DNA from: an uncultured Brevinematales bacterium
GTDB lineage: Bacteria > Spirochaetota > Brevinematia > Brevinematales > CAZQBT01
Direction of reading: 5' to 3'
Length of the DNA: 64,000 nucleotides
Assembly: GCA_964591955.1 (NCBI GenBank)
Contig: CAZQBT010000004.1
Span: 4,988-68,987, forward strand
Shown here: in pieces, positions 1 through 64,000 of the stretch
How positions within the stretch are numbered: position 1 is the stretch's first letter
Layout of the letters: every line of letters starts with the position of its first letter
Translations under genes and position numbers: made by a program
Notes under the pieces: model-generated
The model's database searches: none
What the model saw: the letters and a program-made list of their open reading frames with translations, nothing else
What the model was told of the DNA's origin: nothing

Positions 1-1150
1 CCCCGCGCGTCTTACCGTCCAAAGGAGCAATCGCCGCGGCATAGAGAAAGTCCAATTTTACCAAATCAAACCCCCACCCATCAAAAACCGTCCTGAAAAC
101 CCCTCGCAGATATTCCCTGACCTCTTCATTATAAAAATTCAACGCATAAAACCGCCCGCTCCAGTTAAACGGGTTGTTCCCCACAACAAACGGCTTTCCC
201 TTTGTGTTTTTCACCAACCAATCGGGATGGTTTTTCCTGATTAAGGAGTTCTCCTCTGCAATAAACGGGGCAAGCCAAATTCCCGCCTTAAACCCCCGTC
301 TTTTTACTTCGCTTGCGATAAACCCCATCCCGCTGGAAAACTTATCTTTAACGCTAAGCCAGTCGCCCACCGCCGTCTGATACCCGTCGTCTATCTGGAA
401 AAAGTCGATTGGAATATGTTTAGACGAAAACGATTCAAGCACCTTCAAAATCTTTTTTTCGCTGATTTTGTGATAATAATTATACCAGCTTGTCCATCCC
501 GTATCGGGCAACACTTTCGGCGAAGCTATATCCAATTCATCAAAATAACGTTCAATTGTTTCATAGAATCCGCCCTCCGTAAAAAACACATCAAACAGGC
601 GGGAACTCCCCTTTAAAACCATCCCCTCGCATTCCTTTTTGATATAGAGCTTTTTTTCCTTAACCCGCGTTTCAAAAACCGTATAACCGCTTGCTTCGCA
701 AAGCGAGCCGTAAAAAGAAACCGTATTATCGCGGTATTTAAGATAGGTAAGCCCGTAACTATGAATAGCGCCCTTTTGATTGGAGTATTTATAAAAACGC
801 GAGTCACCGAAATTGTCGAGGTAGTAACGTCTCCAAAGCGGAAACAGGACTTTGGATAGCCCATGCTGTTTTTCATCGGGAGAAAACTCCCTGCTCTCAC
901 TCCATGATTGAAACCCGTTTGCAAAAACTCTTTCCAAGCCGTAAACAGACACCTCCGCCTCAATATGACACTCCTCGATTTCTATGCTTTCCGATGAGTT
1001 GATATTAAGATTAATACGGGTAACGTTTTCTTTTTCGGTAACGTCTAAATCGGCAGTAATGCACGAATGCTCCGTTTTTCCGTCTTTAAGCAGGCACACC
1101 TGACGGGTTTTTCCGAGACGATAAATCAACAGTCCGCCGATAATTTTCAT
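1..1150 (-). CDS. alpha-galactosidase, GH36 (Thermotoga GalA-like), C-terminus cut by window start
   Basis: Hand translation from ATG at 1150 (ATGA overlap with upstream stop) stays open to position 1. Motifs FFQIDDGYQ and GFDLVKLDFLY. Not in ORF track because no stop lies in the window. Confidence 0.7.
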   Translation of the reverse strand, partial: MKIIGGLLIYRLGKTRQVCLLKDGKTEHSCITADLDVTEKENVTRINLNINSSESIEIEECHIEAEVSVYGLERVFANGFQSWSESREFSPDEKQHGLSKVLFPLWRRYYLDNFGDSRFYKYSNQKGAIHSYGLTYLKYRDNTVSFYGSLCEASGYTVFETRVKEKKLYIKKECEGMVLKGSSRLFDVFFTEGGFYETIERYFDELDIASPKVLPDTGWTSWYNYYHKISEKKILKVLESFSSKHIPIDFFQIDDGYQTAVGDWLSVKDKFSSGMGFIASEVKRRGFKAGIWLAPFIAEENSLIRKNHPDWLVKNTKGKPFVVGNNPFNWSGRFYALNFYNEEVREYLRGVFRTVFDGWGFDLVKLDFLYAAAIAPLDGKTRG

Positions 1151-1554
1151 AATTCCACCTTATTTTTCTTTGCCTGAATACGGTTGGATGTTATAACTTT
1201 GACACCAAGTCCGAAAAGATTGTCAATCACCGTTTCGCCTTCTTTAACCGGCGCGACCAATTCCACCTCCCGAAGTTCGCTCATCAGCTCAAAAATCATC
1301 GCCTTGGGTATTGCGCGGTCTGTCCATACGGAGACAAGAGGGTAAACCCCGTCCCTGACCCGCACCGTAGAGGTGATAATCCGTCGCGGGTCAAGTATTT
1401 CCTCCCCGACGTAATCCTCACCGAGTTTGCATACATTGCCCTCAATGGCGGTGATAGCCCCCGCGCCGTCAAGCGAGGTCGTAATTTCACATCCGCGCGG
1501 ACACCGAATACAAATCATTTTTCGTTTTTCCATAAGCGCCTCAGTTAATATCAA
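1147..1554 (-). CDS. DUF1667 domain protein (third component of clostridial-type glycerol-3-P dehydrogenase operons)
   Basis: ICIRCPRGCEI...GNVCKLGEDY Cys motifs. Overlaps both neighbours. True start may be the internal MEKRK. Confidence 0.75.
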   Translation of the reverse strand: MILTEALMEKRKMICIRCPRGCEITTSLDGAGAITAIEGNVCKLGEDYVGEEILDPRRIITSTVRVRDGVYPLVSVWTDRAIPKAMIFELMSELREVELVAPVKEGETVIDNLFGLGVKVITSNRIQAKKNKVEL

Positions 1555-2824
1555 TAACTCTAATCACAAGCGATTTCAAATCCGAAGATGCCTTTTCTAA
1601 AATGTCTTTCCCGCTGAGTTTTAAAATAAGCATCTCGGCGGGACGGGCGTAATTTCGCTTGAAAGTCTTAATCACCCTTGCCCCGTCCGTAATATCTATA
1701 ATCACTTTGCTTTCAAATGGTGAGGAAACCCGCATTTCGATATAAAAATCACCGCCGACAAGAATATCGCGGTTAATATGGTGAGGAATAACCGAACGGA
1801 CGTTATCCCCCGCAATAATCGCAATTTTTTCGTTTTGCATATCCAAGCGGTTTTGCGCGAAAAGCGAGGCATTTCTGCCGGCTTCCTTTCCGGCAAGCGA
1901 CACGTAATCCACGAGGTCATAAATCGTAACGACATTGCCCGCCGAAAAAACTCCCGCAATATTAGTCGCCATTTTCTCATCGACAACGGGACCTCCCGTA
2001 ACAGCATCAATTTCCACCCCCGCTTTAACGGAAAGTTCGTTTTCGGGAATCAATCCCACCGACAACAAAAGAGTGTCGCACTCGATAATCTCCTCCGTGC
2101 CGTCAATCGGCGCAAGGCTTTCATCAACCTTAACGGTCTCGACAGCCTCAACGCGGTTTTTCCCGATAATCCTTTTAACCGTGGTGGAAAGCTCAAGCGG
2201 AATATCAAAATCCTCAAGGCATTGCACATAATTACGCCTAAGCCCTGTAAGAAACGGCATAATCTCTATAACGCGCTCGACTTTTGCGCCCTCAAGCGTA
2301 AGCCTTCGCGCCATAATCATTCCTATATCGCCCGAACCCAAAATCACAAACCTGTTGCCCGGCATAAATCCCTCGATATTTACAAGACGCTGGACAGTGC
2401 CTGCGCAAAAGACTCCTGCGGGACGGTTGCCCGGAAGGCGAATCTGTGCGCGGGTTCTTTCTCGGCACCCCATCGCAAGCACAATGGCGCGTGCCTGAAT
2501 TTCAAGGTATCCCTGTTCGCTGTTTGTTGCGTAGATTTTCAGCGAAGACGTTATATCCATCACCATCGTATCAAGCAAAAACTCTACTCCACTCTCTTTC
2601 GCCTCATCTATAAACCGCAACGCGTAAAGAGGACCCGGCAAATCCTGTTTGAATATCACCGAGCCGAACCCGTTATGGATACACTGGTTTAAAATCCCTC
2701 CGGGTTCGTTATTTCGCTCAATAATAAGGACATCACGCGACCCCGCTTTCTTAGCCTCAATAGCCGAGGCAAGCCCCGCGGGACCTCCCCCTATTACAAC
2801 GACATCATATATCCTACCGTTCAT
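1541..2824 (-). CDS. FAD/NAD(P)-dependent pyridine nucleotide-disulfide oxidoreductase
   Basis: Start moved to internal MNGRIYDVVVIGGGPAGL (Rossmann GxGxxG), which gives an ATGA overlap with the upstream stop at 2821. A second dinucleotide fold is FVILGSGDIG. Confidence 0.8.
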   Translation of the reverse strand: MNGRIYDVVVIGGGPAGLASAIEAKKAGSRDVLIIERNNEPGGILNQCIHNGFGSVIFKQDLPGPLYALRFIDEAKESGVEFLLDTMVMDITSSLKIYATNSEQGYLEIQARAIVLAMGCRERTRAQIRLPGNRPAGVFCAGTVQRLVNIEGFMPGNRFVILGSGDIGMIMARRLTLEGAKVERVIEIMPFLTGLRRNYVQCLEDFDIPLELSTTVKRIIGKNRVEAVETVKVDESLAPIDGTEEIIECDTLLLSVGLIPENELSVKAGVEIDAVTGGPVVDEKMATNIAGVFSAGNVVTIYDLVDYVSLAGKEAGRNASLFAQNRLDMQNEKIAIIAGDNVRSVIPHHINRDILVGGDFYIEMRVSSPFESKVIIDITDGARVIKTFKRNYARPAEMLILKLSGKDILEKASSDLKSLVIRVIDIN

Positions 2825-4281
2825 CGGCTTTCCTTCAAAATTTTTGTAGGTCTGAACACAAACTCCGAACCCGCCCCCTTCTTTGACACGTTTTCTACCG
2901 GGAAACCGAGTTCGGATGATAAAATTTCTATTACGCGGGGATAGTCGAACCCGCCCTGACACCGTCCCGTGCCGAGCCAAGTTCTCCGCTTGATTGCATC
3001 ATAGGTGGTAGCGGGTATGGGGGAATGAATCGCTTCGATAATTTCGACCTCGGTTACCTCCTCACATCGGCAGACAATCCGTCCGTAAGCGGGGTTTTGC
3101 CCGACCAATTCCCCCCTCTCTTTGTGAGAAAGCCTGCGAAAACAGGGAGAAGATTTGCGAAACGGGTTGAAATTTTCTCTATGTATCAGTTTTTCCCCCG
3201 CATCGGCAAGAAGTTCCATAACCCGTTTTGCAATAGCCGGCGCGCTTGCAAAACCGGGGGATTCTATCCCGCCGAGATTCACAAGCCCGTTATCCGTTAT
3301 CTCTATCACAAAATCCCTGTCGGCGTTGCCTGTCGCGCGAATACCCGAATATGAGGCAATAACGTCGCGCCCTTCAAGCGAGGGAACAAGACGTTTAGCA
3401 TTAGACAAAATCTCCGACAAACCCACAGCAGAGGTTGCGGTATCGGTTTTATCGTGAATTTCAAAGGCGTTGGGTCCTATCATAACGTTACCGTGAACCG
3501 TTGTCGATACGATAGTCCCTTTACCTTTTTCAGTCGGCATAGGGAAAAGAACGTTATTTAGTTTGACCTTGGAAGCATCAAAAACAAGGTATTCCCCCCG
3601 TTTCGGTGTGATTTTAAAATCGGGACGAACCCCCGCCTTGTGCATAACTTCATCGGAAAACAACCCCGCCGAATTGACAACCCATCGAGAGTAAAACACG
3701 CCTGCGGAGGTTTTTATACCCGTTATAATTCCGTCCTGCATAATAAAGTCGATAAATGCGGTATTAAGCATAAGTTTAACGCCGTTGGTAACGGCATTTT
3801 CGGAAGGCGCAAGAACCGCGGCAAACGGGTCGATAACCGCGGCGCTCGGTGTCCACAATGCACCCGAAACGCGGGGGTTTAACAACGGCTCTCTCATCAG
3901 CATCTCATCACGCCCCAAAATCCTCAAGCCGGGGATACCGTTCTCCACCCCGCGACGGTAAAGAGGTTCAATCTTATCGAATTCCCCGTTCCCGATTGCG
4001 ACCACGTAAGCCCCCGTCTCCTTAAACGGAATATCAAGCTCGCGGACGGCATCCCGCCACATACGATTTCCCGATGAGTTCATCTGCGCCTTGAGAGTGC
4101 CGGGTTTCGGGTCGTGCCCCGAATGGATTATAGCGCTGTTTGCGGAACTTGCCCCCATACAAATATCGCTCTCCTTTTCAATCCAGAGAACGTCAAGTTT
4201 ATAACGGGACAACTCCCTTGCGACAAACGCGCCGACAACCCCCGCGCCGATTATTATAATATCAAACTTATTGTTATCCAT
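2821..4281 (-). CDS. FAD-dependent glycerol-3-phosphate oxidase/dehydrogenase with C-terminal BFD-like [2Fe-2S] domain
   Basis: FDIIIIGAGVVGA N-terminus, CRCEEVTEVEI and GTGRCQGGFD C-terminal motifs, located next to glpK. Confidence 0.8.
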   Translation of the reverse strand: MDNNKFDIIIIGAGVVGAFVARELSRYKLDVLWIEKESDICMGASSANSAIIHSGHDPKPGTLKAQMNSSGNRMWRDAVRELDIPFKETGAYVVAIGNGEFDKIEPLYRRGVENGIPGLRILGRDEMLMREPLLNPRVSGALWTPSAAVIDPFAAVLAPSENAVTNGVKLMLNTAFIDFIMQDGIITGIKTSAGVFYSRWVVNSAGLFSDEVMHKAGVRPDFKITPKRGEYLVFDASKVKLNNVLFPMPTEKGKGTIVSTTVHGNVMIGPNAFEIHDKTDTATSAVGLSEILSNAKRLVPSLEGRDVIASYSGIRATGNADRDFVIEITDNGLVNLGGIESPGFASAPAIAKRVMELLADAGEKLIHRENFNPFRKSSPCFRRLSHKERGELVGQNPAYGRIVCRCEEVTEVEIIEAIHSPIPATTYDAIKRRTWLGTGRCQGGFDYPRVIEILSSELGFPVENVSKKGAGSEFVFRPTKILKESR

Positions 4282-4289
4282 AAACAGTC

Positions 4290-5810
4290 CTATTTTTCAA
4301 ACCATTCAAAGGTGCGGGAAACGGCTTTTCTCCAGAATTTTAATTCCCGCGACCGCGTTTCATCATCCATCTTGGGATACCATTCCTTATCGACAGCCCA
4401 GTTTTCACGAAGCTCGTCAAGACTGCCCCAAAATCCCACGGCAAGTCCCGCCGCATACGCCGCACCAAGCGCGGTAGTCTCGGTGATTTTAGGACGGATA
4501 ACCGGCACGTTGAGAATGTCGCTTTGAAATTGCATAAGCAACTCATCAACCACCATCCCCCCGTCAACTTTCAAAGAGGGGATAGGCACGCCGGTATCTT
4601 TCTCCATAGCCTCGAAAATCTCGCGGGTTTGAAAAGCGGTAGCCTCAAGCACGGCACGCGCGATATGCCCCTTGTTGACGTAGGCGGTAAGCCCAGCGAT
4701 AACGCCTCGGGCGTTGCTTTTCCAGTATGGGGCATAAAGCCCGGAAAATGCCGGCACAAAATATACCCCGCCGTTATCATCCACAGATTCCGCCAAGGTT
4801 TCAATTTCGGCGGAGGTTTTAATCAGACCCCAATTATCGCGAAACCACTGGACAAGCGCGCCCGCTACGGCAATAGACCCCTCAAGCGCATAAACCGCCT
4901 TATCACTGCCGATTTGGTATCCCACAGTAGTAATCAGCCCGTATTTTGAATGTATAATATCATTCCCCGTATTGACAAGCATAAAACATCCCGTGCCGTA
5001 GGTGTTCTTTGACGACCCGCAGTCATAGCAAACCTGCCCGAAAAGCGCCGCCTGCTGGTCGCCGAGTATTCCCGCAACGGGGATTTTTTCGCCAAAGGGA
5101 CCGTCTTCGGATGTAACCCCGTAAAAATTCGGTTCAACCGAGGGTTTAATCTGGGGAAGCATCGCGCGGGGAATATCAAAATGCGACAACATCTCATCAT
5201 CCCAATTAAGCGTAGCAAGGTCTAACAACATAGTGCGGCTTGCGTTGGTAACATCTGTAATATGCACGCCTCCGTTAGTTCCTCCCGTAAGAAGCCAGAT
5301 AAGCCAACTGTCGATAGTGCCGAAAATCGCCTCGCCCTTTAACGCAAGTTCGCGTAAACTTGGAATATTATCCAATGCCCATTTCAGCTTGGGACCCGAA
5401 AAATAAGTGGCAAGCGGAAGCCCCGTTTTATCGCGGAAACGGTCAATACCGCCGTCGCGGGTAAACTCATCGACAATATCCGAAGTGCGGGTATCCTGCC
5501 AGACTATCGCGTTGCAATACGGTTTCCCGTTTTTCGGATTCCATATTACCGAGGTTTCGCGCTGGTTGGTAATACCTATTGATGCAATATCAGCGGGCAT
5601 AATATTGCCCTGCCTTAAAGCAGCTTTTATCACCTTGCAGGTTTTCTCCCAGATTTCAAGCGGGGCATGCTCAACCCAGCCGGGACGAGGGAAAATTTGT
5701 CTGTGTTCCTCCTGCGCAACCGCAACCTCGTTCCCATGCCTGTCGAATATGATAAAACGGGTGCTTGTCGTCCCCTGGTCTATTGCACCGATATATTTTT
5801 TCATAACCAC
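4290..5810 (-). CDS. glpK: glycerol kinase
   Basis: [37 protein letters not shown]; about 500 aa FGGY kinase. Confidence 0.95.
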
Positions 5811-5811
5811 C

Positions 5812-6573
5812 TCAAGAATGTCTGTTTATAAAATAGATTGTTTTTTCTATAATTAAGTCCTTGTCGAAATCCATCGTGGCAACGTGATAAGAATTATCAA
5901 GCCAAATAAGTTCCTTATCATTAGATGGAATTTTTGAATAAGTATAAGTCGCATTTTTAACGGGAAGGATATGGTCATCACGCGATTTAAAAATAAGCGA
6001 AGGCATTTTAATTAAACCGAAGTCTTTTTTCACCTTTTTGATAAGACGGGTCATTTGATACACCCCCTCGGTGGGACTTCTGTCGTAAGCCAATTCCTTT
6101 GCGGAAGGGTCTTTGATATCGCCGGCGATTGCAGGCGTTGATTTTATAATAAACCGGAGCAGAGGAACAAGAAAAACTGCGGGATTACCGAGAAAAATCG
6201 CGTGATTAATAACAATAACGCCGATAATGTCGGGGTTGAGTTGCGCCAACCGAAGCGCCAAAGTGCCGCCCATCGACAAGCCCATTACAAAAATTTTGTC
6301 GGCACGTTTACGAAGAGCCGCAAGCGCGGATTTAAGGTCGTTAATCCAATCCTCGTATTTGGTATTATTCAAGTCCTGCCAACGGGATGAATGCCCGCTG
6401 AGACGGGGAACTTCAACGTTAAATCCCGCCTCGCCGAGACGGTTGGCGATATAGCGGAAGCTATCGGGTGTGCTGGTAAACCCGTGGCTTATCAAAATCC
6501 CAATGTCGGACTTGGAAACATAGGAAATCGGCTCGCTTCCCTTTAGATAGTCTTTTTTTTGCAAATTTTCCAT
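5812..6573 (-). CDS. alpha/beta hydrolase (carboxylesterase / monoacylglycerol lipase-like)
   Basis: Nucleophile elbow GLSMGG and HG oxyanion motif (ISHGF). Abuts the glpK start by 1 nt. Confidence 0.8.
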
Positions 6574-6603
6574 AAAATATTCCCCTTTTACCAGTTTGTG
6601 ATA

Positions 6604-6631
6604 ATTATAACGAATTCGGGAAAATTAGCAA
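6604..6631 (-). promoter_or_regulatory. candidate sigma70 promoter of the hydrolase-glpK operon
   Basis: Minus strand TTGCTA-N16-TATAAT, about 30 nt upstream of the ATG at 6573. Confidence 0.4.
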
Positions 6632-6648
6632 GAACTTTTTGGAATTGT

Positions 6649-7176
6649 CTATTTTTTGGAAAGAGATATATACAGGTTGTCGATAAGCGAAATAACGCGC
6701 TCTCCGAATTTTTCGTTTGTTTCCTTTCGTTTTTTCACAAGAGAAACAAACTCGCCGAGTATGAGCGGAAAAAGCTCTATCGCCTCAAACACGACCGAAA
6801 AAAAACGGATACGGGAATATTTTTCGCGATTTTTCTCAATAGGAAAAAGAATTTTTAAAAGAAAAAAACTTGCAAGAAAAAGCAGAAAAATCCTCGATAC
6901 CGCGGTAATACCGTCAAGTAAGGCATTGGAATAAATCTCAAAAATCCACCAACTAAAAATCCGTCCCTCACGGATAGTAAAAAGTTTAATCAGGAAAATC
7001 GGAAGCGTAAGTATAAAAAGAAACGCTAAGTTTTTAAGGAATGAGGAAATCTCACTGAAGCCGAACACAAGATTTAAAACAAGAAATAACCCGAGCAAAG
7101 GTATAATAAGATTAAGCGGGATAAAAAAAATCCCCGCCGCAAAAAGCGACAGGGAAACTATTAAAAAATATAACAT
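6649..7176 (-). CDS. small polytopic membrane protein, possibly a shortened EcfT/CbiQ-like remnant
   Basis: 175 aa, about 4 hydrophobic helices, starts 10 nt after the rplQ stop. EcfT assignment rests only on synteny and loose similarity. Confidence 0.45.
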   Translation of the reverse strand: MLYFLIVSLSLFAAGIFFIPLNLIIPLLGLFLVLNLVFGFSEISSFLKNLAFLFILTLPIFLIKLFTIREGRIFSWWIFEIYSNALLDGITAVSRIFLLFLASFFLLKILFPIEKNREKYSRIRFFSVVFEAIELFPLILGEFVSLVKKRKETNEKFGERVISLIDNLYISLSKK

Positions 7177-7185
7177 AATCGAAAC

Positions 7186-7569
7186 TTACTCCTCTGTTTT
7201 AGAGGGTGCAAGCATCTCGGGAACAAGCTCAATAATAGCCATCTCTGCGCCGTCATTGGTTCTGAAACCGAGACGGTAAATACGAGTGTAGCCCCCGTTG
7301 CGATTTTGGTAACGGAGAGCAATATCGTCGAAAAGTTTAACCACAATGTTGCGTTCGGGAATATCACGGATAACAAGGCGTTTTGAATGCAGGGTATTCT
7401 TTTTAGCTTTTGTAATAATTTTTTCAGCAAAAGAACGAAGCGCTTTAGCCTTATCAATAGTCGTCTCTATGCTTTCGTATTTAAAAAGGGAAAGCGCCAA
7501 ATTGCGCATAAGAGCCTTCCTGTGAGACTCGCGCCTTCCAAGTTTATGGATTTTTTTATTATGTCTCAT
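7186..7569 (-). CDS. rplQ: 50S ribosomal protein L17
   Basis: MRHNKKIHKLGRRESHRKALMRNL. Confidence 0.95.
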   Translation of the reverse strand: MRHNKKIHKLGRRESHRKALMRNLALSLFKYESIETTIDKAKALRSFAEKIITKAKKNTLHSKRLVIRDIPERNIVVKLFDDIALRYQNRNGGYTRIYRLGFRTNDGAEMAIIELVPEMLAPSKTEE

Positions 7570-7580
7570 AACAAACTCCT

Positions 7581-8585
7581 CTATTCATCTTCATCATCAT
7601 AATCATCATCTGTTTCACTACCGTCGGCAGTCAGATTCAAGCCATACAAAGAAAGTTTTTCGGAAATCTCGGTGAGAGATTTTTTACCGAAATTCTTAAT
7701 CTTCATAAGGTCGTCTTTATCGTAGTTAAGCAAATCGCCGATAGTGTAAATATTCGCGCTTTTAAGACAGTTGTAAGAGCGCACCGATAAATCCAACTCT
7801 TCAATCTGCTTGGAAAGAAGGTCGCTGTCTATCTCGGCATCGGCAGAGGATGCTTCAGGGATATATTCCTCTTCCTCTTCAAAATCAACAAAAAGAGAAA
7901 AATATTTTTTAAGTATAGCCGAAGCATCACTAACCGCATCAATAGGGTCGATAGTTCCGTCAGTCCAAACCTCAAGAATAATCTTTTCACAGTCGGTTCT
8001 CTCTCCGACACGATAATCCTCTATATTATAGTTCACCCGAACAACCGGGGAAAATAATGCATCAATAGGAATCTCGGAAATAGCCGAGTTTGAGTCCATA
8101 ATATCTTCGGCGGAACGATAGCCTCGTCCGAACTCAATCTGCACATCCATCGAAAAATTGGCATCGTCATTAAGCGTAGCAATTTTCAAATCCCCGTTTA
8201 TAACCTCAATGGTATTGTCAACAACAAAATCATTGGCAAACAGTTCGCCTTTACCTTTCTTGGTGATACGGACAATTTTTTTATCCGAACCGTCGGTAAG
8301 AACAAGACGGATTTTTTTCATAGCAAGAATTATATCCACAAGGTCTTCCTTAACCCCGGGTACCGGCTCAAACTCATGGTTTATACCGTCGATTTTAACG
8401 GAGGTAATCGCGTAACCCGGAATAGCACCAAGAAGCACCCTTCTTAAAGAATTTGCGATAGTAACTCCGACTCCGTTGTCAAAAGGATAAATACTGAATT
8501 TACCGTAAGAGTTTGAATATGAGCTTTTTTCGTATTTTATCTCATGGGGTAATAGAACGTCTTTCAATAAACCCTTATGAGCCAT
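7581..8585 (-). CDS. rpoA: DNA-directed RNA polymerase subunit alpha
   Basis: NSLRRVLLGAIPG in the N-terminal domain, LDLSVRSYNCLK in the C-terminal domain, acidic tail DDDYDDEDE. Confidence 0.95.
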   Translation of the reverse strand: MAHKGLLKDVLLPHEIKYEKSSYSNSYGKFSIYPFDNGVGVTIANSLRRVLLGAIPGYAITSVKIDGINHEFEPVPGVKEDLVDIILAMKKIRLVLTDGSDKKIVRITKKGKGELFANDFVVDNTIEVINGDLKIATLNDDANFSMDVQIEFGRGYRSAEDIMDSNSAISEIPIDALFSPVVRVNYNIEDYRVGERTDCEKIILEVWTDGTIDPIDAVSDASAILKKYFSLFVDFEEEEEYIPEASSADAEIDSDLLSKQIEELDLSVRSYNCLKSANIYTIGDLLNYDKDDLMKIKNFGKKSLTEISEKLSLYGLNLTADGSETDDDYDDEDE

Positions 8586-8617
8586 CTAAACCTCCAAAAA
8601 TTTTTAAAACAACAACA

Positions 8618-9250
8618 CTACTTAGAATACAACTCTACAATCAACTGCTCGTTTACATCAAGTTCAAGATTCATTTCTTCTTTAGACGGTAGAGATTTAA
8701 CGGTAGCCTTAAGGTTCTTCAGGTCAACATCAAGCCAAACAGGCATAGTTCGATTTTCGGCGTTTTCCACGCTTCGGACTACCAAATCCATATTTTTAGC
8801 ATTACCGGCAATCTCAATAACCTCGCCCACGCTAACGATATAAGAAGGGATATCAACCCGCTTTCCGTTTACGGAAACATGCCCGTGCGAAATAATCTGG
8901 CGTGCTGCCTTACGTGAAGGAGCAAACGCCGACCTGTAAAGCAGGTTATCGAGACGGGTTTCAAGAATCTGGAGCAAAATAACACCGGTAACACCCTTTC
9001 TCCTGTTTGCAATTTCAAAAGTGTTTTTAAACTGCTTTTCAAGGATACCATAATAACGTTTTACTTTTTGTTTTTCACGAAGCTGAATAGCGTATTCAGT
9101 CGGTTTTTTTCTAAATTTGGAGACCTTGCCGGGAGGCGTAGGACGCTTTGCCATAGCGCAAGACTTATTATAACATCTGTCTCCCTTGAGGAACAAGCGA
9201 ACTCCCTCTCTTCTGCAATATCTGCAAGACGGACCTGTATATCTTCCCAT
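8618..9250 (-). CDS. rpsD: 30S ribosomal protein S4
   Basis: MGRYTGPSCRYCRREG..., conserved position. Confidence 0.95.
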   Translation of the reverse strand: MGRYTGPSCRYCRREGVRLFLKGDRCYNKSCAMAKRPTPPGKVSKFRKKPTEYAIQLREKQKVKRYYGILEKQFKNTFEIANRRKGVTGVILLQILETRLDNLLYRSAFAPSRKAARQIISHGHVSVNGKRVDIPSYIVSVGEVIEIAGNAKNMDLVVRSVENAENRTMPVWLDVDLKNLKATVKSLPSKEEMNLELDVNEQLIVELYSK

Positions 9251-9265
9251 ACTAACCTCTCTTAA

Positions 9266-9661
9266 TTAAACTCTTCTCTTTTTTCGCGGACGACAGCCGT
9301 TATGAGGAATAGGCGTAATATCGCGAATACTTTTCACACGAAGACCTGCGGCATCAATAGCGCGAATAGCGGATTCTCTGCCGGGTCCCGGACCCTTAAC
9401 TCTAACGTGGACGCTTTCAAGCCCATGAAATTTAGCATCTTCCAACGCCTTCTCGCAAGCAAGCTGCGCGGCATAAGGGGTTCCTTTTTTAGTTCCCTTA
9501 AACCCCGCAACACCCGCAGTTGCCCAAGATATGGAATTGCCGTTTAAGTCGGTAATATTTATGAGCGTGTTGTTGAAAGTCGCACGGATGTTAACTATAC
9601 CCTCTAAAATATTTTTCTTTTCTTTTTTTCTTCTTGTAGTTGTCTTTTTACGAGCCATCAA
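9266..9661 (-). CDS. rpsK: 30S ribosomal protein S11
   Basis: [14 protein letters not shown]...[14 protein letters not shown]. Confidence 0.95.
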
Positions 9662-9671
9662 TCATCTCCTG

Positions 9672-10037
9672 TTATTTCTTCTTGATAGTGTTATCACGAG
9701 GACCTTTCCAGCTTCTTGCATTGGTTTTGGTTCTCTGCCCTCTCACAGGAAGTTTGCGTTTATGGCGAAGCCCGCGATAACATCCGACATCAATAAGACG
9801 TTTTATATTCATAGCAATTTCGGTGCGAAGTTCACCCTCGACCTTAAATTTTTTCTCGATAATTTCGCGAAGTTTGGCGAGTTCATCCTCGCTAAGGTCT
9901 TTAATCTTCTTGTTTTTATCAATACCGGATTCCTCAACGATTTTCATAGAGGAATGACGGCCGATACCATAGATATAAGTAAGACCTATCCAAACCGCTT
10001 TATTGTTGGGAACTTCTCTCCCTGCAATTCTTGCCAT
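9672..10037 (-). CDS. rpsM: 30S ribosomal protein S13
   Basis: [10 protein letters not shown]...[22 protein letters not shown]. Confidence 0.95.
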
Positions 10038-10055
10038 ATATTAATCCTCCTGTGT

Positions 10056-10184
10056 TTACGACCTTTTATTACCCTTTTGCCTTTGTTTGTGCTTAGGGTT
10101 TTCACAAATCACGCGCACAATACCGTGGCGTTTAATCACACGGCATTTTTCGCACATCGGTTTTACTGATGCTTTAACTTTCAT
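10056..10184 (-). CDS. rpmJ: 50S ribosomal protein L36
   Basis: Hand translation gives [42 protein letters not shown]. Below the ORF-track size cut-off. Confidence 0.85.
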
Positions 10185-10197
10185 TGATAAACTCCTG

Positions 10198-10419
10198 TTA
10201 TTTGTATCTGTAAACAATCCTTCCTTTAGTTAAATCATAAGGTGAAATCTCAATACTCACCTTATCGCCGGGAAGGATTTTAATATAATGCATCCTCATC
10301 TTGCCTGAAATATGAGCCAAAATCTGCCTCTCTCCTTCAAGTTTCACTTTGAACATAGCATTAGGCAATTGCTCAACAACAACCCCGTCAACCCTGATTA
10401 CATCTTCTTTGTCCATCAA
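10198..10419 (-). CDS. infA: translation initiation factor IF-1
   Basis: [41 protein letters not shown]. Confidence 0.95.
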
Positions 10420-11060
10420 GAGACAACAACCTCCTTAATTTTCGCGAAGACCTCGTCGATAGCTTTGCTTCCATCAATGCGAATCAAAACGCCTTTATCT
10501 TCATAATATTTTATTGCATCGAGTGTCTGTTCTTTATAAACATCCAGACGCTTTTTAACGGTTTCGGGTTTATCATCATCACGAGTATATAAGTCCTCGC
10601 CCGTCTCATCACACTTGCCCTCTACTTTCGGAGGATTGAAGTATATATTATAAATCTTTCCGCTGTTTTTCGCCATTCTTCTGCCTGTTAATCTTTTAAA
10701 AAGATAATCCTCATCCACGTCAATCAGGATAACGTGGGTAAGAGGGTAGTTCTTGATGCTTTCATCAAGCGCTTCCGCCTGATTAAGGCTTCTGGGAAAC
10801 CCGTCAAGCAGATACCCTTCTTTGCAATCGGATTCTTTAATACGCTCAAGCACAAGTTTTATAACAATATCATCGGGAACAAGCTTTCCCGAATGGACAT
10901 AGCTTTTAACCTCGTCAGCAAGCGCGCCCGTCCCTTCGTTAATAGTAGCGCGCAAAATTTCCCCCGTTGAAATATGCGGAATATTTAAAAACTCACAGAG
11001 CTTTTCAGCCTGAGTTCCCTTCCCGCTTCCGGGAGGTCCTAAAAAAACTATATTCTTCAT
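10416..11060 (-). CDS. adk: adenylate kinase
   Basis: P-loop [12 protein letters not shown]. 4-nt overlap with infA. Confidence 0.95.
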
Positions 11061-11075
11061 ACAAAAAACCCCTCG

Positions 11076-12449
11076 TTAAAGTTTAACGCTTTTCTTCTTA
11101 GTGAAGAAGCCGTCAACATGGTGCATCACAAGATGCGAGTCTAATTGCCGTAATGTATCAAGCGCAACACCGACCATAATAAGCAGCGATGTTCCGCCCA
11201 TCAGATACCCCAGCGATTGAGGGATACCCAGAGCGCTTATCACAAAATACGGTAAAAGCGCAATCGTCCCCAAAAACATAGCGCCGGGCAAAGTTATGCG
11301 ATGAAGCACAAATGATATGTATTCCTCCGTCTTTGAACCCGGTCGAATACCGGGAATAAACCCGCCCTGCTTACGGAGATTTTCCGCAATATCATGGGGA
11401 TTAAGCTCAATCTCCATATAAAAATAAGCAAAAAACAAAATCATTAAGAAATACACTACCGAATAAAGAGCCATACCGGGACGCATCCTGTCGGATACCC
11501 ATCGTAACCAATCCGCATCCGGGAACCACTGCGCCAACTGCGCGGGGAAAATCAAAATAGCCGATGCAAAAATAATCGGGATAACGCCTGTGGGGTTGAC
11601 TTTAAACGGCAAAAACGAAACCTGCGCTCCGTAATTGCCGCCAGCAACAAACCGCTTGGCGTATTGAACGGGTATTTTCCGTAACCCCTGCTCCTCAAAC
11701 GTAACAAGTCCTATAACGCCGATAAAAAGAGCAAGCACTAAAAACAAACTCATCGGGTCAAGGTCTATTCTAAACATCTGCACAATAGCCATAGGCATCT
11801 GTGCAACAATACCAATCATAATTAAAAGCGAAATACCGTTTCCAACCCCGCGTTCGGTAATCTGCTCGCCTATCCACATCATTATCAATGTTCCGGCGGT
11901 TACCGAAACAACAAAAATAATAAGGAAAGTCCAATCGGGGACAGTTAAAAACTTAGTTGCCGCCGCGCGATTGGAAACCACCAAATTCTGCCCGAAAATA
12001 AAACCCTGAACAAGCGTAACAAGGACAGTGCCGAGACGCCCGTATTGCTGGAATTTTTTTCTTCCCTCAGGTCCTTCTTTAAGCATCTTATCAATAGCGG
12101 GAACAACCGCCGTAAGCAGTTGCATAATAATCATAGCGGTAATATAAGGCATCACACCGAGAGAAAAAATAGAAACCCTCTCAAGTCCGCCGCCCGTAAA
12201 CAGGTTAATAAAATCCATCAAGTCGCTTCCTGTTCCGGGAGTTCCCGTAGTCCTGAAAAGAGAGCCTAAAATCTGCCAGAAACTTGTTGCCCCCTCGGGA
12301 AGCCCCTGGAATCCGGGAAGATTAACCAAATTCACACCCGGCACGGGAATCTGAACACCTATACGGCACAAAAGAAGCATACCTATAGTGAAAAGTGCCT
12401 TTTTTCTTATATCGGGTATTTTAAAAATATTGGCGACTGTCTTAAACAT
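11076..12449 (-). CDS. secY: preprotein translocase subunit SecY
   Basis: 457 aa, 10-TM pattern, conserved position between rplO and adk. Confidence 0.95.
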   Translation of the reverse strand: MFKTVANIFKIPDIRKKALFTIGMLLLCRIGVQIPVPGVNLVNLPGFQGLPEGATSFWQILGSLFRTTGTPGTGSDLMDFINLFTGGGLERVSIFSLGVMPYITAMIIMQLLTAVVPAIDKMLKEGPEGRKKFQQYGRLGTVLVTLVQGFIFGQNLVVSNRAAATKFLTVPDWTFLIIFVVSVTAGTLIMMWIGEQITERGVGNGISLLIMIGIVAQMPMAIVQMFRIDLDPMSLFLVLALFIGVIGLVTFEEQGLRKIPVQYAKRFVAGGNYGAQVSFLPFKVNPTGVIPIIFASAILIFPAQLAQWFPDADWLRWVSDRMRPGMALYSVVYFLMILFFAYFYMEIELNPHDIAENLRKQGGFIPGIRPGSKTEEYISFVLHRITLPGAMFLGTIALLPYFVISALGIPQSLGYLMGGTSLLIMVGVALDTLRQLDSHLVMHHVDGFFTKKKSVKL

Positions 12450-12465
12450 AAGAACCCCTATTGAT

Positions 12466-12909
12466 TTATGCTAATTTAACGCTACCGCCGGCGCTTTCAA
12501 CCTTTTGTTTTGCGGCATCGGAACATTTATTCACTTCAATTTTCAACCCTGTAACGGACAAGTCCCCGTTAGCCAACAACTTAACCGGAGCGCTATCTTT
12601 CTTTATAAGCCCTTTATCTTTTAACGATTTAATATCCACGGTATCGCCCTCTTTAAAGATATTGAGATTGGCGATATTTATGATATTAAAAAAGACTTTA
12701 TTAATATTCTTGAAGCCCTTTTTGGGAATTCGTCTGTAAAGAGGCATCTGCCCGCCTTCAAACCAAGGCATCAGAGTTCCTCCGCTTCGGGATTTCTGAC
12801 CCTTATTACCTCTTCCGCAGGTTTTACCTTTTCCGCTACCCGTTCCCCTTCCTACTCTTCGTCTTGACTTCGTGGAGTTGGCGACCGGTTTAATCTCTAT
12901 GTTACTCAT
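12466..12909 (-). CDS. rplO: 50S ribosomal protein L15
   Basis: RRRVGRGTGSGKGKTCGRGNKGQKSRSG. Confidence 0.95.
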   Translation of the reverse strand: MSNIEIKPVANSTKSRRRVGRGTGSGKGKTCGRGNKGQKSRSGGTLMPWFEGGQMPLYRRIPKKGFKNINKVFFNIINIANLNIFKEGDTVDIKSLKDKGLIKKDSAPVKLLANGDLSVTGLKIEVNKCSDAAKQKVESAGGSVKLA

Positions 12910-12926
12910 CTTTCCTCCCGTGAAGT

Positions 12927-13460
12927 TTACTTATTCAAAGTGCCGAAAACTTCGGCTATACTTTTTCCGCGTTTTTCAGCGATATGTTTAACATCCATAA
13001 GGCTTTCAAGCCCGTTCATCGTAGCCCTTACAAGATTAATCGGGTTAGAAGAACGTATCGACTTGGTAAGAACATCATGAATACCCACAAGTTCAAGAAC
13101 GGGACGGACACCGCCGCCCGCTATAACACCCGTTCCTTTTGATGCAGGTTTTATGATAATCTCACATCCCTTATATTTACCGAGAACGTTATGCGGTATA
13201 GTCGTGCCTTTAAGATGGATAGAGCGCGCGCTCCTGATAGCTTTATCTTTGGCTTTGCGGATAGCATCAACAAGTTCATTAGCCTTTCCAAGCCCCATAC
13301 CGACTTTACCTTTCTCATTACCGACAACGACAAGCGCGGTAAACCTGAAACGTTTACCTCCGCGTGTAACCTTGGCTACCCTGCGCAAACTTACTACACG
13401 TTCCTGCCATTCGCTATTTTGTTCTTTTTCTTTATCCTGAAATCTTTCTCCTCTTGCCAT
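12927..13460 (-). CDS. rpsE: 30S ribosomal protein S5
   Basis: RVAKVTRGGKRFRFTALVVVGN. Only 17 nt separate it from rplO, so there is no room for rpmD. Confidence 0.95.
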   Translation of the reverse strand: MARGERFQDKEKEQNSEWQERVVSLRRVAKVTRGGKRFRFTALVVVGNEKGKVGMGLGKANELVDAIRKAKDKAIRSARSIHLKGTTIPHNVLGKYKGCEIIIKPASKGTGVIAGGGVRPVLELVGIHDVLTKSIRSSNPINLVRATMNGLESLMDVKHIAEKRGKSIAEVFGTLNK

Positions 13461-13474
13461 TTCAAACTCCGATA

Positions 13475-13843
13475 TTAAAATTTCAATCCTGCTTCGCGGC
13501 AGGCGTCGGCTAATGCCTTAATCTTACCATGATACAAATATCCGTTTCTATCGAAAACAATGCCGTCGATTTTCTTTGCTTTCAGCTTTTTGGCTATATC
13601 TTTCCCGATAACCTTTGCTGCCTCTATGTTATTTGAAAGACCTTTATCCTTCAGGTCTTTGCTTACCGATGATGAAGTAGCTATAACTTTCCCAACAGTG
13701 TCATCAACAACCTGAACATAAAGATATTTGTTCGATTTAAAAACAACCATTCTCGGTCTTGTTGCCGATGTTTGAATATTTTTTTTGCTTCTTAAGCGTT
13801 TTTTAGAAAATCTTTTTCTCTTAACTTTCATAACATCTATCAT
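13475..13843 (-). CDS. rplR: 50S ribosomal protein L18
   Basis: RPRMVVFKSNKYLYVQVVDD...FDRNGYLYHGKIKALADACREAGLKF. Confidence 0.95.
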   Translation of the reverse strand: MIDVMKVKRKRFSKKRLRSKKNIQTSATRPRMVVFKSNKYLYVQVVDDTVGKVIATSSSVSKDLKDKGLSNNIEAAKVIGKDIAKKLKAKKIDGIVFDRNGYLYHGKIKALADACREAGLKF

Positions 13844-13863
13844 AATATAACTCCCATCAAAGA

Positions 13864-14403
13864 TTAAGCGCTGGATTTACCCGCTTTAAGTTTAACGACT
13901 TCATTAGAATAGCGAATGCCCTTGCCTTTATAAGGCTCCGGAGGTTTAATAAACCTGATATTCGCGGCAACCTGCCCGACCAACTGCTTATTATATCCGC
14001 TGACCGTCAACAAAACCGGACTTTCCAACGTAATAGTAACGCCGTCAGGCACGGGAAACTCAACGGGATGAGAATACCCTACGTTACAAACAAGGATATT
14101 TCCCTTTAATTCGCATTTATAACCGATACCCTGAATCTGCAGGGTTTTCTTAAAGCCTTCGGAAACACCGAAAATACAGTTTTTCATAAGACTCCAGTAA
14201 AGCCCCTGAAATGCGCGAAACTTATTCCCATCGGCTTTGCGATTAACAAAAACCTTGCCGTCCTCGACTTTGATTTCAACATAAGTAGGGATATAGTTCT
14301 CTTCGACTTTTCCTTTGGGTCCCTCTACGGTAAACGAGGTTTTACCGACCTCTACATTAACGCCCTGAGGTATAGCAATAAATTTTTTAGCTAATCTTGA
14401 CAT
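13864..14403 (-). CDS. rplF: 50S ribosomal protein L6
   Basis: Start moved to internal MSRLAKKFIAIPQGVNV. The longer track ORF would overlap rpsH. Confidence 0.9.
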   Translation of the reverse strand: MSRLAKKFIAIPQGVNVEVGKTSFTVEGPKGKVEENYIPTYVEIKVEDGKVFVNRKADGNKFRAFQGLYWSLMKNCIFGVSEGFKKTLQIQGIGYKCELKGNILVCNVGYSHPVEFPVPDGVTITLESPVLLTVSGYNKQLVGQVAANIRFIKPPEPYKGKGIRYSNEVVKLKAGKSSA

Positions 14404-14413
14404 AGCGACACTC

Positions 14414-14797
14414 CTACCAAATATAACACAAAACTTCCCCGCCGACACCGAGACTTCTCGCCTCTTTATCGGTGAGAACACCTTTTGAAGTGGATATTAT
14501 TGCAATCCCGTAGTTATTATAAACACTGGGGATTTTATCCTTGCCTACATAAAGCCTTCTGCTGAGTTTACTTACTCTTTTAAGTCCGTCAACAGCAGGC
14601 TTACCGTTATGATATTTTAAAGCCACGGTGTAACCGTATTTGCTCTTATCGCTTGACTTAAAGTCCTCTATATAGCCCTCGCGCTTCATAATCTCAAGGA
14701 TATCCTCCACGAGATTAGTCTTTTGAACGTCAACAAACGGATGCCCGCGCATAAGAGCATTCCTGATTTTAGTCAAAGCATTTCCAATAATATCCAT
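14414..14797 (-). CDS. rpsH: 30S ribosomal protein S8
   Basis: DIIGNALTKIRNA...ISTSKGVLTDKEAR. Confidence 0.95.
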   Translation of the reverse strand: MDIIGNALTKIRNALMRGHPFVDVQKTNLVEDILEIMKREGYIEDFKSSDKSKYGYTVALKYHNGKPAVDGLKRVSKLSRRLYVGKDKIPSVYNNYGIAIISTSKGVLTDKEARSLGVGGEVLCYIW

Positions 14798-14818
14798 TTC
14801 CTTACCTCTTCTTTAAAA

Positions 14819-15004
14819 TTACCAACTGGACTTGGTAACACCCGGAATATGACCCTCCGAGGCGTATTTTCTAAAACAAATCCTGCAAATACCGAAATCC
14901 CGCATATAACCGCGGGGTCTTCCGCATATATTGCATCTATTGTATTCGCGAACCTTAAATTTTTTATCTTTCTGCCATCGGGCTATTATAGATTTTTTAG
15001 CCAT
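14819..15004 (-). CDS. rpsN: 30S ribosomal protein S14, zinc-binding type Z (61 aa)
   Basis: [22 protein letters not shown] (CxxC...CxxC). Confidence 0.95.
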
Positions 15005-15013
15005 CTAATCCTC

Positions 15014-15595
15014 CTACTTATCTCTAAAAGGCATTCCGAATGCACGTAACAAGGCAAAAGCCTCATCATCGCTTTTCGCCGTAGTAACAATAGTAATATC
15101 CATCCCGCGAACCTTCTTGATTTTATCATAATTAATTTCGGGGAAAATAATCTGTTCGCGGATACCAAAACTAAAATTACCCCTGCCGTCAAAACTTGCA
15201 CGGTTTATTCCTCGAAAGTCCCTTACACGGGGCAAGGCTATTGAAATCAGCTTATCGAGAAAATCATACATCTGAGAACCTCTCAGAGTAACCTTTACCC
15301 CGATAGGCATACCCTCACGCAACTTGAAGTTAGATACGGACTTTTTAGCATAAGTAAGCACGGGCTTCTGAGCGGAAATAATAGTCATCTCTTCAAGCGC
15401 GGAGTCAAGAACACCCTTATCCATAGTAGCCTCGCCCACACCCATATTGAGAACAATTTTCTCAAGACGGGGTATAGCCATAGAGGATTTGTATTTATAC
15501 TCATCATTAAGCTCTTTACGGATTTCCTTAACGTAAAGTTCCTTCAATCTGGGCATATAGCCTGATGTTTTGGATTTTGTCGCAGTCTTTGCCAT
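15014..15595 (-). CDS. rplE: 50S ribosomal protein L5
   Basis: PRLKELY...[12 protein letters not shown] at 15595 is preceded by GGAGAGG-N7; the track start at 15601 is a TTG. Confidence 0.9.
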
Positions 15596-15612
15596 TATCA
15601 ACCTCTCCGAAC

Positions 15613-15930
15613 TTAGTCAAAAATATAATCGACACCCTTGGCGACACGTTTTTTAGCGCCGTCTTTATCGACAGTAACACCTACCCTTACACCCTTCCCG
15701 CTTTTAGGGCAAAACATCATAACATTGGATATATGAATAGGCGATTCTATCTCTATAAATCCACCCTGAGGGTATTCTTTGGATTTTTTCATTGATTTCT
15801 TTATCATATTCACACCTTTAACATGGACAACGTTTTTCTTGGGAGAAACCGAAAGAACTTCCCCTTTTTTGCCTTTATCCCTGCCGGTGATAACAACAAC
15901 GGTATCGCCTTTTCTTATTTTTCTTTGCAT
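15613..15930 (-). CDS. rplX: 50S ribosomal protein L24
   Basis: [21 protein letters not shown]. Confidence 0.95.
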
Positions 15931-15957
15931 AGCAAACTCCTGTATAATCCCATTAAT

Positions 15958-16326
15958 CTAAAACACTTCGGGAGCGAGAGAAACTATTTTCATAAAGTTT
16001 TTTTCGCGAAGCTCTCTTCCGACAGGCCCGAAAATTCTGGTTCCGCGAGGCTCATTGTTTTTATCAACGAGGACTGCGGAATTTCTATCAAAACGGATAA
16101 CCGACCCGTCTTTTCTTCTCATACCTTTTCTGGTTCTAACAATAACCGCCTTAACCACCTCACCTTTTTTTATGGGAGAATTGGGTATAGCGCTCTTAAC
16201 CGAGGCGACAATAATATCGCCGATACGGGCATATCTGCGTTTGGAACTTCCCACAACGTGGATACACTCAATAATTTTAGCGCCGCTATTGTCGGCAACA
16301 TCAACACGGGTTCCAAGCATTATCAT
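15958..16326 (-). CDS. rplN: 50S ribosomal protein L14
   Basis: VADNSGAK...[10 protein letters not shown]. Confidence 0.95.
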
Positions 16327-16337
16327 AGCAGTCCTCC

Positions 16338-16592
16338 TTAGTCTTCCGTCTCTTGGACAACTTTAACAAGTTTCCAAGTTTTGTTCTTGCTAATCGGCTT
16401 GGATTCTTCAATCATAACCTTGTCGCCGACTTTGCACTCATTGTTTTCATCGTGAGCCATATATTTTTTACGAACCCTCACAAATTTACCATACATCGGG
16501 TGCTTTTTAAGATTTTCCACACCAACAACTATGGTTTTATCCATTTTATCGCTAACCACAGTTCCCGTAAATTTTTTACGCGTCTTTTCCAT
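16338..16592 (-). CDS. rpsQ: 30S ribosomal protein S17
   Basis: [16 protein letters not shown]...[13 protein letters not shown]. Confidence 0.95.
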
Positions 16593-16593
16593 A

Positions 16594-16812
16594 TTATTTC
16601 CTCACCTGACTTATTCCCAATTCTCTTTCGCGAAGGATAGTATTTATTTTAGCGATAGCTTTCCTGACCTCGCGTCTTTCCATAACATTTTCAGGAGCTT
16701 CGATTTTAGCTTTAAAGCGAATTTCCATCTGTCTTTTGCTAAGGTCGGCTTTAAGCTTAGCCAACTCCGCATCCGACATCTCCCGCAACTCTTTGGTTTT
16801 CTTTACTGCCAT
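16594..16812 (-). CDS. rpmC: 50S ribosomal protein L29
   Basis: [18 protein letters not shown]; conserved position. Confidence 0.9.
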
Positions 16813-16833
16813 AATAATCTCCTCGCATCCATT

Positions 16834-17247
16834 CTAAACGTTAATAGGCTTAACAAACTTCACTTTAATAGGAAGTTTGTGGGAAGCGCGACGGAAAGCC
16901 TCGCGAGCCTTCTCCTCGGTTGTTCCCGCAACCTCAAAAAGAACGCGACCGGGTCTGACGGGAGCAACCCATCCCTCAGGCGCACCTTTACCCTTACCCA
17001 TTCTCACACCTTCGCCCTTTCGGGTATATACTTTATCGGGGAAAATTCGTATCCAAACCTTTGCCCCTCTTTTAAGATAACGGTTAATAGCAACACGAGC
17101 CGCTTCAATCTGACGGTCGGTTATCCATTTAGCTTCAAGCGCAATCATCCCGAACTCGCCGAAACTTACTTTTTCCGCTTTATGAGTAATCTTTTTATTA
17201 CTTCGACGTTGATGTCTTCTGTATTTTGTCTTCTTAGGCATTAACAT
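16834..17247 (-). CDS. rplP: 50S ribosomal protein L16
   Basis: [15 protein letters not shown]...[12 protein letters not shown]. Confidence 0.95.
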
Positions 17248-17272
17248 TGCGGGTATCCTCCGATAAATTTAT

Positions 17273-17902
17273 CTATTTAAAAATCCAAACCTTTACGCCG
17301 ATAACACCCATTTCGGTATAACTTTCCGAAACGCAGTAATCTATATCCGCAACAAGAGTGCTTAGAGGGATTCTGCCTTCTTTAAACTCCTCGCTTCGGG
17401 CAATTTCATTACCGTTAAGCCTGCCGGAAATACGAACTTTAATACCCTTAGCGCCGGCTTTCATAGCATTACGAATAGCCTGCTTGATGGCGCGTTTGTA
17501 GGATATACGCCTCTCAATCTGGCGGGCTATATCCTGCCCAACAACGCTTGCATCAAGTTCGGCGTTCTTAATCTCCTTAACGGAAACCGAAACCCTAATA
17601 TCACGGTCGCCTTTCCCTTTAAGCATCTTGTCCAACTTCTTGGTGATATTTTCTATCTCAGCGCCCTTTCTCCCGATAATAATACCCGGTTTCGCACAGC
17701 TTACGGTTATGTTAATAAGCTGGGGAAATCTGGCAATTTCAATTTTCGATATAAATGCACGGGAATAATTCTTGTTTATGAATTTTCTAATATCAAAGTC
17801 TTCTTTAAGGTAGCGAACATAATCCTTTTCGCTGAACCAATTTGAAGACCATCCCTTAATAACTCCAATACGGAAACCTAACGGATTAACTTTTTGACCC
17901 AT
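17273..17902 (-). CDS. rpsC: 30S ribosomal protein S3
   Basis: [13 protein letters not shown]...[12 protein letters not shown] (KH domain). Confidence 0.95.
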
Positions 17903-17923
17903 TCAAATCCTCTCTATGAAATT

Positions 17924-18292
17924 TTACTCTTTGCCGTCGGACAAAGCGCTCTCCAATTCCGGAGCGCCGATAATCACTGTAAGGTGCGATGATTGTTTGC
18001 GAAGTATATCCGCTCTTCCTCTTGCACGGGGCAAAAGACGCTTAAAAACAGGCGCTTGGTCAACATATATCGTCTTAATAACCAAACCGTCCGCGTTTTC
18101 TTCCGGGTGCAAAAACTTAAAATTGGATTTTGCGGAAAACAAAACCTTATACGTCATCTTTGCGCCCTTATTCGGGATAATATCCAAAACCGCAAGCGCA
18201 TCATCCACCTTCATACCTTTTATAGCCTTAATCACCTTTCTCAATTTAAGGTGAGAAATTCTCAAATATCTTCCTATTGCTCTCGCTTCCAT
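17924..18292 (-). CDS. rplV: 50S ribosomal protein L22
   Basis: Conserved position, RLLPRARGRADILRKQSSHLTV. Confidence 0.95.
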   Translation of the reverse strand: MEARAIGRYLRISHLKLRKVIKAIKGMKVDDALAVLDIIPNKGAKMTYKVLFSAKSNFKFLHPEENADGLVIKTIYVDQAPVFKRLLPRARGRADILRKQSSHLTVIIGAPELESALSDGKE

Positions 18293-18310
18293 AGCAAAAC
18301 CTCAACGATA

Positions 18311-18595
18311 TTATTTTTTACCCGCTTTCTTGGAACCGGCGTGGCTCCTGAAAATACGGGTTGGAGCAAACTCACCGAGCTTATGACCAACCATATTCTC
18401 ATTAACATAAACGGGGATGAATATTTTACCATTATATACCTGAATTGTCAAGCCAATCATCTCAGGAATTATTGTTGACCGACGCGACCAGGTCTTTATG
18501 ACCTTGCCCTCGGTTACCCCGGATTCCTGAATATCAACAATTTTCTTATAAAGTTTAGAGTCAACAAACGGACCTTTTTTAACAGACCTTGACAT
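18311..18595 (-). CDS. rpsS: 30S ribosomal protein S19
   Basis: [12 protein letters not shown]...[11 protein letters not shown]. Confidence 0.95.
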
Positions 18596-18610
18596 ATATA
18601 CACTCCGTTA

Positions 18611-19444
18611 TTATTTCTTTCTTTTAGCCAAAATATACTGGCTTGAAGATTTATCTTTCTTTCGCGTTTTGTAACCTTTAGCCGGAACACCCGACGGGCT
18701 AACGGGAGTTTTATAACCCTTCTGCTTACCCCTACCGCCGCCGTGGGGATGGTCATGGACGTTCATAGCAACACCTCTGACCTTAGGACGCATACCGCAA
18801 TTACGTTTTTTACCCGCACCGCCGTAAACAAGGTTGGAATGGTCGGCATTGCCGACTTCCCCAATCGTTGCAAAACATCTCTGCAAAACAAGACGAATTT
18901 CACCGGAGGGGAGACGCAAAACGGCGTATTTCCCTTCCTTACCGTCGAGCTTGGCAAAAGTTCCGGCGGAACGCGCAAGCTGACCGCCCTTTCCCGGTTT
19001 CAATTCAACATTGTGGATAATAGTTCCCACAGGTATTGATTTTATAGGAAGAGCGTTACCTACTTTATACTCGGCATTTTCGCCTGCCATAACGCGGTCA
19101 CCGACTTTAAGTCCGTTAGGCGCAAGTATATACGCTTTAACCCCGTCAACGTAATGAAGTAATGCAATACGCGCACTCCTATTGGGGTCATATTCTATCG
19201 CTACAACCTTTGCTTCAACATCATGCTTTTGGCGTTTAAAATCAATCTCGCGGTAAAGCCTCTTAGTGCCTCCGCCGCGATGACGAACCGTAATCCTTCC
19301 CTGACTGTTACGTCCGCTTCCCTTTCCTCTTTTTGTTCCGCCGATAAGAGTCTTTTCAGGTTCGGTTTTAGTTATTTCCGAAAAATCCGGGCTTACTCTA
19401 TGGCGAAGATTTGGGGTTATCGGTTTATATCTCTTTAATCCCAT
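18611..19444 (-). CDS. rplB: 50S ribosomal protein L2
   Basis: [13 protein letters not shown]...[16 protein letters not shown]. Confidence 0.95.
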
Positions 19445-19460
19445 TACGAACCTCTCTCAT

Positions 19461-19739
19461 TTATTTATAGACATCAATCTCACCCTTTGAGAGGGTAATA
19501 ATTGCTTTTTTCCATTTCTTGGTATAGCCAAAATTCATTCTTAACCTTTTAGGTTTAGGCTTAACGTTTACTATATTGACCTTATCGACAGTAACCTTAT
19601 AAAGGGTTTCAATAGCCTTTTTAACCTGAATTTTATTGGCATTAGGCGCAATTTCAAAAGCATATTTTTTAACCTCTTTCATAGAACCAGCTTTTTCCGT
19701 AATAACGGGTCTTATTAATACATTAGCAACATCAATCAT
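19461..19739 (-). CDS. rplW: 50S ribosomal protein L23
   Basis: Conserved position and size; IRPVITEK; 4-nt overlap with rplD. Confidence 0.9.
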
Positions 19740-20380
19740 TTCTTCTCTCCATTACTCAAAATCCGCACAAAACGCGCATCAAGTTCTTTTAACGCATCTT
19801 CCGTAATAATAATCTTTTTGGCATAAACAAGAGGAAGTATATCAATCGCGTCAACAAACATAAGCCAAACATTGGGAAGATTGCGGGATGCTATATACAT
19901 TTCTTTGTTATAATCCTTAATAACTACAGCGACCCTCTCGCTGGGATTATCTGTAAATTTAGACAAGGTTTTCAAGAACTCTTTGGTCTTCATAGCGTCA
20001 ATTTTGAAATTATCAACAACCTTGACCTTTCCAAGCTCATTCATCTTGGATAAGACATAAATATAAGCCTTTGACTTTTGTTTTTTGTTAATTTTCATAG
20101 AGAAATCGCGAGGTTTAGGTCCGAAAGTTACACCGCCGCCTTTCCATAAAGGAGAACGGTTACTACCTGCACGCGCCCTGCCGAGTCCCTTTTGCTTCCA
20201 TGGTTTAGCGCCACCGCCTCTAACCTCAGTTCGGGTTTTGGTATGCGCGGTTCCCTGACGCTCATTAGCAAGCCTCGACACAACAACCTGATGTAAAACC
20301 TTTTCGCTTGTATTTTCCCAAACTTTCGACAGCTTTAAATCTCTAAGTTTTGTGTTTCCGTCATAAATTTCAAATTTCAT
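19736..20380 (-). CDS. rplD: 50S ribosomal protein L4
   Basis: [35 protein letters not shown]. Confidence 0.95.
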
Positions 20381-20403
20381 AGTAAATATACCTCGTCGAT
20401 AAT

Positions 20404-21036
20404 TTAAGCCTTCACGGCATCTCTAACCATAACAATCCCGTTTTTGGAACCGGGAATAGCCCCTTTAACAAACAAGACTCGTCTGTCCATATCAACACGA
20501 ACAAGTTTTTGGCTAAGGGTTGTAACTTTAGTGTTTCCATAATGTCCGGGCATTTTTTTGCCTTTAAAAACCTTAGCGGGGGACGTGCATTGTCCGAGAG
20601 AACCGGGGCGTCTATGAGTCTTAGAGCCGTGAGTGGCAGGACCGCCGCTAAAACCCCATCTCTTCATAACACCGGCAAAACCGCGTCCTTTCATTATCCC
20701 GGAAACGTCCACCTTAACAATCGAATTCAAAGCCTCACCGAGCTTCTCATCATTCTCGTAAGATGAGACATCATCAGTCCGAATCTCGCGAATAATTTTG
20801 GGCTTTTCAAATTCTTTTACGGTTTCTTTTCCGTCTTTTATCTTAACGCGTCTAACGGTTTTAAAATCATAACCCAATATAACCGCCGAATACCCGTCTT
20901 TTTCAGGTGTTCTATGCCCGATAACTTTCATATCGGAGAAATCGACAACCGTAACCCCGATTAAAGCCTCGTTATGATATAACTGGGTCATACCGAGTTT
21001 TTTACCGATAATTCCAATTTTTTTAGCCTTCATCAC
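20404..21036 (-). CDS. rplC: 50S ribosomal protein L3
   Basis: [13 protein letters not shown]...[23 protein letters not shown]. Confidence 0.95.
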
Positions 21037-21062
21037 AAAATCCTTCTCGCAAATTTAAAAAA

Positions 21063-21365
21063 CTATTGTTTAATCTCCACTTCCACACCGGCGGGAAGCT
21101 GAAGCTCCATAAGCGCGTTAACAAGTTCCGCAGTGGGTTCATAGATGTCGATGAGACGCTTATGAGTTCTCATCTCAAACTGCTCCCGCGCGTTCTTATT
21201 AACATGCACGGAGCGCAAAACCGTGTATTTTTTAATCCGTGTAGGCAGAGGGATAGGGCCTGCGACCCTACCCCCTTTGCTCTTTACGGATTCAACTATC
21301 TCTTTAGCCGATTTATCAATAAGGCTTGCATCATAAGCCTTAAGTCTTACTCTTATTCTGCTCAC
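21063..21365 (-). CDS. rpsJ: 30S ribosomal protein S10
   Basis: IRVRLKAYD...[17 protein letters not shown]. Confidence 0.95.
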
Positions 21366-21376
21366 GATAAACCTCT

Positions 21377-22579
21377 TTACTCAATAATGTCGGTAACAAC
21401 ACCGGCGCCTACCGTTCTACCGCCTTCACGGATAGCAAACCTCATACTCTTTTCGAGAGCAACAGGCACGATAAGTTCAATAGTCATATTGATATTATCG
21501 CCGGGCATAACCATTTCAGCGCCTTCAATCTGCGCAATATTTCCGGTAACATCAGCAGTTCTGATATAGAACTGGGGACGGTAACCGATATGGAAAGGAG
21601 TCTTTCTTCCGCCTTCCTCCGGCTTCAACACGTAAACCTCAGCCTTGAACTTGATATGAGGAGTAATTGAACCGGGCTTTGCTATAACCATACCGCGTCG
21701 GATTTTTTCCTTATCAATACCGCGAAGGAGAATACCCACGTTATCACCAGCCTGACCCTGGTCAAGAAGCTTTCTGAACATCTCAACACCGGTACAAACC
21801 GACTTCTGGGTTTCTTTATAACCGATAATTTCAACAGGCTCGCTAACCTTGACAATACCTCTCTCAACTCTACCGGTAGCAACCGTTCCACGCCCGGTGA
21901 TAGAGAAAATATCTTCAATAGGCATAAGGAACGGCTTGTCAAGATCACGTTCGGGATCCGGGAAGTAGCTGTCCATAGCATCAACAAGCTCTTTAATGCA
22001 GTTGTAGCTAGGATCATCTGCATTAGTGCCGGATTCCAAAGCCTTCAAAGCCGAACCCCTGATAATAGGAACATCATCGCCGGGGAATTCATACTGGCTA
22101 AGAAGCTCTCTAACGTCCATCTCAACAAGGTCGATAAGTTCTTCATCATCTTTTGAAATCTGGTCAACTTTGTTTAAGAAAACGATAATGGAAGGCACGT
22201 TTACCTGACGAGCCAAAAGAACGTGCTCGCGGGTCTGAGGCATAACGCCGTCGGTTGCAGCAACAACCAAAACTGCGCCGTCCATCTGTGCAGCACCGGT
22301 AATCATATTCTTGATATAGTCGGCGTGTCCCGGACAGTCAATGTGGGCATAGTGCCTTTTATCAGACTCGTATTCCACATGTGCAGTATTAATAGTAATA
22401 CCTCTTGCCTTCTCTTCAGGCGCCGCATCAATTTCATCATATTTTTTAACCTTTGCTTTTCCCGTGAATGACAAAAACTGGGTAATTGCCGCGGTCAAAG
22501 TGGTTTTACCATGGTCAACGTGACCAACAGTCCCTACATTTAAGTGAGGTTTATTCCTCTCAAACTTTCCTTCAGCCAT
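21377..22579 (-). CDS. tuf: elongation factor Tu
   Basis: [30 protein letters not shown]. Confidence 0.98.
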
Positions 22580-22609
22580 TTATTGCCTCCTAAGTTTACA
22601 TAATCAAAT

Positions 22610-24694
22610 TTATTCCGATTTCAACACGGTATCCCACATATTTTTCGGAAGCTCCGAATAGTGAGAAAACGACATAACATACGTGCCGCGCCCCTGAGTG
22701 GCTGAGCGAAGCGTAGTGGCGTAACCGAACATTTCACCGAGCGGAACATGCGCCGCAATTATACGCGCATTACCGCGGGCTTCCATCCCTTCAATTTTAC
22801 CGCGCCTTGAACTCAAATCACCGATAACATCGCCGAGATAATCCTCAGGCACAACAACGTCCACCTTCATCATAGGCTCAAGAACGACAGGGTCAGCCGC
22901 AGACATTGCATCACGAAAACCCTTGGATGCAGCAATCTTAAACGCTAATTCCGATGAGTCAACCTCGTGATACGAACCGTCGTAAAGCGTAACTCCCACA
23001 TCAACAACGGGAAATCCGCCGATAACCCCGCTCTCCATTGCCTCCTGAATACCTTTATTAATAGCAGGGATATATTCCTTAGGAACTCTACCCCCGACAA
23101 TTTTATCCTCAAACACATAACCGCCACCCTCGCCCATCGGTTTAATCTCTATCATCACATGTCCGTATTGTCCGCGACCACCCGACTGACGAATATATTT
23201 ACCTTCGGATTTAGCCGAATTCCTGATTGTTTCGCGATAAGCAACCTGAGGCTTTCCTACATTAGCCTGCACCTTAAATTCGCGTATCATCCTGTCCACA
23301 AGAATATCAAGGTGAAGCTCTCCCATACCCTGGATAATAGTTTGCCCGGTTTCCTCGTTTGTTCTTACGCGGAAAGTAGGGTCTTCCTCCTGCAACTTGC
23401 GCAAAACCTCGGACATCTTGTCAATATCCTCTTTGGTCTTGGGTTCAATAGCAACCGAAATAACAGGTTCGGGAAAATCAATAGCCTCAAGCAAAATCGG
23501 ACTATCCTCAACAGTGATACTATCACCGGTAGTGGTATCTTTAAGCCCGACTAAAGCCACAATATCACCTGCAAAAACCGTATCGACTTCTTCCCTTTTA
23601 TTGGCATGCATTCGAAGGATACGCGCAACACGTTCCTTATTCTGCTTATTTACATTATAAACATAACTACCTTTTTCCAATTTTCCCGAATAAATTCGTG
23701 TAAAAACAAGTTTTCCAACATACGGGTCAACCATAACCTTAAAAGCAAGCGAGGAAAAAGGCGCTTTATCATCAGCCTTTCTGGCTTCTTCCTTTTCGGA
23801 AACGGGATTTATACCCTTAATCGCCGGTATATCAATAGGCGCAGGAAGATAATCCACCACCGCATCCAAAAGAATCTGAATACCTTTGTTTTTAAGAGCG
23901 GTACCTGCCAAAACAGGAAACATTTCGCAGTTTACAGTCATTTTCCTAATACCGCGCTTAATTTCATCTATCGTAAGATCTTCACCTTCAAGATATTTTT
24001 CAAGAAGGTCATCGTTGCCTTCGCAAACAGCCTCAACAAGTTTAAGCCTGTATTCCTCAACAACCCCCTTTAAATCTTCGGGAATTTCCTCTTCTTCATA
24101 TTTAGCGCCCTTTTCGTTATCCTCAACGCCCCAAACAAGCGCCTTTTGCATAATCAAATCCACCACACCGCGGAACTCCGACTCAGCGCCGATAGGAACT
24201 TGAATAGGCACAGCTTTAACGCCAAGCTTTTTTTCCATAGATTCAAGCGACATAAAGAAATCCGCACCCATCTTATCCATCTTGTTGAAGAAAGCAAGAC
24301 GGGGAACATTGTATTTGTCCGCCTGACGCCATACGGTTTCGGACTGAGGCTCTACACCCGCCGCGGCATCAAACACCGCAACCGCCCCGTCAAGCACACG
24401 AAGCGAACGCTCAACCTCTGCGGTAAAATCCACGTGTCCGGGCGTGTCTATAAGATTAACCTTAATATCTTTCCAAAAACATGTGGTGGCAGCGCTGGTA
24501 ATAGTTATTCCGCGCTCCCTTTCCTGAACCATCCAGTCCATTTCACTGGAGCCGTCGTGGGTTTCCCCGATTTTATGGGTCTTCCCCGTATAAAAAAGTA
24601 TTCTTTCCGAAACGGTGGTCTTTCCCGCATCTATATGCGCGGCAATACCAATGTTTCGAACTTTATCAATAGCAAATTTTCTTTCAGCAGCCAT
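22610..24694 (-). CDS. fusA: elongation factor G
   Basis: [21 protein letters not shown]; 694 aa. Confidence 0.98.
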
Positions 24695-24706
24695 TCTAAA
24701 ATCCCC

Positions 24707-25180
24707 TTACCAACGAAAGTGAGCGAATGCTTTGTTCGCTTCAGCCATTTTAACGGTATCAACCTTCTTTTTATAGGTAGTTCCCGTGCTGTTATAAGCA
24801 TCAAGAAGTTCTTTTCCGATTTTTTCAGCCATAGAATGGTCTTTTCTTGCGCGAGAAATATTCACAAGCCACCTGATAGCCAAAGAATTCTGGCGTTCGG
24901 GACGAACCTCTACGGGCACCTGGTATGTAGCGCCACCGACCCTTCGAGAACGCACTTCAATAGGCGGTTTAATATTGACAATCGCAGTCTCAAAAGCCTG
25001 TAACGGGGGTTCGCCGGTTTTCTGAGAAAGAAAATCAAGCGCACCGTAAACCGCCTTTGTAGCAACACTCTTCTTACCGTCCCACATCACCTGATTAATG
25101 AGCTTCTGCACCATAAAACTGCCGTATTTGTAATCAGGTAAAACTTCTTTTCGATTAACTTTATTCTTTTTTCTTGGCAT
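24707..25180 (-). CDS. rpsG: 30S ribosomal protein S7
   Basis: Conserved position; RRVGGATYQVPVEVRPERQ. Confidence 0.95.
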   Translation of the reverse strand: MPRKKNKVNRKEVLPDYKYGSFMVQKLINQVMWDGKKSVATKAVYGALDFLSQKTGEPPLQAFETAIVNIKPPIEVRSRRVGGATYQVPVEVRPERQNSLAIRWLVNISRARKDHSMAEKIGKELLDAYNSTGTTYKKKVDTVKMAEANKAFAHFRW

Positions 25181-25199
25181 AATAATCCCCTAAATATGG

Positions 25200-25574
25200 T
25201 TAAGACTTCGGACGCTTCGAGCCGTATTTCGAGCGTGACGATTTTCTATTTTCAACACCCATAACATCAAGAGTCCCGCGGATAATATGGTATCTTACAC
25301 CGGGAAGGTCTCTAACTCTCCCGCCTCGGATTAGCACAACCGAGTGTTCCTGCAATGTATGCCCGATACCCGGAATATACGCGGTAGCTTCGATACCGTT
25401 TACTAACCTAACCCTTGCAATTTTACGCAAAGCAGAGTTGGGTTTCTTGGGGGTCATCGTTGTTACCCTTACACAAACCCCTCTTTTTTGCGGATTATTT
25501 TGCAAAGCGGGTGATTTTCCTTTCTTGGTTACTTTCTCTCTTCCTTTGCGAACTAACTGATTAATAGTTGGCAT
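25200..25574 (-). CDS. rpsL: 30S ribosomal protein S12
   Basis: [12 protein letters not shown]...[10 protein letters not shown]. Confidence 0.97.
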
Positions 25575-25622
25575 TTATGCTTCCACCTCTTAAAGTATTT
25601 AAAGGTTAATTACGTGGCATTT

Positions 25623-25651
25623 AGTATAACGAAAAAATGCCTGTCTGTCAA
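25623..25651 (-). promoter_or_regulatory. candidate strong sigma70 promoter of the rpsL-rpsG-fusA-tuf (str) operon
   Basis: Minus strand AAAAAAA-TTGACA-N17-TATACT, about 45 nt upstream of the rpsL ATG. Confidence 0.6.
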
Positions 25652-25719
25652 TTTTTTTAACAGTTATCATGCACATAAAACAGCAAAAAATTAATTTTTT
25701 AGAAAAATCCTGCCGAAAA

Positions 25720-29814
<4,095 letters not shown>

Positions 29815-29851
29815 AAAAAAACTCCTTCCCTAAAATTAAACTATTAACAAC

Positions 29852-32800
29852 CTATATAAGATGTATCTTCATATCGACAAGCTCTTTTTCCTTGTCGTTC
29901 AATGATACACGCTTCCCGTTTTTATCATAAACCTGCATATCAAGAGCAAGTCCGCGAAGTTCCTGAACAAGCACGTTAAAGGATTCGGGGATACCGGGAG
30001 ACGCTACATATTTACCCTTGATAATACCCTCATAAACGCGAACTCTTCCTTCGGTATCGTCGGACTTGACCGTGAGCATTTCCTGAAGGAGATTAGCCGC
30101 GCCGTAAGCCTCAAGCGCCCACACCTCCATTTCTCCAAGTCTCTGTCCTCCGAAATTAGCCTTACCCCTGAGAGGCTGTTGGGTAACAAGCGAGTAAGGT
30201 CCCACCGAACGCGCATGTATCTTGTCGTCAACCATATGATGAAGTTTAAGAATATACATAACGCCGACAAACACGGGTCTTTCAAACTCGTTACCTGTTT
30301 TTCCGTCACGCAAGTTAAACTTGCCGTCCATAGGTAACTTAACGCGGTTAAAGTATTCCTCAATTTCCTTATCGGATTCGCCGAATTTTTTGCGCTGTTC
30401 TTTAAGTTCCTTCTTTATTTTATCATTAGCCTTGGTAAGTTCGGCTTCGATTTCCTCAATAGTAGCGCCCTCGAAAACGGGACACTCATATTTAGTCCCG
30501 AGCTTCCATCCCGCTATACCGAGAAGAGTCTCAAACAACTGCCCCAAGTTCATACGGCTGGGAACACCCAGCGGGTTAAGCACAATATCAACCGGCGTTC
30601 CATCGGGAAGGAAAGGCATATCGGATTCGGGAAGAACTCTCGAAATAACGCCTTTATTACCGTGTCGTCCCGCAATCTTATCACCCGGCTTAATCTTACG
30701 CTTTTTAGCTATATAAACCTTAACAAGCTCAATAACGCCCGGGGGAAGCTCATCGCCGTTGGATGCGGAAAAAACTTTTACATCAACAACAACTCCGCCC
30801 TCGCCGTGAGGAACTCTAAGCGAGGTGTCGCGAACATCTTTCGCCTTTTCGCCGAATATAGCGTGCAAAAGACGGAATTCCGGGGTTTCGGTAGGTTCTC
30901 CCTTAGGAGTAACCTTACCTACAAGAATATCACCCGGCTTAACATAAGCCCCGACACGTATAATTCCCTCATCATCAAGGTTTTTCAAAGCATCCTCGCC
31001 GACGTTGGGAATTTCGTTGGTGATTTCCTCGCTTCCGAGTTTTGTCTCAAGCGCCTTACACTCAAAGACAGTAGTATATATAGAAGTAAAAGTATCATCT
31101 TTCAAAAGTTTTTCGCTAATCAGGATAGCATCCTCATAGTTATACCCGTTCCAAGGCATAAACGCCACAACGACATTTTTACCGAGAGCAAGCTCTCCGT
31201 TGGAACTGGCAAACCCATCCGCAATAACGTCGCCGGATTTAACCTTTTGACCTTCATTGACAATAGGATTTTGGTTAAAACTCGTGTCCTGATTAGTCCT
31301 GCGAAATTTAACGAGTTTATATTCCTTTTCGCCGCCCTTTTCTTTTATAACAACCTTTGTCGAATCGACCTTAGTAACGCTGCCGTCGCCCTGAGCTAAA
31401 ACAACCGCCCTTGAGTCGCGGGCAACATATCTTTCTATACCCGTCCCCACAATCGGAGCCTCCGATATAAGAAGCGGCATAGCCTGACGCTGCATGTTTG
31501 AACCCATAAGCGCACGGTTAGCATCGTCATGCTCAATAAATGGAACAAGCGCAGCGGATACCGACAAAATCTGCTTAGCCGAAACATCCATAAGTTGAAT
31601 TTTATCCTTCGGCGCAAGTTCAAATTCTCCCCGCACCCTTGCCTGCACAAAATCTTCGACTATTTCCGCTTTGTCGTTAAGTTTAACATTGGCCTGCGTT
31701 ATATAATAATTTTCCTCTTCGGTAGCGGAAAGAAACCGGATTTCATCGGTAACTTTTCCGTTTTGAATTACCAAATAAGGTGTTTCAAGAAATCCATAAG
31801 AATTAACGCGCGCATAAGTCGAAAGAGAAACTATAAGCCCGATATTAGGACCTTCCGGCGTCTCAATAGGACAAACACGGCCGAAATGGGTATTATGAAC
31901 GTCGCGAACCTCCAAACCCGCCCTGTCTCTCGACAAACCGCCGGGACCCAATGCCGACAATCGGCGTTTGTGGGTCAACTCGGATATGGGGTTAGTCTGG
32001 TCCATAAACTGTGAAAGCTGGCTCATCCCGAAAAAGTCATTAATGGAAGAAACAAGAGGCTTTATCGCAATAATATTTTGCGGAGATAAATCCTCGATTT
32101 CCCGCGATGACAATTTTTCGTGGATAGACTTCTCAACCTTGCTGAAAGCCGAAGTAAGCTGGTTCATAATAAGCTCATTGACATTTCTAACGCGTCTGTT
32201 TCCGAGATGGTCAACATCGTCAAGCGGAGCTTCCTTATTAAAAACCTTCAACAAGTGGCGAAGAGTCCTCGTTATATCTTCAAACGCAAGCGTTCTCTGC
32301 TGGATAAGAGCGTTTCTTTCTTCCTCCGAATAATCGGGATAAAGTTTCAAAACCAATTTATAACGCCCGACCTCGCCCAAATCATACATCTTGGGAGTAA
32401 AAAACATATTGTTAAGTTCGCGAACAATACTCTCAAGAGGGGCAGCTTCGCCGGGATGGAGGATACTGTAAATCTTTTTTATAGCCTTGTGAGGAGTATC
32501 CTTAGTATCATCCTTTTCAAGAGTGTTGATAAGAGGACGATTTTTAGCAACAACTTTGGGGTTTAAGATTTTGATAACCGTTTTTTCTTTCTGGTAAAGC
32601 TGGTTAATGCTGCCGGGGAAAAGTTTATCGACAGCGCCGACAATAAGATTGCCCTCGTCATCATAAACGTCCTCTGCAACATATCGACCTACCAGACGCG
32701 ACACCGCATCGTCTTTATCTATCTTTTTAAGATTAATTTTGCGAATACCCTCATTCTCTTCATTAAAGAAAGCATCTATAATTTCAGTAGTAGATTTGGA

Positions 32801-33394
32801 GAGTGCGCGTAGAAACATAGTAACAAGGATTTTACGGCGGGAGTCGATACGAACATACATAAGGTCTTTTTTGGTATCAATAATAAATTCAAGCCAAGAC
32901 CCCTTTTCGGGAACAATCTTAGCGGAAAGTTCTTTGTTTTTGTAGCTAAAAAGAACGCCCGGTGATTTATAAATCTGGTTGACTACGACCCTTTCAGCGC
33001 CGTTAATAATGAAAGTTCCGCGCTCCGTCATCAAAGGGAAATCGCCGATATAAATATCTTTTTCCTTGATTTCCCCGGTTTTCCTGTCGATTAAACGAAA
33101 AACCGCTTTGATAGGAACGCTAAAAGTAAGGTTTTTATCAAAACACTCATCTTCTTCATATTTGATTTTCCCTACCTCGTAACGGACATATTCAATAACA
33201 ATATCCCCGCTGGCGCTTTCAATAGGGAAAACGGAGGAAAAAACAGCCTGCAACCCCTTGTTTTCGCGCTTATCGGGAGTTTTACCCATCTGGAGGAAAT
33301 CCTTGAAAGAATTAAGCTGTATTTCAAGGAGGTCTGGGAGGGGAAGTTTTTCCTCAAGAATTGCGAAAGAAACTCTGCCGTCTTTAGTTTTCAT
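29852..33394 (-). CDS. rpoB: DNA-directed RNA polymerase subunit beta
   Basis: 1180 aa; GRHGNKGVIS, NLGQ..ET and rifampicin-cluster region SQLSQFMDQTNP. Confidence 0.98.
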   Translation of the reverse strand: MKTKDGRVSFAILEEKLPLPDLLEIQLNSFKDFLQMGKTPDKRENKGLQAVFSSVFPIESASGDIVIEYVRYEVGKIKYEEDECFDKNLTFSVPIKAVFRLIDRKTGEIKEKDIYIGDFPLMTERGTFIINGAERVVVNQIYKSPGVLFSYKNKELSAKIVPEKGSWLEFIIDTKKDLMYVRIDSRRKILVTMFLRALSKSTTEIIDAFFNEENEGIRKINLKKIDKDDAVSRLVGRYVAEDVYDDEGNLIVGAVDKLFPGSINQLYQKEKTVIKILNPKVVAKNRPLINTLEKDDTKDTPHKAIKKIYSILHPGEAAPLESIVRELNNMFFTPKMYDLGEVGRYKLVLKLYPDYSEEERNALIQQRTLAFEDITRTLRHLLKVFNKEAPLDDVDHLGNRRVRNVNELIMNQLTSAFSKVEKSIHEKLSSREIEDLSPQNIIAIKPLVSSINDFFGMSQLSQFMDQTNPISELTHKRRLSALGPGGLSRDRAGLEVRDVHNTHFGRVCPIETPEGPNIGLIVSLSTYARVNSYGFLETPYLVIQNGKVTDEIRFLSATEEENYYITQANVKLNDKAEIVEDFVQARVRGEFELAPKDKIQLMDVSAKQILSVSAALVPFIEHDDANRALMGSNMQRQAMPLLISEAPIVGTGIERYVARDSRAVVLAQGDGSVTKVDSTKVVIKEKGGEKEYKLVKFRRTNQDTSFNQNPIVNEGQKVKSGDVIADGFASSNGELALGKNVVVAFMPWNGYNYEDAILISEKLLKDDTFTSIYTTVFECKALETKLGSEEITNEIPNVGEDALKNLDDEGIIRVGAYVKPGDILVGKVTPKGEPTETPEFRLLHAIFGEKAKDVRDTSLRVPHGEGGVVVDVKVFSASNGDELPPGVIELVKVYIAKKRKIKPGDKIAGRHGNKGVISRVLPESDMPFLPDGTPVDIVLNPLGVPSRMNLGQLFETLLGIAGWKLGTKYECPVFEGATIEEIEAELTKANDKIKKELKEQRKKFGESDKEIEEYFNRVKLPMDGKFNLRDGKTGNEFERPVFVGVMYILKLHHMVDDKIHARSVGPYSLVTQQPLRGKANFGGQRLGEMEVWALEAYGAANLLQEMLTVKSDDTEGRVRVYEGIIKGKYVASPGIPESFNVLVQELRGLALDMQVYDKNGKRVSLNDKEKELVDMKIHLI

Positions 33395-33428
33395 AACACA
33401 CTCCGTTTAAAAATATCGAAAATACAAC

Positions 33429-33457
33429 CGCCCCCTCTTAACCGAAGAGGGGGGGAT
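33429..33457 (-). terminator. rplL-rpoB intergenic stem-loop (attenuator-type partial terminator)
   Basis: Minus strand CCCCCTCTT-CGGTT-AAGAGGGGG followed by a T-rich stretch. Same position as the known E. coli rplL-rpoB attenuator. Confidence 0.5.
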
Positions 33458-33510
33458 TGCCATAGACAAAAGTAAAAATCCGAGACAAGTAAATGGAAGA
33501 TTGAAAAAGA

Positions 33511-33894
33511 TTATTTAACTTCAACAACCGCTCCGGCAGCTTCCAAATCTTTGGCGATTTTATCAGCTTCAGCCTTTTCGATATTTTCTTTAACAGGCTT
33601 AGCGCCGGCGCTTTCCGCAAGTTCCTTAGCCTCTTTAAGAGCCAAGCCGGTGATATTTCTAATAACCTTGATAACTTCGATTTTTTTATCACCGGGGGAC
33701 TTAATAAACACGGAAACCGTGCTTACTTCTTCTTCAGCTTCGGCAGCACCGCCTGCAGCGGGTGCAGCAGCAACAGCTACCGGTGCAGCCGCAGTTACAC
33801 CAAACTCTTCCTCAATTGCTTTTCTGAGTTCATTCAACTCCAAAACAGTCATATTTTTGATAATGTCAAGAACTTCTGCAATTTTGTCAGCCAT
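33511..33894 (-). CDS. rplL: 50S ribosomal protein L7/L12
   Basis: Ala-rich hinge [23 protein letters not shown]-terminal KEAKELAE. Confidence 0.97.
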
Positions 33895-33928
33895 CTAAAT
33901 CTCCTTTCGTTATTTTTATATTTGGTTA

Positions 33929-34447
33929 TTAACCTTTTTTCTTTTCCAAAGCTTCAACAGTGCCGACAAATTTGGTTATAATAGCATTAAGCGAACCGAC
34001 AAATTGGGCAACAACACTGTTCATACCTCCGGCTATCATACCGATAAGCTCCGTTCTGCCGGGGAGTTTGGAAATTTCGATAATATTCGGCTGGTCATAC
34101 GCCATACCGCTTACCAAACCTCCCTTTAAGGCAAGCTCCTTGTATTCCTTAACAAATAAAACCACTGCCTTGAGCGAACCGATAATATCTTCTTTGGAAT
34201 AAATCAGGACGGTGTTTTTCTTGAGATAAGGCTCCAAGCCGTCAATCTTGAGTTCATCAAGCGTCCTTTTAAGGAGACGGTTTTTTACCACATAGGATTT
34301 ACCCCCCGCCTCACGAACTCTACCCCGAAGCTCCTCAAATGCGGAAACGGACAAACCCTTAAAGTCAGCGACCACAAACCCGTCCGTATCCTTGAGTTCA
34401 ACGGTTAAATTTGAAACTATATTAGCTTTTTCCGATTTTTTAAGCAT
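33929..34447 (-). CDS. rplJ: 50S ribosomal protein L10
   Basis: Conserved position and size between rplA and rplL. Confidence 0.9.
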   Translation of the reverse strand: MLKKSEKANIVSNLTVELKDTDGFVVADFKGLSVSAFEELRGRVREAGGKSYVVKNRLLKRTLDELKIDGLEPYLKKNTVLIYSKEDIIGSLKAVVLFVKEYKELALKGGLVSGMAYDQPNIIEISKLPGRTELIGMIAGGMNSVVAQFVGSLNAIITKFVGTVEALEKKKG

Positions 34448-34471
34448 CTTAACCTTCCCGTAATTTTAATA

Positions 34472-35191
34472 TTAAGCGCTAATCTTTTTATAATCAATTC
34501 TCACGGAAGTTCCCATAGTTGGGGAAATTGCGAGATTTGAGATATAATCGCCCTTCAAGTCGGAAGGACGGTTTTTCATAATAAGTCTATGAATAGCCAA
34601 AATATTTTCTAAAATAGCATTGTCATCGGATGATTTTTTTCCGACAACGGTGTGAACATTGCCGGTTTTATCGGCGCGAACTTCCGTTCTTCCCGCCTTG
34701 TATTCCTTAACAACCTTTTCAATATCATTGGTAACGGTTCCCGTTTTAGGGTTAGGCATCATTTTACGACGGCCAAGTATAGAACCGAGCTTCCCGACAA
34801 TCTTCATCATATCGGGCGTAGCAATAACGGCATCAAACTCAAGCCATCCGCCGAGAATTTTCTCGACGAGGTCTTCCGCACCGACATAGTCCGCACCGGC
34901 GCTTTTCGCCTCTTCCGCCTTAGGTCCCACAGCAAACACAAGAACGCGGGTTACCTTGCCTACCGAATGAGGCAATACAAGAACATCGCGAACCGTATGT
35001 TTCTGCTTGATATTGAGTTTATAAGCAAGTTCGATAGTTTCATCAAACTTAGCCGTGGCAAGTTCCTTAACCTGCTTGACGGCATCCTCCAACGAAAAAA
35101 CCAAAGCCTTATCATATTTGTCAATCATAGAGAGGATACGCTTTGTTCCTCTGTAAGTTACACCGTTTTTTACAAGAGTTTTCTTAGCCAT
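34472..35191 (-). CDS. rplA: 50S ribosomal protein L1
   Basis: [13 protein letters not shown]...[24 protein letters not shown]. Confidence 0.95.
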
Positions 35192-35631
35192 TATTCAATA
35201 CCCTCCACTTCAACGCCCATATTTAAAGCCGTTCCGGCAATAATCTTAACCGCAGCATCAACATTGTAAGCATTCAAATCCGGCATTTTAAGTTCGGCAA
35301 TTTTGCGAAGCTGTTCCTGAGAAATTTTACCGACCTTTTGCTTGTTAGGCATAGCAGACCCTTTATCCAAGCCGAGTTCCTTTTTTATAAGGTTTGCCGC
35401 CGGCGGGGTTTTGGTAATAAAGCTGAAAGTCCTGTCTTCATAGATAGAAATTTCAACCGGGATAATAAAACCCGCTTTATCCTTAGTTGCGGAATTAAAC
35501 TGGTTACAAAAATCCATAAGCGGGACACCGTGAGGACCAAGAGCGGTACCAACCGGTGGTGCAGGATTAGCCTGTCCCGCAGGAATTTGGAGTTTTACAA
35601 CTGCCTTGACTTTCTTTTTCTTAGGTGCCAT
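35191..35631 (-). CDS. rplK: 50S ribosomal protein L11
   Basis: [24 protein letters not shown]. Confidence 0.97.
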
Positions 35632-35648
35632 TTTATATCTCCCTTAGT

Positions 35649-36209
35649 TTAAACCTTATGAACCTGACTGAACCCAAGCTCTACCGGGGTCAACCGTCCG
35701 AAAATTTCAACTCTAACCATAAGGCTGTTCTTTTCGTTGTTAATATCTTCAATTTCGCCCTCAAAGTCCTTGAAGGGACCCTCGGTGATTTTAACCCTTT
35801 CGCCCACTTCAAAGCCGGACTCAAGCGAACCGACATCCGATTTAATCTCGCCGGTTTTCTCGAAAATAGCCTTAACCTCTTCATAAGTAAGAGGAGACGG
35901 TTTTTTATTGCCGCCGCCCGCAGTGAGAAACATCCCCACACCGGGTATGGACTTAATCTCGGCATAGACTTTTTTCCATACGGAATCATCTTCGGGCAAG
36001 TCCAACTCGGCAAGCACGTAGCCCGGATATATCTTGCGCTTTCTTGTAACTTTTTTCCCTTTCTTCTCAACAACGTATTCCTCTTCGGGAACCCGCACCT
36101 CTATTAAGGTATCACGCAATACGTCATTGCCTTTTTTCAAAACAAGCCCGTCGTGGACTTTTTTCTCATAACCTGTGTAAACCTGAATAACAAACCAGCC
36201 TCTTGCCAT
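35649..36209 (-). CDS. nusG: transcription termination/antitermination factor NusG
   Basis: [14 protein letters not shown] (NGN domain), KOW motif [15 protein letters not shown]. Confidence 0.95.
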
Positions 36210-36395
36210 CTATCCCACCATCCAAATTACAAAAGCGTTGATAATAATATCCATAAAAGCTAAAAACAAAGAAAAAACGACAACAAAAACGATAACAACA
36301 ATAGAAGACTTAACCGCCTCTTCTTTACTGGGCCAAACTACCTTTTTTAATTCTTCCCAGCTCTCTTTTAGGAAACCAGCAATTTTTTTAAACAT
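36210..36395 (-). CDS. secE: preprotein translocase subunit SecE
   Basis: 61 aa, ELKKVVWPSKEE plus one TM helix, directly upstream of nusG. Confidence 0.9.
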   Translation of the reverse strand: MFKKIAGFLKESWEELKKVVWPSKEEAVKSSIVVIVFVVVFSLFLAFMDIIINAFVIWMVG

Positions 36396-36423
36396 AATAA
36401 CTCCAAAGAAAGAATTAAAACAT

Positions 36424-36498
36424 CAGGCCTGGCGGGATTCGAACCCACAACATTCGGTTTTGGAGACCGACGCTCTAGCCAATTGGAGCTACAGGCCT
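36424..36498 (-). tRNA. tRNA-Trp (anticodon CCA)
   Basis: Hand-folded cloverleaf: acceptor AGGCCTG/CAGGCCT, anticodon arm TCGGT-CTCCAAA-ACCGA, T-loop TTCGAAT. Classic rpmG-tRNATrp-secE position. Confidence 0.9.
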
Positions 36499-36508
36499 AA
36501 CCGCAAAT

Positions 36509-36664
36509 TTACTTAACTTCTTTATGCATCGTGTGCTTTTTATCACGCGAGCAATATTTCTTAAGATGCAATTTAGTTCTTTGCTGAATCATATTCTTGG
36601 TTTTGGTAGTTGTATAATTGCGTTCTCCGCAAACCTCACACTCAAGAGTAACTATCTGCGCCAT
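36509..36664 (-). CDS. rpmG: 50S ribosomal protein L33
   Basis: Hand translation gives [51 protein letters not shown]. Below the track size cut-off. Confidence 0.9.
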
Positions 36665-36687
36665 AACCACCTCTATAATAATAAATT

Positions 36688-36760
36688 AGCCCACAGTCGG
36701 ATTTGAACCGACGACCCCATCCTTACCATGGATGTGCTCTACCTGCTGAGCTATATGGGC
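36688..36760 (-). tRNA. tRNA-Thr (anticodon GGT)
   Basis: Acceptor GCCCATA/TGTGGGC, D-arm AGCTCAGCAGGTAGAGC, anticodon arm CATCC-ATGGTAA-GGATG, T-loop TTCAAAT. Confidence 0.9.
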
Positions 36761-36969
36761 TTTTGTCTATACGGGATAATTGCGTGTCAAATATCTTAAT
36801 ATGAATGCGCTTAAAAGTCAAGAAAAACCCCTCTTGATTTTTAAAAAGATTCTTTTTTTCTCATTCTCGTCCAAAGTAAAAACTTCCCATGTAACTCCAA
36901 AAATGAAACTTCCCTTTATTCCGTTTTTTGGTTCGCAGTATATTTTAACCGTTAATAACGAAAAAAACA

Positions 36970-36997
36970 TTGACTTTTTATCGGATTATTCTATGAT
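36970..36997 (+). promoter_or_regulatory. candidate sigma70 promoter for the small-ORF locus
   Basis: TTGACT-N16-TATGAT, about 130 nt upstream of the 37126 ATG. Confidence 0.45.
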
Positions 36998-37125
36998 ACT
37001 GTTGCAGAGAAAGACAAGAAAATCGCAGGGGGCACCTATATATTTTGCGATGAAATAAGCTAAAGATTTTTTTATCAAACTTCATTGTATTAACCTTTTA
37101 CAATATGCTCTAAAGGAGGTGCGAA

Positions 37126-37392
37126 ATGGACGGCAAAGCAGAAACCATAAGTTTTGATGGGGCGCGGTTATTTAAAGATACCGAAAAAGATTTGTTACTT
37201 GAGGATACAAGAAGCATTTTTAGACACCCCTACAAACGGCAGAAAATTAACTCCAAAATCAAAAAAGAAATTCGTTATGAAAAACTTATCGCCATAGATA
37301 TTCTTTGCGGCTCGTTTTGCAGCGGATATTTTTTCTTTTATAAGCAAGAAACTCAAATTATTAAAGCAAGCTATTCCTTTTTCGGTAAGTAA
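37126..37392 (+). CDS. hypothetical 88-aa protein with C-terminal hydrophobic segment
   Basis: Strong RBS AAAGGAGGTGCGAA-ATG. C-terminal LIAIDILCGSFCSGYFFFY. No recognisable family. Confidence 0.5.
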   Translation: MDGKAETISFDGARLFKDTEKDLLLEDTRSIFRHPYKRQKINSKIKKEIRYEKLIAIDILCGSFCSGYFFFYKQETQIIKASYSFFGK

Positions 37393-37607
37393 TGGGGGCA
37401 GTAATTTTGTCAATTGAAAAGTCGGAGAGGGATTATGAGTTTTCTAATTTCTAAAAAATAACGAGGGGCAGTGAATATCGGATAAGCGGTTTATAATAAA
37501 ATCTACAAACAAGGAGGCAATAATCAGGCAAAAATACGGGGATGGGATAAATTAAAATTTGTTGCTGTTGATACTATGCATAATCAAATTTAATCCCGGA
37601 GGATTTT

Positions 37608-37799
37608 ATGAAGTTTGGAGAGATATTGGTTCAAGAGAAAATTATTACGGAGGAGCAATTAAATAGAGCCTTGGATGAACAAAAAAATCATCCCCAAAAA
37701 AAGTTAGGTGAAATTTTGTTGGAATTGGATTTTATCGATATTGAGCAATTTACTAAAATTATCGACAGGCAGATGAGGGACGCAGGAGAAAGCAAATAG
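37608..37799 (+). CDS. stand-alone T2SSE_N / MshEN-like domain protein (63 aa)
   Basis: RBS GGAGG-N7-ATG. Two tandem 24-residue units, KFGEILVQEKIITEEQLNRALDEQ and KLGEILLELDFIDIEQFTKIIDRQ, match the (R)LGxx(LVI)(LVI)xxG(LVI)(LVI)xxxxLxxxLxxQ pattern. Confidence 0.6.
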   Translation: MKFGEILVQEKIITEEQLNRALDEQKNHPQKKLGEILLELDFIDIEQFTKIIDRQMRDAGESK

Positions 37800-37970
37800 A
37801 TTTTCCGATTATAGTCTGCAACAAAAGATACCGTATAATATCTTGCGCACATTTCAGGAAGTATAAAAAAGCCCTTGTCCATATAAAAATATAGTCGCAA
37901 AAAGGATTTTTGAACGGACAATAATAGTAATAAGCTAAAGTAAGAAAACAACCTGTTTTGAGTAGTGCAA

Positions 37971-37999
37971 GGGGCTGTCTTAAACGGCAGCCCTTTTTT
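37971..37999 (+). terminator. rho-independent terminator (copy 1 of an identical 29-nt hairpin)
   Basis: GGGGCTGTC-TTAAAC-GGCAGCCC-TTTTTT. Confidence 0.75.
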
Positions 38000-38182
38000 G
38001 TTATTCCCTAAAACCCTACGCTTAATTCCATTATTTGACATAAATTCCATTTCTAATTTATAATAACCTGTTAGGCTTGACGTTTATTTGCAATTACTCT
38101 TATTTATGCCTGTAAGAAGTCAATTCTTTCCCGCAAATCAGGCAATCGTTAATAAAAGAAAATGGTTTTAGGAGGTATAGTT

Positions 38183-39199
38183 ATGAAGGTTGTAAAAGGT
38201 CTATGCGTTTTAATTGCGCTTAGCGGATTAATATTTTTCGGGTGTGCACCGGCGGATACGGAAGATAACGGAGCCCCGACAAACGGAAGCGATAACGGTG
38301 AGACTGTCGAGGATGAAGACGATAACGGTGAGGCTGTCGAGGATGGATATCGTTTTATAACGGAATGGGGAAACTTAGGAGGTAACGATGGCCAGTTTCT
38401 CCAACCTTACGAGATAGCTGTGGATTTAGATGGAAATGTTTATGTTGCGGATACCGAAAATCACCGTATCCAAAAATTTACATCTAACGGAAATCATATT
38501 GCAACTTGGGGAGGGCCGGGTATGGGCAGTGGGGATGGTGAATTTTTAAATCCTTGTGGAGTTTTTGTAGATTCAAACAACACCGTTTATATTGCAGATA
38601 CTGCCAATCATCGCATCCAGAAATTTGAATCGGATGGAACTTTTATTACAAATTGGGGAAGCTACGGAAGTGGGGATGGGCAATTTAATCAGCCTTTAGG
38701 AATTACCGTAAATTCTGAAGGTATTATCTATATTGTGGATTTACAAAATCACCGTATCCAGAAATTTGAATCGGATGGAACTTTTATTACAAATTGGGGA
38801 AGTCAGGGAACTAACGATGGGGAATTTATGTGGCCTTCCAGTATAGTAGTGGATTCAAGCAATAACATTTATGTATCAGATATTCACAATCACCGTATCC
38901 AGAAATTTACGCCGGATGGAAATTTTATTACAAAATGGGGAACCGGAATAAATGGTAACGGACAACTTAGGTGGCCTAAGGGTATTGCTATAGATATAAG
39001 CAATAATATTTATGTCGCTAGTTCCGGCAATGATCGCATTCAGAAATTTACATCGGATGGAAATTTCATTACAAAATGGGGAAGTCAAGGAAGCGGTGAT
39101 GGGCAGTTTAATACTCCCCGGGGAATAGCAGTAGATTTAGAGGGAAATGTATATGTTGCAGATAAAGAAAATCACCGTATCCAAAAATTCAGAGAGTAG
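38183..39199 (+). CDS. NHL-repeat (six-bladed beta-propeller) lipoprotein
   Basis: AGGAGG-N7-ATG at 38183. Signal peptide plus lipobox LIFFGC. Acidic linker DNGETVEDEDDNGEAVEDG. Six ~47-aa repeats, each carrying a (N/E)(H/D)RIQKF motif. Confidence 0.85.
   Translation: MKVVKGLCVLIALSGLIFFGCAPADTEDNGAPTNGSDNGETVEDEDDNGEAVEDGYRFITEWGNLGGNDGQFLQPYEIAVDLDGNVYVADTENHRIQKFTSNGNHIATWGGPGMGSGDGEFLNPCGVFVDSNNTVYIADTANHRIQKFESDGTFITNWGSYGSGDGQFNQPLGITVNSEGIIYIVDLQNHRIQKFESDGTFITNWGSQGTNDGEFMWPSSIVVDSSNNIYVSDIHNHRIQKFTPDGNFITKWGTGINGNGQLRWPKGIAIDISNNIYVASSGNDRIQKFTSDGNFITKWGSQGSGDGQFNTPRGIAVDLEGNVYVADKENHRIQKFRE
38615..38802 (+). repeat. intragenic tandem repeat: two exact 47-nt copies (38615-38661, 38756-38802), period 141 nt
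   Basis: ATCCAGAAATTTGAATCGGATGGAACTTTTATTACAAATTGGGGAAG occurs twice, encoding IQKFESDGTFITNWGS in adjacent NHL blades. Confidence 0.9.
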
Positions 39200-39219
39200 A
39201 AATATTTTTTAAATAGCAC

Positions 39220-39249
39220 GGGGCTGTCTTAAACGGCAGCCCTTTTTTT
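39220..39249. terminator. rho-independent terminator (copy 2 of the identical hairpin), placed between convergent NHL gene and dinB
   Basis: Same GGGGCTGTCTTAAACGGCAGCCCTTTTTT. The T-tract overlaps the dinB stop codon (39248-39250). Confidence 0.75.
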
Positions 39250-40339
39250 ATGCATAAGCGAAAGGCAGTTCCGGCTGTCGGGGCTTGTCAAGCATATACC
39301 CCTCACCCTCAAACGATGATATAGAGATACCCAAAAGACGCACCCTTCGCCTTCCCGCCTCGGTATGCAATAAAAGCTCGCTTGCGATTTTAAATATAGT
39401 TTGAGCATCGTTGACGGCACCCCTCAGCGAGCGGCTTCGGGTGATACGCGCAAAATTATCATACCGAACCTTGAGGGTAACGGTTTTGCCCTTGACCTCG
39501 TTTTTAACCATCCTTCGCTCAACCTCTCTTGCGATTTGGAAAAGACGGTCTTTCATATCCTCTAAGGACACAAGGTCGCGGGGGAAAGTCTGTTCCGCGC
39601 CTATTGACTTTCGGATATGGTCAGGGTTGACCTTGCGGTTGTCGATACCGCGCACTATATAATAGTAGAAAGCGCCCGCTTTACCGAAATATGAGATAAG
39701 GGAATGTATATCCAAGTTGCGCAAATCCGCCCCTATTCTTATCCCCATTGCAAGCATCCGCTTTTCGGTAGCCTTACCGACACCGTAGAATTTCCCCACG
39801 GGCAGGTTGTCGATAAAGTTAAGCGCTATAGCGGGAGGGATTACCGTAAGCCCGTCGGGCTTTTTATAGTCGGATGCGACTTTTGCGAGAAATTTGTTGT
39901 ATGAGACACCTGCAGATGAGGTTAGCCCCGTGGCGCGATGGATTTTTGCTTTAATCTCTCTTGCAATAGCCGTAGCGGATTTTATTCCAATCTTGTTTTG
40001 CGTAACGTCAAGATACGCCTCATCAAGCGACATAGGCTCAATTAAGTCGGTGTATTCGCAAAAAATATTCATAATTTGTATGGAGACCTTTTTGTAAACA
40101 TCAAAGCGCGGCGGAAGAAATATAGCAAAAGGGCATCGACGGTAAGCCTCGGCGGACGACATTGCCGAGTGTATCCCATAGCGACGTGCTTCATAGTTGG
40201 CGGTGGATACCACACCCCTGCTGTCGGGAGAACCCCCGACAACCACAGGCAAGCCTTTAAGCGAGGGGTTGTCTCTTACCTCAATTGCCGCATAGTAGGC
40301 ATCCATATCAATATGGATAATCTTTCTAATCTTATCCAT
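39248..40339 (-). CDS. dinB: DNA polymerase IV (Y-family translesion polymerase)
   Basis: IIHIDMDAYYAAIEVRDNP, SIDEAYLDV-like MSLDEAYLDVT; 363 aa; RBS AGGAGG. Confidence 0.9.
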   Translation of the reverse strand: MDKIRKIIHIDMDAYYAAIEVRDNPSLKGLPVVVGGSPDSRGVVSTANYEARRYGIHSAMSSAEAYRRCPFAIFLPPRFDVYKKVSIQIMNIFCEYTDLIEPMSLDEAYLDVTQNKIGIKSATAIAREIKAKIHRATGLTSSAGVSYNKFLAKVASDYKKPDGLTVIPPAIALNFIDNLPVGKFYGVGKATEKRMLAMGIRIGADLRNLDIHSLISYFGKAGAFYYYIVRGIDNRKVNPDHIRKSIGAEQTFPRDLVSLEDMKDRLFQIAREVERRMVKNEVKGKTVTLKVRYDNFARITRSRSLRGAVNDAQTIFKIASELLLHTEAGRRRVRLLGISISSFEGEGYMLDKPRQPELPFAYA

Positions 40340-40351
40340 AATTAGTTCCTC

Positions 40352-41011
40352 CTAATTTAATTTGTGGAACTGGTAAATCACCTTTCCTATAATAACCGGG
40401 GATTCGTTTGAACCCGCAGTGAGTTGCTCATTGGAATAGTTCGGGTTATCGCTTATAATATCAATAACGCCGGTCATCTTGAAATGGAGACGTTTAACGA
40501 ATAATTCTCCGTTGTGAAGAAGAATATAAATACCGTTGCCGTCATTGACAAGCCCCTGCACAAACAGGACAACGTCTCCCGATGCGAGAGTTGGGGACAT
40601 ACTGTCTCCTTTTACACGGATAGCCTTAACCTCGGCGGGTTGGTGAGGGTAGATAAGTTCGGGGGATATGGGGAGTTTGCCCAGCACCTCGGATTGAAAA
40701 TTAGCGATACCGTTGCCCGCGCAGGCGGATGAATCCAAGAAGTCGATTTGAATAAACTCATCCGTTGCGTTAGATACAGTCTGCGAGTCATCATCACAAA
40801 GAAACATCTCGCCCTTTCCCGTGAGAAGCCAGTTGATATTGACATCGAAAATCTCAGCGAGTTTTTGCATAATCTCATCGGGGAGTTTGCGGTTACCGTT
40901 TTCATACTGGGAGAGAGCGTTTTGATTAACACCGAGACGCTCGCCGAACTCGTTTTGGCCGAAACCGAATTCCTTTCTTACCGCGCGCAGGCGGTTGCCT
41001 ATTGTATCCAT
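40352..41011 (-). CDS. CI/LexA-type repressor: XRE-family HTH fused to S24 self-cleaving peptidase domain
   Basis: HTH QNEFGERLGVNQNALSQYENG. Candidate Ala-Gly cleavage site SSACAGNG. Ser motif GDSMSPT and Lys motif FVKRL. 12 nt upstream of dinB. Confidence 0.85.
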   Translation of the reverse strand: MDTIGNRLRAVRKEFGFGQNEFGERLGVNQNALSQYENGNRKLPDEIMQKLAEIFDVNINWLLTGKGEMFLCDDDSQTVSNATDEFIQIDFLDSSACAGNGIANFQSEVLGKLPISPELIYPHQPAEVKAIRVKGDSMSPTLASGDVVLFVQGLVNDGNGIYILLHNGELFVKRLHFKMTGVIDIISDNPNYSNEQLTAGSNESPVIIGKVIYQFHKLN

Positions 41012-41078
41012 AGTCGGACCTCCTTATCACAGTCCGTAATTTTAATATCACAAAAAAGAATATTTTTTAGAAAATCCC

Positions 41079-41107
41079 TTGACTCCGTTTCTCTTTTGTG
41101 CTATAAT
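41079..41107 (+). promoter_or_regulatory. rightward promoter of the phage-like module
   Basis: TTGACT(41079-84)-N17-TATAAT(41102-07). Confidence 0.65.
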
Positions 41108-41134
41108 TATACCGTAGAAAAACGGTTTTGTCAA
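41106..41134 (-). promoter_or_regulatory. leftward promoter of the repressor-dinB operon; its -10 overlaps the rightward -10
   Basis: Minus strand TTGACA(41134-29)-N17-TATAAT(41111-06). The shared palindrome is TATAATTATA. Confidence 0.65.
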
Positions 41135-41185
41135 GCGTTTTGGCAAAAATATATCGTTTTTCAATATTTTTTATAGGAGATTGAG

Positions 41186-41326
41186 ATGATTGATGGATTT
41201 GTTGATGTTTTGTATAAGTTTAAGAATTCAGTTGAGCTTTTTAAGTTGAGGTTTACCCGTGTTTCCAAAAGGCAGAGAGTCGAAATTTCCGATTATTTCC
41301 GCTCCTTGTCTATGGCAAAAAAATAG
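41186..41326 (+). CDS. hypothetical 46-aa protein, first gene after the rightward promoter (Cro position)
   Basis: RBS AGGAG-N7-ATG; MIDGFVDVLYKFKNSVELFKLRFTRVSKRQRVEISDYFRSLSMAKK*. No obvious HTH. Confidence 0.4.
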   Translation: MIDGFVDVLYKFKNSVELFKLRFTRVSKRQRVEISDYFRSLSMAKK

Positions 41327-41344
41327 TTATACAGGAGGTTTACT

Positions 41345-42205
41345 ATGGTAGAGATTCAACAAAAGGGCGCTCCGATTACCCATACCTTTGACGGTTACGC
41401 GGAAACGCTGAATAACCTGATTCCAGCGAATTACAAAAAATACTTTTCGCCGAACCCCTCCGCTGCTAAAACCATTATTGATGAGAGGCGCGAATTGCTT
41501 GATAATCTTTTGGATTCGCAGACGGACGTTTTTATGGCGGGAGGACAGATTTTTAAGAAAAAATCATATTGGCGAAAAGTCCTTGTTGCGCTTAATATAA
41601 GTCTTCAGAAAATTGAGGAATGGAAAGAAGCCGACAAAACGGGGAATATCACATACTTTTTTACCTACCGCGCAATTTTGCCTACGGGACAGTTCGCAGA
41701 CTCAACCGGCGCCTGCACGCAAAATGAGGAACATATAAACCGCACAATCCACGATACGCGAGCCACCGCCGAAACCCGCGCTAAAAATCGCGCCATCTCC
41801 GACCTTCTTGCTTTCGGTGAGGTTTCCGCCGAGGAGATTTCTCAAAATCGCGATACTCACTATACGGAAAAGGTTTCATCCCCCGCCCCTTCCGCACCCT
41901 CACCCTCCGATGAAATTGAGGCTTACAAGACTATACAATCGCTTCAGGAGGTCTTACCCGGCTCCGCTCAAAAACTTCTTTACGATGAGGTGCATAAATT
42001 ACATACGGCGGATGAGACACGGGTTATCGTCAAAAAGGTTATTGCACAGGAATTGAGTGAAATTGATAAACAGGGACATATGAGCCTTAAAGATATGAAA
42101 GCCCTGTGCAAGGAGCGGTTCGGGATTGCAGGATTTAATGAACTGCCCGTTGCGGATGCCGTTTCGCTTTTAAAAGAGGTGCAAAGCCGTATTACCGCTA
42201 TATAA
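41345..42205 (+). CDS. phage-like 286-aa protein; possible divergent single-strand-annealing/DNA-binding protein
   Basis: RBS CAGGAGG. The segment HDTRATAETRAKNRAISDLLAFGEVSAEE resembles the conserved helix of Rad52/ERF-type SSAPs. A Ser/Pro linker is followed by a helical C-terminal domain. Function is tentative. Confidence 0.5.
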   Translation: MVEIQQKGAPITHTFDGYAETLNNLIPANYKKYFSPNPSAAKTIIDERRELLDNLLDSQTDVFMAGGQIFKKKSYWRKVLVALNISLQKIEEWKEADKTGNITYFFTYRAILPTGQFADSTGACTQNEEHINRTIHDTRATAETRAKNRAISDLLAFGEVSAEEISQNRDTHYTEKVSSPAPSAPSPSDEIEAYKTIQSLQEVLPGSAQKLLYDEVHKLHTADETRVIVKKVIAQELSEIDKQGHMSLKDMKALCKERFGIAGFNELPVADAVSLLKEVQSRITAI

Positions 42206-42243
42206 CCGCGGGGTGTAAACTTTATAAAGGAGAGGGCAAGGTT

Positions 42244-42702
42244 ATGAAAAGTATTTCTCTTGATATTATCAAATTCGCTAAAAAGGTTGAGGTTCCGCAA
42301 AGGCATATCAAAACCTTTTTAAGACATAATTTTAAGCGTAATTGCGCAAAGTCGGTTGTGGAATTAAATATTGCGGAATACCGCGCGCTCAGGGATTATT
42401 TTACCTTTGAAAGAGAGACGGTCGCCCTGATTTTCTTTAACCCGTCCCGCGATAAAACACGGATTTTTAAAAACGTTATCAAACTTACCAAAATTTCCGC
42501 TATGCGATACCGCTATGAGTGGTTCAGATACAGCATATCAAACGGAAGACTTGTCCGTTTTAAACTCGGTGAAATTCCGGTCGATTTGATGGAAAAACAG
42601 CGCATCTGGCGAAGTCCCGTTGATAAAACGGTCGTAATTCTTAACGAGGAGGGGCAGTTTGAGGCGTTGTCGCGCCTGCCCGCTTCCGCTGTCGATAATT
42701 AA
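42244..42702 (+). CDS. hypothetical 152-aa protein (possible N-terminal HTH)
   Basis: RBS AAAGGAGAGG. No recognisable family. Confidence 0.5.
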   Translation: MKSISLDIIKFAKKVEVPQRHIKTFLRHNFKRNCAKSVVELNIAEYRALRDYFTFERETVALIFFNPSRDKTRIFKNVIKLTKISAMRYRYEWFRYSISNGRLVRFKLGEIPVDLMEKQRIWRSPVDKTVVILNEEGQFEALSRLPASAVDN

Positions 42703-42725
42703 ATCTGTCCTTACACGGAGGTTTT

Positions 42726-42959
42726 ATGGACGATATAGAAAAACTCGAAATATGGTTGAGTCTTGAAAAAATACTTACTCCAATCCAGTTGAAAGTGGTT
42801 CGCTTGCGGTTTTATGAAAATCTCACCGTAAACGAAACCATAAAAAAATCCAATCTGACCTCAAAGCGTCAGTATTACAAAATTATCAAAAGCATCGACA
42901 AACCCGCTTTGAAAAAATTGCTCGCGGACAGTTTGTTATACAGGAGGAACTATGTTTGA
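42726..42959 (+). CDS. small sigma-70 region-4-like HTH protein (phage late-activator position)
   Basis: LTPIQLKVVRLRFYENLTVNETIKKSNLTSKRQYYKII resembles sigma region 4; RBS GGAGG. Confidence 0.55.
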   Translation: MDDIEKLEIWLSLEKILTPIQLKVVRLRFYENLTVNETIKKSNLTSKRQYYKIIKSIDKPALKKLLADSLLYRRNYV

Positions 42960-43173
42960 TAAAAACCGTCTTTACGTGAAAGATTTTGATATGTTGCTCG
43001 AAGCCTGCGAGGGGGACTACGATAAGGCGATGGAGGTTTATTTGATTCTCAAACGTTCATATCGCGGTGAAAGAAATCAGGTCTATAAACGGAATAAAAA
43101 CCGTATGGTGAGGATAGGCGGCGAGGTAACTTTCCTAAAATTTTCACGGAATCGGAAGGGGGAAGCGGCATAA
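42952..43173 (+). CDS. hypothetical 73-aa protein
   Basis: RBS AGGAGG. Overlaps the preceding gene by 8 nt and the next gene by 1 nt. Confidence 0.45.
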   Translation: MFDKNRLYVKDFDMLLEACEGDYDKAMEVYLILKRSYRGERNQVYKRNKNRMVRIGGEVTFLKFSRNRKGEAA

Positions 43174-43610
43174 TGAAGTTCAGGTATGACCCCGTAATGA
43201 CTCCCCTGAAAACCGCATTGCTTGTTTCCGATAAAAAAAATAAAACCGAGATAGCCGAAATTTTCAGGATACCCCCCGCGGATTTTGACGCTCTTTTGAT
43301 AAAATATCCCGAACTGAAAGAGGCGCTTGACGGCGGAAAGGAATATGTCAAATCGAAAATTGAGTCGGCGCTTTTAAAACGCGCTATGGGATACAGGTAT
43401 ATCGAAATTTATTACAGGCGATGCGAGGAAACCGGAAGCCGTATCGCGGATAAATGGGTTACAAAACAAAAAGAACCCGACCTCAACGCCATAAAATACT
43501 GGCTCGCCCATCGCGTTCCCGCCGAGTGGGGACTTACCGAAAAAGAGGCGCAAAAAGTCAAAGAAGATGCCGTTAAGATTTTCCTTGAGCAAATCGAGAG
43601 GATAAAATGA
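43173..43610 (+). CDS. terS: phage terminase small subunit-like protein
   Basis: N-terminal HTH-like KTEIAEIFRIPPADFDALL plus ...LLKRAMGY...KEPDLNAIKYWLAHRVPAEWG, typical of small terminase families. Confidence 0.6.
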   Translation: MKFRYDPVMTPLKTALLVSDKKNKTEIAEIFRIPPADFDALLIKYPELKEALDGGKEYVKSKIESALLKRAMGYRYIEIYYRRCEETGSRIADKWVTKQKEPDLNAIKYWLAHRVPAEWGLTEKEAQKVKEDAVKIFLEQIERIK

Positions 43611-43718
43611 CCTGCTTCGCGTCCCTCTCAATACGCTTCAACTACTCTTTTCTCTCACGCTCAATAACCGCGACAGAGCCACAAAGACACGGATGGCTCA
43701 TCTTGATACTACTCCTCA

Positions 43719-43757
43719 CCAATTTGCGGACTGCTTCAGGTGTGCTTCACAAATTGG
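43719..43757 (+). repeat. structured element: 8-bp inverted repeat enclosing two TGCTTCA direct repeats
   Basis: CCAATTTG-cggac-TGCTTCA-ggtg-TGCTTCA-CAAATTGG. Direct repeats are 11 nt apart. A third GCTTCA lies at 43635. Confidence 0.6.
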
Positions 43758-43971
43758 AGAGGGATGTATCCATTGGGAACTCTATCCGCGTGAACTTACC
43801 GCCTGTGGACAGAATTTGAATAAGCGAAAAAGAAACTAAGAAAAAACTTGAAAAATCGCATTATGGCTTTGGGTTTATCAGCCCATAATAAATAAAATAT
43901 CCCGTCGTTTTTTTGACCTATTTGCGCAAATAATATAAACTGTTCTGATTATATTTTCGGAGAGTGTTTTA

Positions 43972-45396
43972 GTGCCCCTGAGTTTCCATAATACGCTTAC
44001 AAGAAGCGTTGAAGAATTTACACCGGTTAATCCGGGCGAGGTGAGATTTTATGCTTGTGGTCCCACTGTTTACAACTACCCCCACATCGGCAATCTTCGC
44101 ACCTTCCTTTTTTCAGACTTATTGCATAGATGGCTTATTTATCGCGGTTACAAAGTAAATTTCATTATGAATCTTACCGATGTTGATGATAAAACTATTC
44201 GCAATTCAATTGAAAGAAATATGCCGTTATCCGATTATACGAAAATCTATAAACAGGCTTTTTTTGACGATTTGGACACGCTGAATGTCAAGCGCGCCTC
44301 GCTTTACCCATGCGCTACCGACAATATTCCCGAAATGATTGATATGATACAATCCCTGCTTGACAAGGGTCTTGCTTATGAAACCGATGACGGGGTTTAT
44401 TTTAATGTCAGGGCGTTTGACGGATACGGCAAATTATCCCGTCTCGATAAATCAAAACTCCTGTCGGGTGCAAGCGGAAGGGTTGCTAATGATGAGTATG
44501 AGCGCGAGGATATTTCTGATTTTGCACTGTGGAAAAAGTGGACTCCCGATGACGGGAATATTAAATGGAAAGCTCCTTTCGGCGAGGGACGTCCGGGGTG
44601 GCATATTGAATGTTCCGTTATGAGTATGAAATATCTCGGCGTTCCGATTGATATTCATGCAGGCGGCGTTGACCTCATTTTCCCTCACCACGAAAACGAG
44701 ATTGCTCAAAGTGAAGGGGCAACCGGAAAACCCTTTGCAAATTACTGGCTACACGTTACACATCTTGTAGTGGACGGGGAAAAGATGTCAAAATCAAAGG
44801 GCAATTTCTATACCCTTCGCGACCTGCTTGACAAGGGATACAGCCCAAGGGCAATACGCTATCTCCTTTATACCGCGCACTACCGAAAACCCCTGAACTT
44901 TACGCTCGACGGGATTAAGGCAAGCGAAAACGCCCTTGACCGTCTTGATGATTTTGCGCTGATGCTTAAAAATATCAAATTTGATAGCGAAAACGATAAA
45001 GAATTAACGGATATACTTAACCGCCGGTCGGCTAAATTTGAGGAAGCTGTCGATAACGACCTTAATATAGCGGAGGGTATGGGCTCAATATTTGAACTTG
45101 TCCGCGCTTTTAACGAAAATTCCGATAAAATAACGGTTTCGCTTGCTAAGGAAACCTTAGATTTCCTCTCGAAAATAGACGGCGTTCTGGGTTTCTTGGA
45201 TATGGAAAAAGAGGCTACGTTAACCGATGAGGAAAAGAGACTTATAGATGAAAGAGCAGAGGCGCGAAAGGCTAAAGATTTTGCGCGTTCCGATGAAATC
45301 CGTGATTTACTCTTGGAAAAAGGCATAGAAATACGTGACACATCAGACGGCATTGTATGGAAACGAATTAACCGTGTAAAGGAGGAAGCCTTATGA
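43972..45396 (+). CDS. cysS: cysteine--tRNA ligase
   Basis: GTG start; HIGN and KMSKS class I signatures; 474 aa. Confidence 0.95.
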   Translation: MPLSFHNTLTRSVEEFTPVNPGEVRFYACGPTVYNYPHIGNLRTFLFSDLLHRWLIYRGYKVNFIMNLTDVDDKTIRNSIERNMPLSDYTKIYKQAFFDDLDTLNVKRASLYPCATDNIPEMIDMIQSLLDKGLAYETDDGVYFNVRAFDGYGKLSRLDKSKLLSGASGRVANDEYEREDISDFALWKKWTPDDGNIKWKAPFGEGRPGWHIECSVMSMKYLGVPIDIHAGGVDLIFPHHENEIAQSEGATGKPFANYWLHVTHLVVDGEKMSKSKGNFYTLRDLLDKGYSPRAIRYLLYTAHYRKPLNFTLDGIKASENALDRLDDFALMLKNIKFDSENDKELTDILNRRSAKFEEAVDNDLNIAEGMGSIFELVRAFNENSDKITVSLAKETLDFLSKIDGVLGFLDMEKEATLTDEEKRLIDERAEARKAKDFARSDEIRDLLLEKGIEIRDTSDGIVWKRINRVKEEAL

Positions 45397-46409
45397 AAAG
45401 ATTTTTACCGCTATTGTTGATTTTAGGATTTATTACCGCCTGCGGCGGAGGCAGAACTATGGTTCGTATCGGAACGGAGCATTATGAAACTCACGGAGAG
45501 TTTGAATTTGCTATGATTGCTCTTTTAAACGTCCTTTCCGAACGCGCCGAACGTAAGGATTTGCGGGTCGTTTTCGAGGACATTTACCTTGAGGAAACGC
45601 GTGTCGTTACACCTCTAAGTTCTTTTGTCAGACGCTCTCTGATGGCGGCAAGCGGAGATTCGGGAGTTTTCAGGCTCATACAATCCGAAAAAGACTACTC
45701 GCAAATCGACAACAAAGCTATGAGTTATGCTATCAGCGAGGAGTTTGATGCTGTATTGGTTATGAATTACTACGAGGAGTTTGATAAACTGCGCTTCTAC
45801 GTTACCTTAAACAAAAGCGACTCCCGTGAAATTATTACCACTACGTCTATGGTTATGAGCAGGACGATTTTGCCGTGGGAATTATCTATGCAGTCTTTTG
45901 TGCCGGTTAATTTCTCTGCTTACAAATCTCTTGATTATGAAAAACCTGTTGTGCAAAACGACTACGAATCAAGGGTTTGGACCGACAGAGGAGTAAACGC
46001 GGTATATAAAGACGGCGAATATATGCGTCTCAATATCAAAGTCGAAAAGGACAGTTATATAAAATTGATTCATATAGATGTAAACAATAAGGCTCAGTTG
46101 ATTTTCCCCAACCAGTTTTCAAGAAAAAACTTTGTAAAAGCCGGGGATGTTTACACAATACCTACACGCGAAATGGAAGAAAAGAACTTTCGGTTTCGCC
46201 TGACTGAGCCGTATGGTTTAGAATCCATAAGGCTAATATCACAAACGAGCCAGTTTGATGACTTAAAGGATTTTGCATTCGCCACCCCGGTAAAGGATTT
46301 GGGCTATTACAGCGGTGCGCAAAGTCGCGGAATGTTGCTTGAGGGCGTTAGTGTAGATTCGGATGTTGAGCAGTCCGAATCTATTTATATCTATAATATA
46401 GTAAAATAA
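45393..46409 (+). CDS. lipoprotein with C-terminal DUF4384-like domain
   Basis: Lipobox LGFITAC. KLIHIDVNNKAQLIFPNQFSRKNFVKAGDVYTIP resembles DUF4384. ATGA overlap with cysS. Confidence 0.6.
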   Translation: MKRFLPLLLILGFITACGGGRTMVRIGTEHYETHGEFEFAMIALLNVLSERAERKDLRVVFEDIYLEETRVVTPLSSFVRRSLMAASGDSGVFRLIQSEKDYSQIDNKAMSYAISEEFDAVLVMNYYEEFDKLRFYVTLNKSDSREIITTTSMVMSRTILPWELSMQSFVPVNFSAYKSLDYEKPVVQNDYESRVWTDRGVNAVYKDGEYMRLNIKVEKDSYIKLIHIDVNNKAQLIFPNQFSRKNFVKAGDVYTIPTREMEEKNFRFRLTEPYGLESIRLISQTSQFDDLKDFAFATPVKDLGYYSGAQSRGMLLEGVSVDSDVEQSESIYIYNIVK

Positions 46410-46460
46410 GCAAAGAGAAAATCTCTTTGCTGTAAATACAGTTGACCTGGAGGTTTTATT

Positions 46461-46730
46461 ATGTCAACGTCTATCTATGTTGGTAATCTTCCCTACACTT
46501 TGAGAGAGGATTACCTTGAGGAATTGTTTTCTCAGTATGGTGAAATTGTGAGTGTTAGAGTTGTAACCGACCGTGAAACCGGTAGAAGCAAAGGTTTCGG
46601 GTTTGTCGAAATGGCGGATAAGGATAGTGCTGATAAGGCAATAGAGGCTCTTAACGGTTACGAAACTGACGGACGCCCGTTGAAAGTCAACGAAGCACGA
46701 CCCAGAGAAAACAGAAGACCGCGCTTTTAA
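46461..46730 (+). CDS. RRM-type RNA-binding protein
   Basis: RNP-2 IYVGNL and RNP-1 KGFGFVEM; 89 aa. Confidence 0.9.
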   Translation: MSTSIYVGNLPYTLREDYLEELFSQYGEIVSVRVVTDRETGRSKGFGFVEMADKDSADKAIEALNGYETDGRPLKVNEARPRENRRPRF

Positions 46731-46752
46731 ACAAAAGCGAAAAATCTAATGT

Positions 46753-46800
46753 AACCGCACCCTTTCCCTTAACGGGCAATAGCGGTGCGGTTGCATATTT
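46753..46800 (+). terminator. possible terminator stem-loop after the RRM gene
   Basis: AACCGCACC...GGTGCGGTT (9-bp stem, 22-nt loop), weak T-tract. Confidence 0.35.
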
Positions 46801-46860
46801 AAACGATTCTATGTGTTTTTTTTTTGTCTATTTAAAAAACTATCTTAAAAGAGGTTGATT

Positions 46861-47952
46861 ATGAAAAAGGCGGTTCTCCTTTTGCAAAACGGCGAGTTCT
46901 TTGAAGGATATTCTTTCGGTTATGAGGGTGAAACTTCTGGCGAAGTCGTGTTTAATACATCTATGACCGGTTATCAGGAGGTTTTAACCGACCCGTCCTA
47001 CAACGGACAAATCGTTACTATGACAAACCCTCTTATCGGAAATTACGGCGTAAACAGCGAGGATGTCGAATCCGAAAAAATACAGGTAGCGGGCTTTGTT
47101 GTCCGTGAAAATTCGCAGATAGCTTCTAATTTCAGAAGCGAAGAAACGCTTGACCAATACCTCAAGCGAAACCGCATTGTCGGTATAGAGGGGATTGACA
47201 CAAGACGATTGACCCGTATTATCCGTATCAAAGGCGCTATGAACGGCATTATTTCCGCCGTGGATTTCGATAAAAAAAGTCTTGCAGATAAATTATCCAA
47301 AGTGCCGAGTATAGTCGGCGCAGACCTCGTAAAAAACGTTACCATAGACAAGCCCCAAAAATGGGGAGAGTTTAAAGACGGCAATCTTAACATCATAGCT
47401 ATACATACCGGTATCAAATGGAATATCCTTCGCGAATTAGCCAAGCGAGGCGCTAATATAACGCTTGTTCCCGCTAAAATGAGCGCTAAGGAAATCCTTG
47501 CAATGAAACCGGACGGGGTATTTCTTGCCAACGGTCCCGGCGACCCGGAAGCGGTATCCTATACAGCTGATACAATAGAGGAACTTCTCGGCAAAGTCCC
47601 GCTTTTCGGGATTTGTCTCGGTCATCAGCTTTTATCTATCGCTTTGGGGGCTAAAACATATAAGCAAAGATTTGGGCATCGCGGGGGAAACCAACCCGTT
47701 ATGAATCTCAAAAACGGCAAAGTCGAGATAACCTCGCAAAATCACGGATTCGCTCTGAAAGACGGCGCTTTCGGTGATGATGTCGAGGTTACGCATATTA
47801 ATCTTAACGACCGAACTATCGAGGGAATACGCCACAAAAAATATCCCGCTTTCTCCGTTCAATACCATCCCGAAGCAGCACCGGGTCCTCACGACTCCCT
47901 TTATATATTCGACGATTTTATTAATATGGTTAAGGAATGGAAGACTCAATGA
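46861..47952 (+). CDS. carA: carbamoyl-phosphate synthase small (glutaminase) subunit
   Basis: FNTSMTGYQEVLTDPSY, GICLGHQ, HGFA...YHPE triad region. ATG at 46861 is preferred (AAAAGAGG-N6) over the TTG at 46855. Confidence 0.93.
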   Translation: MKKAVLLLQNGEFFEGYSFGYEGETSGEVVFNTSMTGYQEVLTDPSYNGQIVTMTNPLIGNYGVNSEDVESEKIQVAGFVVRENSQIASNFRSEETLDQYLKRNRIVGIEGIDTRRLTRIIRIKGAMNGIISAVDFDKKSLADKLSKVPSIVGADLVKNVTIDKPQKWGEFKDGNLNIIAIHTGIKWNILRELAKRGANITLVPAKMSAKEILAMKPDGVFLANGPGDPEAVSYTADTIEELLGKVPLFGICLGHQLLSIALGAKTYKQRFGHRGGNQPVMNLKNGKVEITSQNHGFALKDGAFGDDVEVTHINLNDRTIEGIRHKKYPAFSVQYHPEAAPGPHDSLYIFDDFINMVKEWKTQ

Positions 47953-48785
47953 GGCATCTCGGCGGGAAAAACCGGGCTTTAATCCTTATCCCGATTTTGC
48001 TTGTTATTGCATTGGTTTTCTTTTTACTCCCGCAAAATAAACGCTTATTGACTGCACCGAAAACATCTTGCGAAAAAATTATCTCGCTTGCGCCATCGGT
48101 AACGGAGTTGATATATTTTATCGGCGAGGGAAACCGGTTGATAGCGAACACTATCTACTGCGATTATCCCGAAGAGGCAAGGTCTTTGCCGAAAATCGGC
48201 GGTATTATCGACACGGATATAGAAAAGGTCGTTTCGCTTAAACCCGATTTGGTTATAGCATCTTATTCGGGTAATTCCAAAGAGAAAGTCGAACGGTTAC
48301 AGGCATTGGGAATAAACGTTATAACGCTTCGCGCGGACAAGGTTGAGGATATAATAGAAAATGTCGAAACTCTGGGAGAGATATTAAACGTTGATGTCTC
48401 CGCGCAAAAGAAAGAACTCAGGGATAAACTTAGAATAGCCAACCTTAAAAACAGCCGTAAACTGCAAAAACACGGGGTTTATCTTGTTTCAACCGACCCA
48501 ATATATTTAGCCTCTGCAAACAGCTTTATCGGTTCGGCATTATATATTGCGGGTTTCGATAATCCCGTAAAAACCGAAATACACTACCCCATCATCGACC
48601 GCGAGGGGATTCTCAAGCTCGCGCCGAAGTATGTTGTCCTGCCGCGATACCTTACGGCGGATGAGGAAAACACCAGACGGATTTTCGGGGGAGATACGGT
48701 TTTTATCTACGTTGATGAGGACAGTATATCACGCCCGTCACACCGCGTTTTTGACGTTATACTTCGACTTTGCGAATTTGAGTAA
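47937..48785 (+). CDS. periplasmic binding protein, BtuF/iron-siderophore (cluster A-2) family
   Basis: ISLAPSVTELIYFIG...LPKIGG...EKVVSLKPDLVIA. N-terminal TM/signal. Overlaps the carA 3' end. Start uncertain (47937 or 47949). Confidence 0.7.
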   Translation: MEDSMRHLGGKNRALILIPILLVIALVFFLLPQNKRLLTAPKTSCEKIISLAPSVTELIYFIGEGNRLIANTIYCDYPEEARSLPKIGGIIDTDIEKVVSLKPDLVIASYSGNSKEKVERLQALGINVITLRADKVEDIIENVETLGEILNVDVSAQKKELRDKLRIANLKNSRKLQKHGVYLVSTDPIYLASANSFIGSALYIAGFDNPVKTEIHYPIIDREGILKLAPKYVVLPRYLTADEENTRRIFGGDTVFIYVDEDSISRPSHRVFDVILRLCEFE

Positions 48786-48799
48786 TATGAGGAAAATAT

Positions 48800-49597
48800 A
48801 TGTATATCGTTTATTTTGATGAAACCGGAGATGACGGCTATCCACAGTATTCTTCTGATTTGTTTATTTTAACCTCGTTATATATGCACCATCAAACTTG
48901 GAAAGACAATTACAGCAAAATCAAAGAATTTAGACGGGAGCTGAAAAACAAATTTAATTTGCCTATTAAAACGGAATTTCACACTAAAGCTTTTCTAACG
49001 GATAAGAATCCTTATCGCAATTTGAATATTTCCAATGATGACAAAAAATATATCTTAAATGCTTTTTTTCAATTAACCTCATCTCTAAGTTTAAAATTTA
49101 TCAATATTGTAATTAACAAAGAAAATATAGACCCAAACAAAGAATATGATATTTTAGATAAAGCATTGACTTACAATATCCAACGAATTGAAAATGATTT
49201 AGGAGAATCTGAAAAATTTATTATCATTACCGATGATGGGCGAGTACAAAAAATGACAAAAACAACCAGAAAAATTCAAAGAATAAACTATATACCCTCA
49301 AAATATAATATAGGTTCTTACAATAGAGTAATAAAAAAACTGATAGAAGACCCTTTGCCTAAACGCTCAAGCGAATCCTATTTTATTCAACTGGTCGATA
49401 TGGTATCTTATATAGTATTCTTATATGCCAAGCGTAAATTCTCTGATGGAATTTGGGCAAGCCGTGTTTTAAATATTTTGGGATATGGTGATGAAATTTA
49501 TTTGTTAAATCTAATAAAAAATGTATTAAATCTTGAAGCGACGGCAAAAAACGAGTTCGGAATTGTTCACTACCCAAAACAAAAAGCCGCCACATAA
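48800..49597 (+). CDS. DUF3800 family protein
   Basis: N-terminal YIVYFDETGDDG, EFHTKAF, C-terminal SESYFIQLVDMVSYIV; hand-counted GC is about 23-32%. Confidence 0.8.
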   Translation: MYIVYFDETGDDGYPQYSSDLFILTSLYMHHQTWKDNYSKIKEFRRELKNKFNLPIKTEFHTKAFLTDKNPYRNLNISNDDKKYILNAFFQLTSSLSLKFINIVINKENIDPNKEYDILDKALTYNIQRIENDLGESEKFIIITDDGRVQKMTKTTRKIQRINYIPSKYNIGSYNRVIKKLIEDPLPKRSSESYFIQLVDMVSYIVFLYAKRKFSDGIWASRVLNILGYGDEIYLLNLIKNVLNLEATAKNEFGIVHYPKQKAAT

Positions 49598-49795
49598 AAA
49601 TATGCAGCGGCTTTAGAACAATTATTCCGTATACCACCACCTAGCTTCCATTCGGAAGTTCAGTGGTTCATATAAAGTCTACTACACTATAAAAAAAAAG
49701 TCAATTTCTATTTTAATTTTTTTTCAAGATTCGGCATCGGAGAAGTATTGTGTCAAACCCGCTATATCCATCCGATTGATTTGCGAACCTATTAA

Positions 49796-50776
49796 TTATC
49801 TCGCTTCCTTAGGCCCCGACATTCCTTGTCTATAATTATCACCAAACAATTTCTTCTGAACAGTCTCATTAACAAAAAGCTCGTAATCCGCCTTACCTAC
49901 CTTTCTGTAAAATAAAGTAATAAAAGTGCTGGTGCAGACTATAAAAGAAGAATACAGGATAGGAAGCCATAGAAGCTGATTGGCAACTTCCTTATCAAAG
50001 CTCAATAGAATAATCGCAAACGAAAGAGGTCCATTTTGAATACCTGTTTCCAATGATATAGTGCGGCGATGGCGTGGGGATGCTTTGAGCAATCCTGAAA
50101 AAAGATAACCGAATAAAAAGCCTATAATACCTACAAGAATTGATGCAAAATATATCTTTGCCGGTGTTAAAAGGAGCAAATCCCCATGTCTTACTACAAC
50201 GCTTCCCACCAAAAATACAATTATAATAAAACCGGTAAAGCCTGCGGTATCTTCCGCCGCTTTTGCCCATCTCTGCGATTTTCTGCGAAGTATCATTCCT
50301 CCGATTACAGGAATTAAAACAAGCAACAGTGAAATAATAATGTTTTTAACGGGAATTTGGATTTGGTCGGCAAATCCCGAAGCATAAAAAACTAATAGCA
50401 AAGGTGTCATAATTATGGCTAGAAGGGTTGAGGCGGTGGTCATCGAAATAGAAAGCGCTACATCCCCCCGCGAGAAATAGGCAAACATATTTGAAGTAGA
50501 GCCGGCAGGAAGACATCCTATTAAAATCAAAGCAACGGCATTATACGGATCTAAATTTAAAATTCTAGAAATAATAAAAGCAATGAAAGGCATAAAACCG
50601 AACTGCGATAAAAACCCAACGATAATTCCTTTGGGTTTCTTTATAACCTTTTTAAAATCATCCAGATTTAATGTCGCCCCCATCCCGAACATTATAATTG
50701 CTACCATAATAGCCAAGAGAATTTCTTCATACGGATTTATAAGCAGTCTTTCCGATAATAGATTAACTAATTCCAT
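49796..50776 (-). CDS. bile acid:sodium symporter (BASS/SBF) family transporter
   Basis: 326 aa polytopic; MFGMGATLNLDDFKKV..KPKGIIVGFLSQFGFMP. Confidence 0.8.
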   Translation of the reverse strand: MELVNLLSERLLINPYEEILLAIMVAIIMFGMGATLNLDDFKKVIKKPKGIIVGFLSQFGFMPFIAFIISRILNLDPYNAVALILIGCLPAGSTSNMFAYFSRGDVALSISMTTASTLLAIIMTPLLLVFYASGFADQIQIPVKNIIISLLLVLIPVIGGMILRRKSQRWAKAAEDTAGFTGFIIIVFLVGSVVVRHGDLLLLTPAKIYFASILVGIIGFLFGYLFSGLLKASPRHRRTISLETGIQNGPLSFAIILLSFDKEVANQLLWLPILYSSFIVCTSTFITLFYRKVGKADYELFVNETVQKKLFGDNYRQGMSGPKEAR

Positions 50777-50790
50777 TAGTAAACCCCTCC

Positions 50791-52701
50791 TTAATACATT
50801 TCTTTGATAAAGTCGGAGTATTTCTCAACAATTACGTGGCGTCGAAGTTTAAACAAGCTTGTGAGTTCATCTCCGGCTTCAAAAGGTTTTGAGAGTAACT
50901 TAAATCCTTGTATTAATTCAAATTGTTTAAACCCATGTTGGAGTGAAATATAAGATTTAATTTCATAAGCTATCATTTTTATTATTTTTTGATCCTCAGC
51001 AAGAAATGGCAAGGCTTTATCTATTCCGGCTTTTTCAAACCCATGCACGGAAGGAACAATCAAGGCGGTTAAATATTTTTGGTCCTGCCCCACTACAATA
51101 ACCTGATCAATCAAGTGTGAATCTAAAAGCTTAACTTCAATTCTAATAGGGTCAACATTTTCTCCGCTTCTCAATACTATCGTATCTTTTGTTCTACCGA
51201 TAATTTTTAAGCATCTGTTAAAGGTTACAATTCCAATATCTCCCGTGTTTAGCCATCCGTCTTTTAAAACCTCATCCGTTCCTTTTTTGTCTTTGTAATA
51301 ACCTTTCATTACCTGAGGCCCTTTTACATAAATTTCTCCCTTTAACCCCCTACCTTCCGCCATATACATAGGATTTGGATATAAAATATCGCCGTTATTA
51401 AGGTCAATAATACGAAGTTGCGTATCGGGAAAAATCGGACCTACCGTTCCTATAACCAGATTAGAAGATGTTCTTGTTGCTATAACCGGGGATGTTTCCG
51501 TCATACCGTAGCCTTCTAAAACCGGAATCCCGATGTAATTAAAAAATTCGTCGATATGTAAAGGTAAAGAACCGCCGCCTGAAATTGAAGCTTTCAGGTC
51601 TCCGCCTGCAGCAAGTCGCAACCTCTCTAAAACGGAAGCATTGAAAAGCCCGTAAAAAGGAATAACAAGAACCCATTTAACGGCATGAAAAAGCGCCAAG
51701 AGCATAGATAAAAAAATATTTCTTCCCTTAAGGTCTATTTTTTTGAAAGTAAGAAAATGCACGGAACTTTTATATAAGCGGGAAAAGAAATAGGCAATAT
51801 GAAACAAACCTCTTCGAACCGGATGAGATTTTTCAACATTGGTCAAAATTTTTGAATAGATGCTTTCCCATAGCCTTGGTGCCGAACCAAGAAATGTCGG
51901 GCGCACTTCTCTAAGGTCTTCGGCGATACTTCTTATATTAGTATAATATGTGCAACATCCGTTTAGAATAGTGTACATCTCAAACATACGCTCAAGAATA
52001 TGCCAAATGGGAAGTATTGATAAAAACCTGTCAAGCGGGGAAATATCAACAGCATTCTTTAAACGAACTATTTGGGAAATTATATTTTTATGGGTAAGCA
52101 TTACCCCTTTGGGATTTCCGGTAGTTCCGGAAGTATAGATTAAGGTAAAAAGGTCATCTTCTTTAATTTGCTCCGTTATCTTTTCGACTTCTAAATTTCC
52201 TTTTTCTCTTTTTTTCCTTCCTTTTTTGATTAAGTCGGATAAATGAAGTATTCCACGAGGGGGGGCATCATTTTCATCCATAAGAATTATATGCTTGACG
52301 CTTTTTAGATGCTTTTTAACGGCTTTTACCTTTTCTAAAACCGCCTGATTTTCAACAAAAAGCACCTTCGCTTCACAATGGTTCAGGATATATTCAATTT
52401 CCTGTAGAGTAACATCGCTTCCTCTCGGAACATTAACAATACCGGCAAGTTGACAAGCGCAATCAATTTTTATCCATTCAACGCGGTTATCCGATAAAAC
52501 TGCGACAAAATCACGGGTTTTTACATGTAAACCAATTAACGCCGTAGCAAGCGAAATACCCTCTTGATAAAGTTCAAAATAGGTTATCGGTTTCCAAATT
52601 TTATCTTTTTGCTTAGTGGCAAACGCAGCCCGGTCCCTGTATATTTCAGCTGCCTGCACATACAGGTCGGCAACATTCTTGGGGTCAAAAGTCATGCGCA
52701 C
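50791..52701 (-). CDS. long-chain acyl-CoA synthetase (AMP-forming)
   Basis: AMP-binding signature YTSGTTGNPKGVMLTHKN, GYGMTETS, TGDIG; 636 aa. Confidence 0.9.
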   Translation of the reverse strand: MRMTFDPKNVADLYVQAAEIYRDRAAFATKQKDKIWKPITYFELYQEGISLATALIGLHVKTRDFVAVLSDNRVEWIKIDCACQLAGIVNVPRGSDVTLQEIEYILNHCEAKVLFVENQAVLEKVKAVKKHLKSVKHIILMDENDAPPRGILHLSDLIKKGRKKREKGNLEVEKITEQIKEDDLFTLIYTSGTTGNPKGVMLTHKNIISQIVRLKNAVDISPLDRFLSILPIWHILERMFEMYTILNGCCTYYTNIRSIAEDLREVRPTFLGSAPRLWESIYSKILTNVEKSHPVRRGLFHIAYFFSRLYKSSVHFLTFKKIDLKGRNIFLSMLLALFHAVKWVLVIPFYGLFNASVLERLRLAAGGDLKASISGGGSLPLHIDEFFNYIGIPVLEGYGMTETSPVIATRTSSNLVIGTVGPIFPDTQLRIIDLNNGDILYPNPMYMAEGRGLKGEIYVKGPQVMKGYYKDKKGTDEVLKDGWLNTGDIGIVTFNRCLKIIGRTKDTIVLRSGENVDPIRIEVKLLDSHLIDQVIVVGQDQKYLTALIVPSVHGFEKAGIDKALPFLAEDQKIIKMIAYEIKSYISLQHGFKQFELIQGFKLLSKPFEAGDELTSLFKLRRHVIVEKYSDFIKEMY

Positions 52702-52971
52702 CTCCTTTTGTACACAAGAATCTTGATAGCTATATAAACAATCTTTGTGTCAACTAAAAACTCACTAAATTTTCGGGATTAGTTCATCACCTGAAACAGT
52801 CTAAAACCCTCCTAAAATAATAAATTCGGATTATCCATCACTTTTTATATTTACTTTTTTTCTACAATTAATAATTATAGCAAAAGAACCGATTTAATGC
52901 AAAAATTATAATATCTTTCCTTCGGATGACACACCCCCGAAATAATTAAATATCCACGGGTAAATTTAGGC

Positions 52972-53000
52972 TTGTGTTTTTACACGCTTTAATTTATAAT
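52972..53000 (+). promoter_or_regulatory. candidate sigma70 promoter of the flippase gene
   Basis: TTGTGT-N17-TATAAT, 30 nt upstream of the TTG start. Confidence 0.4.
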
Positions 53001-53029
53001 ATTCCTTTATTTATCCTCAAGGAGCAATT

Positions 53030-54268
53030 TTGAATAACGGATTTATCAAAAACACCTTATACAGCAGCATCGGTTTCGTTATCCTTATTATTTGTAATTT
53101 CGGGTTTAATTTTTTTGTGGCGCGCACAATGGGAGCGGAGACCTACGGTATATTTATGTCTTTTTTTTACCTCTTAATCGCATTCGTTATCCCGATAAAT
53201 TCGCTTCAGCTTGCCGTAGCAAAATATACTGCAGAAAGAAATTATACCGTCAAAGAGGCGATTAACCACATTTCCCCCTCGCTATGGATTATAGGCGCGA
53301 TTGCTTTCGCGGGTTTTTCCTTAGCCTCGCCCATACTAAAGAATATCTATAACCTGCCTACCGTAGCCGACCCTATAATCGGAGGCGCGGTTATACTTAT
53401 GTGGAGCGTTTTAGCGGGGTATCGAGGGATATATCAGGGCATTTTAGATTTCCGCGCTTACGGGTTCAGTATGGGCACAGAGGGCATACTTCGCGCGGGT
53501 TTCGGCGTTTTGTTTGTTCTTATCGGATGGAATATATCCGGTGCGCTCGGCGCTTCCGTAGTCAGCGGGTTTTTAGCTGTTTTCATACTTATAATCCCCG
53601 CACTGAAGAAATTTACAATCAAAAAACCTTTGATAGATAAAGAAATACTCAAAGAATATCTCAAAGCGCTTGCAATACTTCTTCCGTTCGGAATACTTAT
53701 GAATCTCGACTTAACCCTTATTCAAAACGTTATCGGCGGGAAAGTTTCGGGATATGTCTCCTCCTGCGGGCTTTTCGGTAAAAACCTTGTTACGCTTGCA
53801 ATGGTTTTTGCCAATGTGGTTTTCTCTTATGCTTTAAAGAAAAAAGGCTCGACTATATGGTGGGGTATCCTGTTTACCGCAGGGGTATTCGGCATAAGCG
53901 CATTGTTATTTGTCTTTATGGGGGATCAGATAGTGAATCTGCTGTTCGGCGCGGAGTATGCTATGAAAATACCGTTTCGGGGTGAGGCTTTCTCCGTTAT
54001 AGAGCTTCTTCCTCTTTATACTGTCGCCACTTTACCTATCGGGATTATGCAACAGGCGGTTAATTACGCCATTGCTAAAGATATTCGCTTAATAAAAATA
54101 CTGCTTTGGGTTTTTCTCGCTATACTTATCCCGCTTTACTATTATTTACTGACCATCCTGCCGGTAACATCCTTTCTTATAGCATCAACTATTATAATTT
54201 TTGCTATGAGTGCAATATTGCTTTTGATTATATACATTTTTTCATCAAAAAAACAATTTACCCATTGA
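53030..54268 (+). CDS. polysaccharide/oligosaccharide flippase (MOP/Wzx-like) membrane protein
   Basis: 412 aa, about 12 TM; TTG start after AAGGAG. Family call is from topology and composition only. Confidence 0.55.
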   Translation: MNNGFIKNTLYSSIGFVILIICNFGFNFFVARTMGAETYGIFMSFFYLLIAFVIPINSLQLAVAKYTAERNYTVKEAINHISPSLWIIGAIAFAGFSLASPILKNIYNLPTVADPIIGGAVILMWSVLAGYRGIYQGILDFRAYGFSMGTEGILRAGFGVLFVLIGWNISGALGASVVSGFLAVFILIIPALKKFTIKKPLIDKEILKEYLKALAILLPFGILMNLDLTLIQNVIGGKVSGYVSSCGLFGKNLVTLAMVFANVVFSYALKKKGSTIWWGILFTAGVFGISALLFVFMGDQIVNLLFGAEYAMKIPFRGEAFSVIELLPLYTVATLPIGIMQQAVNYAIAKDIRLIKILLWVFLAILIPLYYYLLTILPVTSFLIASTIIIFAMSAILLLIIYIFSSKKQFTH

Positions 54269-54342
54269 CTAATTTATTAGATAAGTTACAATATTTACCG
54301 TATGAGCGAGGCTTATAGTCTTTAAACAGGAAAAGAGTAATT

Positions 54343-54957
54343 ATGAAAGAGACGGGAGAAAAAAATATGAGGAAAGGAAAAATCGAGCGCAAAACTCGTG
54401 AAACCCATATTGAGGTGAAAGCTGAGCTTGACGGAACCGGAAAATACGACATCAACACAGGTATTGGTTTTTTCAACCACATGCTTGAAACAATATCCCG
54501 TCATAGCCTCATTGACCTTTCCGTAAACGGAAGCGGAGACCTTAAAGTCGATTTTCACCACATGGTGGAAGATACCGCAATAACTATCGGAAAAGCAATA
54601 ATGCAGGCTCTCGGCGATAAAAAGGGTATCCGCAGGTTTTCAAGCGCTGTCGTTCCGCTTGATGAGGCTCTTGCAGAAGCCGTAATAGATATTAGCGGAA
54701 GACCTCATCTTGAAACCAACCTGACCGAGTTTGAAGGTCAAATCGGAGAGTTTAACGTTGAACTCGGCGAGGTGTTTTTCAGCGGGTTTGCAAGCGAGGG
54801 TTACACTATTCATATACAAGTCAAATCCGGCAAAAATCTGCATCATATCCTTGAAGCCTGCTTTAAGGCTTTTGCAATAGCTCTGCGAAACGCGGTGGAA
54901 ATAGACGACAGGCGCGGAGATTCTATCCCGTCAACCAAAGAGTATATAGAAGGATAA
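54343..54957 (+). CDS. hisB: imidazoleglycerol-phosphate dehydratase
   Basis: RKTRETHIEV...GIGFFNHML...DLKVDFHHMVEDTAI. Start is 54343 or 54367. Confidence 0.93.
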   Translation: MKETGEKNMRKGKIERKTRETHIEVKAELDGTGKYDINTGIGFFNHMLETISRHSLIDLSVNGSGDLKVDFHHMVEDTAITIGKAIMQALGDKKGIRRFSSAVVPLDEALAEAVIDISGRPHLETNLTEFEGQIGEFNVELGEVFFSGFASEGYTIHIQVKSGKNLHHILEACFKAFAIALRNAVEIDDRRGDSIPSTKEYIEG

Positions 54958-54963
54958 AAACCG

Positions 54964-55578
54964 ATGATCGCCATTATTGACTACGGGATGGGCAATCTTG
55001 CAAGCGTATATAATGCCTTTAACAAAGTCGGGGCAACGGATATTAAAATCACTTCCGACCCCGATGAAATAAGCAAAGCGGATAAACTTGTGCTTCCGGG
55101 TGTCGGCGCTTTTGAGGATGCTATGAAAAACCTCAAAGCAGGCAACCTGATTATACCTATCCTTGAATCCGTTGATATGGGCAAGCCCTTTTTGGGAATT
55201 TGTCTCGGGTTTCAGCTTGTGTTTGAGAAAAGCTATGAAAACGGGGTGTTTGAAGGCTTGGGGATTTTTAAGGGCGAGGTTGTCCGTTTTAATATTGACG
55301 AGCCGGTGCCTCATATAGGGTGGAACGAGGCTGAATTTTGTAAAGTCTCGCCTTTATCCGATGGTTTAAGCGGGTCGGTTTATTTTTATTTCGACCACTC
55401 ATATTATCCCGTGCCGAAAGATAAAGATATTATCTGCGCCGTTACCGGTTACGAAACAAAGTTCGCCTCGGTAATAAACAGGGATAATATCTACGCCGTT
55501 CAATTCCACCCCGAAAAAAGCCATACGAACGGTTTAAAGATAATAGCAAATTTTGCCGAACTCGGCACTATATTATAG
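54964..55578 (+). CDS. hisH: imidazole glycerol phosphate synthase, glutamine amidotransferase subunit
   Basis: IAIIDYGMGNLASV, GICLGFQ, QFHPEKS. Confidence 0.95.
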   Translation: MIAIIDYGMGNLASVYNAFNKVGATDIKITSDPDEISKADKLVLPGVGAFEDAMKNLKAGNLIIPILESVDMGKPFLGICLGFQLVFEKSYENGVFEGLGIFKGEVVRFNIDEPVPHIGWNEAEFCKVSPLSDGLSGSVYFYFDHSYYPVPKDKDIICAVTGYETKFASVINRDNIYAVQFHPEKSHTNGLKIIANFAELGTIL

Positions 55579-55592
55579 AAAGGAGTTTTCCA

Positions 55593-56312
55593 ATGCTTAT
55601 TATTCCGGCAATTGATATCAAAGACAAGAAATGCGTAAGATTGGTTCATGGAAACCCCGAATTTGAAACCGTATATTCCACCGAACCGGTTTTTCAGGCT
55701 AAATTCTGGGAAAGAGAGGGCGCTAAGCGTTTACATATAGTCGATTTGGACGGTGCTTTTGAGGGAAAAACCAAAAACCTTGATATTATCCAGCGTATTG
55801 TCGAAGAGGTGAAAATCACCGTTGAGGTCGGAGGCGGTATTCGTGATAACCGTATAATCCGCGCCCTGAAAAATCGCGGGGTTCACAAAATCATTATCGG
55901 AACCGCCGCTGTCGAAAACAAAAAATTTATCAAAAATCTCTGCAAAAACGACGCATCTATGATTATCGTTTCGATAGACGCGGCGGACGGGTTTGTCGCT
56001 AAAAAGGGATGGAAAGAAATCACCAACAAGCGCGCCGTTGACTTGGTCAAGGAGCTTGAGGAGTTCGGCGTTACCGAGGTTATCTATACCGATATATACC
56101 GCGACGGCACTCTTGAGGGGCCTAACTACGACTCTATCGAAACTATGCTTACCGTTACCGAAATCCCTATTATCGTATCGGGAGGCATTTCCCGTCTTGA
56201 TGACCTGAAGCGTCTCAAGGAATTTGAGTCGATGGGGCTTCACGGAGTCATTATCGGGAAGGCGCTTTATGAAGGAAAATTCAAGCTGTCCGAGGCATTG
56301 CGCTACGAATAG
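55593..56312 (+). CDS. hisA: ProFAR isomerase
   Basis: IIPAIDIKDKKCVRLVHG...LHIVDLDGA...GGGIRD...SGGIS. Confidence 0.9.
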   Translation: MLIIPAIDIKDKKCVRLVHGNPEFETVYSTEPVFQAKFWEREGAKRLHIVDLDGAFEGKTKNLDIIQRIVEEVKITVEVGGGIRDNRIIRALKNRGVHKIIIGTAAVENKKFIKNLCKNDASMIIVSIDAADGFVAKKGWKEITNKRAVDLVKELEEFGVTEVIYTDIYRDGTLEGPNYDSIETMLTVTEIPIIVSGGISRLDDLKRLKEFESMGLHGVIIGKALYEGKFKLSEALRYE

Positions 56313-56351
56313 AGCGACTGCGCCGCCTTTATACTTATTAACGGAGGGGAT

Positions 56352-57482
56352 ATGAGGTTTAAATTTTTTATCTTAATTATCTCGGCGTTTTGTGTTGCAT
56401 CCTGTTCGGCGACAGGCAGAGACCTTCGCACCTCGGCAAGAGCGGGCAATCTTCGCGGGGTGAACAGGAGTCTCCGTCTCGGTGTCGAGGTGGACTCGCA
56501 GGACGGCAACAAGCTCACCGCGCTTCATCTTGCTACACATAACGCGCATATCCATATAGTCGATACGCTTATCCGAAAAGGTGCTAATATCAATATCGGG
56601 GATATAGAGGGCAAATCCCCGTTGCATATAGCAAGCGTCGGAAATCATCGCGATATAGCCGTGAAACTTATAGAAAACGGCGCGGATATCAATATCGGCG
56701 ACAAGTTTATGAACACCCCGCTCCATCTCGCCGCATACCACGACAGCCTTGAAACCGCAAGCCTGCTTATTGAAAGGGGCGCGGATATTGAGGCAAAGGC
56801 GAAGGACGGGAAAACCCCGCTGATGATGGCTTGCTTTATGGATAATACCGCGACCGCCTCGCTATTGTTGGATAAAAACGCCGATATATCCGCGATGGAT
56901 TTATCGCGAAACACGCCTTTGCATATTGCATCCTCACGGGGAAATTTTGATACGGTCAAGCTTCTGATTGAGCGGGGCGCGGATTTAGGCGCACGCGCCG
57001 TTATGGAAAACACTCCTCTTCATCTGGCATCGGGAGCAAGCAATTTAAGCACCGTAGAATTTCTTATCGGGAAGGGCGCGGATATTAATATCAAAAACCT
57101 GCATGGGGTTTCGCCGATACATACCGCATCATTCTACGGGCAGACAAAGATTGTCGAATTTTTTATATCGGAGGGGGTTGATGTCAACCTGCCGACCGAT
57201 GACGGAAAAACGCCGCTTCATATTGCCGCTTTTGCCGACAGCGTTGATGTCGCAAGAATACTTATAGCAAACGGCGCGAATGTAAAAGCCGTTAATCGTT
57301 TCGGGATGACACCCCTGCATTTCGCCTCGCTTAACGGAGATGTCGGTATTATAAAGCTCCTGCTTGAAAACGGCGCGGATATTAACGCCGCCGACCGCGA
57401 CAACTCAACCCCTCTGTTATACGCGCAGGAAAGGAAATATAACCCCGTTATAGATTTTCTTATCGAAATGGGCGCAAAATAA
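56352..57482 (+). CDS. ankyrin-repeat lipoprotein (about 10 ANK repeats)
   Basis: Lipobox FCVASC. Repeated G(K/N)TPLH.A...G....V..L...GADIN units. Confidence 0.9.
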   Translation: MRFKFFILIISAFCVASCSATGRDLRTSARAGNLRGVNRSLRLGVEVDSQDGNKLTALHLATHNAHIHIVDTLIRKGANINIGDIEGKSPLHIASVGNHRDIAVKLIENGADINIGDKFMNTPLHLAAYHDSLETASLLIERGADIEAKAKDGKTPLMMACFMDNTATASLLLDKNADISAMDLSRNTPLHIASSRGNFDTVKLLIERGADLGARAVMENTPLHLASGASNLSTVEFLIGKGADINIKNLHGVSPIHTASFYGQTKIVEFFISEGVDVNLPTDDGKTPLHIAAFADSVDVARILIANGANVKAVNRFGMTPLHFASLNGDVGIIKLLLENGADINAADRDNSTPLLYAQERKYNPVIDFLIEMGAK

Positions 57483-57554
57483 ATTTATCGTTTCCCGTTA
57501 CCTTTTCGCTGTCTCCTCGTATATTTATACAAATATTAATTCGAGGAGAAAAAG

Positions 57555-59261
57555 ATGAAAAGACAATTGTTGAAAATCGGTTTTGCCCTTTATATCGGGG
57601 CAATTATTGTGTTAGCGGGGTGCGCCGTTCAAGGCTCAACCAAAGCAGACGACTCTCAAACCAAAACCTCACAGGAAAAACCCGTAACTACAACGGAGCA
57701 TAGGACATTGGATTATATGCCTCAACCTGCGGAACGGGTAAAACTCGGTATGAGGTCACGGCAATATGAAGAAAGCGCCGTTTACGACACAAGCGGATTG
57801 TATGTTGCGCCGCCCGCCCCTGATTTAGACACTCCATCATACGACTATTACCATAATACTGAGGAGTATCTGCGTATTAATGATAACCCGTTCCTTGAAA
57901 CGGTAAAAAATCCGCTTTCCACGTTTTCAATCGACGTGGATACTGCATCCTATGCCAATATGCGACGTTTTCTCAATATGGGGCAGTTGCCGTATAAGGA
58001 CGCCGTCCGTATTGAGGAATTGATTAACTATTTCACCTACGACTACCCCGACCCCGACGGCGAACATCCGTTTAGTTTCACAAGCGAATTATCATCAGCG
58101 CCGTGGAACCCCGAAAACCGTCTCCTTCATATCGGGATACAGGGACAACGTGTCGATGTTAAAGACCTTCCCCCGAACAATCTCGTTTTTCTTATAGACG
58201 TGTCGGGTTCGATGTATCCGCCTAACAGGCTTCCGCTCGCCGTATCCTCGCTGAAGATGCTTGTTGAAAATCTCCGCCCCATTGACAAAATATCTATTGT
58301 GGTTTATGCGGGGGCGGCGGGGCTTGTCCTTCCCCCGACATCGGGAAAAGACAAAAACATCATATTAGACGCTCTTGACCGTTTAAGCGCGGGAGGTTCT
58401 ACCGCCGGCGGCGCAGGTATCCGTCTTGCATACCAAGTCGCAGAGGAAAACTATGACCCTGAAGCAAATAACCGCGTGATTCTCGTAACGGACGGTGATT
58501 TCAACGTGGGCGTCTCCTCCACCTCCGAGCTTGAAAGATTAATCGAGGAAAAACGCCAAACCGGGGTTTATCTTACTATCCTCGGTTTCGGGATGGGCAA
58601 CTACAAGGACAACCGTATGAAAACCCTCTCCGAAAAAGGCAACGGCAATTACGCATATATCGACAATTTCCTTGAGGCAAAGAAGGTGCTTGTAACCGAG
58701 ATGGGCGGAACGCTTTTAAGTATCGCAAAGGACGTTAAGATACAAATAGAGTTTAACCCCGCCAAGGTGGAATCATACCGTCTTATCGGGTATGAAAGAA
58801 GGGTAATGCGCGCGGAGGATTTCGATAACGACAAAAAAGACGCGGGCGAACTCGGCGCAGGACACAGCGTTACCGCGCTTTACGAAATTGTCCCCGCCAA
58901 GAATGGTTCCGCTAAAAACGAACTTAAATATCAGACCACCGAAATTAATGACACGGCGTTTGCCTCCGATGAGATTATGACAATCAAGTTCAGGTATAAA
59001 CCTCCGACTTCCGACATAAGCAAACTCGTAACTGTCCCCGTGCGCGATAATCCATTACCGCTTAACGCCACAAGCGACAATTTCCGCTTCAGCGCATCTG
59101 TGGCATCTTTCGGGATGATACTCCGCGATTCGGAACATAAAGGAAATTTCAATTTCGACAAGGTCGCCGACTTGGCTAAAACCTCACTCGGCGAGGATGA
59201 ATACGGTTACAGACGCGAGTTTGTCCGTCTTGTTCAAACCGCAAAGGGTTTAAGCAGATAA
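57555..59261 (+). CDS. von Willebrand factor A domain lipoprotein (YfbK-like, vWA + DUF3520-type C-terminus)
   Basis: Lipobox VLAGC. STFSIDVDTASYANMRRF. MIDAS DVSGSM...GSTAGG...VTDGD. Confidence 0.85.
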   Translation: MKRQLLKIGFALYIGAIIVLAGCAVQGSTKADDSQTKTSQEKPVTTTEHRTLDYMPQPAERVKLGMRSRQYEESAVYDTSGLYVAPPAPDLDTPSYDYYHNTEEYLRINDNPFLETVKNPLSTFSIDVDTASYANMRRFLNMGQLPYKDAVRIEELINYFTYDYPDPDGEHPFSFTSELSSAPWNPENRLLHIGIQGQRVDVKDLPPNNLVFLIDVSGSMYPPNRLPLAVSSLKMLVENLRPIDKISIVVYAGAAGLVLPPTSGKDKNIILDALDRLSAGGSTAGGAGIRLAYQVAEENYDPEANNRVILVTDGDFNVGVSSTSELERLIEEKRQTGVYLTILGFGMGNYKDNRMKTLSEKGNGNYAYIDNFLEAKKVLVTEMGGTLLSIAKDVKIQIEFNPAKVESYRLIGYERRVMRAEDFDNDKKDAGELGAGHSVTALYEIVPAKNGSAKNELKYQTTEINDTAFASDEIMTIKFRYKPPTSDISKLVTVPVRDNPLPLNATSDNFRFSASVASFGMILRDSEHKGNFNFDKVADLAKTSLGEDEYGYRREFVRLVQTAKGLSR

Positions 59262-59282
59262 TTTAATTTTCCCTACCTCACG

Positions 59283-59311
59283 CCCCGTTTCGATTTGAAA
59301 CGGGGTTTTTT
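59283..59311 (+). terminator. rho-independent terminator
   Basis: CCCCGTTTC-GATTT-GAAACGGGG-TTTTTT. Confidence 0.85.
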
Positions 59312-59357
59312 CTTTGATAAATTATCCAGATATAGAATACAACAATCCGCATAAAAA

Positions 59358-59386
59358 TTGACTGATAACCGGCAATAGCTTAAACT
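59358..59386 (+). promoter_or_regulatory. candidate promoter of the hicB-hicA remnant
   Basis: TTGACT-N17-TAAACT. Confidence 0.4.
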
Positions 59387-59423
59387 AAATTAGAGAAAAT
59401 AAATACCATAAAAGCATATAACT

Positions 59424-59638
59424 ATGTCCCCAACATTTATCTCAATAGAGAAAAGGGCGAGATTTTTTATATCGGGTATTACCCTGAAGCTCCCGGCGCT
59501 AACGGGCAGGGTAAAGCCGTTGAGGAATATCTTGAAAGTCTTAAAGAGGCTGTTAAGTTAATCCTTCAGGATAGAATCGAGGATGCGCTTAGAGGAATCC
59601 CCGATGATGCTATCCGCGAAACTGTGGTTATTGAATGA
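59424..59638 (+). pseudogene. hicB: HicB-family antitoxin, frameshifted
   Basis: ATG at 59424 reads MSPTFISIEK. The HicB-like body (GEIFYIGYYPEAPGANGQGKAVEEYLESLKEAVKLIL...VVIE*) is in the -1 frame. The switch point is the A4 run at 59451-59454. Confidence 0.65.
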
Positions 59639-59830
59639 AGCGAGAGAGAGATTTTTGCAACATTGCGGTATTACGGATGTATCCTCAAGCGGGAAGGCGC
59701 AAAACATTCGTTATATCAAAACCCCCTAAACGGAAAGATTGAAACTATCCCAAGACACCCCGACATTGACGACAGGCTTGCCGATAAAATTTGCAAGGGC
59801 TTGGGAATCCCTCCCGCTAAGAAAAAATAA
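59635..59830 (+). pseudogene. hicA: HicA-family mRNA interferase toxin, frameshifted in a (GA)5 tract
   Basis: ATGA-coupled ATG at 59635 reads MKRER. The HicA body (EIFATLRYYGCILKREGAKHSLYQNPLNGKIETIPRHPDIDDRLADKICKGLGIPP) is in the +1 frame. (GA)5 lies at 59642-59651, and (GA)6 would restore the ORF. Confidence 0.65.
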
Positions 59831-59862
59831 CTTAAATCCATACCTCAATTGCGGAGTTTTAT

Positions 59863-60534
59863 ATGTGTTGCAGATACCATCGCACGTCAAACCCCGACGA
59901 CATAACCCTTCCCTTCAAGGTAAGCGAAGACGCGGGCAAAGCAAAAAACGGGTATAATATCGCGCCGGGAAATAATATCCTCGCAATAGCTTTCGATAAA
60001 ATAACCGGCGGTTTTGTGTGGATTACGCCGAGATGGGGTTTTAAAGCGGGAACGGGCAAAGGAATTATTCTTCCCAATGCCCGCGCCGAAACGGTCAACA
60101 CTAAACAATCTTTCAAAGCGGCATTTTGTTCCAAGCGATGCGCTATTATCGCCGACGGGTTTTACGAATGGAATAAATCCAAGACGCCGTTTTATTTTAC
60201 TTTAAAATCCAAGCATCCCTTTACAATGGCGGGTCTATACCGCGAGGACACCGGTTCGCTATCCTGTGTGATAATAACGGTCAGCCCGAATACGCTTATG
60301 GAAAAAATCCACAACAGGATGCCGTCTTTAATACGGTCTGATGATATAACAAAATGGCTTAGCCCCGATACGGAAAATCACAGCGACCTGCTCGCATTAC
60401 TAAAACCTTACCGCACGGAGGATATGAATTGCGTTGAGATGTCTAAATACGTAAATTCGGTAAAAAACGAGGGGGAAAAGTGTATTATGCCTGTTAAACC
60501 ACGACAAGAGGATTTTTTATTTAATTCCGACTAA
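59863..60534 (+). CDS. SOS response-associated peptidase (SRAP/YedK, abasic-site DNA-protein crosslink former)
   Basis: N-terminal MC(C)RY with catalytic Cys2; FYEW; HNRMP motif. Confidence 0.85.
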   Translation: MCCRYHRTSNPDDITLPFKVSEDAGKAKNGYNIAPGNNILAIAFDKITGGFVWITPRWGFKAGTGKGIILPNARAETVNTKQSFKAAFCSKRCAIIADGFYEWNKSKTPFYFTLKSKHPFTMAGLYREDTGSLSCVIITVSPNTLMEKIHNRMPSLIRSDDITKWLSPDTENHSDLLALLKPYRTEDMNCVEMSKYVNSVKNEGEKCIMPVKPRQEDFLFNSD

Positions 60535-60569
60535 GAATAAGCAAAAATAGCCGAAAAAACCACCTTTCA

Positions 60570-60599
60570 TTGGACAAAATTTAAAAACTTGTTTATAAT
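60570..60599 (+). promoter_or_regulatory. candidate promoter of the Kelch-mtgA gene string
   Basis: TTGGAC-N18-TATAAT. Confidence 0.35.
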
Positions 60600-60653
60600 G
60601 TTATCCGCTAATTGTTTGTAATTACCGCAAAGAGCCCCGAACAGGAGGGGAAA

Positions 60654-61631
60654 ATGAAGAATGTTTTTGTTTTAGCCTCAATAGCCTTATGTCTCCCTTT
60701 GCTTGGAGGTTTTTATTTTAGATGGCAAAAAGAAGTATCGGATGCGCTTGAACATCAGCAGTGGATAGAAATGGTGGAAACCGCGCCGTTTGAAGCCCGC
60801 GCATTGCACTCAACGGTAGTCTATAAAAACAAGTTGTGGGTTATAGGGGGATGGGACGGACAAAGTGTCAAACCGGATATCTGGTATTCAAGCGACGGGA
60901 AAAACTGGAAGGTTGCGCGAAGCAATGCTCCGTTCGGAGGAAGAGCCGGGCATTCCGCCGTCGTTTTCAATAACAGGCTTTGGGTTATCGGGGGTATCTA
61001 TCTTGATAAAAGCAATAATTTCCGCGACCTGAACGATGTCTGGGTTTCCGATGACGGCATAAACTGGTCGCGCGTAACCCGCAACGCGGGTTTCTCCTCA
61101 CGCGGAGGACAAAGTGCAGTTGTTTTCGATAATAAGCTATGGATTATAGGCGGTGTCGCTAATCGCGGAGATGTATGGTATTCGCGAGACGGGGTCAACT
61201 GGAAAACGGCGGTTAAAGATAACCCCTTGCTCAGACGTGCCGGTCATTCGGCTTTCGTTTTCGATAATAAAATCTGGATTTTGGGCGGGTTCGGGATAGA
61301 TAATAATAACGACTTCTTCCAATACTCCGACCTCCTGTATAGCGAAAACGGAATCGACTGGGAAACCGCATCACAGACTAAAAACCTTGTAGCCAACTCG
61401 GGACATTCGGCGGTAGTCTTTAACGACAAAATCTGGGTTATCGGCGGTTTCCGTATGAACGGAAAAGTTATCCACTCCGAAGATGCTATCGAATGGAAAA
61501 TATCCTCGCTGCTTTCCCCATACGGAGAACGTATCGGACACACATCCGCGGTTTTCAATAATAAAATCTGGATTATCGGCGGGAATGACTGGAAAGAAAA
61601 CCGAAATGATGTATGGACACTCGGCGGTTAA
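60654..61631 (+). CDS. Kelch-repeat beta-propeller protein with N-terminal signal/anchor
   Basis: Start moved to MKNVFVLASIAL (AGGAGGGGAAA-ATG). Six repeats of the type GHSAVVF(N/D)NK(L/I)W(V/I)IGG. Confidence 0.85.
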   Translation: MKNVFVLASIALCLPLLGGFYFRWQKEVSDALEHQQWIEMVETAPFEARALHSTVVYKNKLWVIGGWDGQSVKPDIWYSSDGKNWKVARSNAPFGGRAGHSAVVFNNRLWVIGGIYLDKSNNFRDLNDVWVSDDGINWSRVTRNAGFSSRGGQSAVVFDNKLWIIGGVANRGDVWYSRDGVNWKTAVKDNPLLRRAGHSAFVFDNKIWILGGFGIDNNNDFFQYSDLLYSENGIDWETASQTKNLVANSGHSAVVFNDKIWVIGGFRMNGKVIHSEDAIEWKISSLLSPYGERIGHTSAVFNNKIWIIGGNDWKENRNDVWTLGG

Positions 61632-61640
61632 GGGGGTTTT

Positions 61641-62363
61641 ATGAAAGATAATGAATTAAAAGACAAAATCAAGGTTTTTATCAAATACACTGTCCGCACT
61701 TTATTCTTTTTTCATATAGGATTGGCTTTGCTTTTTATGGGATTCGGGCTTTATCTTAGAAAAAATCATTTTTCCATAACTACAATTATGCTGTATCGCG
61801 AAAAGGTTTTCACTCATAATATTAAGCCGATTGAATTTATCCCGCTTGATGAGATACCCGATGCAGTAGTAAAATCCGTGATTTTTGCCGAGGATTCAAA
61901 TTTCTATTCTCATCACGGGATAGATTTCGGGGCGCTCATTTTATCTTATTTTGCAAACAGGCGACTCGGATACCGTTTCTACGGGGGAAGCACTATCACT
62001 CAACAACTCTCCAGAACTCTTTTTTTAATTCCAAAGCGAACTCTTGTAAGAAAGTATTTTGAGGTTATTATCGCGGTGAGCTTGGAAACGGTTTTACCTA
62101 AGGACAGGATTCTTGAACTCTATCTAAATTCCTGCGAATGGGGCAAAGGGGTTTTCGGTATAGGTCAGGCTTCGGAATATTATTTCGGGAAACCCGCTTC
62201 ACGGCTATCTCTTGATGAATATACCCGTCTCGTAACCATACTTCCCAGCCCGCTTAAATACTCTCCCTATACCTTTGAGAATAACTCATTCCTTAACAAC
62301 CGTTATATTTATTCCAAATTCCGTCATTACACTTTTGAAAAATTCCACGGCGAAAACAACTAA
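61641..62363 (+). CDS. mtgA: monofunctional biosynthetic peptidoglycan transglycosylase (GT51)
   Basis: EDSNFYSHHGIDF, GGSTITQQL, RILELYLN. Confidence 0.9.
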   Translation: MKDNELKDKIKVFIKYTVRTLFFFHIGLALLFMGFGLYLRKNHFSITTIMLYREKVFTHNIKPIEFIPLDEIPDAVVKSVIFAEDSNFYSHHGIDFGALILSYFANRRLGYRFYGGSTITQQLSRTLFLIPKRTLVRKYFEVIIAVSLETVLPKDRILELYLNSCEWGKGVFGIGQASEYYFGKPASRLSLDEYTRLVTILPSPLKYSPYTFENNSFLNNRYIYSKFRHYTFEKFHGENN

Positions 62364-62440
62364 AAAACAGCTTTAAAACCGTTCTTATTTTTCATTTCTT
62401 TCCGATATTAAAAATAAGAAGATTTGATATCGGAGGACAA

Positions 62441-63391
62441 ATGAAAGTCCCTGTTTATACGGAATTGTCTAATTTCGCTATACGGAAAAACGGAAAAAAA
62501 CTTCATACCGAAATATCTATTGTGATGCTGCTTAACCGTCTGTCAAAACCCATTGAGGTTATAAACTCAATATATAATTTCGCAGTTGAATCGGAACACA
62601 AAATTGAAGTGATAATAATTAACATAGATAAAGAAGGGTATAACTACGAAAAGCTGTTGAAAAACTTCCCCGTATTAAGAGTCCTTCTCCCGAAAGAAAG
62701 TATAAGTATCAAAGATGCAATAGCCCTTGCTTTAGGCGAAACCCTTTCGGATAACGTGATGTTTATAAACGAACATTTCAAGCTCAAGTCTTTAGATATG
62801 GATTTAATCAAGAGATATTTCCAGGACCCCCATTTCGGGGCGGTTATTCCGGTTATTACCGATGAGAACAAAGAAAATGTGCCTAATATAGTGAAGGCAA
62901 GTATAGATTCGGGATTTATCAGTTCTATAACGGTAGATATAAAAGGCACGTCCATAGCCTCGCTATACCCGAAATATTTTTGCTTTATAGTAAACCGCTC
63001 GCTATTTATTTCAAGAGACATTGAGCTATCCGATTACGGCAATGAGGATTACTGCCTTCTTGAAATCGGTTACCGTATCTGGAAAGAGGGATATTTCATT
63101 ATACAGGCTCCAAGCTTCAAGGCGCAATATATGTCTATTCCAAAAGGGGATATCCGATATTCTCCATTGGATAATGATTATATGCGATTCAATTACGAAA
63201 ATATTACCGATGAAAATATAGTAAGGGGAAGAAAACGCAAAATTATGAAGCTCGCGATGAAGTTTATAATCACTTTCAGGTTTAAAAAAGCCGCAAAGCT
63301 TATAGGGTTTATTAAGCCCGTCAAATCCAAAAGCGAACTTCCCGTTGACGATGCTACGGTTATCACGACAATTAACAAGGATTACGAATAA
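62441..63391 (+). CDS. putative glycosyltransferase (GT2-like fold)
   Basis: ISIVMLLNR...VIIINID pattern. Context with mtgA and a cytidylyltransferase. Weak motif support. Confidence 0.45.
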   Translation: MKVPVYTELSNFAIRKNGKKLHTEISIVMLLNRLSKPIEVINSIYNFAVESEHKIEVIIINIDKEGYNYEKLLKNFPVLRVLLPKESISIKDAIALALGETLSDNVMFINEHFKLKSLDMDLIKRYFQDPHFGAVIPVITDENKENVPNIVKASIDSGFISSITVDIKGTSIASLYPKYFCFIVNRSLFISRDIELSDYGNEDYCLLEIGYRIWKEGYFIIQAPSFKAQYMSIPKGDIRYSPLDNDYMRFNYENITDENIVRGRKRKIMKLAMKFIITFRFKKAAKLIGFIKPVKSKSELPVDDATVITTINKDYE

Positions 63392-63406
63392 TAAAGGAGG
63401 AACACT

Positions 63407-64000
63407 ATGAGAGAAGCTGTTGACGTTATAATTCAGGCAAGGATAGACTCATCACGATTACCGAGGAAGGTAACACTTCCGATAGAAGGCAAACCGTTAC
63501 TTGCGCATATAGTAGAAAGACTAATGCTTTCCGAATATACGCGAAAAATAATAGTTGCGACAACACAGGACTCGTTTGCGCCGTTACGTCATATCCTTTC
63601 GGACTACGGGTTTGTAAAATTCTATGTAGGAAGCAAAGACAACGTGCTTGAAAGATACTATCTTGCGGCAAAATCACAGGATACAAGGGTGGTGGTTCGT
63701 GTAACCGCAGACAATCCCCTGACCTGCCCCGAATTTCTCGACAGCGCCGTGGAATACCATCTTGAAGCAGAGGCGGATTTGACCCATTTTCTGGGAATAC
63801 CTCTCGGCACGGGCGTTGAGGTAATATCGACACAGGCATTGGCGCTTGCCTACAAATGTGCAAACCTCACCTACGATACGGAACACGTTACCCCGTTTAT
63901 CTACAAGAACCGTCAGTTTTTCAAAGTGCTTGAGCCGACCACGCATGGGTTATACTACGCGCCGGATATCAGAGTTACGGTGGACACATCGGAAGACCTG
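63407..64000 (+). CDS. cytidylyltransferase family protein (SpsF/acylneuraminate cytidylyltransferase-like), 3' end beyond window
   Basis: AGGAGG-N6-ATG at 63407. VIIQARIDSSRLPRKV...VRVTADNPL. Open to the window end; not in the ORF track. Confidence 0.75.
   Translation, partial: MREAVDVIIQARIDSSRLPRKVTLPIEGKPLLAHIVERLMLSEYTRKIIVATTQDSFAPLRHILSDYGFVKFYVGSKDNVLERYYLAAKSQDTRVVVRVTADNPLTCPEFLDSAVEYHLEAEADLTHFLGIPLGTGVEVISTQALALAYKCANLTYDTEHVTPFIYKNRQFFKVLEPTTHGLYYAPDIRVTVDTSEDL

Follow-up and report, generated by a model that had tools for sequence, protein, structure and literature searches.

The eight-gene locus described here is probably a fixed, non-mobile and reduced form of a rare module of phage origin that occurs in Brevinematales-type spirochaetes. 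It lies in a window (the whole stretch analysed, 64 kb) whose gene content was mostly translation genes. TerL and portal are lost from the window copy, no remnant of either being left, and its dinB occupies a slot which is used in relatives by defence or toxin-antitoxin cargo. DinB and a predicted annealing protein are the likely remaining output of its switch.

Organization of the locus

The features of the locus were as follows.

39216-39248: GC-rich hairpin terminator between dinB and a convergent NHL-repeat gene
39248-40339, minus strand: dinB, complete Y-family DNA polymerase IV, 363 aa, own AGGAGG RBS
40352-41011, minus strand: CI-type repressor, 219 aa, XRE HTH and S24 self-cleaving peptidase domain
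41025-41052: candidate operators in the repressor leader, palindrome TATCAC-N5-GTAATT and extra half-site ATATCACA
41079-41134: switch core, two opposed predicted sigma-70 promoters with a common palindromic -10, TATAATTATA (41102-41111)
41186-41326, plus strand: 46-aa basic peptide, non-HTH, first gene of the rightward operon
41345-42205, plus strand: Rad52-superfamily single-strand annealing protein (SSAP) by predicted structure, 286 aa
42244-42702, plus strand: hallmark protein of the module, 152 aa, best-conserved small gene
42726-42959, plus strand: small protein, 77 aa, possibly HTH, weak Sigma70_r4 likeness
42952-43173, plus strand: conserved protein with orthologues, 73 aa
43173-43610, plus strand: TerS-like protein, 145 aa, phrog_309, orphaned, no TerL after it
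43611-43971: non-coding gap, 361 nt, in the TerL position of relatives
43972: GTG start of cysS, 361 nt after the TerS-like gene

An earlier note had described an integrase-less, capsid-less, phage-derived element in which a 219-aa XRE-HTH and S24 ORF, 12 nt upstream of a complete Y-family polymerase, faces six tightly packed plus-strand ORFs with strong RBSs, and had placed cysS about 360 nt further on. All eight ORFs were confirmed at the same coordinates (39248-43610), the domains and motifs named for the repressor agreed, and each gene was preceded by an RBS of GGAGG/AGGAG type. Genes for the 77-aa and 73-aa proteins overlapped by 8 nt, and the latter overlapped the TerS-like gene by 1 nt. 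Integrase, replicase, TerL, portal, capsid, tail and lysis genes were not found anywhere in the 64-kb window. When all neighbours of three related loci were compared with the window by tblastn, only the repressor and five plus-strand genes were matched. ORFs in 36780-38160 and 43611-43971 displayed no family match, 36762-38161 no match to phage DNA, and a search for an att repeat derived from a tRNA returned none. The hairpin terminator behind dinB recurred as a near-identical second copy at 37967-37999.

Related loci

The divergent module was also found in a few Brevinematales-type genomes. Orthologues were 30-54% identical and syntenic in at least six other loci, so that the gene set of the window is not a chance arrangement. 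A TerL of 414-429 aa directly followed TerS in the six intact related loci reaching that far (overlapping in five), and was joined to the module in L001, L002, L004, L015 and L020. A Mu-type portal gene usually lay a few kb from the module and was nearby in L002, L004, L015, L016 and L020. Integrase and recognisable capsid genes were not found in the related loci, nor was any capsid or tail gene recognised within 10 kb of them. Downstream of TerL in L002, Beta_helix and VanY genes weakly matched tail-type PHROGs (E 7e-6 and 1.7e-7).

The family was under purifying selection, with dN/dS of 0.04-0.39 in the related loci, and the module co-diverged with its chromosomal flanks in relatives where this was measurable. 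According to the earlier note, relatives in the form of ordinary full-length prophages would have counted against its reading; those found were integrase-less, capsid-less and under purifying selection, which neither plainly refutes nor confirms its reading. Independent metagenome contigs of the window species displayed an identical layout and insertion context, with one SNP overall. GC and GC3 of the window module were close to those of the host, which points to long residence.

Repressor and dinB

The repressor matched Pfam HTH_19 and Peptidase_S24, as well as phrog_4 (E 1.2e-51). The self-cleavage hallmarks named in the earlier note were all present: ACAGNG (aa 96-101, with Ala-Gly at aa 98-99), GDSMSPT (aa 135-141, with Ser137) and FVKRL (aa 171-175, with Lys173). 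Repressors of the relatives were 42-47% identical and kept all three motifs together with an unchanged recognition helix, QNALSQYENG. The window repressor is probably of the RecA-cleavable CI type.

DinB displayed the Pfam domains IMS, IMS_C and IMS_HHH and scored 463.5 bits with the NCBIfam Pol IV equivalog PRK02406 (cut-off 256). It carried the motifs HIDMDAYYA (aa 9-17) and SLDEAYLD (aa 104-111) and a C-terminal clamp-binding-like QPELPF (aa 355-360). Its best homologues (55-62% identity) were spread over many phyla, none adjoining an S24 repressor. The slot behind the repressor held variable cargo in the relatives, namely NTase and FRG, HEPN with NTase and FRG, radical SAM and Fic, or PIN. 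Gaps between repressor and cargo were 63-113 nt there, against 12 nt and a dedicated RBS in the window, for which reason the repressor-dinB junction resembles an operon fusion rather than a chance neighbourhood. Repressor and dinB are very probably co-transcribed as one operon.

Switch region

The leftward promoter, TTGACA(41134)-17-TATAAT, agreed with the consensus at 12/12 positions and the rightward one, TTGACT(41079)-17-TATAAT with TG, at 11/12. This overlapping divergent pair and the operator positions were conserved in all six related loci that were compared. The window palindrome in the repressor leader displayed one half-site mismatch, and all relatives carried ATC[A/T]C-N5-G[A/T]GAT at the matching position. 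The central palindrome GTGAT...ATCAC of L001, L002, L004, L016 and L020 was degraded to GTGCT...ACCGT in the window, while an inverted repeat ACCGT-N6-ACGGT at 41111-41126 was unique. Since this degraded operator lies over the shared -10, the rightward promoter may be weakly or differently controlled. The complete CI/Cro switch of the earlier note was overstated, because no Cro-like HTH gene was present and the first plus-strand gene encodes the conserved 46-aa basic peptide instead.

Rightward operon

The 46-aa peptide had positional orthologues in L001, L004, L015 and L016, with a common R-x-S/T-x-R-Q/R-x-x-E-type motif; neither it nor the 73-aa protein (orthologues 36-45% identical, 18 invariant columns) was matched in family searches with Pfam, PHROGs and NCBIfam.

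What had been taken for a possible recombination protein belongs, judging from its AF2 model (pLDDT 87.6), to the single-strand annealing proteins of the Rad52 superfamily. Its SSAP core (about aa 58-165) was connected by a linker to a helical domain at the C terminus. With this model, the 17 best Foldseek matches in PDB were all human RAD52, followed by Mgm101, and the named ones among 68 BFVD matches were RecT, Rad52, ERF or SSAP. None of 129 homologues displayed a recombinase Pfam domain, a few carrying PF04434 alone; a distant homologue adjoined SSB on phage contig L018.

The 152-aa hallmark protein was 49-55% identical to its orthologues, with 31 invariant columns. It was rare (just 12 clusters among 5.8 billion, and eight representatives among 1.84 billion), had no relative in the viral contigs of IMG/VR, and its AF2 model (pLDDT 80.6) found no fold match in PDB. 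The 77-aa ORF had been regarded as sigma-70 region 4 and a late activator. This proposal is weak: the single Sigma70_r4 match (E 2.3e-4, 21 bits) fell under the 24.1-bit cut-off and was shared by none of the seven orthologues (27-35% identical).

The orphaned TerS-like gene

The small-terminase signature noticed in the last ORF was borne out by a match of aa 40-120 to phrog_309 'terminase small subunit' (E 5.3e-19), and all seven family members matched TerS PHROGs (best 9e-39). These were the only terminase matches; searches of Pfam, NCBIfam and PDB sequences gave none. The window protein kept 62% of the family-invariant residues, as compared to 84% for the five other genes (p = 0.002), which retained as many as the TerL-bearing sister lineages. 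Its acceleration was confined to the window lineage, and the N-terminal HTH region was the most diverged part. The TerS-like gene, now without its partner, appears to be drifting.

In the gap behind it, tblastn with three TerL proteins detected no remnant, and a weak promoter-like site (9/12) was present at 43913-43941 upstream of cysS. That the module stops at TerS, as earlier noted, is thus correct for the window but not as a trait of the module, since TerL follows TerS in relatives and the truncation is lineage-specific.

Comparison with known systems

The earlier note knew of no described system of this composition. Coupling of an S24 repressor to dinB has in fact been described: Francisella harbors phage-type S24 repressors coupled to dinB (FddR, fddR paralogue-dinB units; PMC13148647), and in Bacteroidetes phage-like S24 repressors (non-canonical LexA) control SOS genes including dinB (PMC8565304). 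HdiR of Streptococcaceae (streptococcal/lactococcal) is a further capture, as cited in PMC8565304, whose origin model is a disrupted prophage with a repressor that takes up SOS genes. These co-opted repressors are the closest described precedents. They share with the window an XRE/CI-type HTH joined to an S24 domain that bears Ala-Gly, Ser and Lys, local coupling to dinB, and a self-contained unit with a divergent partner and a palindromic operator in the shared promoter region (in the window as read from sequence). In contrast, the window dinB is downstream in the repressor operon rather than divergent, and the divergent partner is a recognisable six-gene phage early operon, from SSAP to TerS; in this respect the locus differs from what has been described.

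In lambda cI-rexAB, the repressor transcript runs on into accessory genes immediately behind the repressor gene; the matching slot carries the cargo of the relatives (FRG, NTase/HEPN, Fic, PIN, radical SAM) or, in the window, dinB. Unlike lambda, the window lacks a Cro-type gene, its promoters share their -10s instead of being separated by OR1-3, it carries a DNA polymerase as cargo and the remaining phage is gone.

In temperate siphoviruses the early operon closes with a late regulator that precedes terS (RinA/ArpU/LtrA families; PMC3753634). The repressor, divergent early operon, small DNA-binding proteins and terS-terL-portal order are alike (see also TP901-1 Alt), and the 145-aa protein has homologues in Lactococcus phages (P335) that bear the annotation TerS or 'activator of late transcription'. 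The 77-aa protein, below the Sigma70_r4 threshold, has however about half the length of an Ltr protein (~130 aa), and the window has no late genes to activate.

Alternative explanations

A purely decaying cryptic-prophage fragment without current function, in which decay has begun too recently to break the ORFs and dinB is an ordinary host gene that abuts by chance, is rather unlikely. It would account for the loss of TerL and portal, the acceleration of the TerS-like gene at conserved sites and the degraded central operator. The family can indeed pseudogenise: in L025, TerL is spread over three frames, SSAP is frameshifted and TerS truncated, and the window copy may be just an earlier stage of such decay. 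Yet all eight window ORFs are intact with strong RBSs, the five non-TerS genes are as conserved as in TerL-bearing sisters, and the family is under purifying selection elsewhere. The missing TerL remnant and a base composition ameliorated toward the host imply that the loss is old and that the ORFs have not decayed further since, and the tight repressor-dinB junction also speaks against an abutting host gene.

Two further readings would leave TerS a packaging role. The locus could be the damage-responsive control and TerS part of a dispersed, domesticated, GTA-like particle-forming or DNA-packaging system, with TerL, portal and structural genes elsewhere, which we regard as improbable. The relatives' integrase-less module with TerL and a variably placed nearby portal resembles gene transfer agents and domesticated prophage loci in its fixed chromosomal site, flank co-divergence and purifying selection; unrelated cargo already separates portal from TerL there, making further dispersal conceivable. 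However, capsid, tail and lysis genes were not identified, even TerL and portal are missing from the window, the hallmark gene has no counterpart in IMG/VR, and relaxed or altered constraint on the TerS-like gene would be unexpected if it still served a TerL. Still less credible is a minimalist phage satellite keeping TerS to redirect the packaging machinery of a helper phage. The locus shares with PICI, cfPICI and PICMI (PMC10085698, PMC10803314) its small size, a repressor and a TerS, and its lack of tail and lysis genes; its repressor might respond to a helper phage or to SOS, and TerS is kept while TerL and capsid genes are missing. The satellite-like element of the earlier note is nevertheless contradicted by the lack of integrase, AlpA, primase-replicase, att repeats, tRNA-3' insertion and signs of mobility, by the identical insertion context in every recovered contig, by divergence being greatest in the DNA-binding region of TerS and by the hallmark gene's absence from viral contigs. 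Relatives own a TerL, unlike PICI- or PICMI-type satellites, and cfPICI does not fit either, since they have TerL and portal without capsid or head-tail connector genes.

Proposed function

On the favoured reading, a reduced and fixed derivative, the immunity and early region would be what remains of the ancestral module. The leftward consensus sigma-70 promoter would transcribe repressor and dinB as one operon, and the rightward promoter, overlapped by it -10 on -10, would drive the 46-aa peptide, the Rad52-type SSAP, three small proteins and the TerS-like gene. Repressor dimers bound to ATCAC-type operators would silence the rightward operon and restrain their own. Upon DNA damage, active RecA would lead to self-cleavage at Ala98-Gly99 and release of both promoters, raising DinB for translesion synthesis and the annealing protein for recombination; if the leftward promoter acts like lambda PRM, DinB would instead fall after damage. 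Without genes for TerL, portal, capsid, integrase or replication, neither excision nor a particle is possible, and the switch would now amount at best to a self-contained SOS-like unit. The locus thereby resembles a natural intermediate in the bacterial recruitment of phage repressors for damage responses.

Organization of the locus

The eight ORFs claimed by the earlier note were all confirmed at exactly its coordinates and are arranged as two divergent units:

39248-40339, minus strand: DinB, 363 aa, downstream of the repressor
40352-41011, minus strand: repressor, 219 aa, stopping 12 nt ahead of the 363-aa DinB ORF
41186-43610, plus strand: six ORFs of 46, 286, 152, 77, 73 and 145 aa

Plus-strand ORFs are spaced by 18-38 nt, except for two overlaps of 8 nt and 1 nt; each of the eight ORFs displays a GGAGG/AGGAG-type ribosome-binding site, and cysS starts 361 nt beyond the last plus-strand ORF. 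All contigs recovered for the same species, which came from several metagenomes, had this identical layout and a single SNP overall; the CysS "variant" P0130 sits on the same contig as locus L007.

The absence of integrase, replicase, TerL, portal, capsid, tail and lysis genes, also put forward by the earlier note, was borne out for the 64-kb window. When all neighbours of three related loci were compared with the 64 kb by tblastn, matches were confined to the repressor and five plus-strand genes, and neither TerL, portal nor any other neighbour was encountered. No locus or flank ORF matched an integrase, AlpA or primase-replicase in Pfam, PHROGs or NCBIfam. The low-GC flank (36780-38160) and the gap preceding cysS (43611-43971) contained no integrase or phage pseudogenes, and their ORFs matched nothing. 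The element is located on the 5' side of tRNA-Thr; no att-like repeat or tRNA-Thr duplication was found, and an Rfam scan of 34-48 kb detected tRNA-Trp and tRNA-Thr only. PADLOC defence models returned generic HTH matches of the repressor and none for the other component proteins.

On the flank of dinB, a 33-nt GC-rich hairpin terminator occurs in two copies (37967-37999 and 39216-39248; 32 of 33 nt identical, with an identical 29-nt core) bracketing a gene for an NHL-repeat lipoprotein (38162-39199). No further copy is present in the window and none is expected by chance, and the paired copies suggest that the NHL gene arrived beside dinB by insertion or duplication, together with its terminator. 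Its 345-aa lipoprotein-like NHL/beta-propeller product, composed of six 141-nt tandem units, reached 284 bits on a ScyF-type model (under the cut-off) and gave a weak PADLOC PD-T4-6 match over the last blade (E 5e-9). The stretch between tRNA-Thr and this gene (36762-38161) is low in GC (33%) and encodes a single product that could be recognised, a 63-aa protein consisting of a stand-alone MshEN-type cyclic-di-GMP-binding domain (37608-37799; NF053729, 61.9 bits for a cut-off of 38).

Distribution and conservation of related loci

A divergent module with the same gene order and with proteins 30-54% identical was found in loci L001 (a 184-kb ENA contig), L002 (Spirochaetes bacterium GWF1_51_8), L004 (Brevinematales bacterium DeMMO6_14), L015, L016/L017 and L020. 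Among GTDB representatives, IMG/VR and JGI metagenomes, its occurrence was limited to two MAGs of Brevinematales and two metagenome contigs, no viral sequence being among them, and the hallmark gene of the module, encoding the 152-aa protein (42244-42702), was absent from IMG/VR. From these relatives, the host of the window locus is taken to be a Brevinematales-like spirochaete. No relevant literature on Brevinematales prophages was found.

A TerL gene (414-429 aa) directly follows the gene for the TerS-like 145-aa protein (43173-43610 in the window) in every related locus that is long enough, its start overlapping TerS in five out of six loci and lying 44 nt downstream in L015. These TerL proteins display Terminase_6N and Terminase_3C domains, match phrog_2 (E 1.3e-46) and are the best conserved of the module, with 57-60% identity between deep lineages. 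A Mu-type portal is found within a few kb in L002, L004, L015, L016 and L020, with variable placement and unrelated genes intervening. The earlier note had allowed that relatives might carry these genes within ordinary full-length prophages; none of the seven related loci was of this kind within 10 kb on either side, where no integrase and no recognisable capsid or tail gene was detected. In L002, two genes beyond TerL, Beta_helix and VanY, matched tail-type PHROGs weakly, the sole hints of this kind.

In the clade formed by L002, L004, L016 and L020, dN/dS ranged from 0.04 to 0.39 for every module gene (TerL 0.09-0.21, portal 0.07-0.22, TerS 0.20-0.32, SSAP, the annealing protein, 0.19-0.23), and the adenosine-deaminase and DNA-alkylation-repair genes that flank the module had about the same dS as the module itself. 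By these measures the module behaves there as a vertically inherited, selected chromosomal locus and not as an active or rotting prophage. A decaying copy was encountered in L025 (1600-5050), with TerL in three frames, an SSAP frameshifted near its C-terminus and a TerS without its first ~45 residues, while the 152-, 78- and 79-aa genes were intact; part or all of this decay may be assembly error.

Two proteins of ~294-302 aa and ~117-134 aa without family match always precede the portal in one clade (dN/dS 0.09-0.22) and are candidates for unrecognised head proteins. The portal-adjacent regions are:

L002, 1945-4504
L004, 4558-7474
L016, 1-2279
L020, 14-2078

A ThiF/E1-like gene, preceded by small ORFs, adjoins these proteins in L004 and could represent a ubiquitin-like defence system. 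A DUF433/DUF5615 pair is inserted directly after TerL in L004 and L020.

The repressor and its control region

The 219-aa protein matched HTH_19 (61.6 bits) and Peptidase_S24 (67.2 bits) of Pfam, each over the cut-off, and phrog_4 (E 1.2e-51). Predicted self-cleavage residues are found at A98-G99 (in ACAGNG), Ser137 (in GDSMSPT) and Lys173 (in FVKRL), and the Ala-Gly, Ser and Lys motifs were kept in five orthologues. Judged by its domains and motifs, the repressor belongs to the LexA/CI-type self-cleaving S24 class. It is not a canonical LexA, as it matched XRE-type HTH families only and not LexA_DNA_bind (PF01726). Its recognition helix (QNALSQYENG) was identical in four of five relatives and differed by one residue in L001.

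The 174-nt intergenic region between the repressor and the 46-aa ORF contains a pair of opposed, near-perfect predicted sigma-70 promoters. Of these, the rightward promoter scores 11/12 and has an extended TG, and the leftward promoter scores 12/12. The two predicted -10 hexamers overlap each other within the palindrome TATAATTATA (41102-41111), and RNA polymerase should therefore occupy one promoter or the other. This arrangement was kept in the six related loci compared.

ATC[A/T]C-N5-G[A/T]GAT palindromes in the repressor leader were likewise kept in six related loci, and a GTGAT-N8-ATCAC palindrome spans the common -10 in L001, L002, L004, L016 and L020. In the window, the leader site (41025-41041) has one mismatch and is accompanied by an extra half-site (41045-52), both being candidate operators; the central palindrome is degraded, as in L015. 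An ACCGT-N6-ACGGT repeat at the predicted rightward start site is unique to the window. The operator-like sites checked elsewhere in the window all lay within genes (rpoA, the L24 gene, and the presumed EF-Tu and EF-G ORFs, assigned from size and position) and were for this reason judged compositional.

DinB and the variable slot behind the repressor

The 363-aa protein reached 463.5 bits on the NCBIfam Pol IV equivalog NF002677 (cut-off 256), contains the Pfam domains IMS, IMS_C and IMS_HHH, and carries the catalytic DMD and DE motifs together with a clamp-binding-like QPELPF tail. By sequence, it is a full DNA polymerase IV (DinB) of ordinary cellular type. Its best matches (55-62% identity) come from many phyla. 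An S24 repressor never adjoined the closest DinB homologues situated on long contigs, and the pairing is therefore specific to the window lineage.

In the window, dinB lies 12 nt behind the repressor gene with its own ribosome-binding site. Repressor and cargo are 63-113 nt apart in the relatives, where this position is a variable cargo hot spot for defence or toxin-antitoxin-type genes:

L002, 7368-8605: NTase and FRG
L004, 7673-8614: FRG
L016, 2329-4967: 390-aa protein, radical SAM and DUF2281/Fic
L020, 2128-3916: HEPN, NTase and FRG
L025, 67-486: PIN

L001 and L015 were without a co-directional cargo gene after the repressor. A promoter-like site inside the window repressor gene (TTGTCA-17-TATATT, 10/12; 40523-40551, minus strand), ~180 nt upstream of dinB, could allow repressor-independent dinB transcription; the number of such sites is within chance expectation.

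Products of the plus-strand operon

The 286-aa protein matched no family of Pfam, NCBIfam or PHROGs, Rad52_Rad22, ERF, RecT and Sak included, and has 129 homologues. Its AlphaFold model, built on 51 homologues (pLDDT 87.6), displays the Rad52-like beta-beta-beta-alpha core fold. For this core (aa ~58-165), the 17 best PDB matches were human RAD52, with yeast Mgm101 lower (probability about 1.0), and 68 predicted viral structures (BFVD) matched at E <= 1e-3, those with names being RecT, Rad52, ERF or "DNA single-strand annealing protein". From the model it was concluded that the protein belongs to the Rad52 superfamily, with putative annealing activity. The SSAP fold without a curated-family match therefore designates an undescribed sequence family. 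A distant 252-aa homologue is encoded directly upstream of an SSB gene on a true phage contig (L018, 10001-11157) and the family is also present in Methanobrevibacter viruses; it seems to represent SSAPs that no curated family covers and to extend over viruses of both bacteria and archaea.

Assignment of the 145-aa protein to TerS held in part. It matched two "terminase small subunit" PHROGs (phrog_309, E 5.3e-19; phrog_23444, E 3.5e-7), as did all seven family members (best E 9e-39), and no terminase in Pfam, NCBIfam or PDB sequences. A TerS profile run against the PDB retrieved generic HTH matches only. Homologues in Lactococcus P335 phages, positioned upstream of HNH-terS-terL-portal, carry one of two annotations, "terminase small subunit" or "activator of late transcription". 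Because of these mixed annotations and the lack of Pfam, NCBIfam and PDB matches, the TerS label is only probable. The TerS-like gene, which has no TerL partner within the 64 kb (tblastn), kept 26 out of 42 residues invariant in five relatives, compared with 207 out of 246 for the other five window genes (Fisher p = 0.002), and its PHROG match leaves out the N-terminal HTH. No such loss was seen in sister lineages retaining TerL, and the pattern is that expected for relaxed or changed constraint after loss of the partner.

The sigma-70 region 4 and late-activator role proposed earlier for the 77-aa protein lost ground: its Sigma70_r4 match (21 bits) was under the cut-off of 24.1, and the idea is weak because none of seven orthologues matches this family. 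The gene position would fit the LtrA class of late regulators (PMC3753634). LtrA-like proteins are ~130 aa, basic and encoded just upstream of terS; here the protein has 77 aa and a 73-aa gene intervenes. The 152-aa family is very narrow and clade-restricted (12 clusters among 5.8 billion; eight representatives among 1.84 billion), and its confident model (pLDDT 80.6) found no PDB fold match with E below 0.03. The 46-aa ORF, with positional orthologues sharing a basic motif, can be considered real; its product is not a Cro-like HTH protein, so that the complete CI/Cro-style switch formerly supposed is an overstatement.

Interpretation

The locus is probably a reduced phage-derived switch with DinB and the annealing protein as damage-released products. 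The repressor would keep the rightward operon off and restrain its own consensus-strength promoter; upon DNA damage, RecA-stimulated self-cleavage would free both promoters and so raise the levels of DinB and annealing protein. The output of such a switch would be at most translesion synthesis and recombination. Terminase, portal, capsid, integrase and replication functions are all gone, and neither excision nor packaging should therefore be possible. This regulatory logic is far less firm than the description on which it builds, namely that the locus is derived by reduction from a conserved phage-derived module.

An intact or ordinary defective prophage was rejected, given that contiguous integrase, att repeats, structural and lysis modules are missing here and in the seven related loci alike. 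The locus might instead be a functionless wreck, which seems rather unlikely. It is improbable that the locus serves to control a particle-forming system whose other genes are scattered elsewhere in the genome. A phage satellite retaining TerS only is more improbable still, as every satellite core-gene test failed (criteria of PMC10085698). The core genes of PICIs are integrase, AlpA and primase-replicase (PMC10085698), all three missing from the window locus. cfPICIs combine 9-11 core components, among them capsid, portal, head-tail adaptor/connector, terL and integrase. All of the components named are missing from the window, and its relatives have only terL and portal.

A switch of the preferred kind has published near counterparts, and the statement that no described system of this composition was known needs qualifying, since phage-type S24 repressors linked to dinB are already on record (PMC8565304, PMC13148647). 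In Bacteroidetes, such repressors run DNA-damage regulation with dinB among their targets (PMC8565304); the same source cites HdiR of Streptococcaceae as another phage-type S24 repressor turned DNA-damage regulator. In Francisella, fddR paralogues and dinB form self-contained divergent units (PMC13148647). The origin proposed for these systems is a disrupted prophage whose repressor acquires cellular SOS genes (PMC8565304, PMC13148647), a route that the window locus appears to illustrate. The published cases are end states from which the phage is gone, whereas the phage early operon survives in the window. The window locus also differs from them by a dinB placed in the repressor's own predicted operon, in the cargo slot, by a different operator, and by relatives that preserve a terminase-portal stage under selection.

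A wider reading is conceivable, though rather unlikely: the window locus and its relatives might constitute an undescribed class of domesticated phage-derived modules of Brevinematales-type spirochaetes, of which the window copy would be remodelled into an SOS-like unit inducing DinB and the annealing protein. In such a module, a CI-type repressor that senses damage, backed by a cargo slot whose content is readily exchanged, would face a vertically inherited operon encoding the SSAP, the 152-aa protein, TerS and TerL; a portal would lie nearby, and integrase and capsid would be lacking. Purifying selection would maintain it for a cellular function, for example damage-induced recombination or repair, packaging of DNA for transfer, or anti-phage interference.

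Besides a conserved terminase-portal module without integrase or capsid, the locus and its relatives yield a narrow hallmark family and a Rad52-fold sequence family missing from Pfam, PHROGs and NCBIfam. The locus displays the proposed middle state: a phage repressor shares a predicted operon with dinB of cellular type and still has phage early genes opposite it. Earlier states are represented by the relatives, which retain TerL and portal and carry different cargo where the window has dinB. If the wider reading is true, the window copy would represent a surviving intermediate stage in the evolution of a phage repressor into the regulator of a LexA-like regulon.
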